Part shown: piece by piece, positions 1 through 64,000 of the stretch | How positions within the stretch are numbered: the stretch's first letter is position 1 | Layout of the letters: each line of letters starts with the position of its first letter | Sequence record: PQ724394.1 | Reading direction: 5' to 3' (one strand) | DNA: 64,000 nucleotides | Source: a phage | Notes under the pieces: model-generated | Seen by the model: only the letters and a program-made list of their open reading frames with translations | What the model was told of the DNA's origin: nothing | Database searches by the model: none | Program-made: the position numbers and the translations under genes

Positions 1-16
1 CACCTTAGACCCTACT

Positions 17-1390
17 ATGTTGGATTCTTCTCAAAGTTATGGACTTGAATTTATAAAACAAGCTTCTAGGGAAGGCGCGTTGGCCCATTTAGGTATAACT
101 AATGAGATGCTAACACCTGGTACTGAAGGTCCACAAGGCCCTAAAGGAGACCCAGGGCCGCAAGGTATTCAAGGTAACCCGGGTCCTAAAGGAGAAAAGG
201 GCGAACCAGGACCAGCAGGTCCAGAAGGTCCTAAAGGAGACCCGGGTTCACCAGGAAAAGAAGGCCCTCAGGGTTTACAAGGGGCCCAAGGAGAAGTAGG
301 ACCGCAAGGACCACAAGGTCCTATAGGCCCAGCAGGTTTGGTGTGGAAGGGAGCCTGGGATGAATCTACCCAATACTCTAAAGACGATGCAGTTGGATAC
401 CAGGGAGCTTCTTATTTTTGCATCAGTTCTAATACAGGAACAATACCTCCTAGCGAAGGAGTTTGGGCGCTATTGGCTAATATCGGTGCACCAGGTCCTC
501 AAGGACCAACCGGCCCAACCGGCCCTCAAGGTCCACAAGGCGCGCCAGGCCAAGATGGTAATGGGTTTATCTGGGCCGGAAACTGGGCCCTTGGTTCGTC
601 TTATTATATAAACGATTTGGTCCAGTGCGAAGGGTCTTCTTGGATTTGTATCCAGGATAATATAGCAAATAATGATAGTTATCCCGGGAGTGGAGACCTG
701 TGGGCCGATTATTGGAATTTATTTGTAAAAGAAGGGCGTCCAGGAAATCCCGGAGAAGATGGTGCACCTGGAGAGCAAGGCGCCCAAGGACCGCAAGGCG
801 ACCCGGGTCCTAAAGGTGAAAAGGGCGAACCTGGGCCACAAGGTATTCAAGGTCCTATAGGGCCCGCAGGTGCTCCTGGTAAAGATGCAGTATTTGATGT
901 TGATTCTTTAACCCAGTCTCAATTAAAATCTTTATATGATAAACTTTTCCCATTCTATCCACCTAGATATTGGAAAGGCTCTTTAAGATTTGATAAGCCT
1001 CTGAACACTTCAGAGTGGAAGGAAATACGTTTATGGGACCTTAATATGGTTCTTCATGTTCGTATGTATTCGTCTTTAGGCATCCATATAAGGGCTACTA
1101 ATGCGGGTCTTACCAACAGACTTGATATTAAAAGATTTACCAACTATGAAAACGGGATAGAATGCGCCAACTGGAGTAATGTTCTGTGGTCCTCAACTCC
1201 TGAATTATTCGACGATTTGGCTTATTCTAGTGCAAGACAATTTAACCGTTACGAAATATTTGACCGTGATACTAGAAAATACTACACTGTATCTGTGTTT
1301 ATTGTAGGCGGCCCTCTTAATACGACTACAGATATCCCTGTTGAAGTTTTATTTTCTGTCGAAGACCATACTAATATGAGCCCATTTTAA
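17..1390 (+). CDS. Collagen-like repeat protein (three Gly-X-Y blocks separated by Trp-rich inserts, ~190-aa C-terminal globular region); frame is open to the window start so the 5' end may be truncated
   Basis: Translation shows long [10 protein letters not shown]-type triplet runs (about nt 128-337, 488-568, 737-889); two repeated non-collagen inserts with W-x-G-x-W; no stop in frame upstream of the first ATG. Confidence 0.6.
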
Positions 1391-1399
1391 GGAGGTCGA

Positions 1400-2266
1400 A
1401 TGATTACACTTAAAATAAATGGTCCTAGATATGAATTAGTTGGAAGAACTGTAACCTTTTATACCGGGTTTGTATTACCGCCCGGTTCTACTCTAGACGA
1501 TGTAGAAATTAATTGGTATAAAAACGATGTCCATATTCCACAACTTCCTACCGAGGACCCTTTTGAATTAAATTTGTGGGAAGTAGGATTCCCTGCTGCC
1601 GGAACATTTTATGCGACTATAACAAATAAGAAAAGTGGAGAAATAACTAAGAGTAATGAAATAGAACTTGAAATAGGTACCCTTCCAAGAAGGGTTATTT
1701 TAGATATAAATTCAAGACGATTAATATACGCTAATATAGGAGAAACTGTTGCACTTAGGCCATCATGTAGAGTAGAGCCTTCTTATGCGGAAAGGGTTTG
1801 TAGATGGTACAGAGACGGAGTCGAATTATCTAAAGATGAAGATATCGATATATTAATAGACAACTCTAGTAAATTCGGGGAGTATACATTAAAATCTATA
1901 GGAACTTGTGAAGGAGCATATATCCCTGCTTCTGAAGAACTTTTAGTTGAAATAAAACCTAGGGATGATGTATTGCAGTGCCCTTTCATATATGATAACG
2001 ACCTTAATGCTTATTTACCATATGGCGGTGGAAGAAATGAATCGTATATGTGGATAGGTTGGTGGGTATGGGACGAAATAAGAGAAGCCGTTAGATTGGG
2101 AGAAGATTGGACTTTGGATATAAACAACAGCCCATACAAGTATAAATGTGAGTTACAAAAAGTAGCCGACCTTTTGTCTAAGTATCCTGAAGTAGAGATA
2201 CAAGAGTCGAGAAATGGCTACATCTTAGAAAGGAAGGACTTAGTTTACGTCCCTCCTGAAAAATAA
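1400..2266 (+). CDS. Hoc-like paralogue: Ig-like N-terminal region plus Hoc-type C-terminal domain
   Basis: C-terminus SYMWIGWWVWDEI...YPEVEIQESRNGYILER aligns with the Hoc C-terminus SAYIWCGWWVMDEI...YPEVDVQESRNGRIIHR encoded at 2540-3952; RBS aggaggt before ATG; terminator follows. Confidence 0.6.
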   Translation: MITLKINGPRYELVGRTVTFYTGFVLPPGSTLDDVEINWYKNDVHIPQLPTEDPFELNLWEVGFPAAGTFYATITNKKSGEITKSNEIELEIGTLPRRVILDINSRRLIYANIGETVALRPSCRVEPSYAERVCRWYRDGVELSKDEDIDILIDNSSKFGEYTLKSIGTCEGAYIPASEELLVEIKPRDDVLQCPFIYDNDLNAYLPYGGGRNESYMWIGWWVWDEIREAVRLGEDWTLDINNSPYKYKCELQKVADLLSKYPEVEIQESRNGYILERKDLVYVPPEK

Positions 2267-2267
2267 T

Positions 2268-2289
2268 AAAGGGCCTACGGGCCCTTTTT
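2268..2289 (+). terminator. Rho-independent terminator after the collagen-like/Hoc-like gene pair
   Basis: aaa-gggcc-tacg-ggccc-ttttt hairpin followed by T-run. Confidence 0.7.
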
Positions 2290-2454
2290 GGTTTGTAAAA
2301 TTTTATCTATAGTAGCTATTATCCCGAAAAATGAACTAATGCATGAGAAAAGAGCCAATATAGAAGCAAACAACCCACTAGTTAATGAAATTAACGAAAA
2401 CAAAAACAGCACTATAAAGAAAACCAACAACCCTATATCTTTGTTAAATTTCAT
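2275..2454 (-). CDS. Small hydrophobic protein (59 aa, two predicted TM segments), hypothetical
   Basis: Own translation: MKFNKDIGLLVFFIVLFLFSLISLTSGLFASILALFSC...; below the ORF-track size cutoff; lies between two convergent terminators. Confidence 0.3.
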   Translation of the reverse strand: MKFNKDIGLLVFFIVLFLFSLISLTSGLFASILALFSCISSFFGIIATIDKILQTKKGP

Positions 2455-2517
2455 ATATCCACCTATTAAAAATTATTCGTCAATAACTTAATCTCCCGAA
2501 ACACTATCATAAACTAA

Positions 2518-2541
2518 ATAAGGGCCTTGCGGCCCTTTATT
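2518..2541 (-). terminator. Rho-independent terminator downstream of hoc (bidirectional potential)
   Basis: gggcc-ttgc-ggccc hairpin flanked by A/T runs on both sides. Confidence 0.65.
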
Positions 2542-3952
2542 AATAAACGTAATCGTAAATAATTCCAGCATCCAAAGCGGTTCTGTGAATAATTCTACCA
2601 TTACGAGATTCCTGTACATCAACCTCAGGATAATCGGCTACCATTTTTTGAAGGGTATAACGATGGAGATAATATTCACTATCAGGTTCGTCAGTTTTCC
2701 AGTCTTTGCCTTCAAGGGTCATTTTCTGAATTTCGTCCATAACCCACCAACCACACCAAATATAAGCTGAATTACGAACTGGTAGCGGATGAACGTAAGG
2801 TAGTTCGCCCTCTGGTTCAGGAGCTACTTTAGCCGTAATTGTTACATTACCTGTTTTTTTGACAGTCACAGGATTATAGTCGGTAGCCGAAACAACAGCA
2901 GAAACTTCAATAACCTGTGAACCTTCAGCGCTTGTGTCAATTACTAATGTATCCGTAGCACCCACAACAGGTGAACCATCTTTCTTCCAAGAATAAGCAA
3001 AAGTAGCACCACTAGGCGCACCGACTACCGTGGCTTTAAAAGAAGCCGGGATTCCTTCAGAGACAGTAATAGAAGCAGGCGTTAAATTAACAGAAACACC
3101 TGTCATAGTCTTTTTAGTAATTGTTACACTTCCTGTTTTGGTAACGGTTAAATCATTATAATCCGTACCTTTTAGGAGTACCGAAACTTCAATAGAGTAA
3201 GAACCTATTGTAGACGTATCAACAGCAAGAGTATTACTGCTTTCGCCCGGAATAATAGAACCATCTTTCTTCCAAGAATAAGTTGCATTTACGCCGGAAG
3301 GAGCACCAACTACATCCGCTTTAAACTGTGCAGATGAGTCTTTCTCTGTACTAATTGAGGCGGGCGTTAAAGTAACAGAAACACCTGATATAGTTTTCTT
3401 AACAAAAGTTACCGCAACACCTTTAGTAGCGGTACCCGGGTCATATTCAGGGGCGGTAACAGTAACTTCACAGTTCAACGTGTAATTTGCTTCTGCTGCT
3501 TCGGTTACAGTAATAGTTTTACCAGTTTGTCCAGAGATTACGCTGGTGTTACGTTTCCAAACATAAGCAATTGTTGCGCCTGCAGGTGCACCCGTCACGT
3601 TAGCAGTAACAACTTGAGATTGGCCAACTTCTTTAGAAACAGAAATAGGGTCTAAGGCCAAAGAAATAGACATGGTCTTATTAGCTACGGTAACTTCAAA
3701 AGTATCTTCAGCTACCTCAGGTTCGCCTTCAGCCGGAGTAGAAGTTGCTACTACTTTTAAAACTTTCTTACCTGCAGGTGAAGCACCTGTATATTTCAAA
3801 ACATTGGTTGCTTCTGGATTAGAAGCACCATCAATAGACCATACATATGTAATGGTTCCTTCTACAGCTGCACCTGTTGCGGTAGCAGTGTAGTTAGCAC
3901 TTTCGCCTATTTTAATAGACGCTGTGCCGGCTATACTTACAGTAAAAGCCAT
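2540..3952 (-). CDS. hoc: Highly immunogenic outer capsid protein Hoc (expanded, several Ig-like repeats)
   Basis: Repeated Ig-like modules (TYVWSIDG, AYVWKRN, TYSWKKDGS, AYSWKKDGS) and C-terminus matching T4 Hoc as I recall it (PEPEGELPYVHPLP...WCGWWVMDEIQKM...YPEVDVQESRNG). Confidence 0.8.
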   Translation of the reverse strand: MAFTVSIAGTASIKIGESANYTATATGAAVEGTITYVWSIDGASNPEATNVLKYTGASPAGKKVLKVVATSTPAEGEPEVAEDTFEVTVANKTMSISLALDPISVSKEVGQSQVVTANVTGAPAGATIAYVWKRNTSVISGQTGKTITVTEAAEANYTLNCEVTVTAPEYDPGTATKGVAVTFVKKTISGVSVTLTPASISTEKDSSAQFKADVVGAPSGVNATYSWKKDGSIIPGESSNTLAVDTSTIGSYSIEVSVLLKGTDYNDLTVTKTGSVTITKKTMTGVSVNLTPASITVSEGIPASFKATVVGAPSGATFAYSWKKDGSPVVGATDTLVIDTSAEGSQVIEVSAVVSATDYNPVTVKKTGNVTITAKVAPEPEGELPYVHPLPVRNSAYIWCGWWVMDEIQKMTLEGKDWKTDEPDSEYYLHRYTLQKMVADYPEVDVQESRNGRIIHRTALDAGIIYDYVY

Positions 3953-3961
3953 AGTTTACCC

Positions 3962-4633
3962 TTATTTTAAAGTTACAAAAGATGAATTACGTGTTTCACG
4001 TACTAATACTGAGCCATTACGATTGATGTAATAAATCAGACTGAATAATGTTTGGTGGGCAGAAGGGTGTTGGAAATCTTTAGGACGTTCTTTCCAATCA
4101 GGGGTTTCAGAAATCCATTGATAAATCCACCAAGGAACAGTACAGTAACCAGGGTTTTTACCAATAAGCAAAAGATTAGGACTAAAGTTTTCAGGCAAAG
4201 AGAATACAGGTTTTTCCGATTCAATAACCTTGGTTACGGCCTCTTTGAATTTCTCTTCGACAAACGGAACATCTTCTTCAATAATCTCTACCTTAGGAAG
4301 TTCGGCTACCTCAATAACTTCAACTACAGCTTCAGGGGCATCAAATAATAGGGTAGCTTCTTCTTTGGCAGGTTCCGCGCCATCAACAAATTCGTTAGCG
4401 CCTGTAAGTTCGTCGGCGGCATCAATCAAATCAGAAATAGACAAACCTTCGGTTTCTGGAAGTGGTTCATCAGCCAAGGCTTTAAGGCCTTCAGAGATAT
4501 CGATAATCAAATTATCAAACGAACGGGTTTTCTTAAGTTTTAAACCGAATTGTTCGCCGTATTCGATTAACTTAGCTTTAGCTTCTTTTTTATCTTCGAG
4601 TGCACGAAGCTCTTCAATATATTGAGTATCCAT
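3962..4633 (-). CDS. inh: Putative Inh (inhibitor of prohead protease), positional assignment
   Basis: 223 aa acidic protein located between hoc and uvsW as in T4; minus-strand late promoter upstream. Confidence 0.45.
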   Translation of the reverse strand: MDTQYIEELRALEDKKEAKAKLIEYGEQFGLKLKKTRSFDNLIIDISEGLKALADEPLPETEGLSISDLIDAADELTGANEFVDGAEPAKEEATLLFDAPEAVVEVIEVAELPKVEIIEEDVPFVEEKFKEAVTKVIESEKPVFSLPENFSPNLLLIGKNPGYCTVPWWIYQWISETPDWKERPKDFQHPSAHQTLFSLIYYINRNGSVLVRETRNSSFVTLK

Positions 4634-4652
4634 AATTAGTCTCTTGTTGGTG

Positions 4653-4660
4653 TATAAATA
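4653..4660 (+). promoter_or_regulatory. T4-type late promoter (TATAAATA) upstream of uvsW
   Basis: Exact TATAAATA about 29 nt upstream of the uvsW ATG. Confidence 0.55.
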
Positions 4661-4666
4661 TAATTA

Positions 4667-4674
4667 TATTTATA
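4667..4674 (-). promoter_or_regulatory. T4-type late promoter (TATAAATA on minus strand) upstream of inh
   Basis: Reverse complement of tatttata gives TATAAATA about 33 nt upstream of the inh start. Confidence 0.5.
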
Positions 4675-4688
4675 ACTGAGAATTAGAC

Positions 4689-6185
4689 ATGCAAATTCAA
4701 GTACATTTTGATAATTTTAGTCATGTTCGTGTTGAGTGTGATGAATCCACCTTCTACGAACTCAGAGACTATTTCAGCTTTGAAGCTGATGGATATAAAT
4801 TTAACCCTAAATACCGTTACGGGCAATGGGATGGGAGAATTCGTCTTCTAGATTATAACCGTAAACTTCCGTATGGTCTAGTCCCACAAATTAAAAAATT
4901 CGCTGACCAGTTTGAATACTCTCTTTGGATAGACCCACGTATTCTTGAACAGGAAGATATTTCACGTGAAGATTTTGACTCATGGGTAGCTTCACAGGAG
5001 ATTTATTCAGGTTCTACCAGGATTGAGCCACATTGGTATCAGAATGAAGCCGTATACAACGGTCTGACAAAACGTCGTGCAATTCTGAATTTACCTACAT
5101 CTGCAGGTAAATCATTGATTCAGGCGCTCCTGAGTCGATATTACGTTGAGAACTATGAAGGTAAAATTCTTATCTTAGTTCCTACTACTGCACTTGTCGA
5201 TCAGATGATTAATGACTTCATTGATTATCGTTTGTTCCCTAAAGCTGCTATGCTTGGTATTCGTTCAGGTACTGCTCGTGATTCCGATGCAATGATTTAT
5301 GTTTCAACTTATCAAACGGCTATTAAACAACCTAAAGAATGGTTTGCTCAGTTTGGTATGTTTATGAACGACGAATGCCATTTGGCGACAGGTAAATCAA
5401 TTTCTACCATCATCGAAGGCCTTACCAATTGTATGTTTAAATTCGGTTTGTCCGGTTCTTTAAAAGACGGTAAAGCCAATTTAATGCAATATATGGGTTT
5501 GTTTGGTGATGTGTTTAAGCCAGTATCCACTTCACAGTTAATGGAAGAAGGACAGGTTACAGACCTTAAAATCAACAGTATCTTCCTTCGTTATCCGGAT
5601 GAATTCACTGTTAAGATGAAAGGTAAAGATTACCAATCAGAAATCAAGGTCATTACTAAGGCTACTCGTCGTAATAAATGGGTTGCTAATTTAGCTGTTA
5701 AACTCGCTAAGAAAGAAGAGAACGTATTCCTGATGTTTAAAAACATCGAACACGGTAAAACTCTTTTTGAAATGGTTAAAGAGCAACATAAAGAAGTTTA
5801 TTACGTATCAGGTGAAGTTAATACCGAAACGCGTAATGCTCTGAAAGTAATGGCGGAAAATGGTAAGGGTATTATTGTTGTGGCAAGTTATGGTGTGTTC
5901 TCTACTGGTATTTCCGTTAAGAACCTTCACCATGTTGTATTTGCTCATCCAGTAAAATCCAAAATCATTGTACTCCAGACAATTGGTCGTGTACTCCGTA
6001 AACATGCTTCTAAATCAACAGCACAAGTTTGGGACATTATAGACGACATGGGCGTTAAGCCTAAATCAGCAAATGCTAAAAAGAAATATGTTCATTTGAA
6101 TTACGCATTAAAACATGCCTTAGAACGTATTCAACGTTATGCTGACGAGAAATTTAATTACGTAATGAAACAGGTGGATTTATGA
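4689..6185 (+). CDS. uvsW: UvsW RNA-DNA/DNA helicase
   Basis: Near-identical to T4 UvsW over its length (MQIQVHFDNFSHVRVECDESTFYELRDYFSFEADGYKFNP...; helicase motifs LNLPTSAGKS, DECH). Confidence 0.9.
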   Translation: MQIQVHFDNFSHVRVECDESTFYELRDYFSFEADGYKFNPKYRYGQWDGRIRLLDYNRKLPYGLVPQIKKFADQFEYSLWIDPRILEQEDISREDFDSWVASQEIYSGSTRIEPHWYQNEAVYNGLTKRRAILNLPTSAGKSLIQALLSRYYVENYEGKILILVPTTALVDQMINDFIDYRLFPKAAMLGIRSGTARDSDAMIYVSTYQTAIKQPKEWFAQFGMFMNDECHLATGKSISTIIEGLTNCMFKFGLSGSLKDGKANLMQYMGLFGDVFKPVSTSQLMEEGQVTDLKINSIFLRYPDEFTVKMKGKDYQSEIKVITKATRRNKWVANLAVKLAKKEENVFLMFKNIEHGKTLFEMVKEQHKEVYYVSGEVNTETRNALKVMAENGKGIIVVASYGVFSTGISVKNLHHVVFAHPVKSKIIVLQTIGRVLRKHASKSTAQVWDIIDDMGVKPKSANAKKKYVHLNYALKHALERIQRYADEKFNYVMKQVDL

Positions 6186-6409
6186 AGTCCTTTAAAGAAG
6201 TTATCTATGAAGCCTCTATCGAGAGCTTCATGTCTAAAATTAGTTCTTGTCAGACCATGGAAGGTCTGGAGGAATTAGAGAAGTATTACAAAACTCGTAG
6301 TAAGGAAGCCGAACTTCGTGATTCGGATGATATCAGCGTACGCGATGCATTGGCTGGTAAGAGAGCCGAATTGGAGTCGATGGACGACGAGGAAGAGGAA
6401 GATTTCTAA
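6182..6409 (+). CDS. uvsW.1: UvsW.1-like small acidic protein
   Basis: 75 aa ORF overlapping uvsW stop (ATGA), acidic C-terminus, same position and size as T4 uvsW.1. Confidence 0.6.
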   Translation: MKSFKEVIYEASIESFMSKISSCQTMEGLEELEKYYKTRSKEAELRDSDDISVRDALAGKRAELESMDDEEEEDF

Positions 6410-6411
6410 AC

Positions 6412-6440
6412 AAAAAGGGCCCAACCTTTCGGAAGGGCCA
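6412..6440. terminator. Hairpin between convergent uvsW.1 and uvsY-region transcripts (T-run on minus strand)
   Basis: gggccc...cctt-tcgg-aagg...gggcc stem-loop; T-run only on minus strand. Confidence 0.4.
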
Positions 6441-6469
6441 ATAACCATAAAATGGCTATACACACTAGA

Positions 6470-6637
6470 CTAAAGTAATAATTGTGTTTCGTTCAGCTGT
6501 TCTTCAGTGTTTTCCGTAACAGGCATGCTTTGAACGTAATTATAACATGAACCCGGATGAACCGGACCTTTTTCTGTTTCAACAACCAATGCAGCATCGA
6601 TTGGAGTTTTACAGACAACGCAAATCTTATCTGACAT
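6470..6637 (-). CDS. Small Cys-containing protein (55 aa), uvsY.-2-like position
   Basis: Own translation MSDKICVVCKTPIDAALVVETEKGPVHPGSCYNYVQSMPV...; SD ggagacaatc before ATG. Confidence 0.4.
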   Translation of the reverse strand: MSDKICVVCKTPIDAALVVETEKGPVHPGSCYNYVQSMPVTENTEEQLNETQLLL

Positions 6638-6763
6638 GATTGTCTCCTTAGTTTAACTTACATATCTATTTATTACTTGCTAAAGCGGCATTAATGAATT
6701 CTTGGAGAAGTTTCATCTTATCGGCATCTACTTTAATGGGTTTGGTATTTTTAGTACGTCTCA

Positions 6764-7198
6764 TTATTTGCCAGCCTCAAATTGTCTCATCTCATGCATG
6801 GTCTTAAGGTTAAAACCTCGCGCCTTAATAGCATCAAGTGCCGAACTACAAAAGTCCTGTAATAAAGCCCAATACTGGATTGATGTATCTATTTTAATCA
6901 CGCTAGAATCTGCGGCCATTACAGTCTTTAATTCTGACTTCTCGTATTGGTCCATACAAACCTCATCACCAGGCTCTCCACGTCCCGTGTAGAAATCTAA
7001 TCGCTTCTTAAGAGAGGTCTTTTTCTGGATTTCTAATCGCATTATCTCTTTCTTACAATTCGTATACAGCCTTAGCCATTTGCTGTGCAGCAAAACGTTG
7101 TTCTGTACTTCATACTGTAAACGAGTCCCATCAATCTTTAAATCTTCATCTAATGCATCTTGGAATGATTCCAATTTATATTCAATCTCTTTACTCAT
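6764..7198 (-). CDS. uvsY: UvsY recombination mediator
   Basis: Matches T4 UvsY (…QYEVQNNVLLHSKWL…DAIKARGFNLKTMHEMRQFEAGK); start taken at the internal Met (MSKEIEYK) with SD agga; the ORF-track start lies upstream. Confidence 0.85.
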   Translation of the reverse strand: MSKEIEYKLESFQDALDEDLKIDGTRLQYEVQNNVLLHSKWLRLYTNCKKEIMRLEIQKKTSLKKRLDFYTGRGEPGDEVCMDQYEKSELKTVMAADSSVIKIDTSIQYWALLQDFCSSALDAIKARGFNLKTMHEMRQFEAGK

Positions 7199-7229
7199 CG
7201 CATGTTTCCTGTGTAATAACCATAGGACC

Positions 7230-7258
7230 ATTATACACTATTCATTTGAACAGCAATT
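7230..7258 (-). promoter_or_regulatory. Candidate MotA-dependent middle promoter for uvsY (MotA-box-like TTGCTGTT plus -10 TATAAT)
   Basis: On minus strand: ATTGCTGTTCA-N11-TATAAT, about 25 nt upstream of the uvsY ATG. Confidence 0.4.
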
Positions 7259-7646
7259 AACCACTCTGTGAGAGCTGGATTCTAATTTGCTCTAATGTAT
7301 CCGGGTCGTCAACAATACTAAACTGGACGGTTACTATAATAGAGTTGTCATCATAAACAGGGGTAACGCCTACGGCAAGAGCAGAAATTCTAGGTTCGAA
7401 GTTCCGCACAGCGGAAACTATATTACGCTTAATGGTATCCGTGATTAATGGGGTAATATTTTCAAATAGTTGATTACTGATATCACAACCAAATTCAGGC
7501 ATAAAAGGGCGAGAACCTTTACGAGTAGTAATAATGCCTAACAAACTATTTTTTACTGCACGGGCCCCTGTAGCTTTAGCGACGTCTCTATTCCAAGACG
7601 TCCTCATTTCAGGGTCTAAATCTGAATACATTTTATCGATATTCAT
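7257..7646 (-). CDS. 25: Baseplate wedge protein gp25
   Basis: 129 aa, position between uvsY and gene 26; sequence resembles gp25 as I recall it. Confidence 0.8.
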   Translation of the reverse strand: MNIDKMYSDLDPEMRTSWNRDVAKATGARAVKNSLLGIITTRKGSRPFMPEFGCDISNQLFENITPLITDTIKRNIVSAVRNFEPRISALAVGVTPVYDDNSIIVTVQFSIVDDPDTLEQIRIQLSQSG

Positions 7647-8269
7647 TACATCACCTTAAAGAACTCTTTAAGTCCCTCAATAACGTGGACGGTATGCTCA
7701 CCACATTCACAAGAAATAGGTATGGCCAAAATAGGCTTAGGGGCGACTAGAGCATCATAAATTTCTTTTACATCTTTTTCCGTTATCACAGAATAAAGGT
7801 CGTCTAGTTCCGCATCACTTAAATCAGAAAGAAGAAGCTTTTCGCCTGCAGAAGTTAAAATATAATCGATACATCCTGCAACCATCATAGCCCTATTTTT
7901 GTCTTCAAAGAGCTTAGGATATCTGAACACTATTTTAAAGTTGCCGAAGTCCTTAATAATATCAGGCTCTTTACCTAATGTAGCGCGAGTTAATGTCATA
8001 GGGACAACCTGTGAGCGACCACAACTGCAAACCCACTCACGTTCTATATTCACTTCAGCCAGTGAATGAGCCCACAGGTTTATCACCAGGAGCTCAGATT
8101 CTTGCTTGTTTAAACCACGAGCATCTGTGCAATTCAAAATGAGTTCATTGATAAAGGGCTCTATTCTGTCTTCTAATTTAGCTTGGAGCAAGTCCTTATA
8201 CTCTCTGAGGGTAAATGCTCTGCATTTTATGGTCTTGTTTTTAATTTTTACGTCAAAAGTATAATTCAT
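7646..8269 (-). CDS. 26: Baseplate hub protein gp26
   Basis: 207 aa, divergent from gene 51 as in T4. Confidence 0.7.
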   Translation of the reverse strand: MNYTFDVKIKNKTIKCRAFTLREYKDLLQAKLEDRIEPFINELILNCTDARGLNKQESELLVINLWAHSLAEVNIEREWVCSCGRSQVVPMTLTRATLGKEPDIIKDFGNFKIVFRYPKLFEDKNRAMMVAGCIDYILTSAGEKLLLSDLSDAELDDLYSVITEKDVKEIYDALVAPKPILAIPISCECGEHTVHVIEGLKEFFKVM

Positions 8270-8291
8270 TGTCTTCTCCTTTAAGCTTATT

Positions 8292-8299
8292 TATAAATA
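8292..8299 (+). promoter_or_regulatory. T4-type late promoter (TATAAATA) for gene 51 operon
   Basis: Exact TATAAATA about 20 nt upstream of the RBS (aagagg) and ATG at 8320. Confidence 0.55.
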
Positions 8300-8319
8300 C
8301 ATCAATAAGAGGATACCCT

Positions 8320-9072
8320 ATGGCTAATATAGTACGTTGCGAAATGCCTGATGGAGTCCACCGATTTAAACCTTTTACAGTAGCTGATTATCGTGATTTT
8401 ATTTTGATTCGAAATGATATGAATAATAAATCACCTGAAGAGCAAAAACAAATTTTAGATGAGTTACTGGAAGAATACTTTGGTGAGTACCCTGTGTCAT
8501 GGCGCCCATACATGTTTATTGAATTGTATACGTCATCTCTCGGCAAGACCAAAATTCCTATCCGATACACTTGCAGTAAGTGTGAAAAGGATAGACAAGT
8601 TTTATTCAATTTGAAGCAGACCAAGTTAGTCAACCCTACAATTGAAGTGGCCGGCTTGAAATTGACATTCAAATTCCCTGAAATAGAATATCATGATAAA
8701 TCTGAATTGATTTTGAATACCCTCCAGACAGTAGAAGATGAAAATGGGGTTTATAACTGGTCAGACCTTTCTGAAGAAGACCAGTTAGCCGTAATAGATG
8801 CTATAGACTTATCTACTTTAGAGGATATAGTCAAACAAACAAGCCCTATTCATTTCGAGCTCAAATATGGATGCTGTAATCGTAGAACAATTACATACAC
8901 TGACATTTTAGAAGTGTTTAAACTTATAGTCAATCCAGATGAGATATTTTTATTTTACCAAATAAACCATTTACTGGTAAAGAACAATTATTCATTAGAA
9001 AGCATTATGCAGATGATTCCAATCGAACGCGGTATTGCTTTGTCTTTGGTTGAAAAGGACCTTAAGAAATGA
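8320..9072 (+). CDS. 51: Baseplate hub assembly catalyst gp51
   Basis: Start at ATG 8320 ([12 protein letters not shown]), the ORF-track start being TTG; ~250 aa as T4 gp51; paired Cys motifs. Confidence 0.7.
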
Positions 9073-10238
9073 GTTCAAAAACTATGCAGCGTGAAGGCTT
9101 TCCTAATATTAGTATACGCCTCTACGAAGATTATGACGCCTGGTTAGAGCATCGTTTTGTTGAACTAGGCGCGACATTTACTACCCTAACAATGCGAGAT
9201 GGTCTTTATGGTAATAATGAAGGATTGCTCCAGTTTTATGATGCAAAAAACCTTCATACTAAAATGGATGGTGAACAAATTATCCAAGTTTCTGTTAAGA
9301 ATGCCAACTCGGAACGTACCCAATCAAGAATTTACGGAAGTAAACACTTTGCAGTAGGGGTGGATTCTAAGGGCGACAATATCATAACAATACAACTCGC
9401 CCCTATCCACTTTTTAGAAAATCTTAAATTCGGACGTATGTTCTTCCCTAGTGTTCAAGAAACATTAACAGAAATGATTGGTGTTATTTACCAGGACCGA
9501 CCGCTCCTTGCACCTCCATTGAACGGGATAAACGTTTATGTTCCTAATGTTCCGTGGTGCGATTCTATGGACAGATATATGGAATTTGTACGAGAAGTTG
9601 GTATGGCTGTTGAATCCGATAAATTTGTATTTGTCTGGGAAGATATAGATGGTATTTCTATCATGGACTACGAATTTATGGTTAATCAAGAGCCTATCAA
9701 TTTTGTGGTTGGTGAGCCTCGTTTAATAGGCCAATACGTCCAAGATATGGATACTCCTATTGCATTTGATTTTGAGTGGTTAACTAAAGCCAACCAGCAT
9801 ACCCGAAAACCATACGAAAATGCTACAGTATATGCGCATTCGTTCTTAGATAAAAACGCTACACGAATTACTTTTGGTGATGGGCAAAACAGTATATTGG
9901 TTTCTCGTTCAGGTGGATATTCTGATTATACCTACCGAAACGGATTTGAAGAAGCTGATAGATTAGTTACAATGGCCCAGTATGACGGGTACGCTCATTG
10001 CAAGGTATATGGGAACTTTGAATTAACTCCTGGTGATAAGATTAACTTCTATGACCCTAAAAACCAATTCCAATACGATTTTTATGTAGACGAAGTTATT
10101 CATGAAGTGAGTAACAATACATCAATTACAAACCTTTATATGTTTACTAATGGTAAGCCTATTAAGATTGAAGAGCCACCGAAGGTTAAAAATGAACTTA
10201 AAACTGATACTCCCGATCAAGAAAATAACGCTGGGTGA
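9069..10238 (+). CDS. 27: Baseplate hub subunit gp27
   Basis: 389 aa, ATGA overlap with gene 51 stop, T4 order. Confidence 0.8.
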
Positions 10239-10713
10239 TAAAGAGATTTCCATTCCTAAATTGGGTCTTAAACACCAAAAATTGGTTAAAGATGAAAAAG
10301 ACCCTTATAAAGCTCTTCATATATTAATGAGTTCCATTTATAAGGGTTTAACTGCAGCCGAAACCGATTTCGCTGCTCTTCATCTTTTAGAATTCAACGG
10401 ACGGTTAAAAGAAAAGGTAACTAAGGATGGGTTTACGTATAACCTAAATGACCTTTATATCTGCCAACGTCTTGAATTCCAATTCCAAGGTAAAACATTT
10501 AAATTTAAATCACACGAACCATTCCAAACATTTGGTCCTGTTGATAGTGTATTACAATCCCTTTACCTTGGGGACGATGTACCAGATTTTCTGGATATGC
10601 CTGCCTTTGTTGCTACATGGGCCGACGATATAACTTCTACTGTAGCTATCCCTGGTCCTAATGGTCCTATTAAAGGATTGCTTAAAATCATGGATATCTT
10701 AAATGAAGAATGA
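10192..10713 (+). CDS. 28: Baseplate hub distal subunit gp28 (start uncertain)
   Basis: Position and size (about 173 aa from the [11 protein letters not shown] Met) match T4 gp28. Confidence 0.6.
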
Positions 10714-12439
10714 ATCTAATCAGAATAGTTTTCGTCGCAATAAACTGATTGAAGAAATGGCTCCTCAGCGTCGTGCTGAGGCGCTAGCCCAAACCCAGAA
10801 CGACGAATTAGGAAATATAACAGAAGCTTTATCAGAAACCCAGGCGGCGTCTGAATTGCTCTCTGAAGTTGTTGAAACAAAGTCTAATCAGATTATTAAT
10901 TCTATAGACAGAGTAGATAAAAGTGTTCAAGATGTTGTCGCCGGAACAGAATTAACAGCCGAAGCTATATCAGAACAAACCCAACAATCTAAAGCTCTTT
11001 CGGATGCCTTAAACGAAAAGATTAATAAGCTTTCTAATATGTTGGAGGCTAAATTCTCTGGTATTTCTATTCCGCCGGAAGGGAGCTCATTAAAGGTTAT
11101 TGAAGACTCTATTCCAGAAGAACCTAAGGCTGAAACTCCTAAAGTCCCGGCAGTTATTGAAGATATTCTTCCGCCTGAAGATAATAAACCTGACGCTGAA
11201 TTTGTACCAGAGCCTCCTAAAAATTCAAATGAAGGTAAAGAAGGTGATAAGTCTTCTCTTTCTGATAAAATCGAAGCCCTTACAAAAATAACCGAAAAAG
11301 GATTTAAAGCCTCTGTGGGTGTGGCTGATAGAATTTCAGGTATGCTTTTTAAGTATACTATTACTGCTGCTGCAGAAGCCGCTAAACTGGCTGCAGGCCT
11401 AGCCCTTTTAATATTTGGTATAGATGCTATTCGTGTATACTTCCAATATTTCATGGACCAATTTAATGAAGGATGGAAAAAATTTAACGATAAGTTTAAA
11501 GAGTGGGGACCCGTACTTGAAGGCTTAATGACCTGGGCCAAGAATGCTGAAGCTATGTTTAGCGAAAGAAATTGGCTAGGTCTGGCAGAAGCTATTATTC
11601 GCGGTATGGTTAATCTTACCAAAAATATGGCACAACTGCTAATGCTCGGTATTTCTAAATTGATTTCTGCTATTTTAAGTAAAATACCAGGTATGGGTGA
11701 TTTGGCTGAAAACGTAGAGGCATCAGCTTTAATGTCGTATCAACAAAATACTGGAGCCACTTTAGATGACGAAGACCAGACTAAAATAGCCAAGTACCAT
11801 GATAGACGTTCAGCTGAGGCTTTAGAAACAGCCGAGAAAATGAATAAGAAGTATAAGGATAAACCTGAGCTTATAAACCAGGCAGAGAAATACGGTAATC
11901 TTACTAAAGAACAAGCCGACCAATTACGCGCTGGTGGAATTGATACAAGCTTCCGTGACCTCCCTGAAGAAGAACGTTTAGAGTATTTTAAGAAACGTGA
12001 TAAAGCCCAGGCTGATATTATTCGTTTAACTCAAACCGCCGATAATATAATGAAGCCTGATTCTAAAGATATCGAAAATGCCAAGGCATTTAAAGCGGAT
12101 ATAGAGAAACAATTGGCTGACCCTATTATGGCTAAAGGTGGAGCACCTAAGGACCTTAATATTCAGCAATTACTTGATAAGATGAATAAATCTTTAGAGA
12201 AATTTAATGAAGCTGAAAAGCCTAAACCTGCTTCTGTAGCGGAATCTCCTGAAAATACCCAGGTTAAAAAGGTTGACGAGCAAATGAGAGCAAAGGAAAA
12301 TGCTAAATATAGTCAGCAAGCTCCAACTCAAATAAATCAGCAAACGAATATCAAGAAAACGAGTAAGACCAGTTATAATTTACCACCACAGTCTTCCACT
12401 CCTGCTCCTGGTATGCGTCAAGCTACTAAAGTTAATTAG
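10703..12439 (+). CDS. 29: Baseplate hub subunit / tail tube length determinant gp29
   Basis: 578 aa, Ala/Glu-rich helical protein, T4 order. Confidence 0.8.
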   Translation: MKNESNQNSFRRNKLIEEMAPQRRAEALAQTQNDELGNITEALSETQAASELLSEVVETKSNQIINSIDRVDKSVQDVVAGTELTAEAISEQTQQSKALSDALNEKINKLSNMLEAKFSGISIPPEGSSLKVIEDSIPEEPKAETPKVPAVIEDILPPEDNKPDAEFVPEPPKNSNEGKEGDKSSLSDKIEALTKITEKGFKASVGVADRISGMLFKYTITAAAEAAKLAAGLALLIFGIDAIRVYFQYFMDQFNEGWKKFNDKFKEWGPVLEGLMTWAKNAEAMFSERNWLGLAEAIIRGMVNLTKNMAQLLMLGISKLISAILSKIPGMGDLAENVEASALMSYQQNTGATLDDEDQTKIAKYHDRRSAEALETAEKMNKKYKDKPELINQAEKYGNLTKEQADQLRAGGIDTSFRDLPEEERLEYFKKRDKAQADIIRLTQTADNIMKPDSKDIENAKAFKADIEKQLADPIMAKGGAPKDLNIQQLLDKMNKSLEKFNEAEKPKPASVAESPENTQVKKVDEQMRAKENAKYSQQAPTQINQQTNIKKTSKTSYNLPPQSSTPAPGMRQATKVN

Positions 12440-12441
12440 GA

Positions 12442-13536
12442 TTGATAATGAAAGTAAAAGAAATTGACATTGACGTAGCCTCCTTATTTAAAGGAGGTTC
12501 AAAAACCTCCGCGGGCCAATCTAAAGCTAAACCAGCCCAAACCACGGTAACTGCCCAGTATCCAGCCGAAAGGGCCTCGGGCAATGATACCTCTACAGAT
12601 ATGGTGTTAAACGATTTATATAAAAATGGATTACTTTTTACGGCATATAATTTTAGCTCTCGCGTATCACCTGATTTACGTAACGACCGCTCGAGCCAAA
12701 TGACTAAAAAGTTTTCAAAAGCCGCTAGTAAACTTACTGGTAATACCGGTGGGTTCAGCGCGGTTAAAAACTTGTTTAGTAACAACTCTAAAGGAGTTAA
12801 ATTTGATAGCCAGGCTTTAGCCAATATTTTGCTCCCACGTTCTAAATCTGATGTTGATTCGGTTACCCATAAATTTAATGATGTAGGCGAATCATTAATT
12901 ACTAAAGGTGGTGGTACTGCTACAGGTATTTTGAGTAACGTTGCCAGTACTGCTGTATTTGGCGCATTGGAATCTGTAACTAACGGTGTAATGGCCGATT
13001 CTGGTGAGCAAATATACACCACCGCTCGTAGTATGTATGCAGGGCCTGATAACCGTACTAAGGTATTCACTTGGGAAATGACCCCTAGAAACGCCCAAGA
13101 CCTTATTCAGATTATTAAAATATACGAAATCTTTAATTACTATTCTTATGGCGAAACAGGCAACTCTGCCTTTGCCGGTGAATTAAAAGAGAAGATTGAT
13201 ACATGGTACCGTTCCACATTTAAAAAAGAAGCTATTGATAACTTTGACGGCAAGCTATTAGGAGAAGGTATCACAAGTTTCCTTTCTAATGTTATTGTGG
13301 TAAGTAACCCAACTATTTGGTATATTCGAAACTTTGGTAATACAAGTTCATATGACGGACGTGAAGATATTTTCGGACCGTGCCAAATCCAAAGTATACG
13401 ATTTGATAAAACTCCCGACGGACATTTTAATGGTTTGGCTATTGCTCCTAACTTACCATCCACGTTTAGTTTAGAAGTTACTTTCCGTGAAATCATTACT
13501 TTGAACCGTGGCTCACTTTATACGGAAGGATTCTAA
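12442..13536 (+). CDS. 48: Baseplate tail tube cap gp48
   Basis: 364 aa, same length as T4 gp48, T4 order. Confidence 0.8.
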   Translation: MIMKVKEIDIDVASLFKGGSKTSAGQSKAKPAQTTVTAQYPAERASGNDTSTDMVLNDLYKNGLLFTAYNFSSRVSPDLRNDRSSQMTKKFSKAASKLTGNTGGFSAVKNLFSNNSKGVKFDSQALANILLPRSKSDVDSVTHKFNDVGESLITKGGGTATGILSNVASTAVFGALESVTNGVMADSGEQIYTTARSMYAGPDNRTKVFTWEMTPRNAQDLIQIIKIYEIFNYYSYGETGNSAFAGELKEKIDTWYRSTFKKEAIDNFDGKLLGEGITSFLSNVIVVSNPTIWYIRNFGNTSSYDGREDIFGPCQIQSIRFDKTPDGHFNGLAIAPNLPSTFSLEVTFREIITLNRGSLYTEGF

Positions 13537-14489
13537 TGTATACTTTACAAGAATTTCAAAACCAGGCAATTAATATTGACCTACAAAGGAATAACCTGTT
13601 TAGTGTAGTATTTGCTACAGTTCCTTCTTCTAAATCCCAAGCGCTCCTCGACCAGTTCGGTGGAGCTTTATTTAACAATATCCCGTTGAATACCGATTTG
13701 TTTGGAATTACCCAAGGAGATTTAACCCAAGGTGTTACGACATTAGTGACAGCGGGCACTCAGAAGTTGATTCGTAAGTCCGGCATAAGTAAATATCTGA
13801 TTGGAGCTATGTCATCCAGGGTTGTGCAGAGCTTACTAGGTGAGTTTGAAGTCGGGACTTATCTTATGGATTTTTTCAATATGGCTTATCCTACGGCAGG
13901 TCTTTTAGTCCATGCAGTTAAAATTCCGGATAATACTTTGAACTATGAAATGGATTTGAACCACAACTCGCCTAATATCAAAATTACCGGAAGAGAATAT
14001 TCCCCATTGGTATTAAGCTTCCGTATGGATTCTGAAGCTGCTAACTACCGTGCTTTTAATGATTGGGTCAATAGTGTCCAAGACCCTATTACACAATTAA
14101 GAGCATTGCCTGAAGATGTTGAAGCTGACATCCAAGTCAACCTTCATTCTCGTAATGGATTGCCACATACGGTGGTAATGCTTAATGGATGTGTTCCTGT
14201 TAGTGTTTCATCGCCGGAATTATCCTATGATGGTGATAACCAAATTGCTTCGTTTGATGTTACATTTGCTTATAGAAGTGTGCAGACAGGTGCAGTTGGT
14301 AAACAAGCTGCTTATGAATGGCTGGAAGATAAAGTCCTTAAAGGCGTAGCAGGTATAAGTGAGAGTAACTCATTAAGTGCTTCTGTAGCTAAATTAAGCC
14401 GACTTTCAGGAGCTTCTAGTGGATTGACCGGATTGGTTAATACATTTGGTGGGCGTGCTATTAATAATGGAATATCCAGGTTGTTATAA
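13536..14489 (+). CDS. 54: Baseplate tail tube initiator gp54
   Basis: 317 aa (T4 gp54 about 320 aa), T4 order, ATGA-type junction with gene 48. Confidence 0.8.
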   Translation: MYTLQEFQNQAINIDLQRNNLFSVVFATVPSSKSQALLDQFGGALFNNIPLNTDLFGITQGDLTQGVTTLVTAGTQKLIRKSGISKYLIGAMSSRVVQSLLGEFEVGTYLMDFFNMAYPTAGLLVHAVKIPDNTLNYEMDLNHNSPNIKITGREYSPLVLSFRMDSEAANYRAFNDWVNSVQDPITQLRALPEDVEADIQVNLHSRNGLPHTVVMLNGCVPVSVSSPELSYDGDNQIASFDVTFAYRSVQTGAVGKQAAYEWLEDKVLKGVAGISESNSLSASVAKLSRLSGASSGLTGLVNTFGGRAINNGISRLL

Positions 14490-14490
14490 C

Positions 14491-14519
14491 AAAAAAGGAG
14501 AGCTTACGCTCTCCTTTAG
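14491..14519. terminator. Bidirectional rho-independent terminator between gene 54 and the minus-strand alt block
   Basis: aaggagagc-ttac-gctctcctt hairpin with A-run upstream and T-rich downstream. Confidence 0.6.
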
Positions 14520-14523
14520 GGGT

Positions 14524-14814
14524 TTATTTACGGAACGAGATAAAACCTGCGGCGGTCATTAATGGCTGCTTTTTAACAAAGACCGTGATAGAAATAGGAG
14601 CTTCAGATTCAAGCTGGCCGGTTACTACACCATTAAAGATATTTTCAGTTTGTTCGGGTTGTGAAAAATTTTCAACCGGGCGTAAGTCAAACTGTTTGTC
14701 TTTGCCGAAAACTCGACGTAATTCATTACCGACTGCACTGTCGAACTCTTCAGAAGCAGGGATAACGTTTTCAACTACCAGCTCTTGACCATTAAAACGG
14801 AATGCAGATTTCAT
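14524..14814 (-). CDS. Hypothetical protein downstream of alt paralogue
   Basis: 96 aa ORF; no recognisable motif. Confidence 0.4.
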   Translation of the reverse strand: MKSAFRFNGQELVVENVIPASEEFDSAVGNELRRVFGKDKQFDLRPVENFSQPEQTENIFNGVVTGQLESEAPISITVFVKKQPLMTAAGFISFRK

Positions 14815-14871
14815 AATGTTCTCCTCATGTTTGTGTAAGGTAATAGTACCACATCCTTGTGGCGTTGTAAA

Positions 14872-16995
14872 CTACATTTTGAATTTATTTGATAAAGAAG
14901 AGATGTCCAAAGATGCAGCAAGGATTTCCATAGCCTCATTACTTTCTGAAACAGATTCTGAAACTAGGAATTCTTTAAACCCATTCATCAATTTAACTTC
15001 ACCGGTTTCCATCAGATGGTCGCCATCGTAAACGGATTCGCTGAGTTCTGAAGGAGATGTCACTGTAGCTTCCATAAGGTATTTGTGAGATACTCTATCA
15101 TTCATAGCAAAAGCCGCTACTTTATCAACCTTCAACAATAACCCGCGCGGAAGGATAATTTCCGCTTCTTCGGCATATTCTGTAAGGTCGCCAGGAGCGA
15201 TAACTTTAACTGCTTCAGCACCTCGAATAACCATACCAATTTCAGCAATCCTGTCTGCAGGGCCTTCAGGTGCAATTGGATTACCAAACTCGTCTTCTTC
15301 CCATTCTACCTCTTCGTCATCGACTTCACCTACGTCAGATGAACTACCACTGGCTAATTTAAACAACTCATCAGCGGAGGATAAAGAACCTTCATCACCG
15401 ACAAAAACTGCTTGGTTGTCGAGGGCCATATAATTTTTACCAAATTCGCCAAAGATATTAGGCTTTAATGAAGCGGACACAAAGTTCTTAAAGTAAAAGG
15501 TTTTGTTATCAATATTATGGCGCAGAATTTTGTATGGTAAATCCTGACCACGATACAAAATAGTACCCTTAGGAAGTTTAATACCCTTGGTAAATGCCGA
15601 GTCTAAATCCTTAATCAATTTAATAGCTGTTGTATTGTTTTCGGATTCAGGTTTACCTAAAAGGAATAAGTTCATAGGAGCATATTCAGCCGCACAATAT
15701 TCAATAATGGCATTACTTTCGTCTTTGGTCAAGCCCTTAGGTTTAATGAGCTCGCCTGAATAAGCATATGCATCGCTAATAGAATCGTTAATCAGTTTAT
15801 AAACGGCTTCCATAGCGAAAGCAATTCGAGATGCTTTCTCTGAAGGAGACCCCTGAAAACGGGCACTCAGGTTATTAACAATTCTCTTAATAATATCCAG
15901 ACTATTGGTAGTATTGATTTGAGAAAGACCGCTTAAAAGTCTATCGACTTCCGTATTAAAAAATGCCATATTATTAGAGTAAATTTCAAACCCTTGTTTA
16001 TCTCTATTAGCATAATTTAGTTTAAATTTACTATCAGTCATTAAAGCGTGCGTGAGAGCAATGGTGTATCTAAAGTTGGCAAGGTCCTCACTCTTAGATT
16101 TAAACTGAGAGGCCTGTCGCATTTTAGTAATAGAACCTTTTTTAAAGTTCTGGCTAATCTGCTCAATACCTTCGTTCTCAGGGCCTTCGGCCGAGTGAAC
16201 AGGGACAGAAGCTTCAAACTCGTTATAAATCTGCAATTCTTTAGGTGATAAAGTTTCGGGTTCGGCAGTAGAATACTGCGCCGCTGCAGCCATACGACGG
16301 GAAATCTTAGTACGAGAAATAACAGCCTTATCGGTACGTTTCTCTTCAACCTGTGCAATAGATGCCGCTACGGCTTCTACTTTACTTACGGCCTGGCCGG
16401 TTTTCTTAGAAACATAAACTTCACCGACTTTAGACTCAACCTTGGTATAAAGGTCTGCATCAATTTCAGGCATACCCTTGATATCTTCGATATTAGAACC
16501 ACGACGTACTAAAAGAACGTAGGTATGTTTACCACTAAACTGGAACATATCATCGACAACTTTAAACTTACCACCGGTACGTGCCATCACCAAACGAGCT
16601 AATACACGCTGAACGGTAGGACCCTTACCTTTCATTTTCTTGGTAGGGAAACGGAACAAAACTGCATCCATTTTAAGTTTGTTTACTTGTTCGTATACGG
16701 TATCGAAAATAGTATTCAGTGTACCAAGTGGGTCAGAACCAAGCCCACCTTTGAGTTCAGCCGGAGCACCCTTGCTAGACAAACTCATTAAAATAATATG
16801 AACGTATTTGTCGCCAGGCTTAACCATTTTAATAGCGTCTCCTTGAGACGCATAAGATACCATACGAGCAACCAGGTTATCATTACCTGGTGCTTGGATA
16901 GAGAAAATCTGTGGGATACCTGAGCCTGGCTTAAGATTTGTTACTGGATAGTTTTTAGCTGAATCACTATCAAAAACTTCGTTTAAATTTTCCAT
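14872..16995 (-). CDS. Alt-like ADP-ribosyltransferase paralogue
   Basis: 707 aa; N-terminal half aligns with the neighbouring Alt; C-terminal ART-like R/S-x-S/E pattern (LYRGQ…FVSASL…AEEAEIILPRG). Confidence 0.7.
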   Translation of the reverse strand: MENLNEVFDSDSAKNYPVTNLKPGSGIPQIFSIQAPGNDNLVARMVSYASQGDAIKMVKPGDKYVHIILMSLSSKGAPAELKGGLGSDPLGTLNTIFDTVYEQVNKLKMDAVLFRFPTKKMKGKGPTVQRVLARLVMARTGGKFKVVDDMFQFSGKHTYVLLVRRGSNIEDIKGMPEIDADLYTKVESKVGEVYVSKKTGQAVSKVEAVAASIAQVEEKRTDKAVISRTKISRRMAAAAQYSTAEPETLSPKELQIYNEFEASVPVHSAEGPENEGIEQISQNFKKGSITKMRQASQFKSKSEDLANFRYTIALTHALMTDSKFKLNYANRDKQGFEIYSNNMAFFNTEVDRLLSGLSQINTTNSLDIIKRIVNNLSARFQGSPSEKASRIAFAMEAVYKLINDSISDAYAYSGELIKPKGLTKDESNAIIEYCAAEYAPMNLFLLGKPESENNTTAIKLIKDLDSAFTKGIKLPKGTILYRGQDLPYKILRHNIDNKTFYFKNFVSASLKPNIFGEFGKNYMALDNQAVFVGDEGSLSSADELFKLASGSSSDVGEVDDEEVEWEEDEFGNPIAPEGPADRIAEIGMVIRGAEAVKVIAPGDLTEYAEEAEIILPRGLLLKVDKVAAFAMNDRVSHKYLMEATVTSPSELSESVYDGDHLMETGEVKLMNGFKEFLVSESVSESNEAMEILAASLDISSLSNKFKM

Positions 16996-16998
16996 TAT

Positions 16999-19083
16999 TT
17001 ACCCTTGGATGAATTTTTCTGGTATGTCATAGAGGTCTATGCATGAAGCCAAAAGTGGCAGTACGTCAAACCGTGTAGATTTAACAAATGAATCAAAAGA
17101 TACAGGGCTTTCGGAAGTATCGAAGTCATCTTGGTATACAACCAATTCACCAGTTTCCATTAGTACGTCACCATCATACACCACAGATTCTTGAAGCTCA
17201 TCTGTGGTCATAACTTCGGCTTGAACGAGTTTTGTATTACTAGATGTTGTTCCGTCATTATTAGAGGCATCGGTTATTTTATTAACTTTGACCATCAATC
17301 CACGCGGTAGAATAACTTCAGCTTCTGTTGCTATTCCGAGACTTCCTGGATATACAACATTAACTTTATGGGCTCCATCAATTGCCCATCCTATTTGAAC
17401 TTTAACGTAATCAGGGTTTTCTTTATACGCTCTTATTTCATTAGGATTAATGGTTATTCCTTCTTCATTTTTATCGACTGTCAATTCATTGCGAACTTCC
17501 GGTTCTAAAAGACCGACACCCGCGTGTGTAACACCAAAACGACCAAAAATGATAGGAGTCAGTGAAGTAGATACAAAATTTCTAAAATAAAATACCTTAT
17601 TTTTAACTAGTGCTTCGTATATAGGAGCAGTCATACTTTGAGCACGATAAACTGTAATGCCTTCTGGTATACGGTCACCATTTTCAAAAGCTGAATCAAG
17701 ATTATTAACAGCAGATTCAATAGACCTTTCATTCATTACATCATAGTTCTGAGGATTATAACGTCCTAAAAGAAGATTATTGATGTCGGTATAACCTGAG
17801 CCGCAGTATTCTCTGATGCCGCGCTTTTGTGATGGGGTGTATTTAGAACCATCGCGAGCAATAGTAATATCGACCATAATACCACCGCCTACACCAGCAA
17901 AACTATATACACGTTTTTTAATGAACTTGGTCTTGGCTGCTTTCCACTTGGACTCGGTTAATTCATTCCAGACGTCGTCAGGCTGACCTTTACGAGTTTT
18001 GTTATGTATAGCCAGCCATTCGCCTTTATATTCTTCAAAAACTGTATTAATAACAGAGGCATACTTTTCTAGAGCTTTAACAGATGTCAAAGGTTCGTTT
18101 TTGATGGCTGTAAGAATTCTCTCTTTAATTTTCTCTTGGATTTCACCTATACCGTGAAGAGGAAACATTTTATATTCATAATGCAACTCTTCAGCAGTGC
18201 CTTCAGCTACTATATTAGCAACTTTATTTTTAGCCGCAGGAGAATTGTTATTGGTGACCATTTCCTGTGCCTCAGGGATTAATGGAGCTGTTGCAGGTTT
18301 ATTAAAATCTGCTGCAGTAGCTTCATATTTCTTAAACAGTTCACTTTCATTACGATAAGATTCTAAAGACTGACTTGCTGCAATAGCGCGACGAGAAATC
18401 TTAGTCTTGGTTATAACCATTTTATCAGTGCGACGTTCTTCAACTTTAGCAATACTGCCGGCAATAGCAGTTTCTTTAGTAACCTGCACACCTTCTTTTT
18501 TAGAAATATAAACTTCACCAACATCAGAATCTACCTTAGTATATAATTCGGCATTAATTCCTGGCATACCTTTGATATCTTCAATATCAGCTTGTTTACG
18601 AACTACTAGGATATAAGTATGTTTACCGGTAAATTGGTACATGGCTGGAACTACTTTAAAACGTCCACCGGTTTTCTGTGCTACCAAACGTTGGATAATC
18701 CGTTGGACGATAGGTCCTTGTCCTTTCATTTTCTTGGTTGGAAAACGGAACATCACAGCATCCATACGAAGCTTTTTAACTTGTTCGAATACTACGTCGA
18801 AAATGGTATTAATAGCATCAATAGGAGTAGGGCCTAAGCCGCCTTTAAGTTCGGCTGGAGAACCTTTAGCTGAAAGGCTCATAAGGATGACGTGGGCGTA
18901 TTTATCACCTAATTTAACCTGTTTAATAGCATCGCCTTCAGAGGCATAAGATACCATACGGGCCACTAATTGGGATTCGGCGTCGCCAATCTTCCAAATC
19001 TGCGGTACTTTAAGTTTTGGGTTTAAGTTTACAGTAGGCAGGGTGCCTTCAGACTCAAACACTTCATTTAATTGTTCGGTCAT
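16999..19083 (-). CDS. alt: Alt ADP-ribosyltransferase (packaged internal head protein in T4)
   Basis: 694 aa; ART-like signature VYRAQ…FVSTSL…ATEAEVILPRG; position immediately upstream of gene 30 region as in T4. Confidence 0.8.
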   Translation of the reverse strand: MTEQLNEVFESEGTLPTVNLNPKLKVPQIWKIGDAESQLVARMVSYASEGDAIKQVKLGDKYAHVILMSLSAKGSPAELKGGLGPTPIDAINTIFDVVFEQVKKLRMDAVMFRFPTKKMKGQGPIVQRIIQRLVAQKTGGRFKVVPAMYQFTGKHTYILVVRKQADIEDIKGMPGINAELYTKVDSDVGEVYISKKEGVQVTKETAIAGSIAKVEERRTDKMVITKTKISRRAIAASQSLESYRNESELFKKYEATAADFNKPATAPLIPEAQEMVTNNNSPAAKNKVANIVAEGTAEELHYEYKMFPLHGIGEIQEKIKERILTAIKNEPLTSVKALEKYASVINTVFEEYKGEWLAIHNKTRKGQPDDVWNELTESKWKAAKTKFIKKRVYSFAGVGGGIMVDITIARDGSKYTPSQKRGIREYCGSGYTDINNLLLGRYNPQNYDVMNERSIESAVNNLDSAFENGDRIPEGITVYRAQSMTAPIYEALVKNKVFYFRNFVSTSLTPIIFGRFGVTHAGVGLLEPEVRNELTVDKNEEGITINPNEIRAYKENPDYVKVQIGWAIDGAHKVNVVYPGSLGIATEAEVILPRGLMVKVNKITDASNNDGTTSSNTKLVQAEVMTTDELQESVVYDGDVLMETGELVVYQDDFDTSESPVSFDSFVKSTRFDVLPLLASCIDLYDIPEKFIQG

Positions 19084-19119
19084 AATAATTCCTCTTTAAT
19101 AACCGTATTTATGCCATAA

Positions 19120-19135
19120 AAGGCCCGAAGGCCTT
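19120..19135 (-). promoter_or_regulatory. Intercistronic cUUCGg-type RNA hairpin
   Basis: aaggcc-cgaa-ggcctt (UUCG loop on the minus strand). Confidence 0.45.
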
Positions 19136-19304
19136 AAAGTGGTAGCAACGTACGATATACTTCGAATGTCGGGCCTTTTTCATAGCCATCAAACATGTCT
19201 TTAAAATCGGCAAAAGCTATTTCATCCTCAAACTCTAGGATGATTTGAGAGGCCGCGGTGGTATTTGTATTTGTTACAACAATTGTTTCTAAATAAGCTT
19301 TCAT
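19134..19304 (-). CDS. Hypothetical small protein (56 aa)
   Basis: ATG at 19304 abuts ligase stop; the ORF-track start is a TTG further upstream. Confidence 0.35.
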   Translation of the reverse strand: MKAYLETIVVTNTNTTAASQIILEFEDEIAFADFKDMFDGYEKGPTFEVYRTLLPL

Positions 19305-19305
19305 A

Positions 19306-20811
19306 TTATAGTCCAGTTTGAGACCAATCACCAAATACATCTTCAAATGTATCAGCTTCTGTTTTATCGAAACGCCAACCTTTAATAGTTGGAAGGAAAA
19401 TACCTACAGTATCAGTACGTCCTTTAGAATGAACCCAACCATTACATTCACAGTCAGCAATACGTCCAATCAACTTACCTTCACGGGCTTGTTTCATAAG
19501 AAGTTCACGGTCTAAATCAGGACGGTTTTCTAATGGGATTAATACCTTTTTACCGGATTTATCTTTCTTATGGGTGGTATCTTTAAAACCGGAACCACAG
19601 TCAGTTGTAATACGACGGCACCGTGATACTAACTCAATACCACCAATCTTGTTAGGGTCTTTAGAGTGTTCATAATAACCTACTACTTCTAAAGCAATAT
19701 CGATTACTTCTTTGAACTTTATAAGATTCTTAGAACGGCGGTTCTCCCAGTAGGAGTCCATGTTCTTAAGGATAATACCTTCCAAGCGTTTGCCGATATA
19801 TTTCTTATAAACTGCTTTAGCTTCGTCCAGGTTATTAACCCACTGCGTTTCGATAGGCTCGACACGTGTAAAACCTTCAGCCATTTGTACTAATGCCGCT
19901 AAACGAACATCGTATTTTTGACCTTTAATTTTGCCTTCAGAATAAACTTCATCCAATGGAACATAGTCCCACGCCTGTAATACCATGCCATCAGCTTCAG
20001 CTGGAGTAATAGTTCCTTGAAGAGCCTTGTTAGCCAAGCCATTTGACGTAGAACGATCGGCTACGGTTTGGAACTCCTTAGCCTTACTTAATTCAGGAAG
20101 TTCTTCATCAAACATACTAAACAAATCATTAGATGCTTTAGGTTCTACTTTAGGTGTATGGTAAACTAATTCACCATCAATCATAACACCATTAGGATGA
20201 CGCTGACGAGCTTCTTCGGTCATTTTAATAAGTTCGGCCGCAAGCTTAGTAAGCCCTTGATATTCGTTCCCACCACGAGTAAGGAATGTTACCCCATCGT
20301 TACGAACTTCAGCAAAACAACGGGCACCGTCAGCTTTTAATTGGGCGAACGCTGGCCATTTAATATTTTTCTTAATCAGGGCTTCGTCATAAGAACTAGC
20401 CAACATTTGAGGTTGTTCAGGGATTAAACCTTTCCAAACCTTGTTAGCAATAGAAATCGATGCACCACATTCAAGGTCACGCATCATTACTCGACGTAAT
20501 ACCTCAGCGTCAGGACCCTTAGCATCGGCAATAATTTGGGCAAGCTCTTCAATAGCCGCATTACCTGTAATCTTACGGGTGGCTAATGTGAACTCAGCGA
20601 AATCAAGAAGGTCTTCAAGTGTAATCATACCAAAGGATTGAGACGTAAATCCAGGTTCAGGCCACTTTTTAATACCGTAGTTTAAACGACGGGTATAAGC
20701 CATACGATATACACGTTTCAGAAGCTCGTTATCCTTTTCACGAGCAATAATAGCTTCTTTAGCTTTAGTAGAATCAATAGAAGCAATTTCGTTTAAAATA
20801 TCTAAAATCAT
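19306..20811 (-). CDS. 30: ATP-dependent DNA ligase gp30
   Basis: 501 aa; adenylation motif KADGAR (KxDGxR) with the catalytic lysine; T4 gp30 is 487 aa. Confidence 0.9.
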   Translation of the reverse strand: MILDILNEIASIDSTKAKEAIIAREKDNELLKRVYRMAYTRRLNYGIKKWPEPGFTSQSFGMITLEDLLDFAEFTLATRKITGNAAIEELAQIIADAKGPDAEVLRRVMMRDLECGASISIANKVWKGLIPEQPQMLASSYDEALIKKNIKWPAFAQLKADGARCFAEVRNDGVTFLTRGGNEYQGLTKLAAELIKMTEEARQRHPNGVMIDGELVYHTPKVEPKASNDLFSMFDEELPELSKAKEFQTVADRSTSNGLANKALQGTITPAEADGMVLQAWDYVPLDEVYSEGKIKGQKYDVRLAALVQMAEGFTRVEPIETQWVNNLDEAKAVYKKYIGKRLEGIILKNMDSYWENRRSKNLIKFKEVIDIALEVVGYYEHSKDPNKIGGIELVSRCRRITTDCGSGFKDTTHKKDKSGKKVLIPLENRPDLDRELLMKQAREGKLIGRIADCECNGWVHSKGRTDTVGIFLPTIKGWRFDKTEADTFEDVFGDWSQTGL

Positions 20812-21131
20812 TTTACCGTCCTTACAGTTTGTGTACTTCTATTATAAGCTACTTCATCTAAAAGCTCATTTAAAGTTTTGTGATACGATATAATACGCTT
20901 ATCTTTAATATCATATTCAGTAACATACATAAATCCACGCCGAACACATTGGATAAAGATATCTTCATCTTTGGCTTGGAAATATACAGGGTTCAATCGA
21001 AGGAATTGTCTAACGTTTCCATAATCATGGGATTTAGGGATTCCATCAGTAATAGTATGAACAACAAACATATTAACCTCGTGCAATCCATTCAACGGCT
21101 GCATTATTACGAAGGGATTCGATTGCTGCAA
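20808..21131 (-). CDS. Hypothetical early protein (30.1-like position; start uncertain)
   Basis: 107 aa ORF overlapping the upstream gene end. Confidence 0.4.
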   Translation of the reverse strand: MQQSNPFVIMQPLNGLHEVNMFVVHTITDGIPKSHDYGNVRQFLRLNPVYFQAKDEDIFIQCVRRGFMYVTEYDIKDKRIISYHKTLNELLDEVAYNRSTQTVRTVK

Positions 21132-21711
21132 TATCGTCCCATGAATTAACCTTTACGGCTAAATTAGGTTTAAAGTCGCGTTCACCACGGGCTAACCAAT
21201 AAACTTGGATATCCATGAGAATATTAGATGCAGCATCACAGTGGTGAGCCAAATCGTCAACATAAAACTTAATGCGTTTACCGTATGTATTTTTAGCTCT
21301 TATGAACAGGTCTTCTTTTGATTCTGAATGACCACACATCAGAATCTCCTTGAATGCACCAGGGAACAAAGCATTCAAATTGAATTGTCTATTCAGCAGA
21401 GCATCAATTGAGTCGCCTAGCGCAGTCACGGCTACAAAATCGAAGTCTTTTTTGAGCTTGTTGATGTGTTTTAATGCATCCATGTAAGGGGACAGATAAC
21501 GAATAAAATCTGACTGGTTATATTTCTCGATTAAACGTGCGCCTAATTCGTCGTCACAATTAAACAGTTCGCCTGGAGATAAGAAACGTTCGTCCTGAAT
21601 CATATTCAAAATATGTTCTAAAGGCAAATTATATTTCTGTGCGAAATAAGGCAAGCCGGACTGCCAACTTAAACATACTCCATCGATATCTGTTAAGATA
21701 ACTGGTTTCAT
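21073..21711 (-). CDS. HAD-superfamily hydrolase-like protein
   Basis: N-terminal DIDGV motif (HAD motif I DxDx[TV]). Confidence 0.5.
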   Translation of the reverse strand: MKPVILTDIDGVCLSWQSGLPYFAQKYNLPLEHILNMIQDERFLSPGELFNCDDELGARLIEKYNQSDFIRYLSPYMDALKHINKLKKDFDFVAVTALGDSIDALLNRQFNLNALFPGAFKEILMCGHSESKEDLFIRAKNTYGKRIKFYVDDLAHHCDAASNILMDIQVYWLARGERDFKPNLAVKVNSWDDIAAIESLRNNAAVEWIARG

Positions 21712-22175
21712 AATAAATCTCTCAATTTGTTTAGGATGTCGATAAACTCTTTTTCAGTTAGTATTGTATCACATTCTTTGAGGTGGCTTGCCATTGAATG
21801 CTTTAAAACCTTACCTTTAGTGGCTTGTAAAGCTTCTCGGAATCCTTTGTTCTGGAGTGCTGCTTCAAAATACGCACTTTCGTAAAGCTCTTTCCATGCT
21901 TCGGAATATCTTGAAAACGGGGTTCCAAGCCAGAACAACGTGCCACGGTCCTGAGCTCTAGCATAAGCTCGTCCAGCTTTTTGTGCGTCTAACCCGGACA
22001 TCCTAAATATACGTCTTTGTTGTTCAACACTTTTCACCTTACATCCTTGGAGGAATCCTTCGAGTCCACCAAATTGGATACCGTCCATAACGAAAGGCCA
22101 TTTAGCAAAGTTACTTAATGCGCATGATGGCCACGGAAAGTTACTTCTAATTTCTAACTCAGACATCTTTGACAC
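21708..22175 (-). CDS. YbiA/NADAR (DUF1768)-like protein
   Basis: SNFAKWPFVMDGIQFGGLEGFLQGCK resembles the YbiA segment FSNFAAWPIKVDGKTWPTSEHYFQAQK. Confidence 0.55.
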   Translation of the reverse strand: MSKMSELEIRSNFPWPSCALSNFAKWPFVMDGIQFGGLEGFLQGCKVKSVEQQRRIFRMSGLDAQKAGRAYARAQDRGTLFWLGTPFSRYSEAWKELYESAYFEAALQNKGFREALQATKGKVLKHSMASHLKECDTILTEKEFIDILNKLRDLL

Positions 22176-22371
22176 TTATAATCTTGGTAGCGTACCACAT
22201 ACCATGGTCCGGTAATCTGGATTTAATTGACCGCCCACGATATGTTTTTCGCATTATAACAGTCTTAATAACATCTTCATCACAAGCATATGGCGGCGAT
22301 AAGTCGATAACACGATAAGTCACTTCAACCATTTCTAGGCCAAACAGCTTTTTAAGCCATTTCTTAACCAT
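22159..22371 (-). CDS. Hypothetical early protein
   Basis: 70 aa ORF in tightly packed early gene array. Confidence 0.35.
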   Translation of the reverse strand: MVKKWLKKLFGLEMVEVTYRVIDLSPPYACDEDVIKTVIMRKTYRGRSIKSRLPDHGMWYATKIISVKDV

Positions 22372-22372
22372 A

Positions 22373-22567
22373 TTATCCTCGCTTCAAACATTTGATTACA
22401 GATAATTCAGAACCCATACGAACGTCTTCAGTTCCATCGACCCACAGGACGGTGTAGGCTTCTTTAATAGTAGCATTACCTAATTTAAAACCAGGCAAGA
22501 CCTTAGAAATCATTCCAGGAATACCTACACCTTTTAACTGGACGGTTTGTGATAAGAATAGTTGCAT
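22373..22567 (-). CDS. Hypothetical early protein
   Basis: 64 aa ORF, stop/start abutting neighbours. Confidence 0.35.
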   Translation of the reverse strand: MQLFLSQTVQLKGVGIPGMISKVLPGFKLGNATIKEAYTVLWVDGTEDVRMGSELSVIKCLKRG

Positions 22568-22854
22568 TAGAACCTCATCTGAAATCCATGTGATTTAACA
22601 TTACCGCCGTAGATGTCAGAAGTATTGACTTCGCGGGCAGCGCTAGGGTCGATGTTAATATCATGGTTGAGCTTAGTGATTGCTAGGGTGTCACGACCAT
22701 TGACTGTACGGAATTCTACTGGACAAACCACATCAGCATAAGCCTTAATGGATTCACGAGTAGGCTGTTTGTCGGCAGGAACATCTTTACCTGCCTTAGA
22801 GAAAACAACTTCACAGAAATTTTTACGAGTATCGAAATAAGTGGTCATAAACAT
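22567..22854 (-). CDS. Hypothetical early protein
   Basis: Start taken at ATG 22854 (MFMTTYF) with SD gagg; the upstream extension would encode a GC hairpin. Confidence 0.4.
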   Translation of the reverse strand: MFMTTYFDTRKNFCEVVFSKAGKDVPADKQPTRESIKAYADVVCPVEFRTVNGRDTLAITKLNHDINIDPSAAREVNTSDIYGGNVKSHGFQMRF

Positions 22855-22869
22855 AATATTTTCCTCAAA

Positions 22870-22885
22870 GGAGGCCGAAGCCTCC
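22870..22885 (-). promoter_or_regulatory. Intercistronic cUUCGg hairpin (ggaggcUUCGgccucc)
   Basis: Perfect 6-bp GC stem with UUCG loop on minus strand just upstream of an SD; identical 16-mer recurs at 61847-61862. Confidence 0.5.
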
Positions 22886-22895
22886 ATTTTTAAGA

Positions 22896-23261
22896 TTAGA
22901 TATCAAATTCATTCAGAACTACATCAAAGATTGCTTCCAGGTGTTCAGGTTTAGCACGGTTGCTCAGGATGTGACGAATCCAGGTTTTAACCAGAAGCTT
23001 ACGATTATCACCGTTCCAGCAAGGATGGGTACCTAAATCACGTTGACGGAAATCATCATCCAAAGCGATTTTAAAAGTAGAACCTTCCATAGTGATTGAA
23101 ACCGTGATACCATTTTCAAAGCGCATATAAACGTAGTTAGGAGTCATGCACTGTTCGATTTCGCACACTGTGCTGTTGTTGTGTTTCCACAGGCAAATAA
23201 CTTCAGAAGAACCAGCAATACCGTTAGAAACATATTTACGTTCGAAGTTGATGTAGTTCAT
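22896..23261 (-). CDS. Hypothetical early protein
   Basis: 121 aa; preceded by early promoter and a 40-nt leader identical to that of the next gene. Confidence 0.45.
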   Translation of the reverse strand: MNYINFERKYVSNGIAGSSEVICLWKHNNSTVCEIEQCMTPNYVYMRFENGITVSITMEGSTFKIALDDDFRQRDLGTHPCWNGDNRKLLVKTWIRHILSNRAKPEHLEAIFDVVLNEFDI

Positions 23262-23302
23262 TTTATTCTCCAGTTTGTTTTCGTATTATTTGGTACAGGT
23301 CT

Positions 23303-23331
23303 ATAATAACACAACCTGTACCAAAGTAAAC
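23303..23331 (-). promoter_or_regulatory. T4-type early promoter embedded in a palindrome
   Basis: Minus strand GTTTAC-N17-TATTAT; inverted repeat ggtacagg/cctgtacc (23294-23321) flanks the -10. Confidence 0.55.
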
Positions 23332-23335
23332 CGTT

Positions 23336-23704
23336 TTATGCAACTTTAATCCAATTATCTAAATTTAATTCACCTTTGGCTTTCATTTTTTCGATCAGGT
23401 CATCTGCAGTTATACGACCATTTTGATACCATGTAACATCTTCAGAATAACCAGTTTCTTCATCTTCATAGGTCTTACAACGAATCTTACCGGTTATGAT
23501 AGTTTTCAGTTCGTAGGTATCACCGGTAAAAAAGTTTGTTACCAAAATTTTCCAAGAGAAGTCATCAGAAGGACCTTCAGGAGTCATACAACCTACAAAT
23601 TCAAATTGTTCTTTGTACAAGCGCCATTGCATCTCTTTAGTTTCAATAGCTTTATAACCGTCGTGGTCTTTACATTTGATATATGAGTTAAGATTGATTT
23701 TCAT
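23336..23704 (-). CDS. Hypothetical early protein
   Basis: 122 aa; own early promoter. Confidence 0.45.
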   Translation of the reverse strand: MKINLNSYIKCKDHDGYKAIETKEMQWRLYKEQFEFVGCMTPEGPSDDFSWKILVTNFFTGDTYELKTIITGKIRCKTYEDEETGYSEDVTWYQNGRITADDLIEKMKAKGELNLDNWIKVA

Positions 23705-23745
23705 TTTATTCTCCAGTTTGTTTTCGTATTATTTGGTACATGTCT

Positions 23746-23774
23746 ATAGTATCATGCCTACCGGAGATGTATAC
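23746..23774 (-). promoter_or_regulatory. T4-type early promoter
   Basis: Minus strand GTATAC-N17-TACTAT upstream of the gene starting at 23704. Confidence 0.5.
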
Positions 23775-23789
23775 CCTTTTTTTAAGATT

Positions 23790-23820
23790 TAGAAACAAAA
23801 ATGGGACTCCGAAGAGTCCC
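23790..23820 (-). terminator. Rho-independent terminator (cUUCGg hairpin plus U-run)
   Basis: Minus strand gggacuc-UUCG-gaguccc followed by AUUUUUGUUU. Confidence 0.7.
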
Positions 23821-23825
23821 ATAAC

Positions 23826-23987
23826 TTATGCAATAACTTTACCGAAGCAAGCAGCATCTGCACGCAATACTGCACGAGCACGAGCTTGAAGCTTATCAAC
23901 TACCTGATTGATACGCTTGTTAGACGCACGCTTGTAACCAGCGCGTTTAGAGGTTCCGTCAACTACTTTAACTTCTTTCTTAGCCAT
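23826..23987 (-). CDS. Small basic protein (53 aa), hypothetical
   Basis: Own translation MAKKEVKVVDGTSKRAGYKRASNKRINQVVDKLQARARAVLR...; terminator immediately downstream. Confidence 0.4.
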   Translation of the reverse strand: MAKKEVKVVDGTSKRAGYKRASNKRINQVVDKLQARARAVLRADAACFGKVIA

Positions 23988-24340
23988 TTTTAAATCTCTT
24001 AAATTAGGATGCAGGACTTATTGGCATTGCCTGCGCAAGCCCTCAAGGGGAACATAGGTTTTAGATATTTAACGACAGGATAACCGTAAACCTCGTCATC
24101 ATAGCTCTTATCTGTTGCACACCGTTAGCTTAAAGGTTCCGGGTTCGATTTCTCGAGGATAAGATATATACTGATGGATATATAGGCCTTGAGGCGTACT
24201 CCCGATTGGCCATCACCTCGGGGTAGCATGCACTTGCCGCTATAAAATAACATTCAAGAGGTACACCGTAAAACTGCCGGGGTCTTAAAACTATAATGAT
24301 TCGCAAATCATTAATCAGACAGTTCGACGGCTCCTCGATT

Positions 24341-24589
24341 TTACTTCAGGGTAATAATAAAATGACGTACTGCTTTACGAGCTGCTGAAGCCAAAGGCTT
24401 AGCATATTTCAGTTCATCTTTTGCTTCCAATTCAGCGGCCAGAGTAGCCTGAGCAGGATTAAGATGTTTGAAATAACGCAGGATTTCCAGTGCTTCGGCT
24501 TCAACATCAATAGATGCGCCGTAGTTTTCGTGACCGTTGTTCCAAGCGTTGCGTTGCAGTTCAAGAGCGTGATTCAGATGTTTGTTCAT
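24341..24589 (-). CDS. rIII: Lysis inhibition accessory protein rIII
   Basis: 82 aa from ATG 24589 (MNKHLNHALELQRNAWNNGHENYG…), same size and position as T4 rIII; the ORF-track start is an upstream GTG. Confidence 0.75.
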   Translation of the reverse strand: MNKHLNHALELQRNAWNNGHENYGASIDVEAEALEILRYFKHLNPAQATLAAELEAKDELKYAKPLASAARKAVRHFIITLK

Positions 24590-24735
24590 TTTAAATTCTC
24601 GATTCGAGATAAAGATTGGTGGACACGTTCTTCTGAATTTCACTTCCTTTCGGCAAGTCTCTCAGTTGTAGTCCACCGCTTAGGATTCTCCGGTTAACTA
24701 ACTAGTCCGGCAGCCAATCCATATTATTATTTATA

Positions 24736-25059
24736 TCACTTATAAAGACACGGAATAGCTTTATAGTGGCAGGTAACGAATTTCTGTTTAATTTCTTTAG
24801 GCTGTTTAATACCAAGCGCAACTAAAGGATGAGGCACGTTAGCAATCTTACCAACAGGAAGTGGAGTCAAATCACCTACTTCACAAAAACCTTCAGGGAC
24901 ATCAGGCCCTACAGAATAAATTTCGCAAAGTTCAGGGATTTCACCTTGATGAAGTTTGCCAATAACGATACCAGATGCAGTAGTTTCTTCATCACCAGCT
25001 TGTTTTGGTTCGGAAACGAGAATAACATATTCTCCGACCGCTTTAATAGGAAGTTCCAT
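24736..25059 (-). CDS. 31: Head assembly co-chaperonin gp31 (GroES analogue)
   Basis: [25 protein letters not shown]…[15 protein letters not shown] closely matches T4 gp31. Confidence 0.85.
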
Positions 25060-25117
25060 ATTTAATCCATGTTGTTTTGTTGATAGATTAATAATAACAC
25101 GCTATTCTTAAAGCATA

Positions 25118-25417
25118 TTACAGGACAAGCAGAGTTTCAGTCTGAAGCCCATTAATAGAAATCAGTTTATCGAAACGGAATGAACGCCAGTCATTAACCT
25201 TGGTATCAAATACACGAATATAATTAACCGGTTCTTTATTAGCTTCTTGGCCCGGGGCTTGAATTTCTTTATACGGGAGGAGGTCCAGGTCGCGAGTACA
25301 AGTCATACGACGAACGCTACCATCCGCCTTTTCAAACAGAACTTCGTGAGTACCCACAGACAGAATAGTCTTGGCTTTTTCACGGAGTCGAATAGTTTCT
25401 TGTTCAGTTAAAATCAT
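25118..25417 (-). CDS. Hypothetical early protein (31.1-like position)
   Basis: 99 aa ORF downstream of gene 31. Confidence 0.4.
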   Translation of the reverse strand: MILTEQETIRLREKAKTILSVGTHEVLFEKADGSVRRMTCTRDLDLLPYKEIQAPGQEANKEPVNYIRVFDTKVNDWRSFRFDKLISINGLQTETLLVL

Positions 25418-25419
25418 AA

Positions 25420-25653
25420 TTATTCCAGGATAGTTTTAATAGTTGTTGCATTACGCTCTTTTAGAGCACTTAATAGGCTATGGCAATTATCAAGAATAGG
25501 CACTGTTTTGTATTTCATTTCGGCGCGAACCCACTCGGATTTATAGTATGATTTCCAACGAGAGAAAAAGTACTTTTTATATTCCACTGAATAGGCTACT
25601 AAGCTTTCGCCTTTTGAGTTCAGACCTGAAAACTTCACTAATCGAAATTTCAT
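25420..25653 (-). CDS. Hypothetical early protein (31.2-like position)
   Basis: 77 aa ORF. Confidence 0.4.
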   Translation of the reverse strand: MKFRLVKFSGLNSKGESLVAYSVEYKKYFFSRWKSYYKSEWVRAEMKYKTVPILDNCHSLLSALKERNATTIKTILE

Positions 25654-26198
25654 TATTCACCACAATAGTTTTGAATTGATTCCCAGTTCAGAGAACGGAG
25701 ACCGGTACGGTTATACTGGATAACTTCGATGCCTGATTCACGGAGGATATCATCCCAACCTTCAGGATTTCGGTCATAGAGTTCAGCATAAACCAGAGTT
25801 TTAATTCCGGACTGCGCAATAGACTTAGCACAATCTGCACATGGAGATAGTGTCACATACATTGTAGCACCGTCAATAGAACTTCCTGTACGAGCTGCGA
25901 ACAGAATAGCATTCAGTTCGGCATGGATTTCATTTTTGGATGACCATGCGGCATGAGCCATACGATGTTCTTTAAGAAGAATCGATTTATGGGACATTCG
26001 TGCTGTGTCATACACAACACGAGTCCAGTTCTGTTCTGCCGCGTGGTCACAACAGTTCACACCACCGGAAGGCGAACCATTATACCCTGTAGAAATAATG
26101 CGACCATTCTTTTCAATAACCGCACCCACTTTCCATGAACAACATTTTGATTCTTGAGAAATCAGGTATGCAATCTGAAGGTATGTGCTTGCTTTCAT
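25653..26198 (-). CDS. cd: dCMP deaminase
   Basis: Cytidine/deoxycytidylate deaminase zinc motifs HAE…(…)PCxxC (HAELNAILF, SPCADCAK). Confidence 0.85.
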   Translation of the reverse strand: MKASTYLQIAYLISQESKCCSWKVGAVIEKNGRIISTGYNGSPSGGVNCCDHAAEQNWTRVVYDTARMSHKSILLKEHRMAHAAWSSKNEIHAELNAILFAARTGSSIDGATMYVTLSPCADCAKSIAQSGIKTLVYAELYDRNPEGWDDILRESGIEVIQYNRTGLRSLNWESIQNYCGE

Positions 26199-26428
26199 TC
26201 CACGTACACTCGCTGCGCTTCGACTAGACCATCAGAACCAAGTTTTAACTGGGTAATCTGGTCGCCATTTTTAGGATTAACGATAACCAATACTGCACGT
26301 GGTGATTCCTGAATTACTCGCAGAGTTGCATCAGGAAAACGTACAGAAACCTTATTAATCAGGGCCTGAGCAAATTCTTTAACTTTAACTTGGAACTGCT
26401 CTACAGTAATAGGTTGTTCGCTCAGCAT
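26195..26428 (-). CDS. Hypothetical protein (cd.1-like position)
   Basis: 77 aa ORF overlapping cd start. Confidence 0.4.
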   Translation of the reverse strand: MLSEQPITVEQFQVKVKEFAQALINKVSVRFPDATLRVIQESPRAVLVIVNPKNGDQITQLKLGSDGLVEAQRVYVE

Positions 26429-27093
26429 TAGATGGTCTCCAACTTAAGTTGTTTGGTAGTGGTAGCTTGGGTAACGTCGCCTTTAACAATATAACACACC
26501 TGTTGGAACGAACTGGTCAAAAGCTCTTCGGCTTGACGGTCGGCTTGTTCTTTTGTGTTATGGCGAGAATGAACTTCAATCTTACCATTTTTAACGATAA
26601 GCACTTTCCATTCAGCAGTGGCTTTTACCAGCTTAGGTTCATCATTTTCAGGAATACTCACCGAGGCCAGTGGACGTACTACTTCAATAAAGTAATCGAA
26701 TTCATGGCCAAAAAAGCCTGAGGAATTAAAAAGAACAGCATTTGCATCATCAGGATTACCTGTGATTTTGCTCGGGTCGACAAACATCATCTCGTCATAT
26801 ACACGAATTCGGCTTACACGTTCACGCCCATTATGGTAATCAATTTCAACTTCAAACGGGTTCATACCTACATACTTGGCAAAAGCTGTATTGAGGCCAT
26901 AAGCGCCGTTATTAGTGAATTTGTTTTTAGTGTATTCACTACCGAACTTATAAAACTTACGCTCTTCAAAGAACTTGCTCATTTCGATTTCCTCATTTGT
27001 TTCGGTAGGACTACTATACCACAGTCCTACCATGATGTAAACACTTAAATTGCTTCGACAACTACCGTTTGTTTCTGGAAGTCCATTTTGCAT
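26428..27093 (-). CDS. Hypothetical protein (start uncertain)
   Basis: 221 aa ORF; probable internal start. Confidence 0.4.
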   Translation of the reverse strand: MQNGLPETNGSCRSNLSVYIMVGLWYSSPTETNEEIEMSKFFEERKFYKFGSEYTKNKFTNNGAYGLNTAFAKYVGMNPFEVEIDYHNGRERVSRIRVYDEMMFVDPSKITGNPDDANAVLFNSSGFFGHEFDYFIEVVRPLASVSIPENDEPKLVKATAEWKVLIVKNGKIEVHSRHNTKEQADRQAEELLTSSFQQVCYIVKGDVTQATTTKQLKLETI

Positions 27094-27323
27094 GAAATAG
27101 CCAAAATGTGGTCATCAATTTTAAATGGAACAATTGCAAATGCTGCACCAGGTGTGAGTTGAACAGTGATTGCATCAACTGCATCCGGGAACATGATTTC
27201 CAGAATAGCAGACAAACGACCATGAACTTTTAGTTCAGTCGACGTGTCGACAGGTTCGTATAGGTAATCAGATACAATCTGACTAAAAACTACTTTAACA
27301 ATTTCAGAATAAGTAGGGAACAT
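27045..27323 (-). CDS. Hypothetical protein
   Basis: 92 aa ORF. Confidence 0.35.
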   Translation of the reverse strand: MFPTYSEIVKVVFSQIVSDYLYEPVDTSTELKVHGRLSAILEIMFPDAVDAITVQLTPGAAFAIVPFKIDDHILAISCKMDFQKQTVVVEAI

Positions 27324-27330
27324 AATTACC

Positions 27331-27546
27331 TCAGTGTACTGTATGGACCTTCACGTTAACAATAAACCGGTCAACGACTTCAGTCAGAGGAACGAACTCA
27401 ACATAGTACTCACCTTTGTAACGTTCATTCAAATCGTTACGGAGAGCGGCCAGTGAGTTAATGAGGGTAGGAGACATATTAAGCCCTACCAGTTTCTGAA
27501 GCTCTTTATAAGCTTCTTCTTCAACTTCATGGTGTTTGTTATACAT
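27331..27546 (-). CDS. Hypothetical protein
   Basis: Start taken at the internal Met to remove a 113-nt overlap with the upstream ORF. Confidence 0.35.
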   Translation of the reverse strand: MYNKHHEVEEEAYKELQKLVGLNMSPTLINSLAALRNDLNERYKGEYYVEFVPLTEVVDRFIVNVKVHTVH

Positions 27547-27735
27547 AATGTTCTTCCAAGAAGGCAAGGAGTTCAGGAGCGGATTTAAAAATACCACCAT
27601 CGACCCTGTCTTCATCTCTGTAGTCCATAACATCCAGGCCAATACGTCCATCAGTTAAAGGCCATACGCCGAAGAAAAAGCATTTACGTTTTTCAATTTC
27701 TTCGATTGTACGAAAAATCTTTTCGATATTATTCA

Positions 27736-27736
<1 letters not shown>
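27539..27736 (-). CDS. Hypothetical protein
   Basis: 65 aa ORF immediately downstream of pseT. Confidence 0.35.
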
Positions 27737-28957
<1,221 letters not shown>

Positions 28958-28961
<4 letters not shown>

Positions 28962-29455
28962 ACACCAAGCTCCTTATAAAGTTCTTCACGGCAGGTTTTA
29001 AGGATTTTACCAGTTTCATAAGCCGCACTTTCAGAAACATCACCAAGTGTAGCAGCAGCTTGCATTTGGCCATGGCGCTTAGCCGCATATTCAAAACTTT
29101 TTACCAGCTCACGAATACGTTCTTTTTCTTCGTGAAGTGATTGGTTTTCTTTATAGCACGCCGTAACATCTAAGATTGAATTCCACACATCAGAAGGAAT
29201 AGGCTCGGACAATTTCAACACTCGGCTCGGGAAATCATTCCATGGGGCATAGTATTCAACTTCTGTAATAACTCCACCTTTACATTCTGTAATAAAAAAT
29301 CGAGCTTTACCTTCCAAAGGTGTTTTACGGCAAGAACCAATTCGGGCCAGCTTTTGGAAGAATTCGTCTTTACACTTCATGATATTATTAGCGTTCTCAA
29401 CATACCATAATATTTTCATGTCCAATTCCTCAATTTTTATAATCCGTAGGAGCAT
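28958..29455 (-). CDS. Hypothetical protein
   Basis: 165 aa ORF. Confidence 0.4.
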
Positions 29456-29586
29456 TATACTCTGCTCCCAAGAGTTTGTAAACTACTTTCCAAAAATACC
29501 ATTCATACACATGCTGAACACGATACCAAAGCAAAAACATGCAGCGCCGAATTTAAAAACATCCCACCCATCGATACAGGCTTCAA

Positions 29587-29877
29587 TCATTTGCACTTCT
29601 CCTCTTTTAGTCCAGAACGATAATAACATAACATAGATTTTTGGTCTTGTACATATCTTTTTACGTCGTTCAACCAAATGCGGTGTTCTTGAGAGTCTTC
29701 AAATGGCATTCCTACCCAAGCCTTACCATCGAGTACCTTAACCTGCCACTTAACATTATGTTCGGCAATAGGTTGTGGCCATGAAGGGTGGAGTTGTTGT
29801 TTAGGCGCTACAGGAACATCCTGGGCACATCCAACTAGCAATCCAATAGATAACATTACAGCAGCCAATTTAATCAT
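29587..29877 (-). CDS. Outer-membrane spanin (lipoprotein)
   Basis: Signal peptide with lipobox LLVGC, Pro-rich mature part; follows the i-spanin gene with overlap, matching the T4 spanin arrangement. Confidence 0.6.
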   Translation of the reverse strand: MIKLAAVMLSIGLLVGCAQDVPVAPKQQLHPSWPQPIAEHNVKWQVKVLDGKAWVGMPFEDSQEHRIWLNDVKRYVQDQKSMLCYYRSGLKEEKCK

Positions 29878-30227
29878 TCTGTGATGCTCCTGAAGTCTTC
29901 TGTAAAGGAATCGAAGGACTTGTTGATTTGTTTTTCGACCAATCCTGGTTTACTTGCCACCACGTGCGCCTTCTTCGAATCTTTACGGAGCTTTTCATTT
30001 TCTACCTTAATTTTATCCAGTCTGGCATTCATTTCAGTAGTACGGAATTCAATATCTGAATATTGACCACGAAGGTCATCAACAGCTTCAGCGTTCTGTT
30101 TAGCCGCTTCCTGGGTTGTTTTCAGTTCTTCAGTTAATGTATCGATACGGCTTGATTGATATGAAATCAAACCATAAGCACCTACTGCAAGAGCTCCAGC
30201 TAAAAGGTAAATATTTAATTTAGACAT
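29874..30227 (-). CDS. Inner-membrane spanin
   Basis: N-terminal TM segment (LLAGALAVGAYGLI) followed by coiled-coil-like region. Confidence 0.6.
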   Translation of the reverse strand: MSKLNIYLLAGALAVGAYGLISYQSSRIDTLTEELKTTQEAAKQNAEAVDDLRGQYSDIEFRTTEMNARLDKIKVENEKLRKDSKKAHVVASKPGLVEKQINKSFDSFTEDFRSITE

Positions 30228-30715
30228 TTGGTAATAATCTCGATGATGTCATCACGTGACAGGGAGTTGATAAGAACCGTTTTAGGGTTTTCACACTGGA
30301 TTTTATACGTTTCGAACATCACGCACAATTCTTCAGCGGTATGGTAAGGGCTCGAAATGCCAAGGCGATTAAACTTATCGCTTAATGGGTCGCAAATCAA
30401 ATAGAATGTGATTCCAGCGATTTTGACATTAGGCTGACTGATATTAATGAATACCTCAGCATCATACTTGGAAAGGTTGTTTTGGAGAAACTCAACCATA
30501 GAGTTAACAGCTTCCGGCATGGCTTCACGCTTTTCTTCTGCATAACGGGTAGAGTATTCTTTTTGCTTAATTTTCTTTTTAGCATTTTTAGCTAAAGTAA
30601 CACGAAGATCGGTTAGGTACCCTACTGCACGAGAACCTTTAAAAACTTGGATACCGTCAGTAGAGTCACCAAAAGCTTTAACAACCATTTCGTTGGTAAT
30701 CATTTGCATATTCAT
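30215..30715 (-). CDS. alc: Putative Alc (host transcription unfolding/termination protein), positional
   Basis: 166 aa (T4 Alc 167 aa) located between the spanins and rnlA. Confidence 0.5.
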   Translation of the reverse strand: MNMQMITNEMVVKAFGDSTDGIQVFKGSRAVGYLTDLRVTLAKNAKKKIKQKEYSTRYAEEKREAMPEAVNSMVEFLQNNLSKYDAEVFINISQPNVKIAGITFYLICDPLSDKFNRLGISSPYHTAEELCVMFETYKIQCENPKTVLINSLSRDDIIEIITKCLN

Positions 30716-30773
30716 TTTGTTTTCTCCTCATTAGTTGGTAAGTCTATACTAACACATCATGAGGAGATGTAAA

Positions 30774-31922
30774 CTACTCTATCACAATTTCTTTCAAATA
30801 TTTTTCAGGGATTTGGGCCTTATGATTTTTCAAGAACACAGAGTTAATCTGGTCCACGACTGTATCATAATTAATACCGTCTACGTACGCCTGCATAAGA
30901 ATAGAGAACAGCCCTGGGAAGTCTTTGAGGATTAACTGACCGGTAACAGCGTAGTCTTTACGGTCACGACCCTTGAGCTGAGAATATGCTGCTTCTAACA
31001 AAGCCAAGGACTGTTCTAAGTAGTCTAAATGGATACGTTCAAATGCATTGATTTTCTCGATAGCAAATGAATCGGTGCTGAACAAACCTCGGAGGTCATC
31101 AGTTCCACCAGCCACTACAACTTCAAACAAACGTTCGTTATTGTTAATGGAATCTTTGGTATGATGCAGTGCGCTATACCAAGCGGTTTTGAGTTTAAAG
31201 AACGTGCCATCTTTAAGTACAAAGATAAAGCCTTCAATACCCTCTTGTTTACGGATATTGTCAACAAAATCACCTTCAGAGAGTTCATAGCTTTTAACCA
31301 AATGCTTACGCAGAGCGCCATCTTTAAACAGTTCAGCATAAGGGATATACTCACCCGTTTCGTTATTACGAACGTTCAGTAAGATAAGGTTTGTTTCTTG
31401 GTAAGCCAGCACAATACGGTTAGTAGGCGAAACATACTCGAGGTTGCATGTGTAGCCTGCTTTAGTAATTTCTTCTAAACGAGCAGCGAAGGCCTCGTTT
31501 TCAGGGAGTCGAAGGAAACGTAAAGAATCATGTACCATCGACGAATGGATAGAGCCTTTAGATTTAACAGAAAGATATTGTCTGTCCATGAAGGTAGAAA
31601 TCAAGGAACCATCTTCCTTAGCCATTACGAGGTCGATATTTTCTTGTGATAAATCTAAACCAATAGTCAACGGGTTTTCATCGAGATTAAAGAACTTTTG
31701 CATAGGACGAGCAGCGATACGTACCGGACCATTCTCGTCCATTTCAAACATAATGCCTCGGCACTCTAGTGCGCCGTCTTCCAACCAATCACTGTATGAT
31801 GCATAGTTATAACTAAAGATGCGATAGTTGACTCCTAGAGCACTCTGGAAGTCTTTAAAGAAGAACTTAGATTTAGTTGAGTTTTTAACCAAAGTCATCA
31901 AGTTATCATATAATTCAATCAT
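30774..31922 (-). CDS. rnlA: RNA ligase 1
   Basis: Matches T4 Rnl1 (YRIFSYNYASYSDWL…ALECRGIMFEM…KEDGSL with the ligase lysine motif). Confidence 0.8.
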   Translation of the reverse strand: MIELYDNLMTLVKNSTKSKFFFKDFQSALGVNYRIFSYNYASYSDWLEDGALECRGIMFEMDENGPVRIAARPMQKFFNLDENPLTIGLDLSQENIDLVMAKEDGSLISTFMDRQYLSVKSKGSIHSSMVHDSLRFLRLPENEAFAARLEEITKAGYTCNLEYVSPTNRIVLAYQETNLILLNVRNNETGEYIPYAELFKDGALRKHLVKSYELSEGDFVDNIRKQEGIEGFIFVLKDGTFFKLKTAWYSALHHTKDSINNNERLFEVVVAGGTDDLRGLFSTDSFAIEKINAFERIHLDYLEQSLALLEAAYSQLKGRDRKDYAVTGQLILKDFPGLFSILMQAYVDGINYDTVVDQINSVFLKNHKAQIPEKYLKEIVIE

Positions 31923-32332
31923 TGCTTTATCCTATGTTGGGTATTCCAAGGTGGATTAAATTTCTTTATGAACATTGGCTCTTCAAGAGACATGGTCTCA
32001 ACTGACATAGTTCCAAGTTCGTTAGTCATCGACAGATTAAAGCACTGTCTAGCATAGAACTCTACCTTTTTACCTGCCATTAATGCTTCATGAATCAGAA
32101 TGGACTTGGTCGAATCCGACGTTTGGTCCTTACGATTAATAGCTGTTCGGTAGTAGTTGATGCGCTTACGAAGATTTTTAGTCTTCCCGATGTAGACTAG
32201 TATATCATCAACCGCTATAGCATATATGACATTTTGTTTGTTTGGAACCGTGATAGGGGCTATAGTAGCATCTGTTTGGAGCTCCAGTGTAACGTACTTG
32301 ATAAAGCTAAATTCATCTGCGATTTCTTTCAT
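31919..32332 (-). CDS. denA: Endonuclease II (GIY-YIG family)
   Basis: MKEIADEFSFIKY…VIYAIAVDDILVYIGKTKNLRKRINYYR matches T4 DenA; start at ATG 32332 because the upstream extension encodes a GC hairpin. Confidence 0.8.
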   Translation of the reverse strand: MKEIADEFSFIKYVTLELQTDATIAPITVPNKQNVIYAIAVDDILVYIGKTKNLRKRINYYRTAINRKDQTSDSTKSILIHEALMAGKKVEFYARQCFNLSMTNELGTMSVETMSLEEPMFIKKFNPPWNTQHRIKQ

Positions 32333-32359
32333 AGCAATAAGGGGCCGAAGCCCCATTCC

Positions 32360-33568
32360 TTAAAAATATTTCTTGTATGACGCCATTACTTTTTCATCGA
32401 CATCATTATCAATTTGTGCTACAAGGTAAGAACTGATTTCCACTTCCTGAGGAGCAGCCTGTACAGCATCAGAGTTCAGGTATTCACGAATCCAAGGATA
32501 TGGATGGCGAGTAGGGGCATCAGTAATAGGACATGGTAAGCCACATTGCTTCATACGAGAAACTGTCAGGTAATCGACAAAAGCACCCATGTTCTGAGTA
32601 TTTAATCCAGGGCAAGTACCATCTTTGAACAGGTGGGCAGCCCACTCTTTTTCTTGTCGGTTAACTTCCATGAAAATATCAACTGCTTCTTGTTCACACT
32701 CTTGGGCAATTTTAACCCATTCATCACCATCTGTACCAAGCTGGAGTTGACGGATAATGTACTGGGTGCCTTTAAGGTGAAGCTGTTCATCACGTGCAAT
32801 GAACTTCATAATCTTAGCATTACCTTCCATGATTTCCATATTCTTATGGAAGTTAAAGGTACATGCGAAAGATACGTAAAAACGAATAGCTTCCAATGCG
32901 TTGATTACATGCAGGCAGAGGTAAAGAGAGCGCATTAGTTCACGTTTCCAATACATTTCATGCTCTATGGCATCTTCAATATCATCTTCGTCTGAGTTAA
33001 TTTCTTTTTGGTACTCAATATCAGCTTTAGCATTCTGCCAATATCTAGTTTTCTCAATAACATCGTCATAATAACGACCAATAGATTCAGCACGTTTCAT
33101 GATAGCTTCATCTAACAGAATTTCATCAAATACCTTAGATGGGTCTGTATAGAGGTTACGCATGATATGGGTATAAGAACGAGAGTGAATGGTTTCACTA
33201 AAGGTCCATGTAGCCACCCAAGTATCAAGGCTAGGGTCTGAAATCAAGGCTTGGAGTGCAGCAGACGGCGCACGTCCCTGGATACTATCCAGAAGTGATT
33301 GATACTTCAGGTTATTGGTAAAAATATTTTGCTGGAATTGTGGAAGCTTATTAAACTGGGCAGCATCCATCATCAAGTTAACTTCTTCAGGACGCCAGAA
33401 GAAACTCAACTGTTTTTCACAAAGCTCTTCGAATACTTTATGACGTTGGATATCGTAACGAGCAATACCCAATCCTGAACCAAAGAACATCGGTTCGACT
33501 AAAACATCAACTGGGGTAGTATTAAAAACTGTAGACATGTTATTCTCATTTGTTAGTGACTCATCCAT
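32360..33568 (-). CDS. nrdB: Ribonucleotide reductase small subunit (uninterrupted, no intron)
   Basis: Di-iron ligand motifs (E…EAIH, E…H); single continuous ORF. Confidence 0.9.
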   Translation of the reverse strand: MDESLTNENNMSTVFNTTPVDVLVEPMFFGSGLGIARYDIQRHKVFEELCEKQLSFFWRPEEVNLMMDAAQFNKLPQFQQNIFTNNLKYQSLLDSIQGRAPSAALQALISDPSLDTWVATWTFSETIHSRSYTHIMRNLYTDPSKVFDEILLDEAIMKRAESIGRYYDDVIEKTRYWQNAKADIEYQKEINSDEDDIEDAIEHEMYWKRELMRSLYLCLHVINALEAIRFYVSFACTFNFHKNMEIMEGNAKIMKFIARDEQLHLKGTQYIIRQLQLGTDGDEWVKIAQECEQEAVDIFMEVNRQEKEWAAHLFKDGTCPGLNTQNMGAFVDYLTVSRMKQCGLPCPITDAPTRHPYPWIREYLNSDAVQAAPQEVEISSYLVAQIDNDVDEKVMASYKKYF

Positions 33569-33591
33569 GAGTCAATTATAATCAGATTTTA

Positions 33592-35847
33592 TTAAAGCTT
33601 ACAAGCTGCGCAATCATCGGCTTTAGGAGTTTCGATTTCATAATCGTCAGTACCAGAGCCATCACGGGTATTATGATAATAAAGGTTCTTACCACCAAAG
33701 TACCAGAAATATAACAGGTCATCAAGCATTACTGACATAGGAACTTTTCCTTTCTCATAATTCTGAGGGTCGTAATACGTATTCGCTGATGCTGATTGGC
33801 AAACCCATTTCAACATAATTGCTACTTGGGTAAGATAAGGTTTATTACCTTTCTTAGCGAGGCTCCAAGCGTAATCATAGAGGCCTTGGTTATGTTCTAC
33901 ATTAGGAACTACCTGACGGAAGTTACCTTCTTTAGATTCTTTAATACTTACCGGGCCACGCGGAGGTTCGATACCGTTTGTAGAGTTGGAAACTTGGCTG
34001 CTTGACTCGCATGGCATAAGTGCTGATAATGTGCTATTACGGATGCCATGTTTAGCCAAGTCTTCCCGCAACGACGACCAGTCACAAACATAGTTTGGGG
34101 CTGCGATTTGGTCAATCTTTTTATTGTACCAGTCGATAGGAAGCTCGCCTCGAGACCATTTAGTGTCTGAATAATACTCGCAAGGTCCTTTTTCTTCGGC
34201 CAACTTGATTGATGCTCGGATAAGTCCATACTGTAATCTCTCAAACAGTTCATGAGTTAAATCGTTTGCGTCTTCATAAGAAGCAAAGTTGCTTGCCAGC
34301 CATGCTGCGTAGTTAGTAACACCCACACCAAGGTTACGACGTTTCTTAGCCTTCAGAGCTTCAGGAACAGGATAGCTTTGATAATCTAATAGGTTATCAA
34401 GTGCACGTACCTGTACTTCAGCGAGTTCGTTGATTTTGTCTTGGTCTTGCCAATCAAAGTTATCCAACACGAATGCAGACAGCGTACACAACCCGATTTC
34501 AGCGTCCGGACTATTCACATCTGTAGTCGGGATAGCAATTTCACAGCATAGGTTACTCTGGCGAATAGGAGCCTTTTCACGAATAAATGGTGTGAAGTTG
34601 TTAGTGTTATCAACAAACTGAGGATAAATTCGTGCAGTGCCTGAACGTTCGGTCATGAACAATTCAAAGAGGTCACGTGCTTTAATACGTTTCTTGCGAA
34701 TGCTAGGGTCCTTTTCAGCCGCTTCATACAATTCACGGAAACGTTCTTGGTCTTCAAAATAAGAATAATAAAGCTCGCCGCCCATTTCATGAGGACTGAA
34801 CAGCGTGATGTAATCATTTTTACCGAAACGTTCCATCATAAGGTCATTCAACTGGATTCCGTAGTCCATATGACGAATACGGTTCTCATCGACACCTTTG
34901 TTGTTTTTCAGAACGAGCAGATTTTCAACTTCCAAATGCCAAATAGGATAATAAGCAGTAGCAGCGCCGCCACGGATTCCACCTTGTGAACATGATTTAA
35001 CAGCAGTCTGGAAATGTTTCCAGAATGGAATAACACCGGTATGCTTGACTTCACCCATGCCAATACGAGAACCTTCAGCACGAATCATACCAACGTTGAT
35101 ACCAATACCTGCACGTTTAGAAATGTATTCAATTATTGAGTTAGCGGTTTTGTTAATAGATTTCAGCGAGTCGCCTGCTTCAATAACCACACAAGAACTA
35201 AATTGACGGGTTGGAGTACGTGCTCCTGCCATAATAGGAGTAGGCAACGAAACCTGACGAGTACTTACAGCGTCATAAAAACGAATAATATGTGCCAAAC
35301 GGTTACCTGGCTCGTCTTGGTGTAAGGCCATACCAATACACATAATAGCGAACTGAGGGGTTTCGTAGATTTTACCGGTTGTTTTATCTTTAACCAGATA
35401 TTTCTCTTTCAGCTGCATTGCACCCGCATAGGTCAATTCAAAATCGCGTTCATGCTTGATATGAGATTCTAAGAAAGTAATTTCTTCTGCAGAATATCGA
35501 GACAGCAATTCGGGGTCATATTTACCTTCGTTAACACAATAGGAAATATGGTCAATAAAACTGCGTGGTTCAAACTGACCGTAAACTTCTTTACGCAGTG
35601 CAAACATCAATTGCTTTGCAGCAACATACTGATAGTCAGGCTCTTCAACCGAGATAAGGTTAGCCGCCACCTTAACAGTCAGATTTTGGATATCTTTGGT
35701 GGTCATACCATCACGAAGGTGGGTTTTGATTTCTTCGTATAATTCATAGGGGTCGATTTGGGTTCCTTCACAGCCCCAAGTCAGAACTTTAATAATTTTT
35801 TGTGCGTCAAAATCTTGGGATACACCACTACTCTTTTGTACTTGCAT
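33592..35847 (-). CDS. nrdA: Ribonucleotide reductase large subunit
   Basis: 751 aa with N-terminal ATP-cone and class Ia catalytic core (NLCCEI, C-terminal CxxC). Confidence 0.9.
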   Translation of the reverse strand: MQVQKSSGVSQDFDAQKIIKVLTWGCEGTQIDPYELYEEIKTHLRDGMTTKDIQNLTVKVAANLISVEEPDYQYVAAKQLMFALRKEVYGQFEPRSFIDHISYCVNEGKYDPELLSRYSAEEITFLESHIKHERDFELTYAGAMQLKEKYLVKDKTTGKIYETPQFAIMCIGMALHQDEPGNRLAHIIRFYDAVSTRQVSLPTPIMAGARTPTRQFSSCVVIEAGDSLKSINKTANSIIEYISKRAGIGINVGMIRAEGSRIGMGEVKHTGVIPFWKHFQTAVKSCSQGGIRGGAATAYYPIWHLEVENLLVLKNNKGVDENRIRHMDYGIQLNDLMMERFGKNDYITLFSPHEMGGELYYSYFEDQERFRELYEAAEKDPSIRKKRIKARDLFELFMTERSGTARIYPQFVDNTNNFTPFIREKAPIRQSNLCCEIAIPTTDVNSPDAEIGLCTLSAFVLDNFDWQDQDKINELAEVQVRALDNLLDYQSYPVPEALKAKKRRNLGVGVTNYAAWLASNFASYEDANDLTHELFERLQYGLIRASIKLAEEKGPCEYYSDTKWSRGELPIDWYNKKIDQIAAPNYVCDWSSLREDLAKHGIRNSTLSALMPCESSSQVSNSTNGIEPPRGPVSIKESKEGNFRQVVPNVEHNQGLYDYAWSLAKKGNKPYLTQVAIMLKWVCQSASANTYYDPQNYEKGKVPMSVMLDDLLYFWYFGGKNLYYHNTRDGSGTDDYEIETPKADDCAACKL

Positions 35848-35913
35848 AATTTCCTCAATATGTTAGGTTCTACATCTATAATAACATAGAACCTGTTAAG
35901 CATGGACTGATAT

Positions 35914-36207
35914 TTATAGGTCTTCTAATGAGAACGTATCTTTGAAAAGTTTGTTAACAACCAGGGCTATCACATCCCCATAACAGTCCTTAGGTTTACA
36001 GGTGCACGCTATTCGCATACCTCTAAGGGTTTCAAGGTGTTCTCTTTTAATTTCACCCGATTTTATTTTAGCAATAAAGTATTCTTTAAAGTTCTTGATG
36101 TTTTCCTCGCGGGTACCGTCTTTAAATGGATTACCCCACATGGTTCCACGCTGGATATTGACATCAAAATCTTCTTTATACTTGTTAACAACTCTACAGA
36201 CTCTCAT
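35914..36207 (-). CDS. DUF4326-like small protein
   Basis: WGNPF and IACTCKPKDCYGDV motifs typical of DUF4326; start at ATG 36207 avoids overlap with td. Confidence 0.45.
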   Translation of the reverse strand: MRVCRVVNKYKEDFDVNIQRGTMWGNPFKDGTREENIKNFKEYFIAKIKSGEIKREHLETLRGMRIACTCKPKDCYGDVIALVVNKLFKDTFSLEDL

Positions 36208-36268
36208 TATAGCACCAAATTCAGCCCAATCATAATAACCAAAAATAAGGTACCAGCGATTTGAATTT

Positions 36269-37125
36269 TCATACAGCCATCTTAGCCTTAATAGTAGGGT
36301 GCGATTCGTAACCTTTAAGAACAAAATCAGACGGCTTCATTGAATCAATCCAAGACAGTTGTGTCTTAGTGTCCCAAAGAATAAATTCTTCCGGTAAATT
36401 AATTTCAAGTTCACAAAGCTCTTTAGGTTCGCGACGAAGAACTTCTTGGCATTGTTCAACGTGATTAGAATAGATATGCGTATTGCCGCCTGAAAACACT
36501 AAATCGCCAGGAATAAGATTACACATCTTAGCTACAATATGCACAAGAGCGGCGTAAGAGGCGATATTAAATGGTAATCCTAAGAACACGTCAACAGAAC
36601 GTTGATACCACTGGAGGTCAAGATGACCGTTACGAACGTTGAACTGATAAAAACAATGACATGGTGGAAGAGCCATCTGGTCGATTTCAGCCGGGTTCCA
36701 TGCGGATACGATTTGACGTCGGTCATTAGGCATCTTTTTAATACGGTTGATAATTTCTACAACCTGGTCGACACCACCAAAATCTCGCCATTGTTTCCCA
36801 TATACAGGACCGAGTTCACCGCTATGATAACCTAAATCTTTGGCCTGATTTTCATAATTCTCGTCCCAAATAGTTTTACCGTCAATTAATGAACCGTGAG
36901 TACGGAAACGAAGGTCATTAACGTTAGTTGAACCCGAAAGGAACCAAAGGAGCTCAGCAATACAGGCTTTCCATGCTAATTTTTTAGTTGTTACTGCAGG
37001 AAAGCCTTTAGTTAAATCAAAACGTAATTTAGTACCGAACAGCGCAATTGTACCGGTACCGGTACGGTCGTCAGTTTCGTAGCCATTTTCCAGGATATCT
37101 TTAATTAAAAATTGATATTGTTTCA

Positions 37126-37126
<1 letters not shown>
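36269..37126 (-). CDS. td: Thymidylate synthase (uninterrupted, no intron)
   Basis: Near-identical to T4 TS (MKQYQFLIKDILENGYETDDRTGTGT…PPCH…); start at ATG 37126, the ORF-track start being an upstream TTG. Confidence 0.9.
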
Positions 37127-38248
<1,122 letters not shown>

Positions 38249-38258
38249 TATATTTTCC

Positions 38259-38498
38259 TCACGCTTTCTTAGCAACTTTCCAGTCGGCTTTAAATTGGTC
38301 AACATCAGAATGGTGAATCCAGAAACCAGACGAGCTACCATCTTCATAAAGAGGACAACCATCACACTCATCTTTCCAGCCCATTTCACACAAAGCTTGT
38401 TCGGCTTTTTCCAGAGCTTCCGGATTGTTACCTTGGATTGTGAAGTACCATTTGCCTTTAACTTCAGAATCTTTAATTGATTCGCGTTGTAATTTCAT
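38259..38498 (-). CDS. Hypothetical early protein
   Basis: 79 aa ORF with SD gaggag. Confidence 0.4.
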   Translation of the reverse strand: MKLQRESIKDSEVKGKWYFTIQGNNPEALEKAEQALCEMGWKDECDGCPLYEDGSSSGFWIHHSDVDQFKADWKVAKKA

Positions 38499-38556
38499 TT
38501 TATTCTCCTCAAGTTGATAAGGCTATGGTAGTGATACTATAGCCTTAGGTAAACAC

Positions 38557-38784
38557 TTATTTTTGAATTAAGCCCATATAAAATTCAGCGTCTTCAGCAT
38601 GCATACCATCGCAATATTCATCAGCCATAAAGCGGGTAAGGTCTTCAAGAGGACCTTGAACTTCAATTTGCATACTAAAGAATTGCGTATCTTTAATATA
38701 GGTCATAACTAAAGAAGGATAACGATTACGGATAACTTCGTAAGTGTATTCAAAATCAACGATATCAATATTAACTTTAGCCAT
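38557..38784 (-). CDS. Hypothetical early protein
   Basis: 75 aa ORF with its own early promoter. Confidence 0.4.
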
Positions 38785-38813
38785 TTTATTTTCCTCATGT
38801 AGTTGATAGGTCT

Positions 38814-38842
38814 ATAGTATCATGCCTATAGACCTTGTAAAC
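38814..38842 (-). promoter_or_regulatory. T4-type early promoter embedded in a 10-bp inverted repeat
   Basis: Minus strand GTTTAC-N17-TACTAT; palindrome aggtctatag/ctatagacct spans the -10. Confidence 0.55.
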
Positions 38843-38844
38843 AT

Positions 38845-39105
38845 TTATTTTTGAATTTTATCAAGCCATTTACCAAGCTTAATCATTTCTTTGGTAGCTT
38901 TTTCCATACTTCTGAATTTAACCAGTAAGGGTTGAGCATCAACACCCATAACTAAAGTGGTTACAAGGCTATGTTCACCTACAAGCCATAATGAATACGT
39001 TTGGACATCGAGGCCGTAATTTCGGTCTTTATGAACTCGTATACCCATCACTTCAAATTTCTCACTGGCTTTTTCTACTGCATCCAGGAAATCATCTTTA
39101 GTCAT
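38845..39105 (-). CDS. Hypothetical early protein
   Basis: Start taken at the internal ATG abutting the upstream stop. Confidence 0.4.
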   Translation of the reverse strand: MTKDDFLDAVEKASEKFEVMGIRVHKDRNYGLDVQTYSLWLVGEHSLVTTLVMGVDAQPLLVKFRSMEKATKEMIKLGKWLDKIQK

Positions 39106-39106
39106 G

Positions 39107-39487
39107 TTAGGCCTTAAAAGTTTTTTGCAAAAGTTCAATAATTTGGTCGACGTTCTGTTCAGTGACAATGCAATGGATTTGGGTCACGCCGGTCTTAGTA
39201 ACAGGTTTGTCAACTTCATCTTCGTCATATTCACGGAAGCAATAGAACTCATCTTCATGCAATTCAAAATATTCCTTTAGTGTCCCGTCCGAACTAAAAA
39301 TCTCACCATTCGCACATTTGATTTTAGTTACAAATTTATCCCCATCCGAGGTCATTGTATCCTTTACTTCAAACCATCCACCGTTTTCTTGGATAATATC
39401 GACCATATCATTATTATTGATAGGGCTGATATTAATAAAGGCTTTGATACGCTCACGGCGAAGTTCATATTTTTTACCGATTTCCAT
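39107..39487 (-). CDS. Hypothetical early protein, tandem paralogue A
   Basis: Shares YFEL-EDEF and TQIH…ELLQKTF blocks with the adjacent ORF. Confidence 0.45.
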   Translation of the reverse strand: MEIGKKYELRRERIKAFINISPINNNDMVDIIQENGGWFEVKDTMTSDGDKFVTKIKCANGEIFSSDGTLKEYFELHEDEFYCFREYDEDEVDKPVTKTGVTQIHCIVTEQNVDQIIELLQKTFKA

Positions 39488-39489
39488 TT

Positions 39490-39858
39490 TTAAATTCCAA
39501 AGGTAGTTTTAATCAAGGCAACAACTTCTGCCGCATTTTTATGATTTACCTGCACATGAATGGTTTGGGTATCAACAGCAGGAGCATCGCCATCAACTTC
39601 TATGAAGTGTTTGAATTCCCATTCAGCGAGTTCAAAATACTCGTCAGCATTATCATAAACAGACTTCAGGATGGTACCATCTTTCATTTCAACTTTTTCG
39701 ACAAAATAATCACCGTCGATATAACACATGTCCAGGACTTTAAAGGAATTGCCATGTTGTTCCATAATCTTAATCATACGCGAATTGTTAGCAGGACTAC
39801 AAGCGATGAATTGTTTTTTGGCAGCAGGGTCTAATACGTAAAATTTACCAGTTTCCAT
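39490..39858 (-). CDS. Hypothetical early protein, tandem paralogue B
   Basis: Paralogous to 39107-39487 (YFELAEWEF, TQTIHV…ALIKTTF). Confidence 0.45.
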   Translation of the reverse strand: METGKFYVLDPAAKKQFIACSPANNSRMIKIMEQHGNSFKVLDMCYIDGDYFVEKVEMKDGTILKSVYDNADEYFELAEWEFKHFIEVDGDAPAVDTQTIHVQVNHKNAAEVVALIKTTFGI

Positions 39859-39887
39859 TTTTATTTCCTCATGTAGTTGATAAGTCT

Positions 39888-39916
39888 ATAGTATCATGTT
39901 TAAAGGAGTTGTAAAC
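39888..39916 (-). promoter_or_regulatory. T4-type early promoter
   Basis: Minus strand GTTTAC-N17-TACTAT, about 30 nt upstream of the ATG at 39858. Confidence 0.55.
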
Positions 39917-39967
39917 CATTAAATGCCAAAAAGGAAGACCGAAGTCTTCCCATTATAAATCAATAAC

Positions 39968-40873
39968 TTATAGACCAGCTAACAGGTCGTCCAGACCATC
40001 GTCATCAGAAGGACTTACTGATGGTTCAGGAGTAGTGGAACGGGTCGGTGTAGACGGTTTGGAATCATATGCATCAAGGTCTGCACTGAATGCGTCCAGG
40101 TCATCACCAATCTTATCTGCAGCTGCAGAAGCTTTAGCGGCAGCACCACCAAGAGCAGCAGTACCAACAACTTTCTTAAACTTAGCTTCGTTAGTTTCAA
40201 AGGATTTGAACTCGAGCAGTTTAGAAAGGTCGTGCATTTCTTCCATCAATTTAGCTTGGTAAGCTTCATCATTGATGTTAGGAATTTCAGACTGACCCAT
40301 GAATTTGGAATCGTCGTAGTTTTTGAAGTCACCAACTTTCTTAGATTTCAGTACGAAGTTAGCACCATCAAACGGACATGTTACGTCAACCGGCACTTCA
40401 CCAATATCAGTATCAACTTCAACCATCTGGTTGATTTTATCCATAATTTTCTGACCAAAACGGAATTTAAACACTTTACCTTCGTTAGCAGGCACTGCAC
40501 TATCCTTAATAACAAGGATGTTAGCCCAGAAGGAAGTTTTACGTTTCATCAGTTTGTATTCGGCGTTATTAGTATTATACGTATCGTTCTGGTTCATGTA
40601 TTTACATACAGGACAAGAATCGAAATCACCGTGAGTAGACGTACAGTTTTCAATGTACCATTGACCATTTTTCTTAAAGCCGTGGTTAACGAGCTTAACG
40701 AATGGAGATGGATTTTCTTCGTTTTTCGAAGGTAGGAAACGAATTACCGCAGTACCAACACCATTGTCATCTTTCAATTTCCATTCAGCTTTATCATCGG
40801 AAGAGAAAGAAGAACCACCTTTCATTGCAGACAGTTGAGCAGCCAGTTGGGAAGGGTCTTTACGTTTGAACAT
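39968..40873 (-). CDS. 32: Single-stranded DNA-binding protein gp32
   Basis: 301 aa (as T4 gp32), zinc-binding H/CxxC cluster ([13 protein letters not shown]), acidic C-terminus. Confidence 0.9.
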
Positions 40874-40935
40874 ATTATTTACCTTAGCAGATTTTAGCAG
40901 TTGTATTTTATTAACAGTTTTTAACAGATTGAGTT

Positions 40936-40963
40936 AGTATATTAACACATTTAATATGAAGCA
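40936..40963 (-). promoter_or_regulatory. Candidate MotA-dependent middle promoter for gene 32
   Basis: Minus strand TGCTTCA-N15-TATACT within the AT-rich gene 32 leader. Confidence 0.35.
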
Positions 40964-41617
40964 TTAAAACTTACAAGATTTGATAGTTTCAATGAACAAT
41001 TTACGAGCTTCTAAATTATCGATTATAAGAATTTTCTTATAAGCATTTAATTTAGTCGAATACTTAGACCACACTAAATCGTTGGTCTGTTCATCATGTT
41101 TATTTATTATATCCATAAATGAATCAAGCAAAATAAACGTTTCGAACGAAATAACATTCGATTGAAGGAGCTTAAAAATATAGCTCGAGTTAACTTTTTT
41201 ATTATACTCAAAAATTTCAGAAAGCGCTTGAACTTCCACTTTCTTACTGAAATAATAGATGTTTTTGATATCATCCTCAAAAACTTGTTTTATTCTTTTA
41301 AGTCTACCGATATATTCCCGGTAAAAGACTAAGGCGTCAGCATCACTGATGTCGCCAATCCATGCGTCTTGGTTAGCCACCAAGTTACTCATGAAGATAA
41401 GAGCAAGCTCTTTCAAAGTGTATTTATCACTCAATTTCTCGAAGAAATATTTGTCACGACGTTTTTGGTAAGCCGTATCAGAGATTCGCATGACCCAGTT
41501 ATATTTTATAACGTCGTATTTGGCGTTGAAGTGATGTTTGAGCATTAAGTATAGTGAATATACGCTCTTACCATTCACCATACGATTATTGTTTGGTGGC
41601 ATGCGAATCTTAATCAT
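40964..41617 (-). CDS. 59: Helicase loader gp59
   Basis: 217 aa, near-identical to T4 gp59 (MIKIRMP…YNWVMRISDTAYQKRRDKYFF…). Confidence 0.9.
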   Translation of the reverse strand: MIKIRMPPNNNRMVNGKSVYSLYLMLKHHFNAKYDVIKYNWVMRISDTAYQKRRDKYFFEKLSDKYTLKELALIFMSNLVANQDAWIGDISDADALVFYREYIGRLKRIKQVFEDDIKNIYYFSKKVEVQALSEIFEYNKKVNSSYIFKLLQSNVISFETFILLDSFMDIINKHDEQTNDLVWSKYSTKLNAYKKILIIDNLEARKLFIETIKSCKF

Positions 41618-41916
41618 AACAAGAAATCCAGGGTATTAGTTTTTTGCGTTCGTGCCATTGAAGGACGAAGCAAGTTATCATCAATGGCCTCGTTCATAAT
41701 TTTATCAATAATTCCTGCAGGCAAATAACGAGCAAAGTTACCTTCAGGGATGCTGTTCTCTTCCAACCATGCGGTAGCCGCTTCGAGGTAACTACAACCT
41801 TCAGCCTCAACAAAGGCCTCAATATCAAGGCCATTCTGTTGTTTATTTACCAATACATGGACAGGTTCAGAAGCGGTATTAACCGCTCCATCAAAATCAT
41901 TCAAAGATTGTGTCAT
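41614..41916 (-). CDS. 33: Putative late transcription co-activator gp33 (positional)
   Basis: 100 aa acidic protein with hydrophobic C-terminus (TNTLDFLL), between dsbA and 59 as in T4. Confidence 0.5.
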   Translation of the reverse strand: MTQSLNDFDGAVNTASEPVHVLVNKQQNGLDIEAFVEAEGCSYLEAATAWLEENSIPEGNFARYLPAGIIDKIMNEAIDDNLLRPSMARTQKTNTLDFLL

Positions 41917-42175
41917 ACAGTTCTACCACTTCAGTTTTTTCGTCTTCGAAACGTTCACGGGTGCCTTTATGATACAGGGAGAACAGCTGGTTAAACATTT
42001 TACCGTCTACACCAAGTTCAGTCTTAGCACGGTCTTTGATATCTTTAATTTCGTCACCATATGCTTCCATTTTTAATTTGGTATCGGAAGCAGTTTTAAT
42101 CAACTGGGCCAGGGTATTACCATGTTCTTCTTGATTGAATTCAACTTTCACTTTTTCTTTAGCCATTATATTCAC
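41897..42175 (-). CDS. dsbA: Putative dsDNA-binding late transcription enhancer DsbA (positional)
   Basis: 92 aa, between rnh and 33 as in T4. Confidence 0.5.
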   Translation of the reverse strand: MNIMAKEKVKVEFNQEEHGNTLAQLIKTASDTKLKMEAYGDEIKDIKDRAKTELGVDGKMFNQLFSLYHKGTRERFEDEKTEVVELYDTIFE

Positions 42176-42176
42176 C

Positions 42177-43124
42177 TTAATAAAAATCAGCTACTGTAGC
42201 AGTTAGTTTAGACAAACCTGATTTAACGAAATAAGGATAAACTTTAGATTTCGAAGGTTTGTTATACGTATTATATCTTTCAGTAATTAAAGCAACAATA
42301 TCATCTGGAATAAAGTCCATATCAATTAAGATTTGGTTTTCACAGAAACGTTCATATTGTTCCTCAGTAAGAAGTGTTTTAATTATATCATGGTCATAAT
42401 AATTCAGAGCAATTGCTTCAAGTTCCTTAGCACGAGTGCTAGGAGTACGTTCACCTTCAACCATTGTCAACCAATAATCACCACGAACTTTAATACTTGC
42501 AACGTTATCCTTGCGGTCACCTTTAATAACCTTAGTCACACAATCAAGCAGAGCATCACCAGATTTTGTTTTGACGAATTTTTTCTGCATTGGAGACCAT
42601 TGTTTTACGCCAGGGAATTTATGAAGTTGGGTAAAGTCACCATCAGAAGAACCAATCATAACCGGATGGCCTTTAGCTGTAAGGATACGAGTCAATACAG
42701 CAATATGGTCATCAGCCTCGATTGTATCGATATTCATAACAATATAAGGCATGTTTTGTTCAAGCTCATCCACAATAATATGCATTGCAGTGAATAAGCC
42801 TTCCCAATCAAATGGTGATTCGTCACGTGCCTTGGCACGGTTTTTCTTATAATAAGAAGAATAACGACGACGCCAATAACCTGATTTAGAGTTATCAACA
42901 CAAATGATTAGTTGGTTGTAACCTTGTTTTTTAAAGTCTTTAATGTTTTTCTTGATTGAATTCAACACGAGGTGTCGAAGCATTGCTGTGGTTACTTTAG
43001 GAAATCCAGCGTTTTCACCAAATTCTTGGAAGGCTGCCGCCATAATGATTTGGCTGAAATCCAGGAGTAAAAATCCGTCTTTTTGTTGGTCTTCTTCAGG
43101 AAGTAAAAAATCTAAATCGTTCAT
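42177..43124 (-). CDS. rnh: RNase H / 5'-3' exonuclease (FEN family)
   Basis: 315 aa; FEN-like acidic clusters; position upstream of gene 34 as in T4. Confidence 0.8.
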   Translation of the reverse strand: MNDLDFLLPEEDQQKDGFLLLDFSQIIMAAAFQEFGENAGFPKVTTAMLRHLVLNSIKKNIKDFKKQGYNQLIICVDNSKSGYWRRRYSSYYKKNRAKARDESPFDWEGLFTAMHIIVDELEQNMPYIVMNIDTIEADDHIAVLTRILTAKGHPVMIGSSDGDFTQLHKFPGVKQWSPMQKKFVKTKSGDALLDCVTKVIKGDRKDNVASIKVRGDYWLTMVEGERTPSTRAKELEAIALNYYDHDIIKTLLTEEQYERFCENQILIDMDFIPDDIVALITERYNTYNKPSKSKVYPYFVKSGLSKLTATVADFY

Positions 43125-43191
43125 ATGAACCTCTGTCCAATTAGTGTAGAATGTTATTATATCATGGCCCTGGAAGAAGTAAACACTTTGC

Positions 43192-43199
43192 TATAAATA
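43192..43199 (+). promoter_or_regulatory. T4-type late promoter (TATAAATA) for gene 34
   Basis: Exact TATAAATA about 33 nt upstream of the gene 34 ATG. Confidence 0.6.
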
Positions 43200-43231
43200 G
43201 TTCTATACCCTGAAAACGAAAAGGAAATAAA

Positions 43232-46200
43232 ATGGCTGATATTTTAAAACCTGCATTCCGTGCTACATCCGGACTCGATGCTGCGGGCGAGAAAGTTATC
43301 AATGTTGCCAAAGCCGATTACAATGTACTAGATGATGGCGTCAACGTTGAATTCTTTATAGATGAGAACACCATCCAGGCGTACGACGAGACGCGCGGAT
43401 ATAAGAAAGGGTTTGCAGTAATCCATGACCAACGTATTTGGGTTGCTCAACGTGATATCGCTGCACCAGCCGGAACTTTTGTACCTGGTTATTGGACCGC
43501 TACCCGTACTGACCCTAAATGGATTACAGTAGCATCTCCTACGCGCCAGTTGGCTTCCGGTGAATATATTGCGGTGGACTCAGCTGCTAGCTTTACTACA
43601 TTTACTCTGCCTCCTAACCCTACTGATGGTGATACCATTGTAATCAAGGATATCGGCGGCCGTGTAGGTTATAATGAAATCAAGGTTCAATCTAGTTCTG
43701 CTCCAGGCGGTGGTAATCAGAAAATTGTTCGTTTTGGTAACCAGTTCTCTGAAACTCTGATAACCAAACCTTTTTCTTATAACATGCTTATCTTTGCTAA
43801 CCGCCTTTGGCATTTCTGGGAAGCCGGTAACGAAGAACGTGGTATTCGTGTAGAGCCTAACACTGCACAGTTCCAAGCTCAAGCGGGTGATAACGTTTTA
43901 CGTCGTTATACTTCAGGTGCAGTAATTAAATTTACTCTTCCTAAGTATGCGAACCAAGGTGACATGGTTAAAACCGTAGATATCGATGGTCTTGGAAGTA
44001 AGTTCCACTTAATCGTTGAAACCTTTGATGCATCATCTTCATTGGGTAAGCCTGGTCAGCATAGCATGGAATTCCGTACCTCTGGTGATGGGTTCTTTGT
44101 TTATAACTCTGTTGAAAAAGTGTGGTATGTTTGGGACGGCGACCGTCAAACTCGTCTGCGTGTTATTCGTGATGACGTAGAACTTTTGGCTAACGAAAGT
44201 ATTATTGTTTTTGGTCCTAATAACACAACTCCACAAACTATTAATATCACTTTACCTACTAACGTAGCACAAGGCGATACTATTAAAATCGCATTGAACT
44301 ATCTTCGTAAAGCACAGACAGTAAATATTAAGGCTGCTGTAGGTGATAAAATTGCTTCTTCGGTTCAATTGCTTCAGTTCCCTAAACGTTCCGAATATCC
44401 ACCAGATACTGAATGGGTGTTGAATGATGTATTGACCTTTAATGGCAATATAAGTTATACCCCGGTTATTGAACTGAGTTATATCGAAGACACCACTACA
44501 GGTGCTAAATATTGGGTTGTTGCCCAGAACGTTCCTACGGTAGAACGTGTGGATTCTAAGGATGATTTAACTCGTGCTCGTCTTGGTGTTATTGCCCTTG
44601 CGTCTCAGACCCAGGCTAACGTTGACCATGAAAATAATCCTGAAAAAGAACTTGCAATTACTCCTCAGACCTTAGCCAATCGTGTTGCCACTGAAACTCG
44701 TCGTGGTATTGCTCGTATTGCTACAACTGCTCAGGTAAACCAAGACACCACTTTCGCTTTCCAGGATGATTTGATTATTTCTCCTAAGAAATTAAACGAA
44801 CGTACTGCAACCGAAACTCGTCGTGGTGTAGCTGAAATTGCTACGCAACAGGAAACTGATGCTGGTGTTGACGATACCACCATTATTACTCCTAAGAAGC
44901 TACAGACGCGCCAGGGCACTGAAAGTCTTTCAGGTATTGTAAAATATACCTCTACGGTAGATACCACTCCTGCGACTGCTAGGGACACTGTAGGTACTAA
45001 CGTTTATAATAAGAACGTAGGCAATTTGGTTATTTCTCCTAAAGCTTTAGACCAATATAAAGCTACTCAAGCCCAACAAGGTACGGTATATCTTTCTACC
45101 CAATCAGAAGTTAATACTGGACAATCTGCTAGTGGATTTGCTAACAGTGCGGTTTCTCCTGAAACGTTGCATGCTCGTGTGGCTCTTGATACTCGTACAG
45201 GGTTAATTGAAATTGCTACGCAACAGGAAACTGATACTGGAACTGATTATACTCGTGCGGTAACGCCTAAGACGTTAAATGATAGGAAAGCTACGGAAGG
45301 ATTGACTGGTATTGCTAGAATTGCAACCCAGGTAGAATTTGATGCAGGCACGTTAGATAATGTTATTTCAACTCCGTTGAAAATTAAAACAAGACTTAAT
45401 GATACTGCTAGAACTTCTGTCTCAGCAGCCAGCGGTTTGATTGAATCAGGAACCTTATGGAACCATTATACACTAGATATTAGAGAAGCAAATGAGACTC
45501 AACGTGGTACCGCTCGTCTGGCTACCCAGACCGAAGTCAATGTTGGCACTGATGACAAAACCATCATCACTCCTTTGAAATTACACTCTAAAAAATCTAC
45601 TGAAAGTTCTGAAGGTATTATTCGTGTTGCAACGAATACCGAAACCACTGCAGGAACTTCTAAAGTTCTGGCTGTAAGCCCTTCTGGTTTAAAATATGTA
45701 GTACAGTCCGAAACCACTTGGGAAGCTACTGCACTTCGTCGTGGATTTGTTAAATTGACCGAAGGTGCTTTGACTTACTCAGGAAATAAAGTTACCGGTT
45801 CCGGTGTTAAATTTAACTCAGGTACAGGCCTTTATGAGAATGACGATACTGTTCTGAATGCGGCCAACTATCCTAAAACAGGTTATGCGGTTTCATCTTA
45901 TGAGATGAATAAAACTTTGCAGAACTTTTTACCTATAAATGCTACGGCTGTGAACTCTGAGAAATTGGATGGTCTGGATTCACTTCAGTTCATTCGTAGA
46001 GACGTCGACCAAACGGTTAATGGTTCTTTAACCCTGACCAAACAATTGAACCTGGCAGCCCCTCTGGTGTCTTCTAGTACTGCTACATTTACGGATGTTA
46101 CAGCTACTAATTCTACCTTTGGTACAGTGAATGTTGTTAACGGAACCAATAAATGGAAAATAACATCTCCATCTACTGGAACTACATTAACGATTGGCGA

Positions 46201-47200
46201 TACTACTAACGTATTGACATTAAACACTGCTACGGGTAATGTTGCTGCACTTAACAACCTTAGCGCTGGTAATGATGTTCAAGCCAAAAATAACTTTGTG
46301 TTAAATGGAAGAACTATCGCAACCACCACCGGTGAAGCTTCTGGTGCTACATTGTCTTTAGGCGATAATTCTCAGAACTTGGTACTTAAAACATTAGATG
46401 CAGGAAATATCGTAGCTAATGGTGGCGGTGCATTTAAAGTTCTTACCGAGAAAAACGCAGTAGAAATTGTAGACAGAAACTTTGTTAACCAAGCCGGTGA
46501 TACAATGTCCGGTGTACTCCGTGTGAATGCTCCGGTTCGTGTATTTGGTACTAAGCCTACATTAGCTTCTCAGGTTCCTACGGCAGAGACAGTTGGCTTC
46601 TGGTCTGTTGATATCAATGACGAGGCCACTTATAGTAAGTTCCCTGGTTATTGGACTATGAAGACCAAACGACAAGTTAATATTGACACGGTCCAAACTA
46701 AACCTGCTGGTGTTTCTGATGAGGTATGGAATGCTTCCGGTTGGTTAACAGAAACCGGTGCATTTAGTTCTCCGGCTATTCGTTATCGTAACGAAGACGG
46801 TAGTTTTGGTGATGAAGTTCTTGGTACGTCTGGTCAGAAATTACGTGGTGCTTGGTTTGATTATTCTGTTCGTGATAAGGAAGTTAAATATCCTGGTACA
46901 TTAACTCAGTTTGGCAATACGTTAGATTCATGTTATCAGGATTGGGTGTGCTATCCTACAGGACTGAATGGTGGTACTATTCGTTATACACGTACCTGGC
47001 AGAAGAATAAAAACGCATGGACCACGTTCTCTATGGTCTATACAGCAGATAACCCTCCTTCTGCGGAAGATGTTGGTGCACTGCCGGCAGATAACGCCAC
47101 AATGGGTAACATTACAATCCTCGATTGGTTGCGTATTGGTAACGTTCGCATTATTCCTGACCCAGTCACTAAATCCGTTAAGTTTGAGTGGATTGAATAA
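43232..47200 (+). CDS. 34: Long tail fibre proximal subunit gp34
   Basis: 1322 aa; repeated ETRRG(I/V)A(R/E)IAT motifs; T4 order. Confidence 0.85.
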   Translation: MADILKPAFRATSGLDAAGEKVINVAKADYNVLDDGVNVEFFIDENTIQAYDETRGYKKGFAVIHDQRIWVAQRDIAAPAGTFVPGYWTATRTDPKWITVASPTRQLASGEYIAVDSAASFTTFTLPPNPTDGDTIVIKDIGGRVGYNEIKVQSSSAPGGGNQKIVRFGNQFSETLITKPFSYNMLIFANRLWHFWEAGNEERGIRVEPNTAQFQAQAGDNVLRRYTSGAVIKFTLPKYANQGDMVKTVDIDGLGSKFHLIVETFDASSSLGKPGQHSMEFRTSGDGFFVYNSVEKVWYVWDGDRQTRLRVIRDDVELLANESIIVFGPNNTTPQTINITLPTNVAQGDTIKIALNYLRKAQTVNIKAAVGDKIASSVQLLQFPKRSEYPPDTEWVLNDVLTFNGNISYTPVIELSYIEDTTTGAKYWVVAQNVPTVERVDSKDDLTRARLGVIALASQTQANVDHENNPEKELAITPQTLANRVATETRRGIARIATTAQVNQDTTFAFQDDLIISPKKLNERTATETRRGVAEIATQQETDAGVDDTTIITPKKLQTRQGTESLSGIVKYTSTVDTTPATARDTVGTNVYNKNVGNLVISPKALDQYKATQAQQGTVYLSTQSEVNTGQSASGFANSAVSPETLHARVALDTRTGLIEIATQQETDTGTDYTRAVTPKTLNDRKATEGLTGIARIATQVEFDAGTLDNVISTPLKIKTRLNDTARTSVSAASGLIESGTLWNHYTLDIREANETQRGTARLATQTEVNVGTDDKTIITPLKLHSKKSTESSEGIIRVATNTETTAGTSKVLAVSPSGLKYVVQSETTWEATALRRGFVKLTEGALTYSGNKVTGSGVKFNSGTGLYENDDTVLNAANYPKTGYAVSSYEMNKTLQNFLPINATAVNSEKLDGLDSLQFIRRDVDQTVNGSLTLTKQLNLAAPLVSSSTATFTDVTATNSTFGTVNVVNGTNKWKITSPSTGTTLTIGDTTNVLTLNTATGNVAALNNLSAGNDVQAKNNFVLNGRTIATTTGEASGATLSLGDNSQNLVLKTLDAGNIVANGGGAFKVLTEKNAVEIVDRNFVNQAGDTMSGVLRVNAPVRVFGTKPTLASQVPTAETVGFWSVDINDEATYSKFPGYWTMKTKRQVNIDTVQTKPAGVSDEVWNASGWLTETGAFSSPAIRYRNEDGSFGDEVLGTSGQKLRGAWFDYSVRDKEVKYPGTLTQFGNTLDSCYQDWVCYPTGLNGGTIRYTRTWQKNKNAWTTFSMVYTADNPPSAEDVGALPADNATMGNITILDWLRIGNVRIIPDPVTKSVKFEWIE

Positions 47201-47208
47201 GAGGTATT

Positions 47209-48330
47209 ATGGAAAGATTTATGGCAGAATTTGGACAAGGATATGTCCAGGTTCCTACATTATCTGAAAACAATGCTGTAAGATATAAACTTAGTATAGC
47301 TGGTAGTTGTACTAAGTCTACCACAAAAGCATATGTTAAATTTCAAGATGGGGACTTCGGTCCCCAGAATTTTCAAAATGGACTAAACCTTATAGAAATT
47401 GATGTTAGTGCCGAACCTAAAGTGGTGGCTAACAAAACTTATAGCTTTACAAAAGATTTTGATGTTATCTCTGAAGCTTTTATTACTTACATAAGTTCAA
47501 TACCGGCCAATAGAATAGTTTGTTTAGTATCTTCCGGTAGATTAAATGCTTCACAAAATCTTATTGATTGGTTCCGTGCAGCAGGAAGTACCGCATTTCC
47601 ATCTAAATGGCTAATAGACCGCTTCGAGCCGTCTTATTCGGCCTTTTACGTGTCTGGTAGAAATACTATAGTGATGGAACACGTCCTTTATAATGATGGG
47701 GTGTTTGTTGAAGATGTTTCTACACCATTAGAAGTCGTTTTTGACGATATCAGTGATGTAGGCGGGACCGGGTATCCTATAAGAATAGTGGAAGATGAAA
47801 ACACTTATCTAAGTAATGGTGGAGAGGAAATAAAACGTTTCCCTACTGAATCTCCTACTACTCCTTGTGCCGATTATAACATGAAGCCAGGAGAATTCTT
47901 TTATCTTAAATTCCAAATGATGTGTGACCAGGAATTAAAAGATTTAGGGACTTCTCAAATGTCTGTTAGATTTTTTGATGCCTCAGGTGCTTTAACAGGG
48001 TCGGTTAATATGGAAGTTCCGCCTAATGTCCCTGCCGGGTCTTGGATGACTTTTGAGCGGGTAATTGAAGTTCCTGCTAATACGGAAACATTTACATTGT
48101 ATGCAAGAAAAACAGTGGCCGATGGAGTCGGTGGTGTACGTAATGTGATGTTTGGGGAAGTATCAGAGCCAGAATCTCAACCTAAATCGGCTGAATTTGG
48201 TGTAAACGGTATCCGTATGAATTTCGGTACTGAAACTAAGAATATGGGTACTACCATAGCCCAGTTATACGATAAAACAGGTACTAAACCAGGTCAGGTT
48301 TGGGTGTCTGAATTTAGAGAAAAATATTAA
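47209..48330 (+). CDS. 35: Long tail fibre hinge connector gp35
   Basis: 373 aa (T4 372), T4 order. Confidence 0.7.
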   Translation: MERFMAEFGQGYVQVPTLSENNAVRYKLSIAGSCTKSTTKAYVKFQDGDFGPQNFQNGLNLIEIDVSAEPKVVANKTYSFTKDFDVISEAFITYISSIPANRIVCLVSSGRLNASQNLIDWFRAAGSTAFPSKWLIDRFEPSYSAFYVSGRNTIVMEHVLYNDGVFVEDVSTPLEVVFDDISDVGGTGYPIRIVEDENTYLSNGGEEIKRFPTESPTTPCADYNMKPGEFFYLKFQMMCDQELKDLGTSQMSVRFFDASGALTGSVNMEVPPNVPAGSWMTFERVIEVPANTETFTLYARKTVADGVGGVRNVMFGEVSEPESQPKSAEFGVNGIRMNFGTETKNMGTTIAQLYDKTGTKPGQVWVSEFREKY

Positions 48331-48358
48331 GGAACCTTCGGGTTCCTTTTTCGTTTTC
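48331..48358 (+). terminator. Rho-independent terminator after gene 35 (cUUCGg hairpin plus U-run)
   Basis: ggaacc-ttcg-ggttcc followed by tttttcgtttt. Confidence 0.75.
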
Positions 48359-48405
48359 TACGGCCATAAATATATAAAAGGCTATAACTCCCAAAGGAAA
48401 CTCAA

Positions 48406-49053
48406 ATGGCAGATTTAAAATTAGGTTCTACAGCAGGAGGTTCGGTATTATGGCACCAAGGTAATTTTCCTTTAACGCCTGTATCAAATGACCTTCTTTA
48501 CAAAACGTATAAAGTTTACACCGAGTATAATAAACCTCAAGCAGTTGATAACGATTTCGTTTCAAAAGCTAACGGTGGTAATTATCAGAACAACGTGTAT
48601 TTTGAAAAAGGTTTGACCTTTAATGATACTAATGGATACGGTATTAAATTAGGAGCAAGAACTGGCGGAGCCCCGTTCACAGCTTCTTTCCGTATTAAAG
48701 GTGCTTTTGGGTATGAAACGGAAGATGGTACTCCGTTTGTGATATTTGACCCAAATACAACAGTTGGTGCTAAACGTCTTACCGTAATGGGTGATTCATT
48801 ATTCCGTCAAGTATATGATGAATCAGGACGCGTATTCAGCCCAGGCAACACCCCTACTAAAGCTCAAGTTGGATTGCCATTAGTAGATAACGCAAAACAG
48901 GTCCAAATAAATAATACTAATATGCAAACAATGACTGGGGTACTTGCGGCTCCTAACTTCATTTCATTAAATCCGGCCTCTGACGCAGGACATGTTCCGC
49001 GTTTTGACCAGATTGTTCAAAAAGATTCTATCCAAGATTTTGGTTATTATTAA
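48406..49053 (+). CDS. 36: Long tail fibre distal connector gp36
   Basis: 215 aa (T4 221), T4 order. Confidence 0.7.
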   Translation: MADLKLGSTAGGSVLWHQGNFPLTPVSNDLLYKTYKVYTEYNKPQAVDNDFVSKANGGNYQNNVYFEKGLTFNDTNGYGIKLGARTGGAPFTASFRIKGAFGYETEDGTPFVIFDPNTTVGAKRLTVMGDSLFRQVYDESGRVFSPGNTPTKAQVGLPLVDNAKQVQINNTNMQTMTGVLAAPNFISLNPASDAGHVPRFDQIVQKDSIQDFGYY

Positions 49054-49061
49054 GAGGCATT

Positions 49062-52000
49062 ATGGCTACTTTAAAACAGATACAATTTAAAAGAAGTAAA
49101 GTAGCTGGTGTACGTCCTACGCCAGCGCAGTTGGCTGAAGGCGAGCTGGCTATTAACTTAAAAGACCGTTTGTTATTTACTAAAGATGATACTGGAGCGA
49201 TTATCGACCTTGGCTTTGCTAAAGGTGGTAATATTGACGGTAACGTTGTTCATAAAGGAAATTATAATCAAACTGGGGATTACACCCTAAATGGTACCTT
49301 TACCCAAACCGGCGATTTTAATTTAACCGGTATTGCTCGTGTAACTCGTGATATTATTGCCGCAGGTCAGATAATGACCCATGGTGGGGAACTTATTTCC
49401 AAGAGCGCCTCAACTTCTCACCTTCGATTCTTTGATGGCAGTGACCGTGAACGTGGTATTATCTTTTCTCCTAATAATGCAGGAGCAACCAACCAAGTAG
49501 TTAATATTCGCGTACAAGATTATTCTACCGCAGGCGAAAGCACTTATGCATTTTCAGGCAATGGTTTGTTCACTTCACCTGAAGTATCAGCATGGAAATC
49601 TATTTCGTCTCCACAAATTCTGACCGATAAAGTTATTACAAACGGGAAGAAGACCGGCGATTATGATATCTATTCATTGGCCGATAATACCCCATTGGCA
49701 GAAAGTGAAACAGCTATTAACCATCTCCGTGTTATGCGAAATGCTGTAGGCGCGGGTATATTTCACGAAGTTAAAGATAATGACGGAATAACCTGGTATG
49801 CCGGCGACGGCTTAGAAGCTTATCTTTGGTCATTTACCTGGTCCGGTGGATTGAAAGCAGGCCATTCTATTTCCGTAGGCACCCCAGGTAACTCTAAAGG
49901 ATATTCTGAATTAGGAAATGCTTCAATTGCTCTTGGCGATAATGACACCGGGCTAAAATGGCATCAGGATGGATATTATTTCAGCGTTAATAACGGCACA
50001 AGAACTTTCCTGTACGGCCCAGCAGAAACCACCAGTCTTAGAAAAATGGTTATGGGGTATTCTGTAAACGGTACCGATTTAACCACTCCTCCGGCGGAAA
50101 ACTATGCTTTGGCTACTGTTGTCACTTATCATGATAATAACGCATATGGCGATGGCCAAACTCTTTTAGGTTATTACCAAGGCGGCAATTATCACCACTA
50201 TTTCCGTGGTAAAGGTACTACAAACGTTAACACTGCTGGCGGTTTGTTAGTGACTCCTGGTAATATTGATGTTGTTGGTGGTTCTGTTAATATCGATGGT
50301 AGAAATAATGCTTCTACGCTGATGTTTAGAGGTAACACAACTGGTAGTAGTTCAGTTGATAATATGACAATTTCTGTATGGGGTAATACGTTTACTAATC
50401 CTAGTGTAGGTAATCGTAAAAACGTTATGGAAATTTCTGACGCAACTAGTTGGATGAGTTATATTCAAAGACTTACTACTGGTGAAGTAGAAATGAACGT
50501 CAATGGTTCATTTGAATCATCCGGTGTTACTGCTGGAAATAGAGGAGTTCACACAACAGGCGAAATTTCGTCTGGAGCAGTAAATGCGCTTCGCATTTGG
50601 AATGCAGATTATGGAGCCATTTTTAGACGTTCAGAAGGCAGTCTTCATATTATTCCAACTGCTTACGGTGAAGGTAAAAATGGTGATATCGGACCACTTC
50701 GTCCATTTAGTTTGGCTTTAGATACCGGTAAGGTTGTTATTCCTGACCTAGATTTGAGTTATGCTTCTTTTGCAGCAAACGGTTATATTAAATTCGGTGG
50801 ACATGGTGCAGGTGCAGGCGGTTACGATATTCAATATGCACAAGCAGCTCCTGTTTTCCAAGAAATTGATGATGACGCGGTAAGTAAATATTATCCTATT
50901 GTTAAGCAGAAATTCTTACAAGGAAAAGCTGTTTGGTCTTTAGGTACTGAAATTAATTCCGGGACTTTTGTTTTACACCATCTTAAAGAAGACGGGACTG
51001 AAGGTCATACCTCAAGATTTAATGCTGATGGTACAGTTAACTTCCCTGATAACGTGCAGGTTGGTGGCGGTGAAGCTACTATTGCTCGAAACGGTAATAT
51101 CTGGTCTGATATTTGGAAAACGTTTACTTCAGCAGGCGATGTAACTAATATTCGCGATGCCATTGCTACTCGTGTTTCTAAAGAAGGCGACACGATGACC
51201 GGCCGTTTAACCATCAATGCAAACTCGGATGCTATTGTTATTAACAGTGCTGAAACCCAATCTGGTTATGTGAAAGGACAAAAAGCTGGTGTTGATAACT
51301 GGTATATAGGCAATGGCGGCGCTGATAATGCCCTATCGTTTTATAGTTTCCAAACTAATTCAGGCGTTAATATTCATAATACCGGGGAAATTTCTTTAGC
51401 CCCCCAAGGGTCGGATACTTTTTATTTTAATAGGGACCGTCTTTATATAAAGGGTTCACAATGGGCTGCACATCAGGCTGGCGATTGGGGAAACCAATGG
51501 AAGCAAGAAGCCCCTGTGTTTGTAGATTTTGGTAATGTTGGTAATGATAGTTATTATCCGATTATCAAAGGAAAATCTGGTATTACTAACGAAGGATACG
51601 TATCCGGTGTAGATTTTGGTATGCGCCGCATCACTAATACATGGGCGCAAGGTATTATTCGTGTAGGTAACCAGGAAAACGGTTCCGACCCGCAAGCTAT
51701 CTATGAATTCCACTCTAATGGTACTTTTTATGCTCCGAGCTTACTTAAGAGCAACAGAGTATCGGCCGGCGGTGGAGACCCTGTATGGGGTGGGCCGTGT
51801 ATTGTTATCGGCGATAACGACACCGGATTGGTGTGGGAAGCGGACGGTATTTTCAACGCATATGCAAACGGTCAAGGGGTGTTTAGTTTTAGAGCCGGAC
51901 TTGCCCAGACATTTGGTAACGTTAACTTACACTGTAATGCGGGTATGTATGTTCGTGATAACATCGATGTTAACGACGTTTATATTCGTTCTGATATTCG

Positions 52001-52307
52001 TTGTAAGTCGGAAATTAAGCTTATAGAGAATGCCCAAGAGAAATCTAAACTCTTAGGTGGTTATACTTATCTGCTTAAAAACTCTGTCACAGATGAAGTT
52101 AAACCATCTGCAGGTTTAATTGCTCAGGAAGTTCAAGAAGTATTGCCTGAACTTGTGACTGAAGATAAAGAGACCGGCTTACTTCGTTTAAACTATAACG
52201 GTATTATCGGTTTAAATACTGCTACTATCAACGAGCATACTGATGAAATCAAGGAATTGAAATCTGAAATTGCTGAGTTGAAAGCATTAATTAAATCATT
52301 ATTATAA
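49062..52307 (+). CDS. 37: Long tail fibre distal subunit gp37 with C-terminal intramolecular chaperone (S74-like) domain
   Basis: 1081 aa; C-terminal about 105 aa (from ~51990) carry [10 protein letters not shown] and [15 protein letters not shown] signatures of autoproteolytic chaperone domains. Confidence 0.8.
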
Positions 52308-52311
52308 GAAA

Positions 52312-52325
52312 GGGCCTTCGGGCCC
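52312..52325 (+). promoter_or_regulatory. cUUCGg hairpin between genes 37 and 38
   Basis: gggcc-ttcg-ggccc immediately before the gene 38 RBS (ggagg). Confidence 0.45.
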
Positions 52326-52336
52326 TGGAGGTTTTT

Positions 52337-53116
52337 ATGGCAGTAGTAGGAATTCCTGGTTGGATTGGAACTTCGGCCGTTGCGGAAACAGGCCAACGCT
52401 GGATGTCAGCAGCTTCTAGAGAATTACGTCTAGGGAACCCATCTTGGATGTCGCAATTTGCTGGTAGGTCTCGTGAGATTATTCATACCCTTGGAGCGGA
52501 CCACAACTTCAACGGGCAATGGTTTAGAGACCGTTGTTTTGAAGCCGGCGGTGCTCCTATAGTGTTTAATATCACAGGCGACTTAGTATCATATACTAAA
52601 GATGTTCCGTTGTTCTTTATGTACGGTGATACCCCTAACGAATATGTTACTTTGAATATTCATGGTGGTGTTCATATGTGGGGCCGAGGTGGCAACGGTA
52701 CAGTAAATGGAAGCCCAGGCACTAATGGTGGTGACGTAATCCAAAATGATATTGGTGGACGACTTCGCATTTGGAACTATGGTGTGATAGCCTCCGGCGG
52801 TGGCGGCGGCGGTGGCGTATCATTACAGAATAGTTGGCCTGCAAATTCTACAGCAGGTGGCGGTGGCGGCAGACCATTTGGTCTCGGCGGCGGTGGTGTT
52901 AATTGGCCAGGCGGCAATGCTAGTTATGTTGGTCCAGGTGGCGGTGGTAATACAAGCCAATTTGGCGCTGGCAATGGTGGTGATGCTGGAGGTTGGGGCG
53001 GAGACGGATGGGGTAGTAACTTATCCAGGTCAGGTGGTGGTGCTCCTGGTAGAGCAGTATTCGGTTCCTCCCCATCATGGGGCGCTACAGGCACTATCTA
53101 CGGCTCTTGGTTATAA
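52337..53116 (+). CDS. 38: T2-type receptor-recognising adhesin gp38 (glycine-rich motifs)
   Basis: 259 aa; C-terminal half has repeated poly-Gly blocks (GGGGGGVS…[14 protein letters not shown]…GPGGGGN…) separated by short variable segments. Confidence 0.8.
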
Positions 53117-53132
53117 TACGAAAGTATTAAAT

Positions 53133-53140
53133 TATAAATA
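53133..53140 (+). promoter_or_regulatory. T4-type late promoter (TATAAATA) for holin gene t
   Basis: Exact TATAAATA about 19 nt upstream of the t start. Confidence 0.55.
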
Positions 53141-53158
53141 TCTTTAAAGGAGAAAAGT

Positions 53159-53812
53159 ATGGAACCAAAAGTAGGATTTTCATTATCAGACCTACTTTTT
53201 GGACTTCTTGATAGAATTTTTAAAGATACTTCTTCCGGGAAAGTAGTTTTTTCCCGGGTCCTAGTCGTAATATTATTGTTCTTTATGGCATTAGTTTGGT
53301 ATAAAGGCGAGCATATTCTAAACTTTTATAAAGAGACAACTTATGCCTCTTATACTGAAATGATTAGACAAGACCAGGACAATAGATTTAAAATTGCGGC
53401 TATCGAGCAGCTCCGAATAGTGCATTCTTCTTCAGGCGCAGACTTCACAGCAATATATTCTTTTAGGCCGACCAACATGAATTATTTTGTGGACATGGTT
53501 GCTTATGAGGGTAAATTACCGGAAACGGTAGACGCAAAAAATACGGGAGGATTTCCGATTGACAAAACGTCAGTAGAGTATATGGCGGGAGTTAACGGGA
53601 ACTATTTTGAATCATCTACTGAATCTGTGTTTCTCCCTACAAAGGAGAAAACCCATTTCACTTATATGTTTTCATGCCCGTTTTTTAATTTGGATAACAT
53701 CTATGCCGGCTCGATATCATTATACTGGTATGACATCAAACCGGATTTAGGATTTCCTAGACTTTCGTCTATGTGTGGTCAGGCCGGGAGGACATTAGGT
53801 CGAACTCGTTAA
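53159..53812 (+). CDS. t: Holin / lysis inhibition protein T
   Basis: 217 aa; matches T4 T (single TM VLVVILLFFMALVWY, …FSCPFFNLDNIYAGSISLYWY…). Confidence 0.85.
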   Translation: MEPKVGFSLSDLLFGLLDRIFKDTSSGKVVFSRVLVVILLFFMALVWYKGEHILNFYKETTYASYTEMIRQDQDNRFKIAAIEQLRIVHSSSGADFTAIYSFRPTNMNYFVDMVAYEGKLPETVDAKNTGGFPIDKTSVEYMAGVNGNYFESSTESVFLPTKEKTHFTYMFSCPFFNLDNIYAGSISLYWYDIKPDLGFPRLSSMCGQAGRTLGRTR

Positions 53813-54084
53813 AAATTGGAGGTATACATCATTAGATAACGGTGTATATCTTCATACCCTTCATTAAATTGCTCAATAAGAGTATCACGTTCATCTTCAG
53901 TTAAAGACTTAAAGAGTTTATTAAAAGATAGGCCATTAAGTTCCTTTCCATGTTCATTACGAATACCTAACTCATTCAAAAAGGCAATAAACTCATCACG
54001 ACGTTGCATGATGTCTTCACAATCCGTTTTAATCAAAATGGAAACAATAGTAGCAATTTCGGAAACGATTTCAATTTTAGTCAT
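53809..54084 (-). CDS. asiA: Anti-sigma70 factor AsiA
   Basis: 91 aa; matches T4 AsiA (…EIATIVSILIK…FIAFLNELGI…DTLIEQFNEGYE…YLMMYT). Confidence 0.85.
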   Translation of the reverse strand: MTKIEIVSEIATIVSILIKTDCEDIMQRRDEFIAFLNELGIRNEHGKELNGLSFNKLFKSLTEDERDTLIEQFNEGYEDIHRYLMMYTSNF

Positions 54085-54142
54085 TTTAATTTACTCAAGT
54101 ATTCAATAGGACATTCATTTATTCAGTAAGAATATTGTAACA

Positions 54143-54394
54143 CTATTCTTCTAGATTGTACACATGATTTTTCATCCGTACAACATATTCCTGATACATT
54201 TCTTCAATAGGTTCCTGGAACTTAAAATCAGCTCCTAGGAATTCCTCAAAGCACTCCTGCTCACGTGTACGCATACCTGTTACGGTATTCTCTAAGTTAT
54301 GACTCATAGCCTTTACCCTTATGTTTCTGCTTACGCTTAGACTCTTTAAAATTTTTCTTCTTGTCCTTATGGACCGAAGCCTTATTGAAATCAT
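54143..54394 (-). CDS. Hypothetical early protein
   Basis: 83 aa ORF in asiA-motA interval. Confidence 0.35.
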   Translation of the reverse strand: MISIRLRSIRTRRKILKSLSVSRNIRVKAMSHNLENTVTGMRTREQECFEEFLGADFKFQEPIEEMYQEYVVRMKNHVYNLEE

Positions 54395-54396
54395 GC

Positions 54397-54681
54397 TTAG
54401 CTACAAGATTGTTCATCACGTAATTTCCTTAATTGATATTCAAGAGAACTGATAATTTCTTTATTAGTTGCAATATACATATCACGTAGGAACGGCTTCA
54501 ACCCTTCCATATTCCCATGAATTGTCTTAGAACTAATATTCTTTATATATTCATGGTCTAATGCATCCCAAGCCGGCTGGTTGACATAAGTTCCCCAATT
54601 ATCTTCAACCATAACATTCAGACGTTTAATATGGTTGATATGGGCTTCGATTGCATCAATCTGGAGTTGTTTAAGATTCAT
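54397..54681 (-). CDS. Hypothetical early protein
   Basis: 94 aa ORF. Confidence 0.35.
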   Translation of the reverse strand: MNLKQLQIDAIEAHINHIKRLNVMVEDNWGTYVNQPAWDALDHEYIKNISSKTIHGNMEGLKPFLRDMYIATNKEIISSLEYQLRKLRDEQSCS

Positions 54682-55169
54682 TAGTAAAGGTCCTCAGAGT
54701 AAAGTTCTTTTTCACTACCACCACGTTCAATACGAACTTGATTAGCATATGTTGCAATAATCATTGCTTCTTCGCGAGTCCAATAATTTGAGTATTGGTC
54801 GATAAATCCTTGGTCATCACCGCAAACATGCTCAGATACAAGTTTATCACTTACTTGGTCAAGCACTTCTGCCATATCTTTAGAATAATGTCGAGCGCCA
54901 GGAATAACCAAAGTCCCACCGTCTTTTAACTTAAAGCGGTTGGCTGCACACACAATTCGTCGCTGATATTTTTCATTGTTATTCCAATGAGCAATCTGCC
55001 AACAGATTTCAGGAACCTCTTCCAAAACATCCTCTTCCGAATATTCAGTGTAATCACCATAGGCCCGTAATTTGGCCGCTAAGCTTTCAGGCGTCTCGCG
55101 AGAAAGAGCTTTATCTAATAAAGCCATACGGTCTTTAAAAGATAATTCTTTACCTTTTAATGGATTCAT
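54681..55169 (-). CDS. Hypothetical early protein
   Basis: 162 aa ORF. Confidence 0.4.
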
Positions 55170-55525
55170 TTCACAATTACCTTATAGCCTTTAACTTTAG
55201 AAAATGATTGGATTTTGGAACCGGTTTCTATCAACATATCTTCATTAGAAGAAGATAGCATGATATCCACAATTTGGCCTTTACCGTATGGGTTGATAGA
55301 AACTTCTTCCTCGGCAATCATAGCTAAAAATCTATTTAACTGCATACCAAATTCAAGAGTCACTTCATGAATACGAAGGTTAAGCTGGTATACTTTCTTA
55401 ACACCGTTAACTAAGGAAGTCATTTCACCCCATGCATTACGTTGTTCTTCGCGAGGCTCTTCAATCAATTTAAGGGAATGGCCTTCGCCGTCCCAGTTAA
55501 GTTCCATCGGAATCATTTGAACCAT
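55166..55525 (-). CDS. Hypothetical early protein
   Basis: 119 aa ORF. Confidence 0.4.
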
Positions 55526-55842
55526 CCTTTAACACGTTGCCATAAAGTTTTCTGTTGAGCTTTATTAACACCAATTGAACGAATGACCGGTTGTGATTCC
55601 TGGTATTCTTTGTAGTCGGCTTTATAGACTTCATAAGCAGCCGGAACAAAGGTGCTGATGGCCGCCATAAAGTTCTTACGAATTCCCATAGAAGCTTCAG
55701 AACCACCACGGATGATTAAGTATTTACCCGCTTTAATCTTAACAATAGTTCCAAGATAAGCGCCATGGTACCAAATATCCCAACCTTCTTGAGTAGGTTC
55801 TGCACAACGACGAAGTTCATTAACAATATTCAGCTTGTTCAT
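55513..55842 (-). CDS. Hypothetical early protein
   Basis: 109 aa ORF. Confidence 0.4.
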   Translation of the reverse strand: MNKLNIVNELRRCAEPTQEGWDIWYHGAYLGTIVKIKAGKYLIIRGGSEASMGIRKNFMAAISTFVPAAYEVYKADYKEYQESQPVIRSIGVNKAQQKTLWQRVKGWFK

Positions 55843-55860
55843 AATAATTTCCTCAGTCAG

Positions 55861-56493
55861 TTAAATTGCGTTGGTTACGGTTTTGATAACTTCAGATGAT
55901 ACGTTTTGGAAGTCGATATAAGTATTCTTACCACCAGTCTTAATCTTAACATCAAGATTCAAGGAAGTAAACACTTGTTTTTCTTTATCAGTCATATTAT
56001 AACCGAAGATACGCATCATTCCGTCACGACGGACTTCGATTTGACGAATACCGTTGGTACGTTTAGCGAATCGAACTTCAAGATTGCTACGGTTTTCAGC
56101 GATTTCACGAATCTCGATACGGTCTTCTAACAAAGATTTAACTTCATCAGCCAATACCACCATTTCAGGAGTAACACCACGCGAACTGCGAGTTTTACGT
56201 TTTTCCAACATCTCTGGAGCATTTTCAGAAGCGAACAGGTCAGCAGCTTTTTGAACTAGGTCCATTGCTTCACCCGTAGCCACCAGTCCATCACCAGATT
56301 TTTCGATGAATCCTTTCTTAATCAATACACCGATGTTAGAGTTAACTACCGCTGCACTAAATTGTTCACTCAGGGCTTCACGGACTTCGCCTGAAGTGAT
56401 GAAGTTATTCTTGATGATATGTACTAAGATAGAAGCCGTTTTTTCATTCAGGACGTCTTCAGAAGCTTTGATGATATAAGTAATTTTAGACAT
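55861..56493 (-). CDS. motA: Middle transcription activator MotA
   Basis: 211 aa from ATG 56493 (MSKITYIIKASEDVLNEKTA…), matches T4 MotA; the ORF-track start is an upstream TTG. Confidence 0.85.
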   Translation of the reverse strand: MSKITYIIKASEDVLNEKTASILVHIIKNNFITSGEVREALSEQFSAAVVNSNIGVLIKKGFIEKSGDGLVATGEAMDLVQKAADLFASENAPEMLEKRKTRSSRGVTPEMVVLADEVKSLLEDRIEIREIAENRSNLEVRFAKRTNGIRQIEVRRDGMMRIFGYNMTDKEKQVFTSLNLDVKIKTGGKNTYIDFQNVSSEVIKTVTNAI

Positions 56494-56527
56494 TTTAATC
56501 TCCGATAACCATTTATTTGATAGGTCT

Positions 56528-56556
56528 ATAGTATCATGTTTAAAGCAGAAGTAAAC
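56528..56556 (-). promoter_or_regulatory. T4-type early promoter for motA
   Basis: Minus strand GTTTAC-N17-TACTAT, about 35 nt upstream of motA ATG. Confidence 0.6.
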
Positions 56557-56594
56557 TTTATTAGAGCTCTTTTTCAAGAGCTCTAATAAAGTAC

Positions 56595-56822
56595 TTACTT
56601 AATGTTCAGATTACGAACTTCGATTTCGTCTTCAGGGGCAAAATCAAACTGTTTGAATTCTGTGTCACCTTTAAATTTAAAAATCATTGTGAAGAAAGTC
56701 AGAACACCGGGTTTTTCTTCACGAACTCCACAGATATCATATTCAATACCATCTACAACCAGTTTGTTAGCAGTCAGAGCATTTTTAGCTTTAACGATTT
56801 CGTTTTCGATTTTAAATTTCAT
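56595..56822 (-). CDS. Hypothetical early protein
   Basis: 75 aa ORF with own early promoter. Confidence 0.4.
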   Translation of the reverse strand: MKFKIENEIVKAKNALTANKLVVDGIEYDICGVREEKPGVLTFFTMIFKFKGDTEFKQFDFAPEDEIEVRNLNIK

Positions 56823-56870
56823 TTTTGTATCTCCCGGTTGTTTGTTTCAGTTCATTTATTTGATAGGTCT

Positions 56871-56899
56871 ATAGTATCATGTTTAAAGCAGATGTAAAC
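56871..56899 (-). promoter_or_regulatory. T4-type early promoter (near-identical cassette to the motA promoter)
   Basis: Minus strand GTTTAC-N17-TACTAT; about 45 bp nearly identical to 56512-56556. Confidence 0.6.
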
Positions 56900-56910
56900 A
56901 CTTTTTTGCA

Positions 56911-56940
56911 CTAAACCCAAAAAGGAACCCGAAGGTTCCT
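56911..56940 (-). terminator. Rho-independent terminator (cUUCGg hairpin plus U-run)
   Basis: Minus strand aggaacc-UUCG-gguuccu followed by UUUUUGGGUUU. Confidence 0.7.
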
Positions 56941-57044
56941 TACTTTTTAAAGTGAGCCGCTATTAGACCTATAGCTAAGCCCGTTGCCAGGCCTAGGATA
57001 ACAGCAAAGATACAGAGTAACAAGAACTCAACTCCAAGGCTCAT
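56940..57044 (-). CDS. Small membrane peptide (34 aa), hypothetical
   Basis: Own translation MSLGVEFLLLCIFAVILGLATGLAIGLIAAHFKK; ATGA overlap with gene 52 stop. Confidence 0.4.
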   Translation of the reverse strand: MSLGVEFLLLCIFAVILGLATGLAIGLIAAHFKK

Positions 57045-58420
57045 AGAGCCTCCAAATCTTTAATATACTCAGTTACAACATCAGTGGTTTTCCAGTATTG
57101 GTGCTCTTCCTTCTTAGCCTTAGCTTCGAGGGCCAATTTCTTGGCTTCGTCAGAGGTAATATGGAAAATATTCATTGCTACAAGTTTATCAGCATATTCG
57201 CCATAGACTTTGTTACTGGCCAATTCTTCGGTTAAAACCTTACGGGTCTTACCTTGGATAACCACTACGCCATCAATAACATCTTTAATGAATGTAGCTT
57301 TAGCCAGGGCCAGTTTGAAAGCTTCTTCGGTTTCGATGATTTTACCATCAATACGTTTTTGTACAAAGGTCTTACGGACCTCAACGAAATCACGAATCAG
57401 TTCAACTGCATCTTCGTAAACCTTAAGTTTACCTTTCTCATTAATAACGGTCAGGTTTTGCGAACGACGTTCGATTAACCCAAAGTCTTTCATGATTTTT
57501 TCGTGCTTCTTATTTTCTTCAGTAGGCAATTCATATTCTTTACGAATCTTAACCTTGAAGCCGAAACCATTCTCGTCACAGTCGTCATCATACGTGATAT
57601 ACCCTTTGTCTTCTAAAGGGTCCAGAACCTTGGCCACATACGTTTCACGGTCATATTTGTACGGGATTTCTGTGATATGCATTTGGGTTCGAGATGTGAA
57701 CTTATAGGTCCCACGAATCTCATAACTTCCAGGTTCAATCTCAACAACTTCACCACGGAATTCCGGATAAGCCACCTTAGGCTTGGTTACGCGTTTTTCT
57801 TGAAGAACCTGCAATACAGCTTTCTTAACAGAATCAAAACTATGAGGAAGGATATTAGTTGCATAACCAGTTGCAATACCGGAAATACCATTAAGAAGAA
57901 CAGTAGGAATAATAGGCAGATAAAAAGCTGGTGGCTTATGTTCGACATCCGCATGAACCGGAGCATATTCTGTATCCTTATAAACCTTTGCGAAATTAGT
58001 TCCAATTCGTGCAAAAATATAACGAGATGCCGCTGCTTTTTGAACCAAACGAGAACCAAAGTTACCTTGTCCATCTAACAGTGGGAAGTTGTTGTTCCAT
58101 GTGTTGGCCATCAAAGCCCCTGCTTCCTGAGCAGAACCTTCACCATGGTGGTATCCAAGGTCGGCTACACCACCTGCAATAGAAGCTAGTTTGTGGAATT
58201 TTTCTTTATTACCACGAGCCATATCAAGACAACGAGCAACTACAAAACGTTGTACAGGTTTAAAACCGTCAATCATATTTGGAATGGCGCGGTTTTCGAC
58301 AGTATACATTGCGTAAGCCAGCGCTTCGTTGTCGATGATGCTTTTTAAGTCACGACGAGTAAAAGCATCATCGTAAACATCTAAGGATTGTTTAAAAAGG
58401 GTATCAATTACATCAGCCAT
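57041..58420 (-). CDS. 52: DNA topoisomerase II medium subunit gp52
   Basis: Matches T4 gp52 (RDLKSIIDNEALAYAMYTVENRAIPNMIDGFKPVQR…); catalytic-Tyr region present. Confidence 0.85.
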   Translation of the reverse strand: MADVIDTLFKQSLDVYDDAFTRRDLKSIIDNEALAYAMYTVENRAIPNMIDGFKPVQRFVVARCLDMARGNKEKFHKLASIAGGVADLGYHHGEGSAQEAGALMANTWNNNFPLLDGQGNFGSRLVQKAAASRYIFARIGTNFAKVYKDTEYAPVHADVEHKPPAFYLPIIPTVLLNGISGIATGYATNILPHSFDSVKKAVLQVLQEKRVTKPKVAYPEFRGEVVEIEPGSYEIRGTYKFTSRTQMHITEIPYKYDRETYVAKVLDPLEDKGYITYDDDCDENGFGFKVKIRKEYELPTEENKKHEKIMKDFGLIERRSQNLTVINEKGKLKVYEDAVELIRDFVEVRKTFVQKRIDGKIIETEEAFKLALAKATFIKDVIDGVVVIQGKTRKVLTEELASNKVYGEYADKLVAMNIFHITSDEAKKLALEAKAKKEEHQYWKTTDVVTEYIKDLEAL

Positions 58421-58424
58421 AATT

Positions 58425-58565
58425 TTACCATACTAGTGAATGAATAACCATAATAACATCGGAAATAAAAAGCACAACTTGGATAAGACCGAATATTACT
58501 CCATAATACAGCGCTACTAATAAAGCAGCAAGGGCTACAGAGTAGCCCAGGATTTGTTTAATCAT
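58425..58565 (-). CDS. Small hydrophobic peptide (46 aa), hypothetical
   Basis: Own translation MIKQILGYSVALAALLVALYYGVIFGLIQVVLFISDVIMVIHSLVW; ATGA overlap with upstream ORF. Confidence 0.35.
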   Translation of the reverse strand: MIKQILGYSVALAALLVALYYGVIFGLIQVVLFISDVIMVIHSLVW

Positions 58566-58726
58566 TTCTTGACCAAGGCTTCCAGAAATTTAACGATTGC
58601 ATCAATTACGAACCAAGTGCAAATAAATCCAACAGCGAAAGGACCTGGAACCCACACACCAGCAGCAAAAAGGGTTACCCACACAATAACAATCACGAGC
58701 CAGATAAAAGTATAAATCGGTTGCAT
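58562..58726 (-). CDS. Small hydrophobic peptide (54 aa), possibly ac-like membrane protein
   Basis: Own translation MQPIYTFIWLVIVIVWVTLFAAGVWVPGPFAVGFICTWFVIDAIVKFLEALVKK; position upstream of gene 52 where T4 has ac/stp. Confidence 0.35.
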   Translation of the reverse strand: MQPIYTFIWLVIVIVWVTLFAAGVWVPGPFAVGFICTWFVIDAIVKFLEALVKK

Positions 58727-58813
58727 AATTTCCTCACAAGCGTCCGAAGACGCCTTTGGTTTTAAGATTGTTACGATAGAACTGCATCACATGTTCGTTA
58801 TGGAAATTACTCA

Positions 58814-59263
58814 TTAGTAAGCCTGCAGAACGAATTTGAAGTTATCGGCCAACATGCGGTTCATTTCTTCCAGAGTCTGAAGGTCGGAACTATGGTTGCG
58901 AGTGAAAGCCATTGCAATTTGACCTTTACCAAAGCCTGTGGTCAGTGGTTTCATTTTAGAAGCTGGCACATAAAGAACTTCGTACAGAACACCATTTACG
59001 GCCATGGTACGAGCTGATTGTGAACGTTTCTTACGAATGTTAGCCACGATACCATCAAGACCTTGAGCTGAACGTTGGTTGCCGACATAAAAACGAGCGG
59101 CTACGACACGAGAATCTGCTTCACCTTTAACAAAGAAGTAGAAGCCGGGCTGAGCCGAGATTTCTTTAGAAGGCTTACCATTTTGGTATTCGCCATTCTT
59201 AACATAAGCAACAGTAGTAGCACCAGCAGACAGAACGTTACCGCGAGTCATATAAGTATTCAT
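58814..59263 (-). CDS. ndd: Nucleoid disruption protein Ndd
   Basis: 149 aa; C-terminal half (…[10 protein letters not shown]…[16 protein letters not shown]…[20 protein letters not shown]) matches T4 Ndd as recalled. Confidence 0.7.
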
Positions 59264-59340
59264 ATCAATTTCCTCAGTAGATTAATGTTTTGTTATCCAG
59301 TCAACGAGAACCATTATAACATGATTCTCGAGGTTGTAAA

Positions 59341-59685
59341 CTATTTTTGTAGCTGTTCTAAAATAAATCCGCTTGTATAAAAGGAAGCATTATAAACCTT
59401 ATTCAGCGGGTTCAAAGCACGTCCATAGGTATCACGTAATTCTTCGATAACATTTTCGTAGCTCACATAGTAAGCACTACGATAGTCAGGGTCCATGCTC
59501 ATACGGAATTTGATGAATCGATAAAACCCTGTATCCGGGTCTTGAACGAAAACGAAATCCGCACTTGCCATAGTTTTTGAATCTAACCCAGTAACCAGTT
59601 CTTGATTAAAGGCTGCCAATGCCTCTTTAAGACTGAGTTGCTCAAAGAACATAACCTTAGCATTACCAAAAAATACTTTAGACAT
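59341..59685 (-). CDS. Hypothetical early protein
   Basis: 114 aa ORF. Confidence 0.4.
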   Translation of the reverse strand: MSKVFFGNAKVMFFEQLSLKEALAAFNQELVTGLDSKTMASADFVFVQDPDTGFYRFIKFRMSMDPDYRSAYYVSYENVIEELRDTYGRALNPLNKVYNASFYTSGFILEQLQK

Positions 59686-59699
59686 AATATTTTCCTCAA

Positions 59700-59924
59700 T
59701 TATTCAGAGTCGACTTCTTCTGATAATTCCATCAGTTCATCAACCGTGAAACACTCTGTATTATTTTCAATAGCAAAACGCTTTTGATAAAAAGGATAAT
59801 CCAAACAGTTTTCAGTACGAATAGGCCGCTCGCTATTATCCATTAAAGGAGAAATACGAATCAATTGTTGACCATTACCTAAGACAAATTTTTCACCAAC
59901 TGCGATATCTTTAAAAAGTTTCAT
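59700..59924 (-). CDS. Hypothetical early protein
   Basis: Start taken at the internal ATG with SD. Confidence 0.35.
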   Translation of the reverse strand: MKLFKDIAVGEKFVLGNGQQLIRISPLMDNSERPIRTENCLDYPFYQKRFAIENNTECFTVDELMELSEEVDSE

Positions 59925-59940
59925 AATATTTTCCTCGGAA

Positions 59941-60087
59941 TTAAAGAACTTCTTCAATTTGGATGTATTCGCTATATCCTTCCTCGATGAGGATATCACG
60001 GGCGCAGTCAGCGCTGATATAAAAATTAAAACTAACGGTAGTAATCACTTTACCATGCAACTTTACTTTATAAATTCGATTACCCAT
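59941..60087 (-). CDS. Hypothetical small early protein
   Basis: Start taken at ATG 60087 with SD gagga. Confidence 0.35.
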   Translation of the reverse strand: MGNRIYKVKLHGKVITTVSFNFYISADCARDILIEEGYSEYIQIEEVL

Positions 60088-60097
60088 AATATTTTCC

Positions 60098-60208
60098 TCA
60101 GAAGTTAAAGAATACACGTACATGGTCAATCATAAAAACTATTGGGAAAATGCTCAATACTACTAACAACACAAACATATTCCAAATTGCTTTAAGTAAG
60201 TTTTTCAT
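60098..60208 (-). CDS. Small hydrophobic peptide (36 aa), hypothetical
   Basis: Own translation MKNLLKAIWNMFVLLVVLSIFPIVFMIDHVRVFFNF; SD ggag and early promoter directly upstream. Confidence 0.35.
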   Translation of the reverse strand: MKNLLKAIWNMFVLLVVLSIFPIVFMIDHVRVFFNF

Positions 60209-60234
60209 AATCATCTCCATTAGTTGATAGGTCT

Positions 60235-60263
60235 ATAATATCATGTCTAATGGAGATGTAAAC
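60235..60263 (-). promoter_or_regulatory. T4-type early promoter whose spacer is complementary to the downstream RBS/start region
   Basis: Minus strand GTTTAC-N17-TATTAT; 12-bp inverted repeat catctccattag (60212-60223) / ctaatggagatg (60247-60258). Confidence 0.55.
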
Positions 60264-60488
60264 TGATTTATCGTTTTTCGTAGTATTCTATTATACCACC
60301 GTAAGTTCTTTGGGCATTTAAAGCCTGGCACTCAAAAATGTAATCGCGCATAACTAACCAGTTACCGAACTTATCTTTACCAAATTTATGTATATACATA
60401 AATCCTCATTATAAAATTATAATTAAACTAAAACATATACAAATAAATGGAATACAAGTCATCCAAATAAAGCACCAGGTTTTGCTAC

Positions 60489-60755
60489 TCAAAATACAAC
60501 CTCTTTTATCTCAATCAAACCACGGTGCAATGCAGTGCGGAGGTCGTAAAGAATATCTATACCATCAACATTATCCAGCTTGCCATCAATAAGCTTTTTT
60601 AAATCTTCCTTTGATGCAATCAACGGGCGAAGAAATTTACATTCAGAAAGAGATAACTCTGTAGTAACATTATCACCTTCACCTGATGCATCATACATAG
60701 CGGCAACAACCATACCCGTAACTTTGTGTTTAGCGTAATATAATTTGATATCCAT
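60489..60755 (-). CDS. Hypothetical early protein
   Basis: Start at ATG 60755 (MDIKLYYAKHK) downstream of an early promoter. Confidence 0.4.
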   Translation of the reverse strand: MDIKLYYAKHKVTGMVVAAMYDASGEGDNVTTELSLSECKFLRPLIASKEDLKKLIDGKLDNVDGIDILYDLRTALHRGLIEIKEVVF

Positions 60756-60783
60756 TTTGTTCTCCTCATTAGTTGATAGGAAG

Positions 60784-60813
60784 ATAGTAACACCATCCAT
60801 GGCGTATGTAAAC
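60784..60813 (-). promoter_or_regulatory. T4-type early promoter
   Basis: Minus strand GTTTAC-N18-TACTAT. Confidence 0.5.
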
Positions 60814-60827
60814 ACTTATTTTAAAAA

Positions 60828-61385
60828 TTATAAGGCGAGATACCAGCCGTTGTAATTACTCTTACGGACTAGCTTTTTGATGGATTCTCTGTCACCAGAG
60901 AACTTAGGAGTGAACAGGACGTCGCCTGCCTCATTTACTGAAGTGTCGAATATAATTATACAATCTGCAACTTTATGATTCAAGAGCGGCCCCAGGTTAA
61001 TCCCTGTTCCATAAGGGAAGTCACCCGAGTATCCTGTAGTGCAGGAAATCCACTTAGAATCAGATTGGTGGGTCTTGACCTCTACACGTAGTCCACAGTA
61101 CATAGGATGGGCTAAAACATCCCAGGCGTAGGTATAAGGGTCGTCATGGTCTTCCAGACCACTGTTGACGTATCCTTTCAACCAATCAGCAACCATGTAC
61201 TCTGCATACGTCGCAATAACACACCTAGTCAATACTTCTTTCTTATCTTGGGATGGGTCTTGGCTTAAGGAATATAATACGGTATCCTTAATCTTGACCT
61301 TCATTTCACCCGTTAAATCAGATGTCTTCAGGGTAAATGTCGGCATCTTCGACAGTCGAACTAGTCCCGGATTTGACGGATTCAT
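60828..61385 (-). CDS. denB: Putative endonuclease IV DenB (positional; start uncertain)
   Basis: 185 aa from the MNPSNPG Met, equal to T4 DenB length; located between ndd block and rIIB. Confidence 0.5.
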   Translation of the reverse strand: MNPSNPGLVRLSKMPTFTLKTSDLTGEMKVKIKDTVLYSLSQDPSQDKKEVLTRCVIATYAEYMVADWLKGYVNSGLEDHDDPYTYAWDVLAHPMYCGLRVEVKTHQSDSKWISCTTGYSGDFPYGTGINLGPLLNHKVADCIIIFDTSVNEAGDVLFTPKFSGDRESIKKLVRKSNYNGWYLAL

Positions 61386-61644
61386 AATCACCACCAATAT
61401 ACAATTCTTCGACGTGAACATTACCAAAATAGATACGAGAGTTTTCACTCAATTTACTGTGGTCTAATTTTTTAAGGTTTTCAACTGAATCGAAAATCAC
61501 GTCTGTTGCAAAAAGATGGCCTGTAGCTTTATCAGATTTGATTACATCTACACAATAAACCTTATCGGCCACATGATTACCTTGGAGATAACTATCTTTG
61601 ATATCTTCGTCGCCGACGTTCATGTAATTAATCATTTTACTCAC
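61318..61644 (-). CDS. Hypothetical early protein
   Basis: 108 aa ORF. Confidence 0.4.
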   Translation of the reverse strand: MSKMINYMNVGDEDIKDSYLQGNHVADKVYCVDVIKSDKATGHLFATDVIFDSVENLKKLDHSKLSENSRIYFGNVHVEELYIGGDYESVKSGTSSTVEDADIYPEDI

Positions 61645-61834
61645 CGAAATAAGAAATACGAACCTCTAAACAATGAGCATATGCACCCATCGCATCTAGT
61701 TGTGCAATCAGTAACCCTTGTTGACGGATATCAAGAGTTTCAAAAACACCACCTTTAATAAACTCTTCGAGAGCATTAATTTTCAGGACCAGTTGGTCGT
61801 ATTCTTCAATTACACGTGCTTGGAAACCTAACAT
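61637..61834 (-). CDS. Hypothetical early protein
   Basis: 65 aa ORF with SD gagg and upstream GC hairpin. Confidence 0.4.
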   Translation of the reverse strand: MLGFQARVIEEYDQLVLKINALEEFIKGGVFETLDIRQQGLLIAQLDAMGAYAHCLEVRISYFGE

Positions 61835-61846
61835 AATTCCTCATTA

Positions 61847-61862
61847 GGAGGCCGAAGCCTCC
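61847..61862 (-). promoter_or_regulatory. Intercistronic cUUCGg hairpin (ggaggcUUCGgccucc), identical to 22870-22885
   Basis: Identical 16-mer at two loci, each just upstream of an SD. Confidence 0.5.
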
Positions 61863-61872
61863 GTTTATTGGT

Positions 61873-62841
61873 TTAGTATTTGTATTCGTTTGCGAACTGT
61901 TCAGTGACGTCTTCCAGAACTTCATAATAACATACGCGCATTTTAGCATCACCGTAATCGACCGGGATACTAACAACATCACGCGGGTTAACTTTACATG
62001 AAACTACTTTACAGTTAGAGTTACCAAAGTGGCCAATATAGCTACGAGAGCAAACGTGCAGACCACTTGAACAAGTTACTTCGTCGTCATCATTTACACG
62101 TGAACGTGGCATTTTAACAGGTTTGCCTGGTGAGTTATCAAACGTACCGGTACGACAGTCGGTGTAATCGGAGTTAACAACTTTCCATGCGATAAAGTGA
62201 CCGTCTTCAGTGATTTTGATATCGTTTGCAACCAGGAAGTCGAACAGACGCTGTACAGCTTTTTCGCTCGGGTTTTCTAACAGGTTTTCAAGGAACGGCA
62301 GGTAGAATTCAAAATCTTCGCCATTTTCCATTGAGGTGATAATACGGTCAATCAACCCTGAACGCAATTCGATACCTTGATAAACCAGACGCCCACCTTC
62401 AATACGAACGTTACCTTTAACGAAGGCCTTAACAGCTTCTTTAATGGAAATCAGTTTAATCGCATCATCAAAACGGGATTCTTTAAGAGCCTGTACGATG
62501 GCATCAAAATGTTTGTTCTTATTAGTAGTGTTCCATACTGTACGACCTTCAGTGATGGATACGAATTTAGAACTAGCATTCCAGATAATTTCAGGACGAG
62601 AACCACCGATAGTAATATCAACCGGAACAAATCGAGGTTCGTTAGGAACAGTTACTTTGACATTTCCGGTAATAACCACTTGAGAACGTTTAACTTCTTC
62701 AGCATTTTTCAGGACTTTACGGACGGTATCAACCGAAACACTATACCAATCGGCTAGTTCCTTCTGAGTATAATTACCAGATGTATATAACTTAACGATT
62801 TCAACTTGCTCGGAGGCGGTCAAACACTTAATATTGTACAT
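61873..62841 (-). CDS. rIIB: rIIB membrane-associated protein
   Basis: MYNIKCLTASEQVEIVKLYTSGNYTQKELADW… matches the T4 rIIB N-terminus; 322 aa. Confidence 0.8.
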   Translation of the reverse strand: MYNIKCLTASEQVEIVKLYTSGNYTQKELADWYSVSVDTVRKVLKNAEEVKRSQVVITGNVKVTVPNEPRFVPVDITIGGSRPEIIWNASSKFVSITEGRTVWNTTNKNKHFDAIVQALKESRFDDAIKLISIKEAVKAFVKGNVRIEGGRLVYQGIELRSGLIDRIITSMENGEDFEFYLPFLENLLENPSEKAVQRLFDFLVANDIKITEDGHFIAWKVVNSDYTDCRTGTFDNSPGKPVKMPRSRVNDDDEVTCSSGLHVCSRSYIGHFGNSNCKVVSCKVNPRDVVSIPVDYGDAKMRVCYYEVLEDVTEQFANEYKY

Positions 62842-62855
62842 AATATTTCCTTAGA

Positions 62856-64000
62856 TTAAGCCGCTTCCACGGCTTTCATGAATTTAACGATTTGAGCTAC
62901 AGAAGCCTCGGTAATGGATGTTCCACGACGATACATGTAGTCCGAAACTAAATGGTAATCAGATTCAAACTGTATAGTCATTTTATCATTGTTACTTGAA
63001 GCATTCTCGGTTAACGTATAGAACGTCGTGTTGCAAATTTTCTTGATAACTGAAAGCTTGTCATCAGTGATATAGCCATGGAAATTCATGTAACGGAATA
63101 TATCATAGAAATTACTCAGACGAGTATATGCTTCAGTCACCGGCTTATCACTGAAATACTTAGTCATGAAATTAAGTTGAGGGAACTTAGCAATGATTTC
63201 AAGGTAATACCGAGCTCGAGTATTGCTACCAAGGTAGTCGTCAATATCTACAGCATCCAATGCTTCGGCATAAGCTTCTAATGTGGTTTCCATCAAGCAT
63301 TCGCATTGGCCTAACTTTTTAATCTTTTTGGCAATCTGAGGGCGAATGATATGGAATTCAGTAGCACCAATCAAATTAGCCATACGACACATAGTAGTGG
63401 TGTTGATGTCAAAGATACCATAAGCTTCGTCCATTCCCATGATATCAGAACGACTACCAAACAATACGTACCCTGTAATTTCTTCTGCTTCGGCAGCAGT
63501 TAAGTACAGGGTCTCTTGTTGCCAACGCCCGTCTTTAATGAACCAACGATAAGCACTTGGTGTTTTAGGACGAGGTTCGGATGAACGAACAGTAACCGGA
63601 ATCCAGGGCTTAACAATTTTATTCAGTTCAGAGACTTTATAAAAATGAATTGTATCGCCTTTAAAAAGTTCTTTAACCTTTTCAAGTTGTTGCATTTGCA
63701 ACATTGAATTCGGGTCGACGAAAATAAGGTCTGTTCTGTATTTAGGAATATTGTGCTCTTTAACAATTTTCTTGGCCGAAGCACTGTTGTCCATTGCTAA
63801 GGCCCAAAGTCCTCGAACTAATGGCACACGACCCTTTTCATCATCATAAACAATATGGATTTCTTTATTATTAATGCCTAATAAACCACTAAGTCCTGCT
63901 ACCGAAGAAGTATTACCACTCGGCTTAATTCGTTTCAAACGTGGGTCCATACAAACTTCGTAAACAACACCTAAATTAATAAGGTCGTTTTGAAGTGTGT
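62856..64000 (-). CDS. rIIA: rIIA protein, 3' portion (gene continues beyond the window end)
   Basis: Open frame runs to the window edge; position upstream of rIIB as in T4. Confidence 0.7.
   Translation of the reverse strand, partial: TLQNDLINLGVVYEVCMDPRLKRIKPSGNTSSVAGLSGLLGINNKEIHIVYDDEKGRVPLVRGLWALAMDNSASAKKIVKEHNIPKYRTDLIFVDPNSMLQMQQLEKVKELFKGDTIHFYKVSELNKIVKPWIPVTVRSSEPRPKTPSAYRWFIKDGRWQQETLYLTAAEAEEITGYVLFGSRSDIMGMDEAYGIFDINTTTMCRMANLIGATEFHIIRPQIAKKIKKLGQCECLMETTLEAYAEALDAVDIDDYLGSNTRARYYLEIIAKFPQLNFMTKYFSDKPVTEAYTRLSNFYDIFRYMNFHGYITDDKLSVIKKICNTTFYTLTENASSNNDKMTIQFESDYHLVSDYMYRRGTSITEASVAQIVKFMKAVEAA

Follow-up and report, generated by a model that had tools for sequence, protein, structure and literature searches.

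We identified a direct repeat of exactly 41 nt (plus-strand sequence TTCATTTTATTCTCCAGTTTGTTTTCGTATTATTTGGTACA) upstream of two small early genes, 30.8 and 30.7, in the 64-kb stretch of phage DNA analysed here (the window). The repeat is very probably the -10-to-start-codon part of two tandem T4-type cassettes of the promoter-early stem-loop (PeSL) kind that drive these genes, its identity having arisen by lineage-specific exchange and 30.8 being replaceable. The features of the locus, listed in the direction of the genes, are as follows, with B denoting the 30.8 cassette and A the 30.7 cassette.

23826-23987, minus strand: gene 30.9, a basic 53-aa product; neighbours the cassettes on their upstream side; annotated as a 30.9 homologue in dhaeg, JS98 and IME08
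23791-23822, minus strand: terminator-like hairpin ATGGGACTCTTCGGAGTCCCAT plus T-run, 3' of 30.9, found by terminator scan; stem-loop part of cassette B
23746-23774, minus strand: predicted early promoter P30.8 (cassette B), with -35 GTATAC (23774-23769), 17-nt spacer and -10 TACTAT (23751-23746)
23700-23754, minus strand: repeat copy B, from the -10 to ATGAA of 30.8; exact 41 nt at 23700-23740
23704-23714, minus strand: SD GGAG within RegB-site match GGAGAATAAAA of the 30.8 leader, a perfect match to GGAGRAYARAA
23336-23704, minus strand: gene 30.8, MKIN-type allele, 122 aa, Pfam PF06019 (GP30.8); bracketed by both repeat copies
23303-23331, minus strand: predicted early promoter P30.7 (cassette A), with -35 GTTTAC (23331-23326), 17-nt spacer containing TGT and -10 TATTAT (23308-23303)
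23289-23325, minus strand: hairpin straddling the P30.7 -10, arms 23315-23325 and 23289-23299, 11 bp, 15-nt loop
23257-23311, minus strand: repeat copy A, from the -10 to ATGAA of 30.7; exact 41 nt at 23257-23297
23261-23271, minus strand: SD GGAG within RegB-site match GGAGAATAAAA of the 30.7 leader, a perfect match to GGAGRAYARAA
22896-23261, minus strand: gene 30.7, 121 aa, Pfam PF06919 (Gp30.7)
22870-22885, minus strand: GC-rich tetraloop hairpin GGAGGCTTCGGCCTCC after 30.7, just ahead of the 30.6 start; an equivalent is annotated in TuIa

The window belongs to Dhakavirus (JS98-like, T4-type) and is 98.6% identical to Dhakavirus dhaeg. The genes of the locus are homologues of 30.9, 30.8 and 30.7. 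A reading of the sequence alone had reported an identical 40-nt repeat at 23259-23298 and 23702-23741. A repeat does lie there, with different limits and length: the string then quoted is 39 nt long (23259-23297 and 23702-23740), the fortieth bases differ (g at 23298, t at 23741) and identity reaches 2 nt further left. With three mismatches the repeat extends to 55 nt (23257-23311 vs 23700-23754; 52/55 positions match, 95%). The two direct copies lie 443 bp apart.

The repeat is neither a chance match nor an artefact. Allowing three mismatches, we found no recurrence in 100 dinucleotide-preserving shuffles. The same pair occurs, at two places per record, in about 37 independent Dhakavirus records, all of which keep both copies at ≥99% identity; because the records are independent, the repeat is not an assembly artefact. 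With two copies of the exact leader in the window and two places per Dhakavirus record, a dispersed family carrying this leader is also ruled out. What other early cassettes of the window have in common with the pair lies ahead of the start site and is limited to the promoter core.

On the minus strand, each copy spans the -10, the predicted start site about 7 nt past it (near 23739 in B and 23296 in A), a 5' UTR of about 36 nt, the SD GGAG and ATGAA. Both copies contain GGAGAATAAAATG, the SD and start codon at the 3' end of the cassette. This agrees with the original description of the repeat as covering the start codon, SD and 5' leader of two ORFs. An early promoter was also correctly placed beside each copy, though not after it: in the gene sense, the promoters are upstream of the repeats. 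By sequence and homology, each cassette is a putative strong sigma-70-type early promoter with a leader of about 36 nt. P30.8 is preceded by an A/T-rich tract (23775-23800; TTTTTGTTTCTAAATCTTAAAAAAAGG). P30.7 begins 4 nt past the 30.8 stop codon, which adjoins its -35 (AAAGTTGCATAAAACG), and the tract upstream is moderately A/T-rich coding sequence. The two promoters belong to a family of at least seven near-identical minus-strand sites in the window (GTTTAC-N17-TAYTAT-AGAC); relaxed criteria give 15 candidates, 14 of them on the minus strand.

Annotation in related phages is consistent with these assignments. TuIa record AJ621579, whose depositors mapped the region, marks these hexamers as promoter signals and GGAG as the RBS. 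P30.8 is the orthologue of the Mosigvirus/TuIa promoter that the depositors annotated, and the P30.7 cassette is orthologous in T4 (Tequatrovirus), Mosigvirus, Gaprivervirus-like phages and Dhakavirus. No tRNA was found in or near the leaders, nor any RNA family at E ≤ 1 over 22000-25500.

Each promoter is associated with a stem-loop. In cassette B, the terminator hairpin proper occupies 23801-23822 and is followed by the T-run; the 75 nt upstream of the P30.8 -35, which hold this hairpin, fold with a dG of -18.4, and an equivalent stem-loop is annotated in AJ621579. In cassette A, the palindrome arms TTTGGTACAGG (23289-23299) and CCTGTACCAAA (23315-23325) enclose the -10 in the 15-nt loop (dG -20.7, z about -5), and the 3' arm falls inside the repeat. 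One promoter had indeed been recognized as lying within a palindrome, which proves longer than first described. The palindrome (GGTACAGG/CCTGTACC) is orthologous to that of T4. Because it is followed by AAAUAAUAC, with no U-run, the P30.7 hairpin is not a canonical intrinsic terminator.

This anatomy matches the PeSL cassettes of T4-type phages (Arbiol et al. 2010, PMC2839356; Comeau et al. 2014, PMC4122927), which combine a stem-loop, an A/T-rich tract, a sigma-70-type early promoter (PST/T4 TTTACW-N17-TAYWAT), an SD and a start codon and include a subclass whose stem-loop overlaps the -10 (PMC2839356). The likeness to promoter-plus-stem-loop cassettes proposed earlier is thus upheld: as judged from sequence, both copies sit in PeSL-type early cassettes, with a predicted sigma-70-type promoter, a stem-loop, an SD and a start codon. 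The stem-loop lies upstream of the promoter at 30.8 and overlaps the -10 at 30.7. As with PeSLs, there are many related copies per genome, located between small early genes; they adjoin insertions, deletions and replacements that distinguish close relatives, with chimeric cassettes at the junctions. The pair at 30.8 and 30.7 differs from PeSLs in three respects. With 41 nt exact, they resemble each other far more closely than PeSLs usually do, the identity is limited to one adjacent pair in one genus, and the variation consists mainly in the replacement of alleles of 30.8, a conserved small gene, rather than in gain and loss of ORFans. PeSL membership also involves promoter and terminator activity and mini-circle formation between neighbouring cassettes; the 30.8 and 30.7 cassettes are likened to PeSLs by sequence.

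Comparable elements are found at other T4-type loci. In T-even phages, promoter/stem-loop elements are described on either side of the internal-protein (IP) genes (Repoila et al. 1994, via PMC2839356 and PMC4122927). As far as that account goes, the two cases share a T4-type early promoter and weaker A/T-rich stem-loops that flank small non-essential early genes shuffled between relatives; the locus and the genes are different. T4 itself offers the same locus and genes and an orthologous P30.7 cassette with the palindrome and the GGAG SD, but its 30.8 and 30.7 leaders differ, the identical-leader state being specific to Dhakavirus. Truncaite and colleagues reportedly placed early promoters and RegB sites ahead of both 30.8 and 30.7 in T4.

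Both leaders carry a predicted strong RegB site at the SD. The strong-site consensus GGAGRAYARAA (PMC3014915) has four matches in the window against 0.45 expected, and the SD GGAG of T4 30.7 is an experimentally used RegB substrate (PMC9409239). The predicted cassette folds stop about 2 nt upstream of GGAG, with the leader unpaired up to that point. We found no regB in the 64-kb window; the Dhakavirus relatives IME540 and fDHCT2 encode a RegB homologue (58% identical). The promoter, leader and RegB roles in this phage are predicted from sequence together with experiments in T4.

The two cassettes flank variable gene content. We identified two 30.8 alleles that are only 62% identical in Dhakaviruses whose flanks are 96-100% identical (the window vs JS98), and the block that diverges from JS98 (23330-23697) ends at both cassettes. 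JS98 carries the MKTV type of 30.8; dhaeg and IME08, like the window, carry the MKIN type. The allele in the window is 87-92% identical to Mosigvirus and Gaprivervirus-like alleles. The flanks show similar identity, and a recent import of this allele from a sampled genus is therefore unsupported. Widening the search to IMG/VR with gp30.7 and with the palindrome pattern gave the same 14 contigs. Phages 212 and C6 have an extra ORF between the stem-loops.

In several Mosigviruses and in TuIa, 30.8 is missing and a single hybrid B/A cassette remains. In AV109 and TuIa, the B promoter and B leader are joined to 30.7 at GGAGAATAAAATGAA. In JM10, the B promoter continues as far as the spacer and is followed by the -10, the leader and the 5' part of 30.7, all of A type. 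Crossovers in the hybrid cassettes thus fall in one of two places, the SD-ATG region or the -10, within the same -10-to-ATG interval to which PeSL mini-circle crossovers map (PMC2839356). The sequence-only reading had marked the repeat as a likely recombination or gene-shuffling junction, to be abandoned if the repeat did not flank variable content in related genomes. Because the repeats flank two divergent 30.8 alleles and 30.8 absences, no refutation arises, and the replacement of 30.8 alleles and the 30.8 deletions with hybrid cassettes support the junction.

For the Mosigvirus deletions, crossovers are proven to lie within the repeats themselves; for the Dhakavirus allele swap this is not proven. 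The swap could use homology anywhere in the near-identical flanks, so a crossover inside the repeats would not be required. A synthetic deletion-junction query returned no 30.8-less Dhakavirus among its best 60 records, and none of the Dhakaviruses in the ~45 best database records lacks 30.8. This lack of 30.8 loss despite 41-55 nt of homology suggests that the repeats are not visibly unstable in Dhakavirus or that 30.8 is under selection.

We compared the leaders of 11 Dhakavirus loci with those of other genera. Only in these 11 loci do the B and A leaders agree, with 0-2 mismatches; between genera, orthologous leaders diverge by 11-23% or more, and the 30.8 leader of T4, which reads ...CTTACACAAACAAAGGAG..., differs from its 30.7 leader. 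In a Mosigvirus such as PTK, the homology between the two cassettes amounts to about 15 nt. The confinement of this identity to Dhakavirus points to lineage-specific gene conversion. The repeat identity ends at two motifs, the -10 consensus and ATGAA, that every early cassette shares. One arm of the ancient A palindrome, the 3' one, falls within the shared segment; in B this arm has no 5' partner, which indicates copying from A to B. Together with small identity differences (89% vs 82%), the orphan arm makes A to B the most likely direction.

We propose that both mRNAs are made from the early promoters immediately after infection, that the initiation regions used to translate 30.8 and 30.7 are identical and that RegB would inactivate both messages by cutting in the SD, as found experimentally for T4 30.7. 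The 30.8 cassette has its terminator hairpin ahead of the promoter, while the 30.7 cassette adjoins the 30.8 stop and has a hairpin interleaved with the promoter. The P30.7 hairpin would form only in read-through transcripts from P30.8 and may provide the 30.8 message with its 3' stem-loop. Three different arm sequences occur at the one promoter position (in E. coli phages, Cronus and Mineola), and the straddling hairpin at P30.7 is missing whenever a terminator precedes the promoter. Among the 15 candidate promoters in the window, the nine that abut an ORF stop have a mean straddling dG of -14.9 vs -6.9 for the six that are spaced from one (Mann-Whitney p = 0.0016). The 41-55-nt identity would be dispensable for function, a footprint of non-reciprocal exchange in this lineage. 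In the most likely exchange, the 30.7 leader was copied onto the 30.8 cassette, with the shared -10/initiation consensus TAYTATAGAC as the left edge of the tract and ATGAA as its right edge. Direct repeats 443 bp apart would make 30.8 a module that phage homologous recombination can replace and delete.

The hairpins that straddle the -10 allow a different, if unlikely, interpretation, in which they are a distinct, selected promoter/RNA element and the leader identity is kept to provide one common RegB/S1/RIII substrate. If this interpretation were true, one 37-nt stretch would play two parts, as the DNA promoter of the downstream gene and, in read-through RNA, as a 3'-end or processing hairpin of the upstream gene. 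The straddling hairpin would in some cassettes, such as P60240, be a switch that sequesters the SD, and 30.8 and 30.7 would form a co-regulated unit and not a mere recombination scar.

Selection on the leader itself is a rather improbable explanation of the identity. Here the shared 36-nt leader would be a cis-acting RNA operator, serving for instance a translational repressor, a small RNA or the S1/RegB/RIII machinery; it would have to match on both mRNAs for 30.8 and 30.7 to be co-regulated, and recombination would be incidental. The SD-proximal GGAGAATAAAATGAA is conserved ahead of both genes in all genera examined and fits the long RegB/S1 recognition motif, and the retention of both copies in ~37 of ~37 Dhakavirus records at ≥99% identity is also in keeping with selection. 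However, the central leader of the orthologous 30.7 cassette varies from genus to genus (Dhakavirus, AAATAATACGAAAACAAAC; T4, GCAATTAAACATCTC; Mosigvirus, AATAAACAACTTAAACAT), individual Dhakavirus genomes have substitutions of their own in just one of the two copies (L001, L006, L010/L011, L021) and the leaders match no known RNA family. The identity also stops exactly at the -10 consensus and ATGAA, as expected of a conversion tract.

We regard excision and re-insertion of 30.8 as very unlikely. A 30.8 mini-circle or unequal crossover product would have entered the leader of a 30.8-less ancestor with an A-leader hybrid cassette, so that the inserted gene ended up between two like leaders. 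Genomes of the 30.8-less, single-hybrid-cassette kind exist, JM10 has the B-type promoter and Dhakavirus-type A leader required of the recipient, and RB49/phi1 has been shown to form PeSL mini-circles whose crossovers fall between the -10 and the ATG (PMC2839356). This scenario does not by itself explain the homogenization, however, because the circle and the recipient must already share the leader. Moreover, 30.8 is present in all sampled Dhakaviruses, and the lack of 30.8 looks derived, being nested within Mosigvirus.

A tandem duplication, with the repeat as a relic of an ancestral gene plus promoter and 30.8 and 30.7 as old paralogues, can be dismissed as extremely improbable: both ORFs are ~121 aa long and have an ATGAA start and CMTP at the same position, but CMTP is missing from the other 30.8 allele family, the leaders are not identical in other genera, and 100% leader DNA identity that falls to background by codon 3 is incompatible with an old duplication. 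The initial view that the two ORFs are unrelated holds, and paralogy of gp30.7 and gp30.8 is effectively refuted by their distinct Pfam families, a BLASTP match confined to the CMTP tetrapeptide (E = 0.039) and an hhalign probability of 0.03.

We also observed a separate, unannotated structured RNA element of ~140 nt at 24101-24240 on the minus strand, which may be more novel than the repeat pair. The whole-region fold of the rIII-30.9 spacer gives z = -1.1, and the signal of the element is seen only in comparative analysis. A search for RNA families over 23980-24345 returned only a meaningless sR42 match (E = 8).

The repeat pair, read as two PeSL-type cassettes homogenized by exchange, is a further example of a known regulatory module and not a new kind of mechanism. 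We found no earlier account of the PeSL model for Dhakavirus or for locus 30.9-30.6 in the literature covered, Truncaite et al. 2006 (Virology 344:378) aside, and a search directed at JS98 found nothing specific. Our observations support the model in this genus and at this locus. One locus shows the substrate (cassettes with up to 55 nt of homology), replacement (two 30.8 alleles) and finished deletions, the last with crossovers at two different points within the cassette. The 30.8 locus is thus a clean natural example of the shuffling of small early genes in T4-type phages and a simple experimental system for cassette recombination.

Phage dhaeg is 98.6% identical to the window and JS98 is 98% identical outside one block; both are Dhakaviruses. 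On the minus strand the gene order is 31, rIII, a ~350-nt spacer, 30.9, 30.8, 30.7 and 30.6, with the following features:

24589-24341, minus strand: rIII
23987-23826, minus strand: 30.9
23822-23791, minus strand: terminator-like hairpin and T-run, then an A/T-rich tract, 5' of the 30.8 cassette (cassette B)
23704-23336, minus strand: 30.8 (Pfam PF06019, GP30.8)
23315-23325 / 23289-23299: 11-bp inverted repeat around the -10 of the 30.7 cassette (cassette A), dG -20.7 kcal/mol, z about -5
23261-22896, minus strand: 30.7 (Pfam PF06919, Gp30.7)

The T4 equivalent of this Dhakavirus locus is the P30.8/P30.7 region, reportedly studied by Truncaite et al. (2006).

We identified an exact 41-nt direct repeat (23257-23297 = 23700-23740) that extends, with mismatches, to 52 of 55 nt (23257-23311 and 23700-23754). 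The window contains only two copies, and 100 shuffles of it yielded no repeat of like quality (at most three mismatches). In gene sense, each copy runs from a -10 hexamer through AGAC(C/A)TG, where the predicted start site lies, to a ~36-nt leader (TGTACCAAATAATACGAAAACAAACTGGAGAATAAA in both) and ATGAA. Because the copies span the -10 region to ATGAA, the exact repeat comprises approximately the entire 5' UTR and the first five coding bases. The sequence-only reading had thus located a real direct repeat, though it quotes a string of 39 nt and places the ends one base too far along. It was right that the two ORFs are unrelated: the sole BLASTP match is the tetrapeptide CMTP, hhalign between small profiles returns a probability of 0.03, and the proteins belong to separate Pfam families.

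Elsewhere on the plus strand, short GGTCC/GGNCCN-type repeats at 114-885 (families D5 and D6) are suggestive of a coding repeat of the collagen-like Gly-X-Y kind. At 44657-45633 a ~68-nt repeat occurs six times (families D3 and D8; 60-75% identity, spacings 108-375 nt), probably reflecting a protein motif that recurs in a structural gene.

The -35 hexamers, GTTTAC (30.7) and GTATAC (30.8), lie 17 nt upstream of the copies. A pattern search found the extended form GTTTAC-N17-TAYTAT-AGAC(C) at seven minus-strand sites in the window (repeat families D1, D4 and D7); up to the start site, the 55-nt repeat thus consists of ordinary early-promoter consensus. Judged by these patterns, the leader alone is special to the A/B pair. 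In GenBank record AJ621579 (phage TuIa), promoter-signal annotations cover the orthologous hexamers, GTTTACTCT and TACTAT, with the two labels exchanged; GGAG is labelled a ribosome-binding site, and stem-loops are marked at the flanking hairpins. On the strength of its gene naming and annotation style, we attribute this record to the group that mapped the region. The 17-nt spacing, the seven-site family and the TuIa annotation bear out the earlier assignment of a T4-type early promoter to each copy.

We compared 22 loci in gene sense. Tequatrovirus (T4), Mosigvirus, Gaprivervirus-like phages and Dhakavirus have orthologous A cassettes, whose central leader varies between genera; cassette B differs between genera much more than A. 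The B leader matches the A leader (0-2 mismatches) only in 11 of the 22, all Dhakavirus loci. Mosigvirus B has TATAGACTTGTACCA in common with A and diverges afterwards, and several Dhakavirus genomes carry private substitutions in a single copy of the repeat leaders. Because paralogous leaders are identical while orthologous leaders diverge, these comparisons indicate concerted evolution, rather than constraint, as the source of the identity. The ancient A palindrome has its 3' arm within the shared segment, an arm without a 5' partner in B; the Dhakavirus leader is 89% identical to A leaders of other genera versus 82% to Mosigvirus B. Given this orphan arm and these identities, we favour copying from A to B, of a tract that would have TAYTATAGAC as its left edge and ATGAA as its right.

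The sequence-only reading had proposed a likely recombination or gene-shuffling junction, a view that would fail if the repeat did not flank variable gene content in related genomes. Such content is present as replacement, deletion and insertion, with 30.8 alleles swapped in some relatives and 30.8 deleted, leaving B/A hybrid cassettes, in others. The window, dhaeg, IME08 and IME341 (Dhakaviruses) encode a 122-aa MKIN-type 30.8, and JS98 and most other Dhakaviruses a 110-aa MKTV-type; the alleles are homologous, with only about 62% DNA identity. Between the window and JS98, the divergent block (23330-23697) extends from after ATGAAAA to just 5' of the P30.7 -35, with 96-100% identity either side of 30.8. 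Allele families are incongruent with taxonomy: T4 has an MKT-type, Mosigvirus and Gaprivervirus-like phages an MKIN-type, and Dhakavirus both. Crossovers anywhere in the near-identical flanks suffice for the Dhakavirus swap, and the available polymorphisms do not place its junctions inside the repeats.

A synthetic query in which 30.9 and the B cassette were fused to the 30.7 ORF with nothing in between gave uninterrupted matches in Mosigviruses JM10, SQ17, PTE-Eco05 and AV109/114/115/116/118, and in TuIa from the terminator onward. These genomes lack 30.8, and the one cassette in each is a B/A hybrid. In AV109 and TuIa, a Mosigvirus B promoter and B leader switch to 30.7 inside GGAGAATAAAATGAA. 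In the JM10 hybrid, B-promoter sequence reaches as far as the spacer and gives way from the -10 onward to TATTATAGACCTGTACC and a Dhakavirus-type leader; the first ~180 nt of the JM10 30.7 gene are Dhakavirus-like and the rest Mosigvirus-like. Both crossover zones fall in the -10-to-ATG interval where RB49 and phi1 mini-circle junctions were mapped (PMC2839356). No Dhakavirus without 30.8 appeared among the best 60 records of the deletion-junction query, so that in this genus the long repeat shows no visible instability.

Phage 212 (locus L007, 1653-2003) and Dhakavirus C6 (locus L038, 1407-1763) have an extra proline-rich ORF of 116-118 aa (MNDRYNHTFT...), missing from the window and most relatives, with the 30.9 terminator on one side and a second terminator, preceding cassette B, on the other. 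The gene after 30.7 also varies: the window's 288-nt 30.6 is replaced by a 615-nt '30.6A' in TuIa (locus L037, 550-1164) and a 483-nt ORF in Jiaodaviruses (loci L041 and L042; 1353-1836). A GC-rich tetraloop hairpin precedes each of the three.

Cassette A begins 4 nt past the stop codon of 30.8, and no hairpin lies upstream of it; its inverted repeat encloses the -10, in line with the earlier description of one promoter inside a palindrome. At promoters of 30.7 homologues, the hairpin arms are GGTACAGG/CCTGTACC in E. coli phages of four genera (one T4-group variant preserves pairing via a G-U pair), AGGGTTATGG/CTATAACCCT in Erwinia phage Cronus and TTGGGTGGT/ACCACCCAA in Klebsiella phage Mineola. 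No straddling hairpin occurs at promoters preceded by a terminator hairpin (those of all B cassettes, of the hybrids and of Klebsiella phage Nispero). Because the arms differ, pairing is kept and the hairpin is missing after terminators, selection appears to act on it as a structure. We do not term the cassette A hairpin a terminator, since no U-run follows it.

We scored 15 candidate early promoters in the window, some of which may not be real promoters:

14848, 23308, 23751, 29459, 30751, 38530, 38819, 39893, 43161, 56533, 56876, 59318, 60240 and 60789, minus strand: -10 positions
51146, plus strand: -10 position

Nine candidates at most 14 nt from the upstream stop have a mean straddling dG of -14.9 kcal/mol, versus -6.9 for six at least 38 nt away (Mann-Whitney p = 0.0016); mean dG of the upstream 75 nt is -9.0 versus -17.4 (p = 0.016). 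Stop-abutting candidates carry a hairpin across the -10, and spaced ones an upstream terminator-type hairpin instead. The interleaved hairpin is probably the compact counterpart of the upstream stem-loop and would act on read-through RNA from the preceding gene.

At the 60240 promoter (~60200-60250, minus strand), an 11-bp inverted repeat (ATCTCCATTAG / CTAATGGAGAT; dG -19.8, z -5.6 to -5.9) straddles the -10, and its 3' arm includes the SD GGAG of a downstream 36-codon ORF. The SD and RegB site would be hidden in read-through transcripts and exposed in those begun at P60240. The T4 P30.8 cassette has a similar SD-pairing stem.

Both A and B leaders contain GGAGAATAAAA, an exact fit to the strong intergenic RegB consensus GG*AGRAYARAA (PMC3014915); the window holds four consensus sites versus 0.45 expected. 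The T4 30.7 SD GGAG is a standard RegB substrate in experiments (PMC9409239, citing Truncaite et al. 2006). No regB gene lies within the 64-kb window; IME540 and fDHCT2, Dhakaviruses with the same repeat, encode a RegB homologue. We infer that RegB would cleave both leaders in the present phage; this and all other functional claims for the locus draw on sequence and T4 experiments. In the Dhakavirus-like contig L021 (IMG/VR UViG_2706795356, 170473 bp), the 30.7 leader SD region reads AAACCAAAGGATAATAAAATG, not AAACTGGAGAATAAAATG, and the GGAG RegB site is gone from this copy only. The adjoining 30.7 gene is more divergent (89% identical to the window's).

Between rIII and 30.9 lies a ~140-nt non-coding element (24101-24240, minus strand; GCGGCAAGTGCATGCTACCCCGAGG...CAGATAAGAGCTAT) that looks like an undescribed structured RNA and is possibly mobile. 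RNAalifold of six sequences gives 42 pairs, seven with compensatory double changes, and G-U pairs occur in gene-sense orientation only; we found no Rfam match and no tRNA. The element is present in the window, dhaeg, JS98, VR5-like L021, Mosigvirus PTK, phage 212, locus L019, Nispero and Cronus, and missing from the T4 group, IME341, IME08 and compared loci L009-L011, L012, L018 and L020, varying within each genus. Between genera its sequence is nearly the same, with conservation far above that of the flanks, and blastn places it once in each of 404 phage records (157 at ≥99% identity), mostly unannotated. The ~110 nt directly upstream of the 30.9 start (~23988-24100, minus strand; GATGACGAGGTTTATGGTTATCCTGTCGTT...CCCCTTGAGGG...GCAGGCAATGCCAATAAGTCCTGC) are better conserved across four genera than adjacent genes, and are possibly a structured 5' UTR. 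Locus L019 has an apparent compensatory pair there (GATGGCGAGG...CCTGCCGTT), and Gaprivervirus-like phages a CCCTTCGAGGG variant.

Promoter-early stem-loop (PeSL) cassettes of T4-type phages share their parts with A and B, with subclasses whose stem-loop sits upstream, in the gap between the two boxes or across the -10 (PMC4122927, PMC2839356), which supports the likeness drawn in the sequence-only reading. At the level of sequence, the A/B pair shows each of the testable features that define a PeSL cassette, apart from an A/T tract, which is not clear in cassette A. The pair is a further example of this known type, as a specialist would expect, and the ~140-nt element may exceed the leader repeat in novelty.

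Follow-up and report, generated by a model that had tools for sequence, protein, structure and literature searches.

No virulent phages have been studied more thoroughly than T4 and its relatives, and most of them carry a gap of 244-398 nt between the genes rIII and 30.9. The question raised by the locus described here is what this gap contains. We analysed a 64,000-nt stretch of DNA from the phage sequence record PQ724394.1 (the window), which comes from a T4-type phage (Tevenvirinae), more precisely a JS98-like Dhakavirus; the segment 23700-24750 shares 99.3-99.4% identity with the phages MN04 and Esco_phi_B-01, and 96.6% with JS98. An initial annotation, made from the letters of the DNA, had singled out positions 24001-24340 as a possible small structured RNA or processed leader. 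This region falls within the rIII/30.9 intergenic spacer (23988-24340, 353 nt). In the T4 reference record, the corresponding gap carries no annotation. Many GenBank records mis-annotate the spacer as hypothetical proteins.

All of the local genes lie on the minus strand: gp31 (24736-25059), rIII, 30.9 and 30.8 (23336-23704). The product of rIII shows 89-91% amino-acid identity to its T4 and RB69 counterparts, and the stop codon of this gene abuts the first of the spacer modules, C. The product of gene 30.9 was assigned to PHROG 1427 (“unknown function”), and a Pfam search with it gave no match. A promoter scan of the minus strand revealed no sigma-70-like promoter, and nothing promoter-like, between 23988 and 24340. 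In the window, no dedicated promoter or terminator flanks module C or module B, and the sole terminator is placed 3' of 30.9. T4 rIII is expressed from early, middle and late promoters (PMC9409239, in which a study of rIII and 30.9 expression, Driukas & Nivinskas 2003, Biologija, is also cited). Early-promoter repeats of the PeSL type occur nearby, at 23257-23311 and 23700-23754, where they flank genes 30.7 and 30.8. The features of the locus are collected in Table 1.

Table 1. Features of the rIII/30.9 locus, with their positions in the window, strand and the basis of each assignment.
Feature	Position	Strand	Basis
rIII CDS, lysis-inhibition accessory protein	24341..24589	-	ORF list; annotation in MN04 (99.3% identical) and JS98
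Module C, long hairpin of ~95 nt	24248..24342	-	covariance model R2; RNAalifold and pair counts
Module B, 135-nt multi-junction core and closing helix	24098..24246	-	covariance model R1; refined alignment
Module A1, H-type pseudoknot (putative)	24056..24102	-	covariation, 10 diverse T4-type sequences
Module A2, hairpin GUUCCCC-UUGA-GGG followed by CUUG (the quoted cctcaagggg)	24036..24053	-	recurrence, read from sequences
Module A3, hairpin GCAGG-CAAUGCCAAUAAGU-CCUGC	24011..24034	-	read from aligned loci
Shine-Dalgarno-like AAGAG and ATG of 30.9	23985..24000	-	sequence; annotation of relatives
Gene 30.9, 53-aa basic protein, next gene downstream in the unit	23826..23987	-	ORF; alignment of T4, RB69 and Mineola gp30.9
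Intrinsic terminator closing the rIII-spacer-30.9 unit	23791..23822	-	terminator scan: 9-bp stem, UUCG loop, U-run
Quoted segment cctcaagggg	24041-24050	+	sequence check
Quoted T-loop-like motif GGTTCGATT	24142-24150	+	sequence check
Quoted segment ggccttgagg	24185-24194	+	sequence check
Quoted segment cctcgggg	24216-24223	+	sequence check
Quoted hairpin aatgattcgcaaatcatt	24295-24312	+	sequence check

Poor conservation had been named in the initial annotation as a sign against a functional RNA. We found the opposite: conservation in the spacer exceeds that of the genes on either side. In comparison with T4 and RB69, rIII is 84-90%, 30.9 77% and gp31 80-81% identical; the corresponding values are 98-100% for module C and 93-94% for the block of A modules. 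Because a non-coding stretch is more conserved here than its coding neighbours, its function should be sought at the nucleotide level. The absence of ORFs, which had also been claimed, was confirmed: the spacer (GC content of 44%, compared with 39% for the whole window) contains just a 58-aa ORF with a TTG start and a 42-aa ORF, both without a match in PHROG, and no frame stays open across the homologues. These two ORFs, together with the CDSs of 49 to 60 aa annotated over module B in the records of the phages Mineola and G4500, might be taken as small protein-coding genes. However, no stop-free frame runs across the homologues of module B, and the substitutions that distinguish them are pair-compensating, not codon-like, which makes a coding function hardly conceivable.

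The evidence for an RNA does not come from folding energy. The “strong local pairing potential” ascribed to the region was not borne out, as its minimum free energy gave a z-score of only -1.0 for the sense strand and 0.0 for the + strand relative to shuffled sequences; the T4 spacer has a modest folding energy (z = -2.6). Since the value for the window is not significant, thermodynamic stability was left out of the evidence. A search of the whole window with the covariance models of Rfam 15 (proposed in the initial annotation as a check) gave 0 hits at the gathering thresholds, and when positions 23600-24900 were searched at E values of up to 10, only a chance match to SNORD97 appeared (19 bits, where the threshold is 45), placed mostly within the rIII CDS.

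All of the sequence motifs that had drawn attention to the region are present on the + strand (Table 1). The three G/C-rich segments, supposed to pair with each other, are not mutual partners: CCCCGAGG is engaged in local pairing inside module B, CCUCAAGGCC corresponds to a conserved junction strand of the same module, and CCCCUUGAGGG forms a small hairpin of its own (A2). The motif GGTTCGATT fits the T-loop consensus, and a tRNA-like structure or a degenerate tRNA gene could be read from it. Against this, ARAGORN detected 0 tRNAs or tmRNAs in the window and Rfam gave no tRNA hit at E values of up to 10. Moreover, the motif is on the strand opposite to the folded RNA; its sense-strand form, AAUCGAACC, comprises the 3' half of helix P7 and the beginning of helix P8 of module B, i.e. 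it is split between two helices of a fold supported by covariation. We therefore regard a tRNA-like element as extremely improbable.

The decisive evidence was provided by the comparative alignment of related phages, which had been set beforehand as a test for compensatory changes and was strongly positive. Module C forms a long hairpin built of the helices P1 (GAGG/CCUC), P2 (GCCGU/ACGGU) and P3 (AACUGUC/GGCAGUU), at the tip of which is a junction bearing hairpin P4, UAAUGAUU-UGCG-AAUCAUUA; the last of these is the hairpin quoted in the initial annotation. The 5' end of the module carries an invariant GGAG, and the unpaired strands CUGAUUA, UAUAGUUUUA and CCCCG are conserved. Compensatory changes were found in 12 of the 25 pairs (17 distinct sequences from at least four phage lineages). 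In total, 98.8% of the alignment cells were paired, compared with 29-60% in slid controls, and on four of the five measures none of 500 shuffles reached the observed values. Covariance model R2, built for this module, recognised a single copy in the window (117.8 bits).

Module B, copies of which were gathered from IMG/VR, metagenomes and GenBank phages, is more complex. Its closing helix P1, built from flanking bases, covaries strongly. It is followed by the invariant single strand GGCAAGKGCAU and the long hairpin P2'-P3, then by the junction strand CNNAWGGCC and hairpin P5. Helix P6 opens into a three-way junction with P7, whose loop is GAAA or UAAA, and P8, in which the 15-nt loop GGAMCCUUWAAGCUAA is nearly invariant; the fold ends with the strand GUGCAACAGA. 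Analysis of 20 distinct copies with MAFFT and RNAalifold yielded a multi-branched structure with compensatory changes in 21 of 42 pairs. Helices P2 and P4 of the RNAalifold model were dropped on the basis of an all-against-all column scan, in which column 21 covaried with column 57; this column pair (C-G, U-A, A-U) defines helix P2', an extension of P3. In the refined fold (28 distinct sequences), double changes occur in 26 of 41 pairs, in 111 cells. In this as in the other alignments, cell counts overstate the number of independent events, since close relatives are abundant. The compensatory changes are nevertheless spread over at least five lineages. The proportion of paired cells was 98.1%, as opposed to 25-44% after sliding, and 0 of 500 shuffles equalled the observed values. 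A search for tertiary pairs or pseudoknots among the invariant strands of B gave none that could be called, as the column scan was too confounded by phylogeny. Model R1, representing module B, matched the window once, with 177.7 bits.

The same alignments reveal which strand is the functional one. When read as antisense, the pairing falls from 98.1% to 92.4% in module B and from 98.8% to 85.9% in module C, the latter owing to invariant G·U pairs. Because G·U pairs cost pairing on the antisense strand in both modules, the RNA can be assigned to the strand of the genes. Thus, the proposal of a structured RNA instead of a plain spacer was upheld by the covariation of B and C, and corrected in three respects: the RNA is on the minus strand, it is not tRNA-like, and it consists of several independent modules. 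In summary, C and B are each a self-contained fold maintained by compensatory mutation, and the spacer very probably encodes functional structured RNA on the minus strand.

The three remaining modules, closest to 30.9, are smaller. In A1, stem S1 encloses a loop with a conserved GGUUAUCC, and the loop bases GGUU are predicted to pair with AACC downstream, in the tail CGUUAAAUAUCUAAAACCU. Two-sided changes were observed in S1 (pairs 11-32 and 12-31) and in the pseudoknot helix (pairs 21-51, 22-50 and 23-49). The covariation score was 0.44, compared with 0.18 for shuffled sequences, and 82.9% of the cells were paired versus 35-57% in slid alignments. The partners vary by lineage with the pairing kept (GGUU/AACC, GUUGGUU/AACCAAC, CAAGGUU/AAUCUUG, GUGAG/CUCAC and GUAG/CUAC). 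Taken together, these data give moderate support to the predicted pseudoknot, in a small sample of 10 sequences. A2, a putative hairpin, belongs to a recurrent type, GUACCC-loop-GGGGCUUG, which appears beside B or A1 in the spacers of Klebsiella and Enterobacter phages, EcS1 and Slopekvirus, at varying positions in the module order. A3 is situated directly 5' of the ribosome-binding site of 30.9. In locus L020, its stem is changed in a compensatory manner to CUGG/CCAG and its loop, GAUGCCAAUAAGA, is almost the same; in Klebsiella phages, A3 is replaced by a longer hairpin (A3'). A1-A3 are the modules most constantly retained between rIII and 30.9.

A sensitive BLAST search with the whole spacer matched 997 phage records, in a modular pattern. 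T4 and RB69 have C and A, with module B absent from both; Klebsiella Jiaodaviruses match B alone (~95% identity), and some Tequatroviruses possess C, B and A together. The order of modules is D-C-A1-A2-A3 in T4, C-B'-A in RB69 and Bp7, C-B-A in the window and JS98, X-A1-D-B-A2-A3' in Klebsiella phages, and A2-B-A1 in EcS1 and EcL8g. Here, D denotes a small pseudoknot-like element (present in T4, absent from the window), B' is a hairpin of ~45 nt, and X an unrelated hairpin beside the rIII stop codon of Klebsiella phages. C is missing from locus L014, and the entire spacer from L028, where 30.9 directly follows rIII, as well as from the T4-type loci L026, L027 and L029-L031, which are more distant. 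Module B is present or absent even among very close relatives.

Outside the T4-type phages, the modules are found in quite different surroundings. In a Grimontviridae phage, B is located 13 nt past an ORF and precedes D and an intrinsic terminator, and Slopekviruses have a diverged B in another intergenic region, with no gene following. Sequence searches with C matched 661 phage records. In the Vequintavirinae W70 and A73, a tRNA-like sequence, tRNA-Met and what is clearly a homologue of T4 rnaD are found downstream of this module; in W70, C and the rnaD homologue are ~180 nt apart, within one intergenic region. Pseudomonas phage PsgM04F has D-C-B' between tRNA-Gln and tRNA-Pro, and in Kuraviruses C is located just upstream of terL, which encodes the large terminase, with an ORF on one side and a terminator on the other. 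In the tRNA-rich phages of ~150 kb L082/L087, C is positioned between tRNA-Gly and tRNA-Gln, within a recently captured, permuted T4-type fragment which includes part of rIII and is flanked by 13-bp direct repeats. This last case is evidence of mobility and not of an old functional tie to tRNAs. None of the tRNA clusters examined contained B. In all of the contexts examined, the folded strand is that of the neighbouring genes or tRNAs.

We observed no trace of module B in the bacterial sequences searched: BLAST against 5,426 complete E. coli genomes gave no match, a BLAST search of plasmids returned nothing but two chance hits of 30 nt, and a pattern scan of 185,579 species genomes found no occurrence. 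In the same pattern scan, C had a single match, to a Kuravirus-like contig binned into a MAG. A host-derived or host-mimicking RNA was rejected on the basis of these searches.

The distribution described above demonstrates that the modules are optional, re-ordered among T4-type genera and swapped with unrelated phages, always in the same orientation as local transcription. They are kept by purifying selection and behave as transferable cassettes. Such mobility could, in principle, be that of a DNA-level element, i.e. a recombination or homing hotspot, a PeSL-like cassette, a replication origin or a protein-binding site. The spacer is indeed mosaic and has been recombined between phages (the permuted capture in L082/L087, with its 13-bp direct repeat, is one example), and the PeSL-type repeats mentioned above are close to it. 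However, helices kept by compensatory double changes, and a G·U asymmetry which marks one, always transcribed, strand, argue against this explanation. Furthermore, the spacer has no promoter-like site, and a repeat search detected no direct repeats or iterons within it. A replication origin was rejected, as the T4 origins are placed elsewhere (oriC near rI.-1, others at soc, repEA, uvsY and gene 34, with rIII unmentioned; PMC3016281). A function at the DNA level is therefore very improbable, and for this reading, as for the coding and tRNA-like ones, the tests leave little room.

The two other readings are an RNA that acts within its own transcript and one that acts elsewhere. According to the mechanism we propose, the spacer would be a chain of independently folding RNA domains (5'-3': C, B, the A1 pseudoknot, A2, A3), transcribed along with rIII from the rIII promoters, in a unit that would stop at the terminator past 30.9. 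C and B would be released from this transcript, or would survive its decay, as compact stable RNAs, in the manner of rnaC and rnaD of the T4 tRNA cluster. They would then work in trans, using the invariant nucleotides of their junctions and loops to bind a conserved factor of the host or the phage, for which a component of RNA processing, translation or anti-phage defence is a candidate. For C and B, this is the most economical model. A1-A3, on the other hand, would more probably act in cis, on the translation of 30.9 (as an operator) or on mRNA stability, because they are constantly found beside the start of 30.9.

By analogy with the T4 stable RNAs, a role of C and B as stable trans-acting RNAs is a mechanism that we would as readily accept as doubt. 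It is from this analogy and from the genomic context that we infer discrete stable RNA species; co-transcription as untranslated mRNA is equally compatible with the absence of a promoter and terminator of their own. Alternatively, all of the modules might be cis-acting mRNA elements (a riboswitch- or protein-operator-like 5' UTR by which the translation of 30.9 is controlled, and/or stabilisers or processing signals in the rIII 3'-UTR), from which no separate RNAs arise. The spacer is, after all, part of a single transcription unit with no internal promoter and with a terminator only past 30.9, the ribosome-binding site is immediately next to A3, and A1-A3 are kept more constantly than the other modules of the spacer. 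In addition, the sites occupied just before terminators in Kuravirus, Grimontviridae and Slopekvirus are 3'-UTR-like, and in the Grimontviridae phage GAGGCUG, the 3' strand of B, could pair in part with the left arm of the next terminator, which creates a riboswitch-like layout. These arguments are countered by the occurrence of C between tRNA genes, with no adjacent ORF, and of B and C in unrelated phages lacking 30.9. Unlike in a riboswitch expression platform, the modules have neither a fixed order nor a fixed distance from the 30.9 start; 30.9 can directly follow rIII (L028), and very close relatives differ in the presence of B. Since C and B retain their folds and invariant junctions where there is no neighbouring ORF (in tRNA clusters), where 30.9 is missing or where a terminator follows directly, they are unlikely to serve specifically to regulate 30.9 in cis. 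We consider a purely cis-acting function of the whole spacer, which is the main rival, rather unlikely.

If C and B are stable and act in trans, they add to the few known phage non-coding RNAs and offer clean targets for deletion and compensatory mutation in T4, possibly leading to an RNA-based mechanism of host takeover or counter-defence. A more far-reaching, and in our opinion doubtful, possibility is that B and C are the founders of new RNA classes, circulating as a pool of mobile cassettes among unrelated virulent phages of enterobacteria, whose aptamer-like or catalytic folds neutralise or hijack a conserved host component. The phages that trade these cassettes may include T-even, rV5-like and phiEco32-like phages, Grimontviridae and the tRNA-rich phages of ~150 kb, and the host component may be e.g. 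a defence nuclease directed against RNA, or may belong to the machinery of translation or RNA decay. Were this the case, T4 would have unrecognised functional RNAs (D, C and A1) in a locus sequenced more than 30 years ago, and the puzzle of phage “stable RNAs” would gain genetically tractable members. Whatever their function, C and A1 are conserved, mobile structured RNA modules present in T4 itself. The covariance models of B and C would fix the annotation in ~400-660 phage genomes per module.

The modules are not described in the literature that we searched on rIII/30.9, T4 small RNAs, rnaC/rnaD and the RNAs of phage tRNA clusters (a body of work that did not extend to Driukas & Nivinskas 2003), and according to a 2010 review T4 had yielded no characterised riboswitch or RNA acting in trans. 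The modules are new, and probably represent unrecognised phage small RNAs.

A close parallel is provided by rnaC and rnaD, the species 1 and 2 RNAs of the T4 tRNA cluster. Like B and C, they are structured non-coding RNAs of ~100-140 nt with no known function, encoded by virulent coliphages, and in other phages (PsgM04F, W70 and L082/L087) module C itself resides in clusters of tRNAs and stable RNAs, in the same orientation. The resemblance is not one of homology, since models R1 and R2 gave no hit on the T4 tRNA/rnaC/rnaD locus (L079). Moreover, the modules of T-even phages are carried by an mRNA spacer and not by a tRNA cluster (the window has no tRNA), and the tRNA-like 3' domain of rnaC is missing from B and C. 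An rnaD mutation arose repeatedly in a T4-like phage during its adaptation to a semi-permissive host (PMC12685909), which hints that RNAs of this kind may matter for host-specific growth.

Module B is built like the core of an aptamer or ribozyme: P1 closes the fold, the multi-way junctions contain invariant nucleotides, and the helices vary in sequence and covary. Among the Rfam ribozyme families, none matched B or C. Riboswitches are likewise marked by a conserved aptamer fold in which the helices covary and the junctions have invariant nucleotides, and B resembles these and other cis-regulatory leaders in having a multi-junction core upstream of a gene. It differs from them in that the downstream gene, the spacing and the module order vary (30.9 reached via A1-A3, D and a terminator, or no gene), and in that B is confined to phages and matches no Rfam family.

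The A1 module may be compared with the pseudoknot in the leader of T4 gene 32 mRNA, a translational operator. Both are H-type pseudoknots in an intercistronic leader of T-even phages, followed by an A/U-rich single strand. The resemblance is in kind only, as their sequences are unrelated and A1 has no hit in Rfam; A1 is also ~55 nt upstream of the 30.9 start, with two hairpins in between.

Short non-coding modules shuffled among T4-type genomes, where they mark the boundaries of gene exchange, are known in the form of PeSLs, which consist of an early promoter and a terminator stem-loop (Arbiol et al. 2010; Comeau et al. 2014; PMC2839356, PMC4122927). The rIII/30.9 locus is not mentioned in the 2014 paper. 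PeSLs act at the level of DNA and transcription, whereas the spacer modules are promoterless and have complex covarying folds. The spacer was rejected as a PeSL cassette on account of its lack of a promoter and of the location of its sole terminator past 30.9.

Finally, in being small, horizontally mobile and patchily distributed, the modules are similar to phage RNA decoys such as the RNA anti-CRISPRs (solitary repeat mimics) and pseudo-ToxI. Module D of T4 may bear a partial resemblance to the type I-F CRISPR repeat. By analogy with these RNAs, the patchy distribution of the modules across phage families is what would be expected of accessory functions in counter-defence.

Exchange of structured RNA modules is not confined to the rIII/30.9 spacer. 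The adjoining gp31/rIII spacer carries a hairpin, module E (GGUGGAC-UACAAC...GAAGAACGUG-GUCCACC), which is homologous to a hairpin located just upstream of 30.9 in T4-type phages of Klebsiella and Enterobacter. Comparison of the copies from the window, T4, RB69 and Klebsiella phages revealed compensatory changes in the closing stem, and module E is one more conserved structured module. The position of its homologue upstream of 30.9 indicates that modules are shuffled even between two neighbouring spacers.

We also found a nearly identical T4-type D-C-A1-A2-A3 block (module D, discussed below, together with modules known from the rIII/30.9 spacer) in two phages of about 150 kb with 15 tRNA genes (L082 and L087). 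The insert contains the ribosome-binding site and ATG of 30.9, fused in frame to the final 27 codons of rIII, which results in the mini-ORF MEKDELKYAKPLASAARKAVRHFVVTLK. Its order is a circular permutation of that of T4, and a 13-bp direct repeat, TTTATTGGAGATT, whose final 8 bases form the 5' end of tRNA-Gln, is present on both sides. The permutation and the flanking repeat suggest that a small circular or tandem intermediate was captured by microhomology.

Coordinates of the features (window, or comparison loci designated L)
Feature	Locus	Position	Strand	Remarks
Module E	window	24618-24677	minus	60-nt hairpin, gp31/rIII spacer
D-C-A1-A2-A3 block	L082	8283-8713		between tRNA-Gly and tRNA-Gln
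D-C-A1-A2-A3 block	L087	1941-2371		between tRNA-Gly and tRNA-Gln
W70 region	L073	704-1000		downstream of module C: tRNA-like sequence, tRNA-Met, rnaD homologue, in that order
tRNA-like sequence	L073	about 704-795		acceptor stem and T-arm present; no ARAGORN call
tRNA-Met	L073	803-877		
Module D	L004 (T4)	about 1405-1435	minus	also in L012, L042, L077
gp30.9	window	23826-23987	minus	53 aa, very basic; conserved KRAGYKR.SNKRINQ motif
Repeated motif	window	23257-23311, 23700-23754	minus	about 55-67 nt
Further copies	window	near 38781, 39855, 56495, 56838, 60202		

In the Vequintavirinae phage W70, a homologue of T4 rnaD (species 2 RNA) has conserved 5' and 3' ends, which shows that RNAs of this type occur beyond the T4-type phages. 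Module D (e.g. GGUGAUUCGCUACCUUAAGUGCGGCU), absent from the window, looks like a small H-type pseudoknot; in several phage families it is found together with module C or B. In sequence and spacing, though not in its hairpin, the T4 copy (UUCACUGCC-9 nt-GCUAA) appears to resemble the type I-F CRISPR repeat.

The protein gp30.9 matched no Pfam family and falls into phrog_1427, listed without known function. Since its gene directly follows the structured-RNA block, a role in RNA binding is worth testing. Many GenBank phage records (e.g. Mineola, G4500) label the spacer RNA modules as “hypothetical protein” CDSs, and several others name the tiny gp30.9 “1,4-alpha-glucan branching enzyme, GH-13-type”; both labels are probably propagating annotation artefacts.

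A repeated motif, read on the minus strand in all its copies, precedes genes 30.7 and 30.8 and recurs at other sites of the window; it contains a T4 early-promoter-like sequence (GTTTAC/GTATAC ... TATAGT). These repeats resemble the mobile promoter cassettes of PeSL type known from T4-type phages.

Follow-up and report, generated by a model that had tools for sequence, protein, structure and literature searches.

The window, a stretch of 64,000 nucleotides of phage DNA (PQ724394.1), very probably encodes the distal end of a T2-type long tail fibre, the part that recognises the host, in a JS10/JS98-like E. coli phage. The phage itself is a Dhakavirus. The fibre end is encoded by two neighbouring genes:

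49062-52307, + strand: gene 37, encoding the precursor of the long tail fibre distal subunit (gp37; 1081 aa, 116.3 kDa)
52337-53116, + strand: gene 38, encoding a T2-type receptor-recognising adhesin (gp38; 259 aa, 26.2 kDa)

The gp37–gp38 architecture is a well-understood textbook arrangement that none of the data speak against, and the locus represents a new allele of this system without any new principle. Neither of the exact proteins is present in the public collections searched. The analysis establishes the structure of the two genes, the families to which their products belong and the predicted folds, along with the conserved catalytic and docking residues, the lack of homology with the T4 solution and the mosaic origin of the module. 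In T-even phages, host range is determined mainly by gp37 and gp38, and these two proteins are what is exchanged when phages are engineered for therapy or diagnostics.

The match of gp37 to PHROG 1699 spans the whole protein (1319 bits), and its closest relative is JS98 gp37 with 91.4% identity. The C-terminal region is organised as follows, with ^ marking the predicted cut:

51789-51989, + strand: distal tip of gp37 (aa 910-976), ending in DVYIR, aligned with the S16 gp37 tip (6F45_A) from aa 910
51990-52304, + strand: C-terminal intramolecular chaperone (IMC) domain, Peptidase_S74 (aa 977-1081, 11.6 kDa)
51990-52019, + strand: signature 1 of gp37, 10 residues (aa 977-986)
52113-52157, + strand: signature 2 of gp37, 15 residues (aa 1018-1032)
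51987-51992, + strand: predicted autoproteolytic cleavage site R976^S977, from the S16 alignment and the start of the Pfam S74 profile
51990-51992 and 52005-52007, + strand: putative catalytic dyad Ser977 and Lys982

The original prediction held that the last ~105 residues of gp37 carry signatures of an autoproteolytic-type IMC, which is confirmed by Pfam, by homology with S16 gp37 and by the predicted fold. The distance from S977 to the C-terminus is exactly 105 aa. Pfam Peptidase_S74 (PF13884) matches with E=3.8e-12 (46.7 bits, gathering cut-off 22), and positions 1-58 of the 58-position profile cover aa 977-1033, profile position 1 falling on aa 977. In the PDB sequence search, aa 910-1080 are homologous to the S16 gp37 construct (6F45_A, E=3.6e-30). 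The IMC contains the putative Ser977/Lys982 dyad, a helix bearing the 15-residue signature and a C-terminal coiled coil, and its AlphaFold (AF2) model has a pLDDT of 88-97 over aa 975-1081 with a long C-terminal helix.

The sole significant Foldseek matches of the IMC model in the PDB are 7DC3 (MyRF ICA, E=1.5e-5) and 3GW6 (endosialidase IMC, E=1.6e-3), both with a probability of 1.00 and with TM scores of just 0.44-0.55 for the monomeric model. MyRF ICA also matches gp37 by sequence (E=0.012), S977 being aligned with the conserved Ser position of the MyRF chain (Ala in 7DC3, within the MyRF stretch ADLRAK). The IMC of gp37 shares domain family and predicted fold with the Peptidase_S74 domains, including the endosialidase K1F IMC (3GW6), and with MyRF ICA. 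They also have in common the Ser-x4-Lys at the N-terminal edge of the domain and their place at the C-terminus of trimeric fibre or spike proteins; in the gp37 homologue of the window, the IMC makes up the last 105 aa. The identity is low, at 12-22%. Moreover, the endosialidase-type domain finishes a tailspike enzyme, whereas the released domain of gp37 would expose the place where a separate adhesin docks.

Cleavage is predicted at R976^S977 because this junction aligns with the experimentally defined site of S16, where gp37 is cut at DLNVS^SDRRIKK and 113 residues are released (PMC7917993). S977 is aligned with the serine following the S16 cut (S^SDRRIK), and the S16 junction reads VS^SD where that of the window reads IR^SD. 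The fPS phages possess the identical DVYIR^SD junction (PMC7917993), and autoproteolytic release is reported in the literature for T2/T6 gp37. The IMC boundary harbors an S-x4-K motif (S977-D-I-R-C-K982). The SDxRxK motif is found in 11/11 gp37 comparators, and D978 and K982 together with the G-x-IAQEV..PE.V motif are kept in 23 further homologues. On these grounds, gp37 is predicted to be cut at R976^S977 by the Ser977/Lys982 dyad.

Every aligned homologue spanning the cleavage position has Ser there except one, in which Pro replaces it, so some relatives can lose the nucleophile. The S74 domain could in principle be retained, as an inactive relic or a terminal knob, with gp38 attaching elsewhere or just transiently. 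This reading is very unlikely for the gp37 of the window, which has both Ser977 and Lys982 at the canonical S-x4-K spacing and a DVYIR^SD junction matching those of S16 and the fPS phages. The domain is also 100% identical in the infective JS98, whose gp38 attachment domain is of the same type, and gp38 sits on the surface vacated by the IMC in the S16 structure (PMC7917993). With the IMC released, the tip formed by aa 910-976 is the predicted docking surface for gp38.

The gp38 protein contains an attachment domain, followed by a polyglycine region with five predicted receptor loops:

52337-52474, + strand: N-terminal attachment domain of gp38, JS98 type (aa 1-46)
52682-53113, + strand: polyglycine receptor-binding region of gp38, with glycine-rich motifs and hypervariable segments (GRM/HVS; aa 116-259)
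52700-52717, + strand: predicted receptor loop A, TVNGSP, mapped from PP01
52823-52852, + strand: predicted receptor loop B, 10 residues, mapped from PP01
52892-52906, + strand: predicted receptor loop C, GGVNW, mapped from PP01
52949-52963, + strand: predicted receptor loop D, NTSQF, mapped from PP01
53006-53026, + strand: predicted receptor loop E, GWGSNLS, mapped from PP01

Two Pfam families account for the protein, Gp38_N (PF21721) at aa 1-42 (E=7.1e-21, 74.4 bits) and GP38 (PF05268) at aa 47-259 (E=5.9e-81, 271.9 bits), both with a cut-off of 25. The PDB sequence matches are 9V85 (E=4.4e-76) and 6F45_D, the S16 gp38, which is matched over the full length (E=2e-51). The AF2 model of gp38 has an overall pLDDT of 86.2, with the attachment domain poorly modelled (50-71); the AF2 models are monomers, whereas proteins of this type act in a 3:1 complex. 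Foldseek superposes the gp38 model on 9V85, the PP01 receptor-binding domain, with a TM score of 0.90 and an rmsd of 1.5 Å, and also retrieves 6F45_D (E=7e-22); the PDB search with the model gives no further significant match beyond these two. The three tryptophans W9, W22 and W37 do not vary across 11 homologues, among them that of S16, in which such Trp 'prongs' plug into the gp37 tip (PMC7917993, citing Dunne 2018).

Glycine makes up 26% of the whole protein and 37% of aa 110-259. Twelve runs of at least two Gly are located in aa 116-240, including G7 (154-160), G5 (174-178) and two G4 (184-187 and 201-204). When 11 and 56 homologues are aligned, the Gly runs form invariant columns and the segments between them are variable. 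The invariant Gly columns are 116-121, 154-158, 175-178, 182 and 185, and the nearly invariant ones are 201, 212-215, 218, 221 and 235. This pattern corresponds to the definition of glycine-rich motifs and hypervariable segments in T2-type gp38 (PMC3157838). The earlier proposal that poly-Gly motifs flank variable segments in a T2-type manner is therefore upheld by the PF05268 and PF21721 matches, the invariant Gly columns and the PP01/S16 fold.

The best-known counterpart is the S16 gp37–gp38 assembly (PDB 6F45; Dunne et al. 2018), which likewise combines a gp37 tip and a self-cleaving S74 IMC with a subsequently bound, monomeric gp38 made of a Trp-bearing attachment domain, a β-helix and a polyglycine-II sandwich. 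S16 gp38 differs in having just 49% identity overall and 50% in the receptor-binding domain, as well as different loops, and S16 binds Salmonella OmpC. The shaft of S16 gp37 is much shorter (749 aa, 27% identity).

The arrangement is of the T2/T6 type because T4 gp38 is dissimilar and T4 gp37 aligns just to aa 1-640 of the window gp37 (35% identity). BLASTP detects no similarity between T4 gp38 and the gp38 of the window (best E=1.1). T4 gp37 contains Collar and Phage_fiber domains and no S74, whereas the gp37 proteins of T2 and S16 contain S74. Pfam finds neither Collar nor Phage_fiber in the window gp37 but both in T4 gp37, and T4 gp37 chains are absent among the PDB sequence-search matches. 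The original prediction of a T2/T6 rather than a T4 architecture holds in full. T4 shares with the window the position of the locus, the homology of the N-terminal and middle gp37 shaft and the 37/38 intercistronic hairpin. However, its gp37 ends in a Collar/Phage_fiber needle that itself binds OmpC/LPS, and its gp38 is an unrelated 183-aa chaperone.

Several database records name the gp38 homologue 'distal long tail fiber assembly catalyst' or 'assembly chaperone', names inherited from T4. They would fit a T4-like arrangement, in which gp38 is a released assembly chaperone and receptor binding falls to the gp37 tip. Such an arrangement is extremely unlikely here. Besides the lack of detectable similarity to T4 gp38 and the S74 domain at the end of gp37 in place of the T4 needle, the gp38 of the window belongs to the adhesin family over its full length and has the adhesin fold. 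In addition, homologous gp38 proteins are located on the fibre tip in the crystal (6F45), and a gp38 swap is a receptor swap.

In the T2-type assembly pathway that we infer, gp37 would be made as a 1081-aa precursor whose last 105 aa form the Peptidase_S74 IMC. The IMC would nucleate gp37 trimerisation and folding, starting from the C-terminus, and would then remove itself, Ser977/Lys982 catalysis cutting the R976–S977 bond as in the homologues. The product would be a 976-aa gp37 fibre exposing a flat tip that ends in DVYIR. One gp38 monomer would then dock on this tip via its N-terminal attachment domain (W9, W22 and W37) and, judging from the homologues, stay attached to the virion to act as the adhesin. 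The C-terminal half of gp38 would form a polyglycine-II lattice from the invariant glycine-rich motifs, from which the five variable loops would project and bind an outer-membrane protein. Cleavage of gp37, the presence of gp38 on the virion, a 3:1 stoichiometry and the receptor identity are expected by analogy; gp38 is known to sit at the fibre tip and bind the receptor in S16, PP01, T2, T6 and engineered swaps.

Experiments on close homologues demonstrate that the gp38 variable segments set the receptor (PMC3157838, PMC12032242, PMC12892980, bioRxiv 10.64898/2026.04.02.716166). The most probable receptor of the window gp38 is OmpF, perhaps with LPS core as well, because the gp38 receptor-binding domain is 89-91% identical to those of five OmpF-dependent adhesins versus 49-58% to others. 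The former include Bas47, RB69, FL33 and fPS-2, and the latter T2, T6, M1, FL08 and S16, which bind Tsx, OmpA, OmpC or FadL. Dependence on OmpF is documented for Bas47 (AlbertHofmann; PMC8594841), for FL31, FL33 and FL34 (PMC12032242), and for RB69 and RB51 (PMC3157838), while the Yersinia phage fPS-2 uses OmpF plus LPS (PMC7917993). RB51 has the substitutions of RB69 in the gp38 receptor-binding region. The window gp38 shares with Bas47, RB69, RB51, FL31/FL33 and fPS-2 the glycine-rich motifs and the Q at the OmpF/OmpW switch. This switch is known from RB51, in which the single change Q206L in HVS3 of gp38 moves the phage from OmpF to OmpW; the equivalent residue in the window is Q208, so that the OmpF-type Q is kept.

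The receptor loops were located by transferring loops A-E of PP01 (PMC12892980) through an HMMER alignment. The PP01 receptor-binding domain (9V85) is the best structural match with 65% identity; PP01 differs in binding OmpC of O157, and none of its five loops has the same sequence, some also being of another length. Compared with Bas47/RB51, loop C is identical, and there are 1, 3, 1 and 2 residue differences in loops A, B, D and E, respectively. The seven loop differences from the OmpF-dependent adhesins are S126, P168, A169, S171, N205, S227 and N228. Among them, N205 adjoins the OmpF/OmpW switch position, and S227/N228 belong to loop E, which sets specificity in PP01. Moreover, V198, A211 and S227 occur in none of the seven closest gp38 homologues.

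These loop differences leave a less likely alternative, in which the architecture is the same and the loop alleles NTSQF (loop D), GWGSNLS (loop E) and TVNGSP (loop A), with V198 and A211, redirect gp38 away from the expected OmpF, for instance to another outer-membrane protein such as OmpW, or to a different OmpF loop variant or host subset. Differences from the OmpF-verified adhesins are enriched in the loops, 7 of the 17 differences from Bas47 gp38 falling within the 33 predicted receptor-loop residues (P=0.002). Small changes can suffice, as illustrated by the single HVS3 substitution of RB51 and by the few residues that separate the receptors of SV76 and T2 or of PST and T6 (PMC3157838). 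The closest receptor-binding domains, those of JS10, MN04 and UGJNEcP3 (94-95%), have no receptor data that could be found in the literature, and the literature search likewise found none for Dhakavirus. Against this redirection stand the high identity to the five OmpF-dependent adhesins versus at most 58% to any other binder, the OmpF-type switch residue and published gp38 phylogenies (including PMC12032242), in which closely related adhesins use the same receptor. Less probable still is a more specific version, in which gp38 is an unsampled natural chimera of a JS98-type attachment domain and a JS10/RB69-type receptor-binding domain whose private V198, A211 and S227, with the rarer NTSQF loop D, might shift specificity off canonical OmpF towards an OmpW-like porin or other OmpF loop variants. 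If so, the host range would be unpredictable from the nearest characterised relatives. With OmpF, possibly plus LPS core, as the favoured receptor, the locus yields a receptor prediction for a Dhakavirus.

Sequence comparison shows the module to be a mosaic of natural origin: the fibre tip, IMC and gp38 attachment domain are JS98-like, whereas the receptor-binding domain is JS10/RB69-like. Nucleotides 52006-52305, in the IMC region, are 100% identical to JS98 (NC_010105, also a Dhakavirus), and the last ~280 aa of gp37 including the IMC are 96-100% identical. The gp38 attachment domain has 98-100% identity to JS98/UGJNEcP3 (98% to JS98) and just 50% to JS10/RB69. RB69/RB51 possess this other attachment domain type paired with another gp37 tip, YVRDVYVR^SD. 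The gp38 receptor-binding domain, in contrast, is just 73% identical to that of JS98, and every HVS loop differs. A further exchange is found within the gp37 shaft:

50306-50705, + strand: mosaic patch within gp37 (aa ~415-548), coinciding with a gp34-C-terminus-like trimerisation domain

In this patch, the nucleotide identity is 89-96% to RB69/Bas47 versus just 50-76% to JS98, and aa ~415-548 of gp37 are 46-76% identical to JS98, as the window gp37 has an RB69/Bas47-type domain where JS98 does not. Pfam places Gp34_trimer at aa 450-549 (E=1.4e-7), and PDB entries 4UXE/5NXF match aa 418-561 in the sequence search. The recombination joint of gp38 is located just past the attachment domain, so that the attachment domain stays with the tip and the IMC when the receptor-binding domain is replaced. 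The locus is a clean natural example of this modular rule in tail-fibre tips.

The gene order 34-35-36-37-38-t is the T-even layout and is the same in JS98. Gene 38 is located directly downstream of the IMC-ending gene 37, with a gap of 29 nt. The surrounding elements are:

48365-48372, + strand: late-promoter-like CATAAATA, 34 nt upstream of gene 36
48406-49053, + strand: gene 36, encoding gp36, the distal hinge connector (PHROG 1425, E=2.9e-57; 98% identity to JS98 gp36)
52311-52326, + strand: GC hairpin between genes 37 and 38, closed by a UUCG loop and placed immediately before the gp38 Shine-Dalgarno
52327-52331, + strand: gp38 Shine-Dalgarno, GGAGG

Gene 36 is probably the first gene of a 36-37-38 late transcription unit, which CATAAATA would drive. 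This element differs from the T4 late consensus TATAAATA at one position; exact copies of the consensus precede gene 34 (at 43192) and t (at 53133). The intergenic hairpin, also shared with JS98, recurs at this position in 13 T-even phages; 3/5 pairs show compensatory changes, and 93% of cells are paired. In the annotation of fPS-2, a late promoter is placed at the relative position equivalent to that of CATAAATA.

The gp37/gp38 module lies on the plus strand within a late tail-fibre block whose layout is the same as in JS98, JS10, T2, T6, S16 and T4. Over nt 20000-44000, the window shares ~96% identity with JS10 and MN04, both Dhakavirus phages. Both genes are present exactly where the original prediction placed them. 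Their reading frames are intact and of full length relative to their families, which rules out a pseudogene or otherwise defective module.

Genes of the tail-fibre block and its surroundings.
43232-47200, plus strand: gp34, late tail-fibre block
47209-48330, plus strand: gp35, proximal hinge connector, late tail-fibre block
48406-49053, plus strand: gp36, late tail-fibre block
49062-52307, plus strand: gp37, 1081 aa, late tail-fibre block
52337-53116, plus strand: gp38, 259 aa, 26.2 kDa, late tail-fibre block
53159-53812, plus strand: holin t, late tail-fibre block
beyond holin t, minus strand: asiA, arn-region genes, motA and gene 52

The module had been proposed to follow the T2/T6 rather than the T4 architecture, and direct comparison with the T4, T2 and S16 proteins agrees. 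In the T4-type arrangement, gp38 is a released assembly chaperone and the tip of gp37 itself binds the receptor. T4 gp38 shows no detectable similarity to gp38 of the window (best E=1.1), and T4 gp37 aligns to aa 1-640 of its counterpart only and ends in Collar and Phage_fiber domains in place of Peptidase_S74 (S74). In contrast, gp37 of both T2 and S16 contains S74, as does gp37 of the window. The dissimilarity of gp38, the extent of the gp37 alignment and the C-terminal domain content together rule out the T4-type reading and support the T2/T6 architecture. The gp37/gp38 module is a textbook system. Knowledge of T2 gp37 processing and of the gp38 adhesin dates back to the 1980s, structures date from 2018 and 2026, and the homologue in the JS98 record is already labelled 'T6-like tail fiber adhesin'. 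Only the allele, the particular recombinant combination and the receptor prediction are new here.

The C-terminal end of gp37 is an intramolecular chaperone domain (IMC), as anticipated; the Pfam assignment, the alignment with S16 gp37 and the predicted fold all agree on this point. The two signature motifs expected near the C-terminus are found at aa 977-986 and aa 1018-1032, and the segment from S977 to the C-terminus, previously put at ~105 aa, measures exactly 105 aa. Peptidase_S74 is matched with E=3.8e-12 (46.7 bits, cut-off 22), and the S16 gp37 construct (PDB 6F45) aligns with aa 910-1080 (E=3.6e-30). The AlphaFold model of aa 930-1081, built with 23 homologues in the input, reaches pLDDT 88-97 across the IMC. 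Its only significant neighbours in the PDB are the ICA domain of MyRF (7DC3, E=1.5e-5) and 3GW6 (E=1.6e-3), the 'Intramolecular Chaperone' of the K1F endosialidase. The eukaryotic MyRF ICA domain is also a weaker sequence match of the IMC, in which Ser977 lies opposite an A of that chain at the equivalent motif position and the Lys is conserved. The S-D-x-R-x-K motif occurs in all 11 gp37 proteins compared. Its D and K, together with the G-x-IAQEV..PE.V motif, are kept in 23 further homologues, where the motif Ser is present in all aligned sequences spanning that position except one. The homologue search with the C-terminal 152 aa returned 22 short fragment proteins only, without full-length fibres, a set that is sufficient for alignment but a poor guide to the distribution of the IMC domain.

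The position of the autoproteolytic site can be predicted by comparison with related fibres. For S16, PMC7917993 documents a cut of gp37 between two serines (DLNVS^SDRRIKK), freeing 113 residues, and an equivalent cut (DVYIR^SDGRLK) is proposed there for the fPS phages. The corresponding junction in the window reads DVYIR^SDIRCK, from which we infer a cut between R976 and S977, with S977 as the putative nucleophile and K982 as the putative base. Cleavage at this site would turn the 116.3-kDa precursor into a mature fibre subunit of 104.7 kDa and release a fragment of 11.6 kDa. In T2 and T6, as reported in PMC3157838, the C-terminus of gp37 is removed by proteolysis before gp38 caps the fibre.

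The assignment of gp38 as a T2-type adhesin is borne out by both its Pfam families (GP38, E=5.9e-81; Gp38_N, E=7.1e-21) and its structure matches. The statistics of these two families and of Peptidase_S74 exclude chance. In sequence, gp38 matches the PP01 receptor-binding domain (9V85, E=4.4e-76) and S16 gp38 (6F45_D, E=2e-51). The AlphaFold model of gp38 (pLDDT 86.2) superimposes on 9V85 with a TM score of 0.90 and an rmsd of 1.5 A and also matches 6F45_D (E=7e-22); no further PDB structures resemble it. The poly-glycine motifs are readily seen, with 37% Gly over aa 110-259, runs of G7, G5, G4 and G4, and many GG pairs. As predicted, they flank variable segments: whether 11 or 56 homologues are aligned, the Gly columns are invariant and the segments between them differ. 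For the S16 adhesin, PMC7917993 describes three tryptophans that dock the protein onto the gp37 tip; their equivalents in gp38 are W9, W22 and W37, all invariant. The receptor loops were predicted by transferring the PP01 definitions (PMC12892980) through the 9V85 alignment.

Receptor loops of gp38, predicted from the PP01 loops.
aa 122-127: loop A, TVNGSP
aa 163-172: loop B, 10 residues
aa 186-190: loop C, GGVNW
aa 205-209: loop D, NTSQF
aa 224-230: loop E, GWGSNLS

One database protein outside the window, the 303-aa, E. coli-labelled P0079, combines Peptidase_S74, GP38 and Gp38_N in one ORF. It appears to be a mis-called frame, or a fusion, of the gp37 C-terminus and gp38 from a prophage-like or contaminating T-even contig.

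Within the receptor-binding region (aa 116-259), gp38 is 94-95% identical to JS10, MN04 and UGJNEcP3, 89-91% to Bas47, RB69, FL33 and fPS-2, 73% to JS98, and 49-58% to T6 (Tsx), M1/FL08/AV119 (OmpA), T2 (FadL/OmpF) and S16 (OmpC). Experiments have established OmpF dependence for Bas47 (PMC8594841), for FL31, FL33 and FL34 (PMC12032242) and for RB69 and RB51 (PMC3157838), and the receptor of fPS-2 is OmpF plus LPS (PMC7917993). RB51 has the same substitutions as RB69 in this region, and its Q206L change alone switches the receptor from OmpF to OmpW (bioRxiv 10.64898/2026.04.02.716166); the Gln is retained in the window as Q208. Based on the identity to the OmpF-dependent group and on Q208, OmpF is the best prediction for the receptor and a fairly probable one. 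Our confidence is held at this level for three reasons. The loop residues (n=33) hold 7 of the 17 differences from Bas47 (P=0.002), among them N205 beside the switch position (Y in Bas47) and, in loop E, S227 and N228 (N and H in Bas47); the closest relatives all lack V198, A211 and S227 of this gp38; and such adhesins can be retargeted by one or two loop changes (PMC3157838; bioRxiv 10.64898/2026.04.02.716166). A literature search found no receptor data for Dhakavirus phages, nor for the closest matches JS10, MN04 and UGJNEcP3.

Mapped by closest match in 100-nt windows and 50-aa bins, the tail-fibre module is a patchwork. Its best nucleotide match as a whole is JS98 (90%), and a collection of ~15 billion proteins contains no exact copy of either gp37 or gp38. 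Gp36 resembles JS98, as does most of gp37, which matches it at 96-100% identity over the last ~280 aa and at 100% in the nucleotides of the IMC. Within a gp37 otherwise closest to JS98, nt 50306-50705 (aa ~415-548) forms a recombination patch, 89-96% RB69/Bas47-like and just 50-76% JS98-like. This patch coincides, boundaries included, with a trimerisation domain resembling the C-terminus of gp34 (Pfam Gp34_trimer, aa 450-549; PDB 4UXE, aa 418-561). Within gp38, JS98 gives way to JS10 as the best match near nt 52500 (aa ~55), just past the attachment domain, and the sequence from there through holin is 95-100% JS10-like. The attachment domain is 98-100% identical to the JS98 type and 50% to JS10/RB69, so that it pairs with a JS98-type gp37 tip. 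This pairing matches the published rule that each C-terminal subtype of gp37 is tied to one attachment-domain type and the specificity domain is exchanged (PMC3157838). Since gp34 (99.5%) and holin (98.6%) are JS10-like, gp37 is JS98-like and gp38 switches between the two, the fibre block 43232-53812 as a whole combines sequence from three lineages or more.

Two internal repeats were observed in gp37. The GDNDTGL motif occurs at aa 292-298 and aa 917-923, and the APVF...YYPI(V/I)K segments at aa 596-617 and 817-837 both align to T4 gp37 aa ~686-743. These repeats indicate a putative duplicated shaft module.

At the end of gene 35, immediately behind its stop, a UUCG hairpin and the U-run next to it (48329-48348; dG -11.4 kcal/mol, z -3.3) resemble a terminator. 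The sequence CATAAATA at 48365-48372, 34 nt before gene 36, is a one-mismatch variant of the late-promoter motif, the exact form being absent upstream of this gene. Together, the hairpin and CATAAATA suggest that 36-37-38 may form their own late transcription unit. Exact TATAAATA precedes gene 34 (43192) and gene t (53133); with 8 occurrences in the window against 7.4 expected, the motif shows no enrichment, and these two sites are meaningful by position only. Scans for sigma-70 promoters and terminators gave chance-level results. A second hairpin, GGGCC-UUCG-GGCCC (52311-52326), lies behind the stop of gp37 and ahead of the ribosome-binding site of gp38, adjoining the Shine-Dalgarno sequence (52327-52331). 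Each of the 13 T-even phages compared, T4 and S16 among them, has a hairpin here, with compensatory changes in three of the five pairs and 93% of cells paired. Rfam gave no matches at gathering thresholds in the whole window, this hairpin included. Possible roles are mRNA stability or the tuning of gp38 translation relative to gp37.

The GGN glycine codons of gp38 raise the GC content of 52500-53147 to as much as 0.50, versus ~0.40 in the flanks, with a strong G-over-C skew (0.26). The same GGN-rich coding sequence accounts for a Gly/Ala/Val-rich plus-frame ORF of 115 aa (52800-53147) and a Pro-rich antisense ORF (52924-53094), both rejected as spurious and lacking family support. None of the six ORFs of 56-115 aa in other frames and on the opposite strand of 49062-53116 has a PHROG match, and no tRNAs were found in the window. 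On the minus strand, the mechanically listed motA ORF (55861-56577) has a TTG start and matches the MotA family from aa 29, so that the true start is probably an ATG near 56493. Similarly, the 83-aa ORF at 54143-54394 (minus strand) matches a 53-aa family over aa 30-81 only, and the real gene is probably shorter. Finally, gp35 aa 57-130 matches Pfam ILEI ('Interleukin-like EMT inducer') with 28.6 bits against a gathering score of 27 (E=2e-6), which we take to be the 'GG domain' reported both in phage gp35 and in the FAM3/POMGnT1 proteins of eukaryotes.

Follow-up and report, generated by a model that had tools for sequence, protein, structure and literature searches.

An early promoter spacer complementary to the SD of ndd.4 in a T4-type phage: a candidate self-insulating cassette

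Introduction

Can the spacer of an early promoter control translation of the gene that the promoter drives? This question is raised by the ndd.4 locus of a phage (sequence record PQ724394.1), from which a stretch of 64,000 nucleotides was analysed, here called the window. At this locus, a predicted early promoter lies within an inverted repeat, and the downstream arm of the repeat holds the SD of a small gene. The source phage is T4-type and belongs to the JS98/JS10 group (Dhakavirus). The locus is located in the variable ndd-denB region, where the genes run on the minus strand.

Translation that is gated by a hairpin is known in phage T4. On transcripts from distal promoters, the SD of e (lysozyme), soc, 49, and I-TevI is locked in a helix, and a promoter inside the structure yields translatable transcripts that do not have the 5' arm (PMC3014915). 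The family also covers I-TevII/III, segB, and Aeh1 mobE (PMC3014915). The internal promoters of e, soc, 49, and I-TevI are reported to be late promoters of the gp55 type, and translation is delayed until late infection (PMC3014915).

The ndd.4 locus

The initial annotation described a 12-bp inverted repeat that pairs a promoter spacer with the SD/ATG region of a 36-aa ORF. Perfect arms are indeed present. On the plus strand, they are CATCTCCATTAG (60212-60223) and CTAATGGAGATG (60247-60258), each 12 nt long, 100% complementary, and separated by a 23-nt gap. The minus strand reads GTTTAC(60263-60258)-N17-TATTAT(60240-60235)-AGACCTATCAA-CTAATGGAGATG-ATT-ATG. Since the genes run on the minus strand and the order is GTTTAC-N17-TATTAT, the 5' arm is promoter spacer. 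The coding strand of this spacer, between GTTTAC and TATTAT, is ATCTCCATTAGACATGA. The features of the locus are as follows.

60268..60399, minus strand: upstream 43-aa ORF (ORF list), with its stop codon at 60270-60268, 4 nt before GTTTAC
60258..60263, minus strand: -35 element GTTTAC of a T4-type early promoter, with TTTACA at 60262-60257 (promoter scan)
60247..60258, minus strand: 5' arm (anti-SD) CATCTCCATTAG within the promoter spacer (repeat search; read-through fold; pairing kept in relatives)
60235..60240, minus strand: -10 element TATTAT, preceded by TG (extended -10) and inside the hairpin loop (sequence, promoter scan)
60224..60234, minus strand: initially transcribed region AGACCTATCAA, with a predicted start near 60228
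60212..60223, minus strand: 3' arm CTAATGGAGATG, holding the SD GGAG at 60218-60215 (repeat search; opening cost)
60098..60208, minus strand: ndd.4 homologue encoding a 36-aa hydrophobic protein, with its ATG at 60208-60206 and stop at 60100-60098 (ORF list)

The promoter scan reads the site as TTTACA-16-TATTAT, with 10/12 consensus matches and the TG extension. Written as GTTTAC-N17-TATTAT, the promoter fits the PST/T4 PeSL consensus TTTACW-N17-TAYWAT (PMC4122927). The assignment as an early promoter is supported by this match to the T4 early type and by a position that is constant across four genera. The 5' arm, 60258-60247, overlaps the last base of GTTTAC. No promoter is annotated at ndd.4 in the RefSeq T4 record. 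A late or middle promoter within the hairpin was considered and rejected; the element contains neither the gp55-dependent late promoter motif TATAAATA nor a MotA box.

The predicted start of transcription, at ~60228, is placed by the usual spacing of ~7 nt after the -10 box. This predicted start falls between the arms, and transcripts from the gene's own promoter would therefore lack the 5' arm, as had been proposed from the sequence at the outset. The region AGACCTATCAA belongs to a leader, CCTATCAACTAATG, that is common to several cassettes. This leader is repeated at 60767-60780, occurs with 2 mismatches at 30729-30742, and is also found in T4 cassettes.

The 36-aa ORF is a homologue of T4 Ndd.4 (PHROG 3098, E = 2.8e-21). 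A tblastn search with the 36-aa protein retrieves 595 phage records, among them T4 ndd.4 at 61% identity. Homologues in JS10, PP01, and RB14 are annotated as ndd.4 and predicted to be inner membrane proteins.

The pairing of the SD and start codon is more limited than was first claimed: the SD GGAG lies within the arm, but the functional AUG lies downstream of it. The start codon with proper SD spacing is the ATG at 60208-60206, 3 nt 3' of the 3' arm. The ATGs within the 3' arm are in frame, yet they are not conserved. The first is CTG in Gaprivervirus, and the equivalent position is ACG in the T4 group (RB14, PP01, T2). The RefSeq annotations of JS10 and T4 start ndd.4 at the in-arm ATGs.

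The 43-aa ORF upstream is shared with phage Esco_phi_B-01 alone. For most other relatives, the 5' edge of the cassette is precisely where homology sets in, and the gene upstream varies between phages. Transcripts crossing the 43-aa ORF would carry the 5' arm. The terminator scan lists no terminator-like site from the upstream cassette at 60812 to 60263. Rfam covariance models run over 59000-61500 gave only a chance-level match (E = 0.64), located elsewhere in this range.

Predicted folding of read-through and promoter-proximal RNA

Read-through transcription had been proposed to sequester the SD, and folding of the two RNAs points the same way. In read-through RNA with 40-300 nt of upstream sequence, opening the region SD-14..AUG+5 at ndd.4 is predicted to cost 16.4-16.9 kcal/mol. 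In RNA from the predicted start at ~60228, opening the same region is predicted to cost ~2.0 kcal/mol. The minimum-energy structure of the read-through RNA is the 12-bp hairpin with the SD inside.

A gating measure was defined as the opening cost of RNA whose 5' end lies at -82, less that of RNA whose 5' end lies at -22. The ndd.4 start has a difference of 14.1 kcal/mol and ranks 1/128 among the SD-ATG starts in the window (median 1.1, 95th percentile 5.6).

Perfect 12-mer inverted repeats with a 3-60 nt loop are observed at 5 loci in the window, versus 0.33 expected per shuffled window, and 22% of shuffled windows have at least one. The duplex of the ndd.4 spacer and leader, at -19.2 kcal/mol, was reached by 0/3000 spacer shuffles (mean -5.8, sd 2.2). 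In three lineages, spacer shuffling gave 0/3000 as good. When all cassettes of the window are taken together, the pairing of a spacer with its own leader has a median of -10.6 kcal/mol, versus -7.6 kcal/mol with the leaders of other cassettes (p = 0.005).

Calibration on the T4 genome

The gating measure was applied to 275 starts of the complete T4 reference genome. The following starts have high ranks.

T4 alc: rank 1, 17.7 kcal/mol; gating not described in the review PMC3014915
T4 ndd.4: rank 2, 15.4 kcal/mol; gating not described in the review PMC3014915
T4 regB: rank 3; its SD sits in the same kind of hairpin
T4 gene 49: rank 5, 13.4 kcal/mol; known inhibitory structure (PMC3014915)
T4 I-TevII: rank 6, 12.8 kcal/mol; predicted (PMC3014915)
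T4 e: rank 9, 10.8 kcal/mol; demonstrated (PMC3014915)
T4 segB: rank 14, 9.7 kcal/mol; implicated (PMC3014915)
T4 I-TevI: rank 15, 9.6 kcal/mol; demonstrated (PMC3014915)

Most T4 genes with known or proposed gating are thus recovered by the measure, and ndd.4 is placed above these. The known gated gene soc is missed (rank 173/275), probably because neither of its arms is more than 22 nt from the AUG.

Among T4 starts that are proximal to an early promoter, 8/31 have a difference of 9.5 kcal/mol or more, versus 7/244 others (Fisher p = 4e-5). The eight are alc, ndd.4, regB, nrdC.8, alt.-3, modB, 30.8, and e.8. Five of the seven other starts are known or proposed late-promoter cases. Occlusion of the SD is no general need of early promoters, because three quarters of early cassettes are without it. 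T4 proteomics places ModB and RegB among the early proteins (PMC9697503).

PeSL-type cassettes in the window

PeSLs (promoter-early stem-loops) are repeated promoter/stem-loop/SD/ATG units that mediate gene shuffling in T4-type phages (Arbiol et al. 2010, PMC2839356; Comeau et al. 2014, PMC4122927). The papers on these units read the stem-loop as a terminator/attenuator and a recombination site (PMC2839356, PMC4122927). They are silent on translation; the words "translation" and "ribosome" have 0 occurrences in PMC2839356. In the PST/T4 pair, the stem-loop is placed just upstream of the promoter (PMC4122927). In RB49/phi1, the -35 and -10 boxes often flank the stem, and transcription was shown to terminate at one of the stems (PMC2839356). 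The swap of ndd.4/.5 is a published PeSL example (Fig. 6A of PMC4122927). By composition, the ndd.4 element is a PeSL-type cassette.

The window contains ~14 minus-strand cassettes of the form GTTTAC(A/T)-N16/17-TAnnAT, often with the common leader CCTATCAAC. The initial annotation missed this repeated PeSL-type family and the recurrence of the arrangement, e.g., at the alc homologue in the window. Three types are seen.

Type 1, at 56941-56922 and 56592-56555: true terminator hairpins upstream of the -35 box
Type 2, at 23330, 27041, 38553, and others: the stem encloses the -10 box, with the 3' arm near +1
Type 3, at 60262 (ndd.4), 30773 (alc homologue), and possibly 43183: the 3' arm is the SD

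Placement of the arm on the SD is specific to the strongest cases, because most other cassettes put the 3' arm at about +1. A sibling of the ndd.4 cassette, of the same design, is the one at the alc homologue.

30713..30774, minus strand: sibling cassette before the alc homologue (repeat search, cassette scan)

This cassette is composed of GTTTACA, the spacer arm TCTCCTCAT (30767-30759), the -10 box TAGTAT (30751-30746), the SD arm ATGAGGAGA (30731-30723), and the ATG at 30715-30713. The predicted opening costs are 10.5 versus 0.6 kcal/mol, and the start ranks 2/128 in the window. With E = 4e-71, the encoded protein is assigned to PHROG 1253, an inhibitor of host transcription.

Two further candidates were rejected. 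A pyrimidine-rich spacer as a general promoter feature does not fit, as the spacers of non-occluding cassettes are unrelated and not pyrimidine-rich. An intrinsic terminator at ndd.4 does not fit either. The stem has 5 G-C pairs/12 and a 23-nt loop, it is followed by AUUAUGAAAAAC in place of a U-tract, and it is absent from the terminator scan.

The ndd.4 cassettes across genera

Cassettes upstream of ndd.4 were gathered from GenBank phages and IMG/VR contigs by searches anchored in the coding region alone. The comparative set is made up of 27 distinct sequences from four genera. With a second coding-region pattern, 5/27 loci were ndd.4, and the rest were mostly unrelated signal-peptide genes. 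In all four genera, promoter sequence in the read-through RNA is predicted to base-pair with the SD, though weakly in Kanagawavirus. The arms and the predicted opening costs (read-through RNA versus RNA from the gene's own promoter) are as follows.

Dhakavirus: CATCTCCATTAG / CTAATGGAGATG; 11-18 versus about 2 kcal/mol (5.8 from the own promoter in one sequence)
Gaprivervirus: CATCTCC(A/G)GTGG / CTACTGGAGATG; 13-18 versus 2-2.7 kcal/mol
Tequatrovirus (T4, T2, RB14, PP01): CTGTTCYTCYGTGGT / ACTAYGGAGGAACAG; 16-18 versus about 1 kcal/mol
Kanagawavirus: weaker, interrupted stem that uses the -35 region; 6-10 versus 2.5-2.9 kcal/mol

The Tequatrovirus stem has 15 pairs in a register that is shifted by about 5 nt. 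The Kanagawavirus stems are weak (P = 0.05), and the member KLB31 is almost stemless. GGAG is present in the 3' arm of all lineages. The 3' arm tracks the SD of each gene and changes along with it.

In each of the two alignable groups, 98% of cells are paired, versus 28-61% for slid registers. Within groups, 1 compensatory pair is seen; a further six changes are one-sided and produce G.U in every case, and the two mismatches are confined to helix ends. In the Gaprivervirus arms, U-A is replaced by G-C at one compensatory position, and A-U by G.U at two. Read on the mRNA-sense strand, every wobble pair is G.U; on the complement, it would be A.C. Therefore, a structure in the sense RNA is favoured, and a DNA cruciform or an antisense RNA is disfavoured.

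Covariation shuffle controls are marginal for the Dhaka/Gapriver alignment (4/500) and uninformative for the T4 group. The small number of distinct sequences makes these formal controls weak. More weight falls on the calibration on known cases and on the comparison between genera, in which arms of unrelated sequence keep the same functional placement. In T4, the cassette of nrdC.8 closely matches one ndd.4 cassette, with near identity, and that of alt.-3 likewise matches alc. Because whole cassettes are copied between loci, conservation across loci is not independent evidence, and part of the apparent conservation could be the inheritance of a unit and not independent selection. The geometry of the sequence, its predicted energetics, the conservation of the pairing, and the recovery of known cases are what the analysis shows.

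Alternative explanations

One alternative is that the stem-loop is simply the "SL" of a PeSL, i.e., a terminator/attenuator of upstream transcription and/or a patch of homology for recombination, and that its overlap with the SD is incidental. The order of early promoter, stem-loop, SD, and ATG, its repetition in the hyperplastic region, the homology with most relatives that starts at the cassette edge beside differing upstream genes, the published ndd.4/.5 swap, and the whole cassettes common to several T4 loci all fit this explanation, as do the RB49/phi1 stems between -35 and -10 boxes and the terminator found among them. However, no U-run follows the ndd.4 stem, and the terminator hairpins listed by the scan lie beside the cassettes at 56941 and 56592 and not at ndd.4. 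Moreover, the 3' arm follows the SD and changes with it, which neither a terminator nor a recombination patch needs, and most other cassettes in the window have this arm off the SD, at ~+1. A role in recombination is also compatible with translational gating. As a full account of the element, the PeSL explanation is considered unlikely.

A role in RNA stability is a somewhat less probable alternative. On long polycistronic RNA, the hairpin would mainly shield the SD GGAG from the phage endoribonuclease RegB, whose gene would be located outside the window, and from the decay triggered by cleavage. The RNA would thereby be stabilised for the downstream genes ndd, stp, and gene 52, with silencing as a side effect. 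In early mRNAs, RegB cleaves GGAG within SDs, and secondary structure protects against cleavage (PMC3014915). The conserved GGAG in the 3' arm and the similar hairpin at the SD of T4 regB, itself a known RegB target, are consistent with shielding, and strong RegB-type sites are found at 4 SDs in the window versus 0.45 expected. None of these four perfect matches is at ndd.4, however, where the SD GGAGATGATTA is a poor fit to the extended strong-site consensus GGAGRAYARAA. Shielding would also act alongside translational occlusion and not replace it, so protection from RegB may occur in addition to gating. It is very improbable that the repeat has no function and arose by chance, by templated (quasipalindrome) mutation, or by cassette duplication, from a pyrimidine-rich spacer that happens to face a purine-rich SD. 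The frequency of perfect repeats in shuffled 64-kb windows and the modest formal covariation within groups favour this explanation, and T4 is known to correct imperfect palindromes by a templated process. Against it stand the spacer shuffles, which never attain the observed energy in three lineages, and the stems in different registers at the same functional position in four genera. The first and second ranks of ndd.4 in scans that recover known gated genes (1/128 in the window, 2/275 in T4), the spacers of non-occluding cassettes that are not pyrimidine-rich, and the enrichment at early promoters (p = 4e-5) argue against it as well.

Proposed mechanism

The ndd.4 element is probably a self-insulating early promoter cassette, in which the spacer doubles as the anti-SD of the gene it drives. 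Polymerase from the gene's own promoter would start ~7 nt past the -10 box, between the arms, and produce a leader of ~20 nt. This short leader would leave the SD free, and Ndd.4 would be translated in the immediate-early burst. Polymerase from upstream promoters would transcribe the spacer as well, and only such RNA would hold the anti-SD. Once the SD emerges, the spacer RNA would pair with it 35 nt downstream and form the 12-bp hairpin of ~-19 kcal/mol. On long transcripts, ndd.4 would thus be silent while transcription goes on, and downstream genes could still be expressed. The net effect would be to tie synthesis of a small membrane protein to its own promoter in both amount and time.

Extension of transcripts from upstream early/middle promoters is well documented in T4 prereplicative transcription (PMC2988021). 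At ndd.4, we infer the activity of the promoter and its start site, the presence and amount of read-through RNA, and the size of the effect on translation. The temporal control implied by the initial annotation would likewise follow from the model, and the biological reason may be a possibly harmful membrane peptide. The stop of the upstream ORF is only 9 nt from the 5' arm, and a ribosome terminating there could briefly unpair the base of the stem and permit some coupled initiation. The interpretation as translational gating is supported in silico, and it is broader than initially thought.

Wider significance

The pairing of spacer and SD recurs in other T4 early genes and appears to be a variant of an established T4 mechanism that has been overlooked. 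More tentatively, T4-type phages might carry a class of self-insulating early promoters that has so far gone unrecognised, with the spacer between -35 and -10 serving as the anti-SD of the driven gene. This generalisation is held with distinctly less confidence than the reading of ndd.4 itself. If true, the class would cover ~1/4 of T4 early-promoter-proximal genes (alc, regB, modB, ndd.4, nrdC.8, alt.-3, 30.8, and e.8). Alc, RegB, and ModB are harmful to the cell. Proteins of host takeover would be made only in the first promoter-proximal burst and would be blind to the heavy early read-through of T4.

As the mobile PeSL cassette contains both arms, gene shuffling would carry the insulation along with it, and at least some PeSL stem-loops would gain a concrete function other than termination. 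The classic T4 device would acquire a second temporal logic, a brief immediate-early pulse as opposed to the delay of lysozyme, with no protein factor. Such a class would also help to explain the decoupling of mRNA and protein in T4 omics data (PMC9697503). The annotated ndd.4 start codons would be corrected. For phage and synthetic-biology design, the cassette would be a compact, portable part comparable to sigma54 insulators, i.e., a promoter that is translationally immune to upstream transcription.

Comparison with known systems

Nothing specific on ndd.4 or on early-promoter/RBS hairpins was found in the literature beyond the PeSL papers and two 2010 reviews, though older T4 accounts might mention them. 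In those two reviews and the PeSL papers, early-promoter hairpins are undescribed.

Compared with PeSLs, the ndd.4 element shares an AT-rich upstream region, a sigma70-like early promoter, a stem-loop, an SD, and the ATG of a small gene. Its cassette is likewise repeated in the genome and located in a hyperplastic region at an indel/replacement junction. Unlike the PST/T4 PeSLs, the stem of ndd.4 joins the spacer to the SD, is without terminator features, and changes along with the SD.

Like targets of RegB, the ndd.4 element has GGAG as its sequestered SD, within an early leader. Unlike strong RegB sites, it is without the extended consensus GGAGRAYARAA.

In bacterial sigma54 promoters, a short CT-rich anti-SD upstream of the start pairs with the SD and silences the downstream gene on read-through transcripts only (Levy et al., bioRxiv 10.1101/086108). 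The anti-SD of ndd.4 is similarly located within the promoter, upstream of the predicted start, and is complementary to the downstream SD. The sigma54 insulators are bacterial, with motifs of 3-5 nt and weak additive effects, whereas the ndd.4 element has a sigma70-type phage early promoter and an uninterrupted helix of 12-15 bp.

The closest likeness is to the hairpin-gated genes of T4, as the initial annotation had suggested. Occlusion of the SD and a promoter inside the structure are shared, but the ndd.4 promoter is early and those of the known cases are late (PMC3014915). As at T4 e, 49, and I-TevI, the ndd.4 SD is predicted to be paired on read-through RNA, with the promoter within the structure. 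The predicted difference of 14-15 kcal/mol (here and in T4) is comparable to or stronger than the 9.6-13.4 kcal/mol of T4 49, e, and I-TevI. Unlike the late cases, the promoter is of the sigma70 early type, and the anti-SD is its own -35/-10 spacer. Because the promoter is early and not late, the temporal logic would be reversed, with translation on at once and off in longer transcripts. On the predicted folds, the ndd.4 element works like the hairpin-gating family but is not a strict member, and its cassette is best described as a variant of this T4 mechanism in which an early promoter takes the place of a late one.

Spacer-SD pairing at other early genes

Pairing of the promoter spacer with the SD is not confined to the ndd.4 cassette. 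In the T4 genome (NC_000866), the SD is predicted to pair with the early-promoter spacer in read-through RNA at eight genes. Such predicted occlusion of the SD is found at 8 of 31 early-promoter-proximal starts, versus 7 of 244 other starts.

Genes with predicted spacer-SD pairing
NC_000866, starts at 136278 (alc), 166749 (ndd.4), 62740 (regB), 53885 (nrdC.8), 123032 (alt.-3), 13130 (modB), 130253 (30.8) and 70623 (e.8): T4 genes
Window 30713-30774, minus strand: cassette of the alc homologue, same design as at ndd.4

The SD of the alc homologue, ATGAGGAGA, is complementary to its promoter spacer, TCTCCTCAT. The predicted cost of opening this SD differs by 10.4 kcal/mol between RNAs with 5' ends at -82 and -22, ranking 2 among 128 gene starts in the window. 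T4 alc, which encodes an inhibitor of host transcription, is built likewise, with other arm sequences, and ranks 1 among 275 T4 starts.

The ndd.4 start codon

Start region of ndd.4
Window 60206-60220
NC_000866 166749-166764: T4
L001 (JS10 locus) 3299-3421

In public annotations, the ndd.4 reading frame opens farther upstream, with an ATG within the stem, giving 42 aa in the T4 RefSeq entry and 40 aa in JS10. The codon at this position is ACG in RB14, PP01, and T2, and CTG in Gaprivervirus. It is the later ATG that has proper SD spacing, and the protein is therefore probably 36-37 aa long.

The gene upstream of ndd.4

Window 60268-60399: 43-aa ORF immediately upstream of the ndd.4 cassette

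This ORF is common only to this phage and Esco_phi_B-01. In other Dhaka- and Gapriverviruses, a small hydrophobic ORF adjoins the ndd.4 cassette instead, the window counterpart of which is a 27-aa ORF at 60409-60492. The inserted gene has an SD and lacks a cassette of its own. Its right junction, ATAAATCAG, lies directly 5' of the -35 box.

Possible cassette exchange and shared elements

Elements shared among cassettes
NC_000866, about 53885-53960: T4 nrdC.8 cassette
Window 60218-60231, 60767-60780 and 30729-30742, and T4 cassettes in L022 and in the T4 genome loci L056-L059: common leader segment
Window 23261, 23704, 38498 and 60755, minus strand: strong RegB consensus

The ndd.4 cassette of L052, a T4-like IMG/VR contig, is nearly identical to the T4 nrdC.8 cassette, including both arms, which suggests that entire cassettes are exchanged between distant loci. 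Many early cassettes of this phage and T4 also have in common a stretch of leader, (C)CTATCAAC(T)A, which lies downstream of the transcription start and ahead of the SD. This stretch may serve cassette recombination as a homology patch, or it may act as a functional element of the leader. The consensus for strong RegB cleavage sites, GGAGRAYARAA, has four perfect matches in the window versus 0.45 expected. SDs of early cassettes account for at least three of them (23261, 38498, and 60755), and one such cassette, at 60812, sits just upstream of that of ndd.4.

Two more inverted repeats are located at 58328-58378 and 55224-55303 of the window. One is an 18-nt pair, 89% complementary with a 13-bp perfect core; its minus-strand sequence starts with GTTTAC, and it apparently lies within coding sequence. 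In the other, two 12-mers pair perfectly across a 56-nt loop.

Other stem-loop placements and comparison with PeSL

Cassettes with other placements
Window 23330, 27041, 29482, 38553, 38841 and 59340, minus strand: early cassettes with a stem around the -10 box
Window 56922-56941 and 56555-56592: hairpins of the classical terminator-like kind, each beside the -35 box of an early cassette

In the first six, the spacer is complementary to the segment directly 3' of the -10 box, so that the stem-loop surrounds this box and ends near +1. An example is the perfect 12-bp arm pair TTTGGTACAGGT / ACCTGTACCAAA. None of these six stems occludes the SD or carries a U-run. The two terminator-like hairpins are immediately 5' of, or contiguous with, the -35 boxes GTTTACA (56899) and GTTTACT (56556). 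The cassettes at 56899 and 56556 have the terminator and promoter arrangement of the canonical PeSL, from which the ndd.4 cassette differs.
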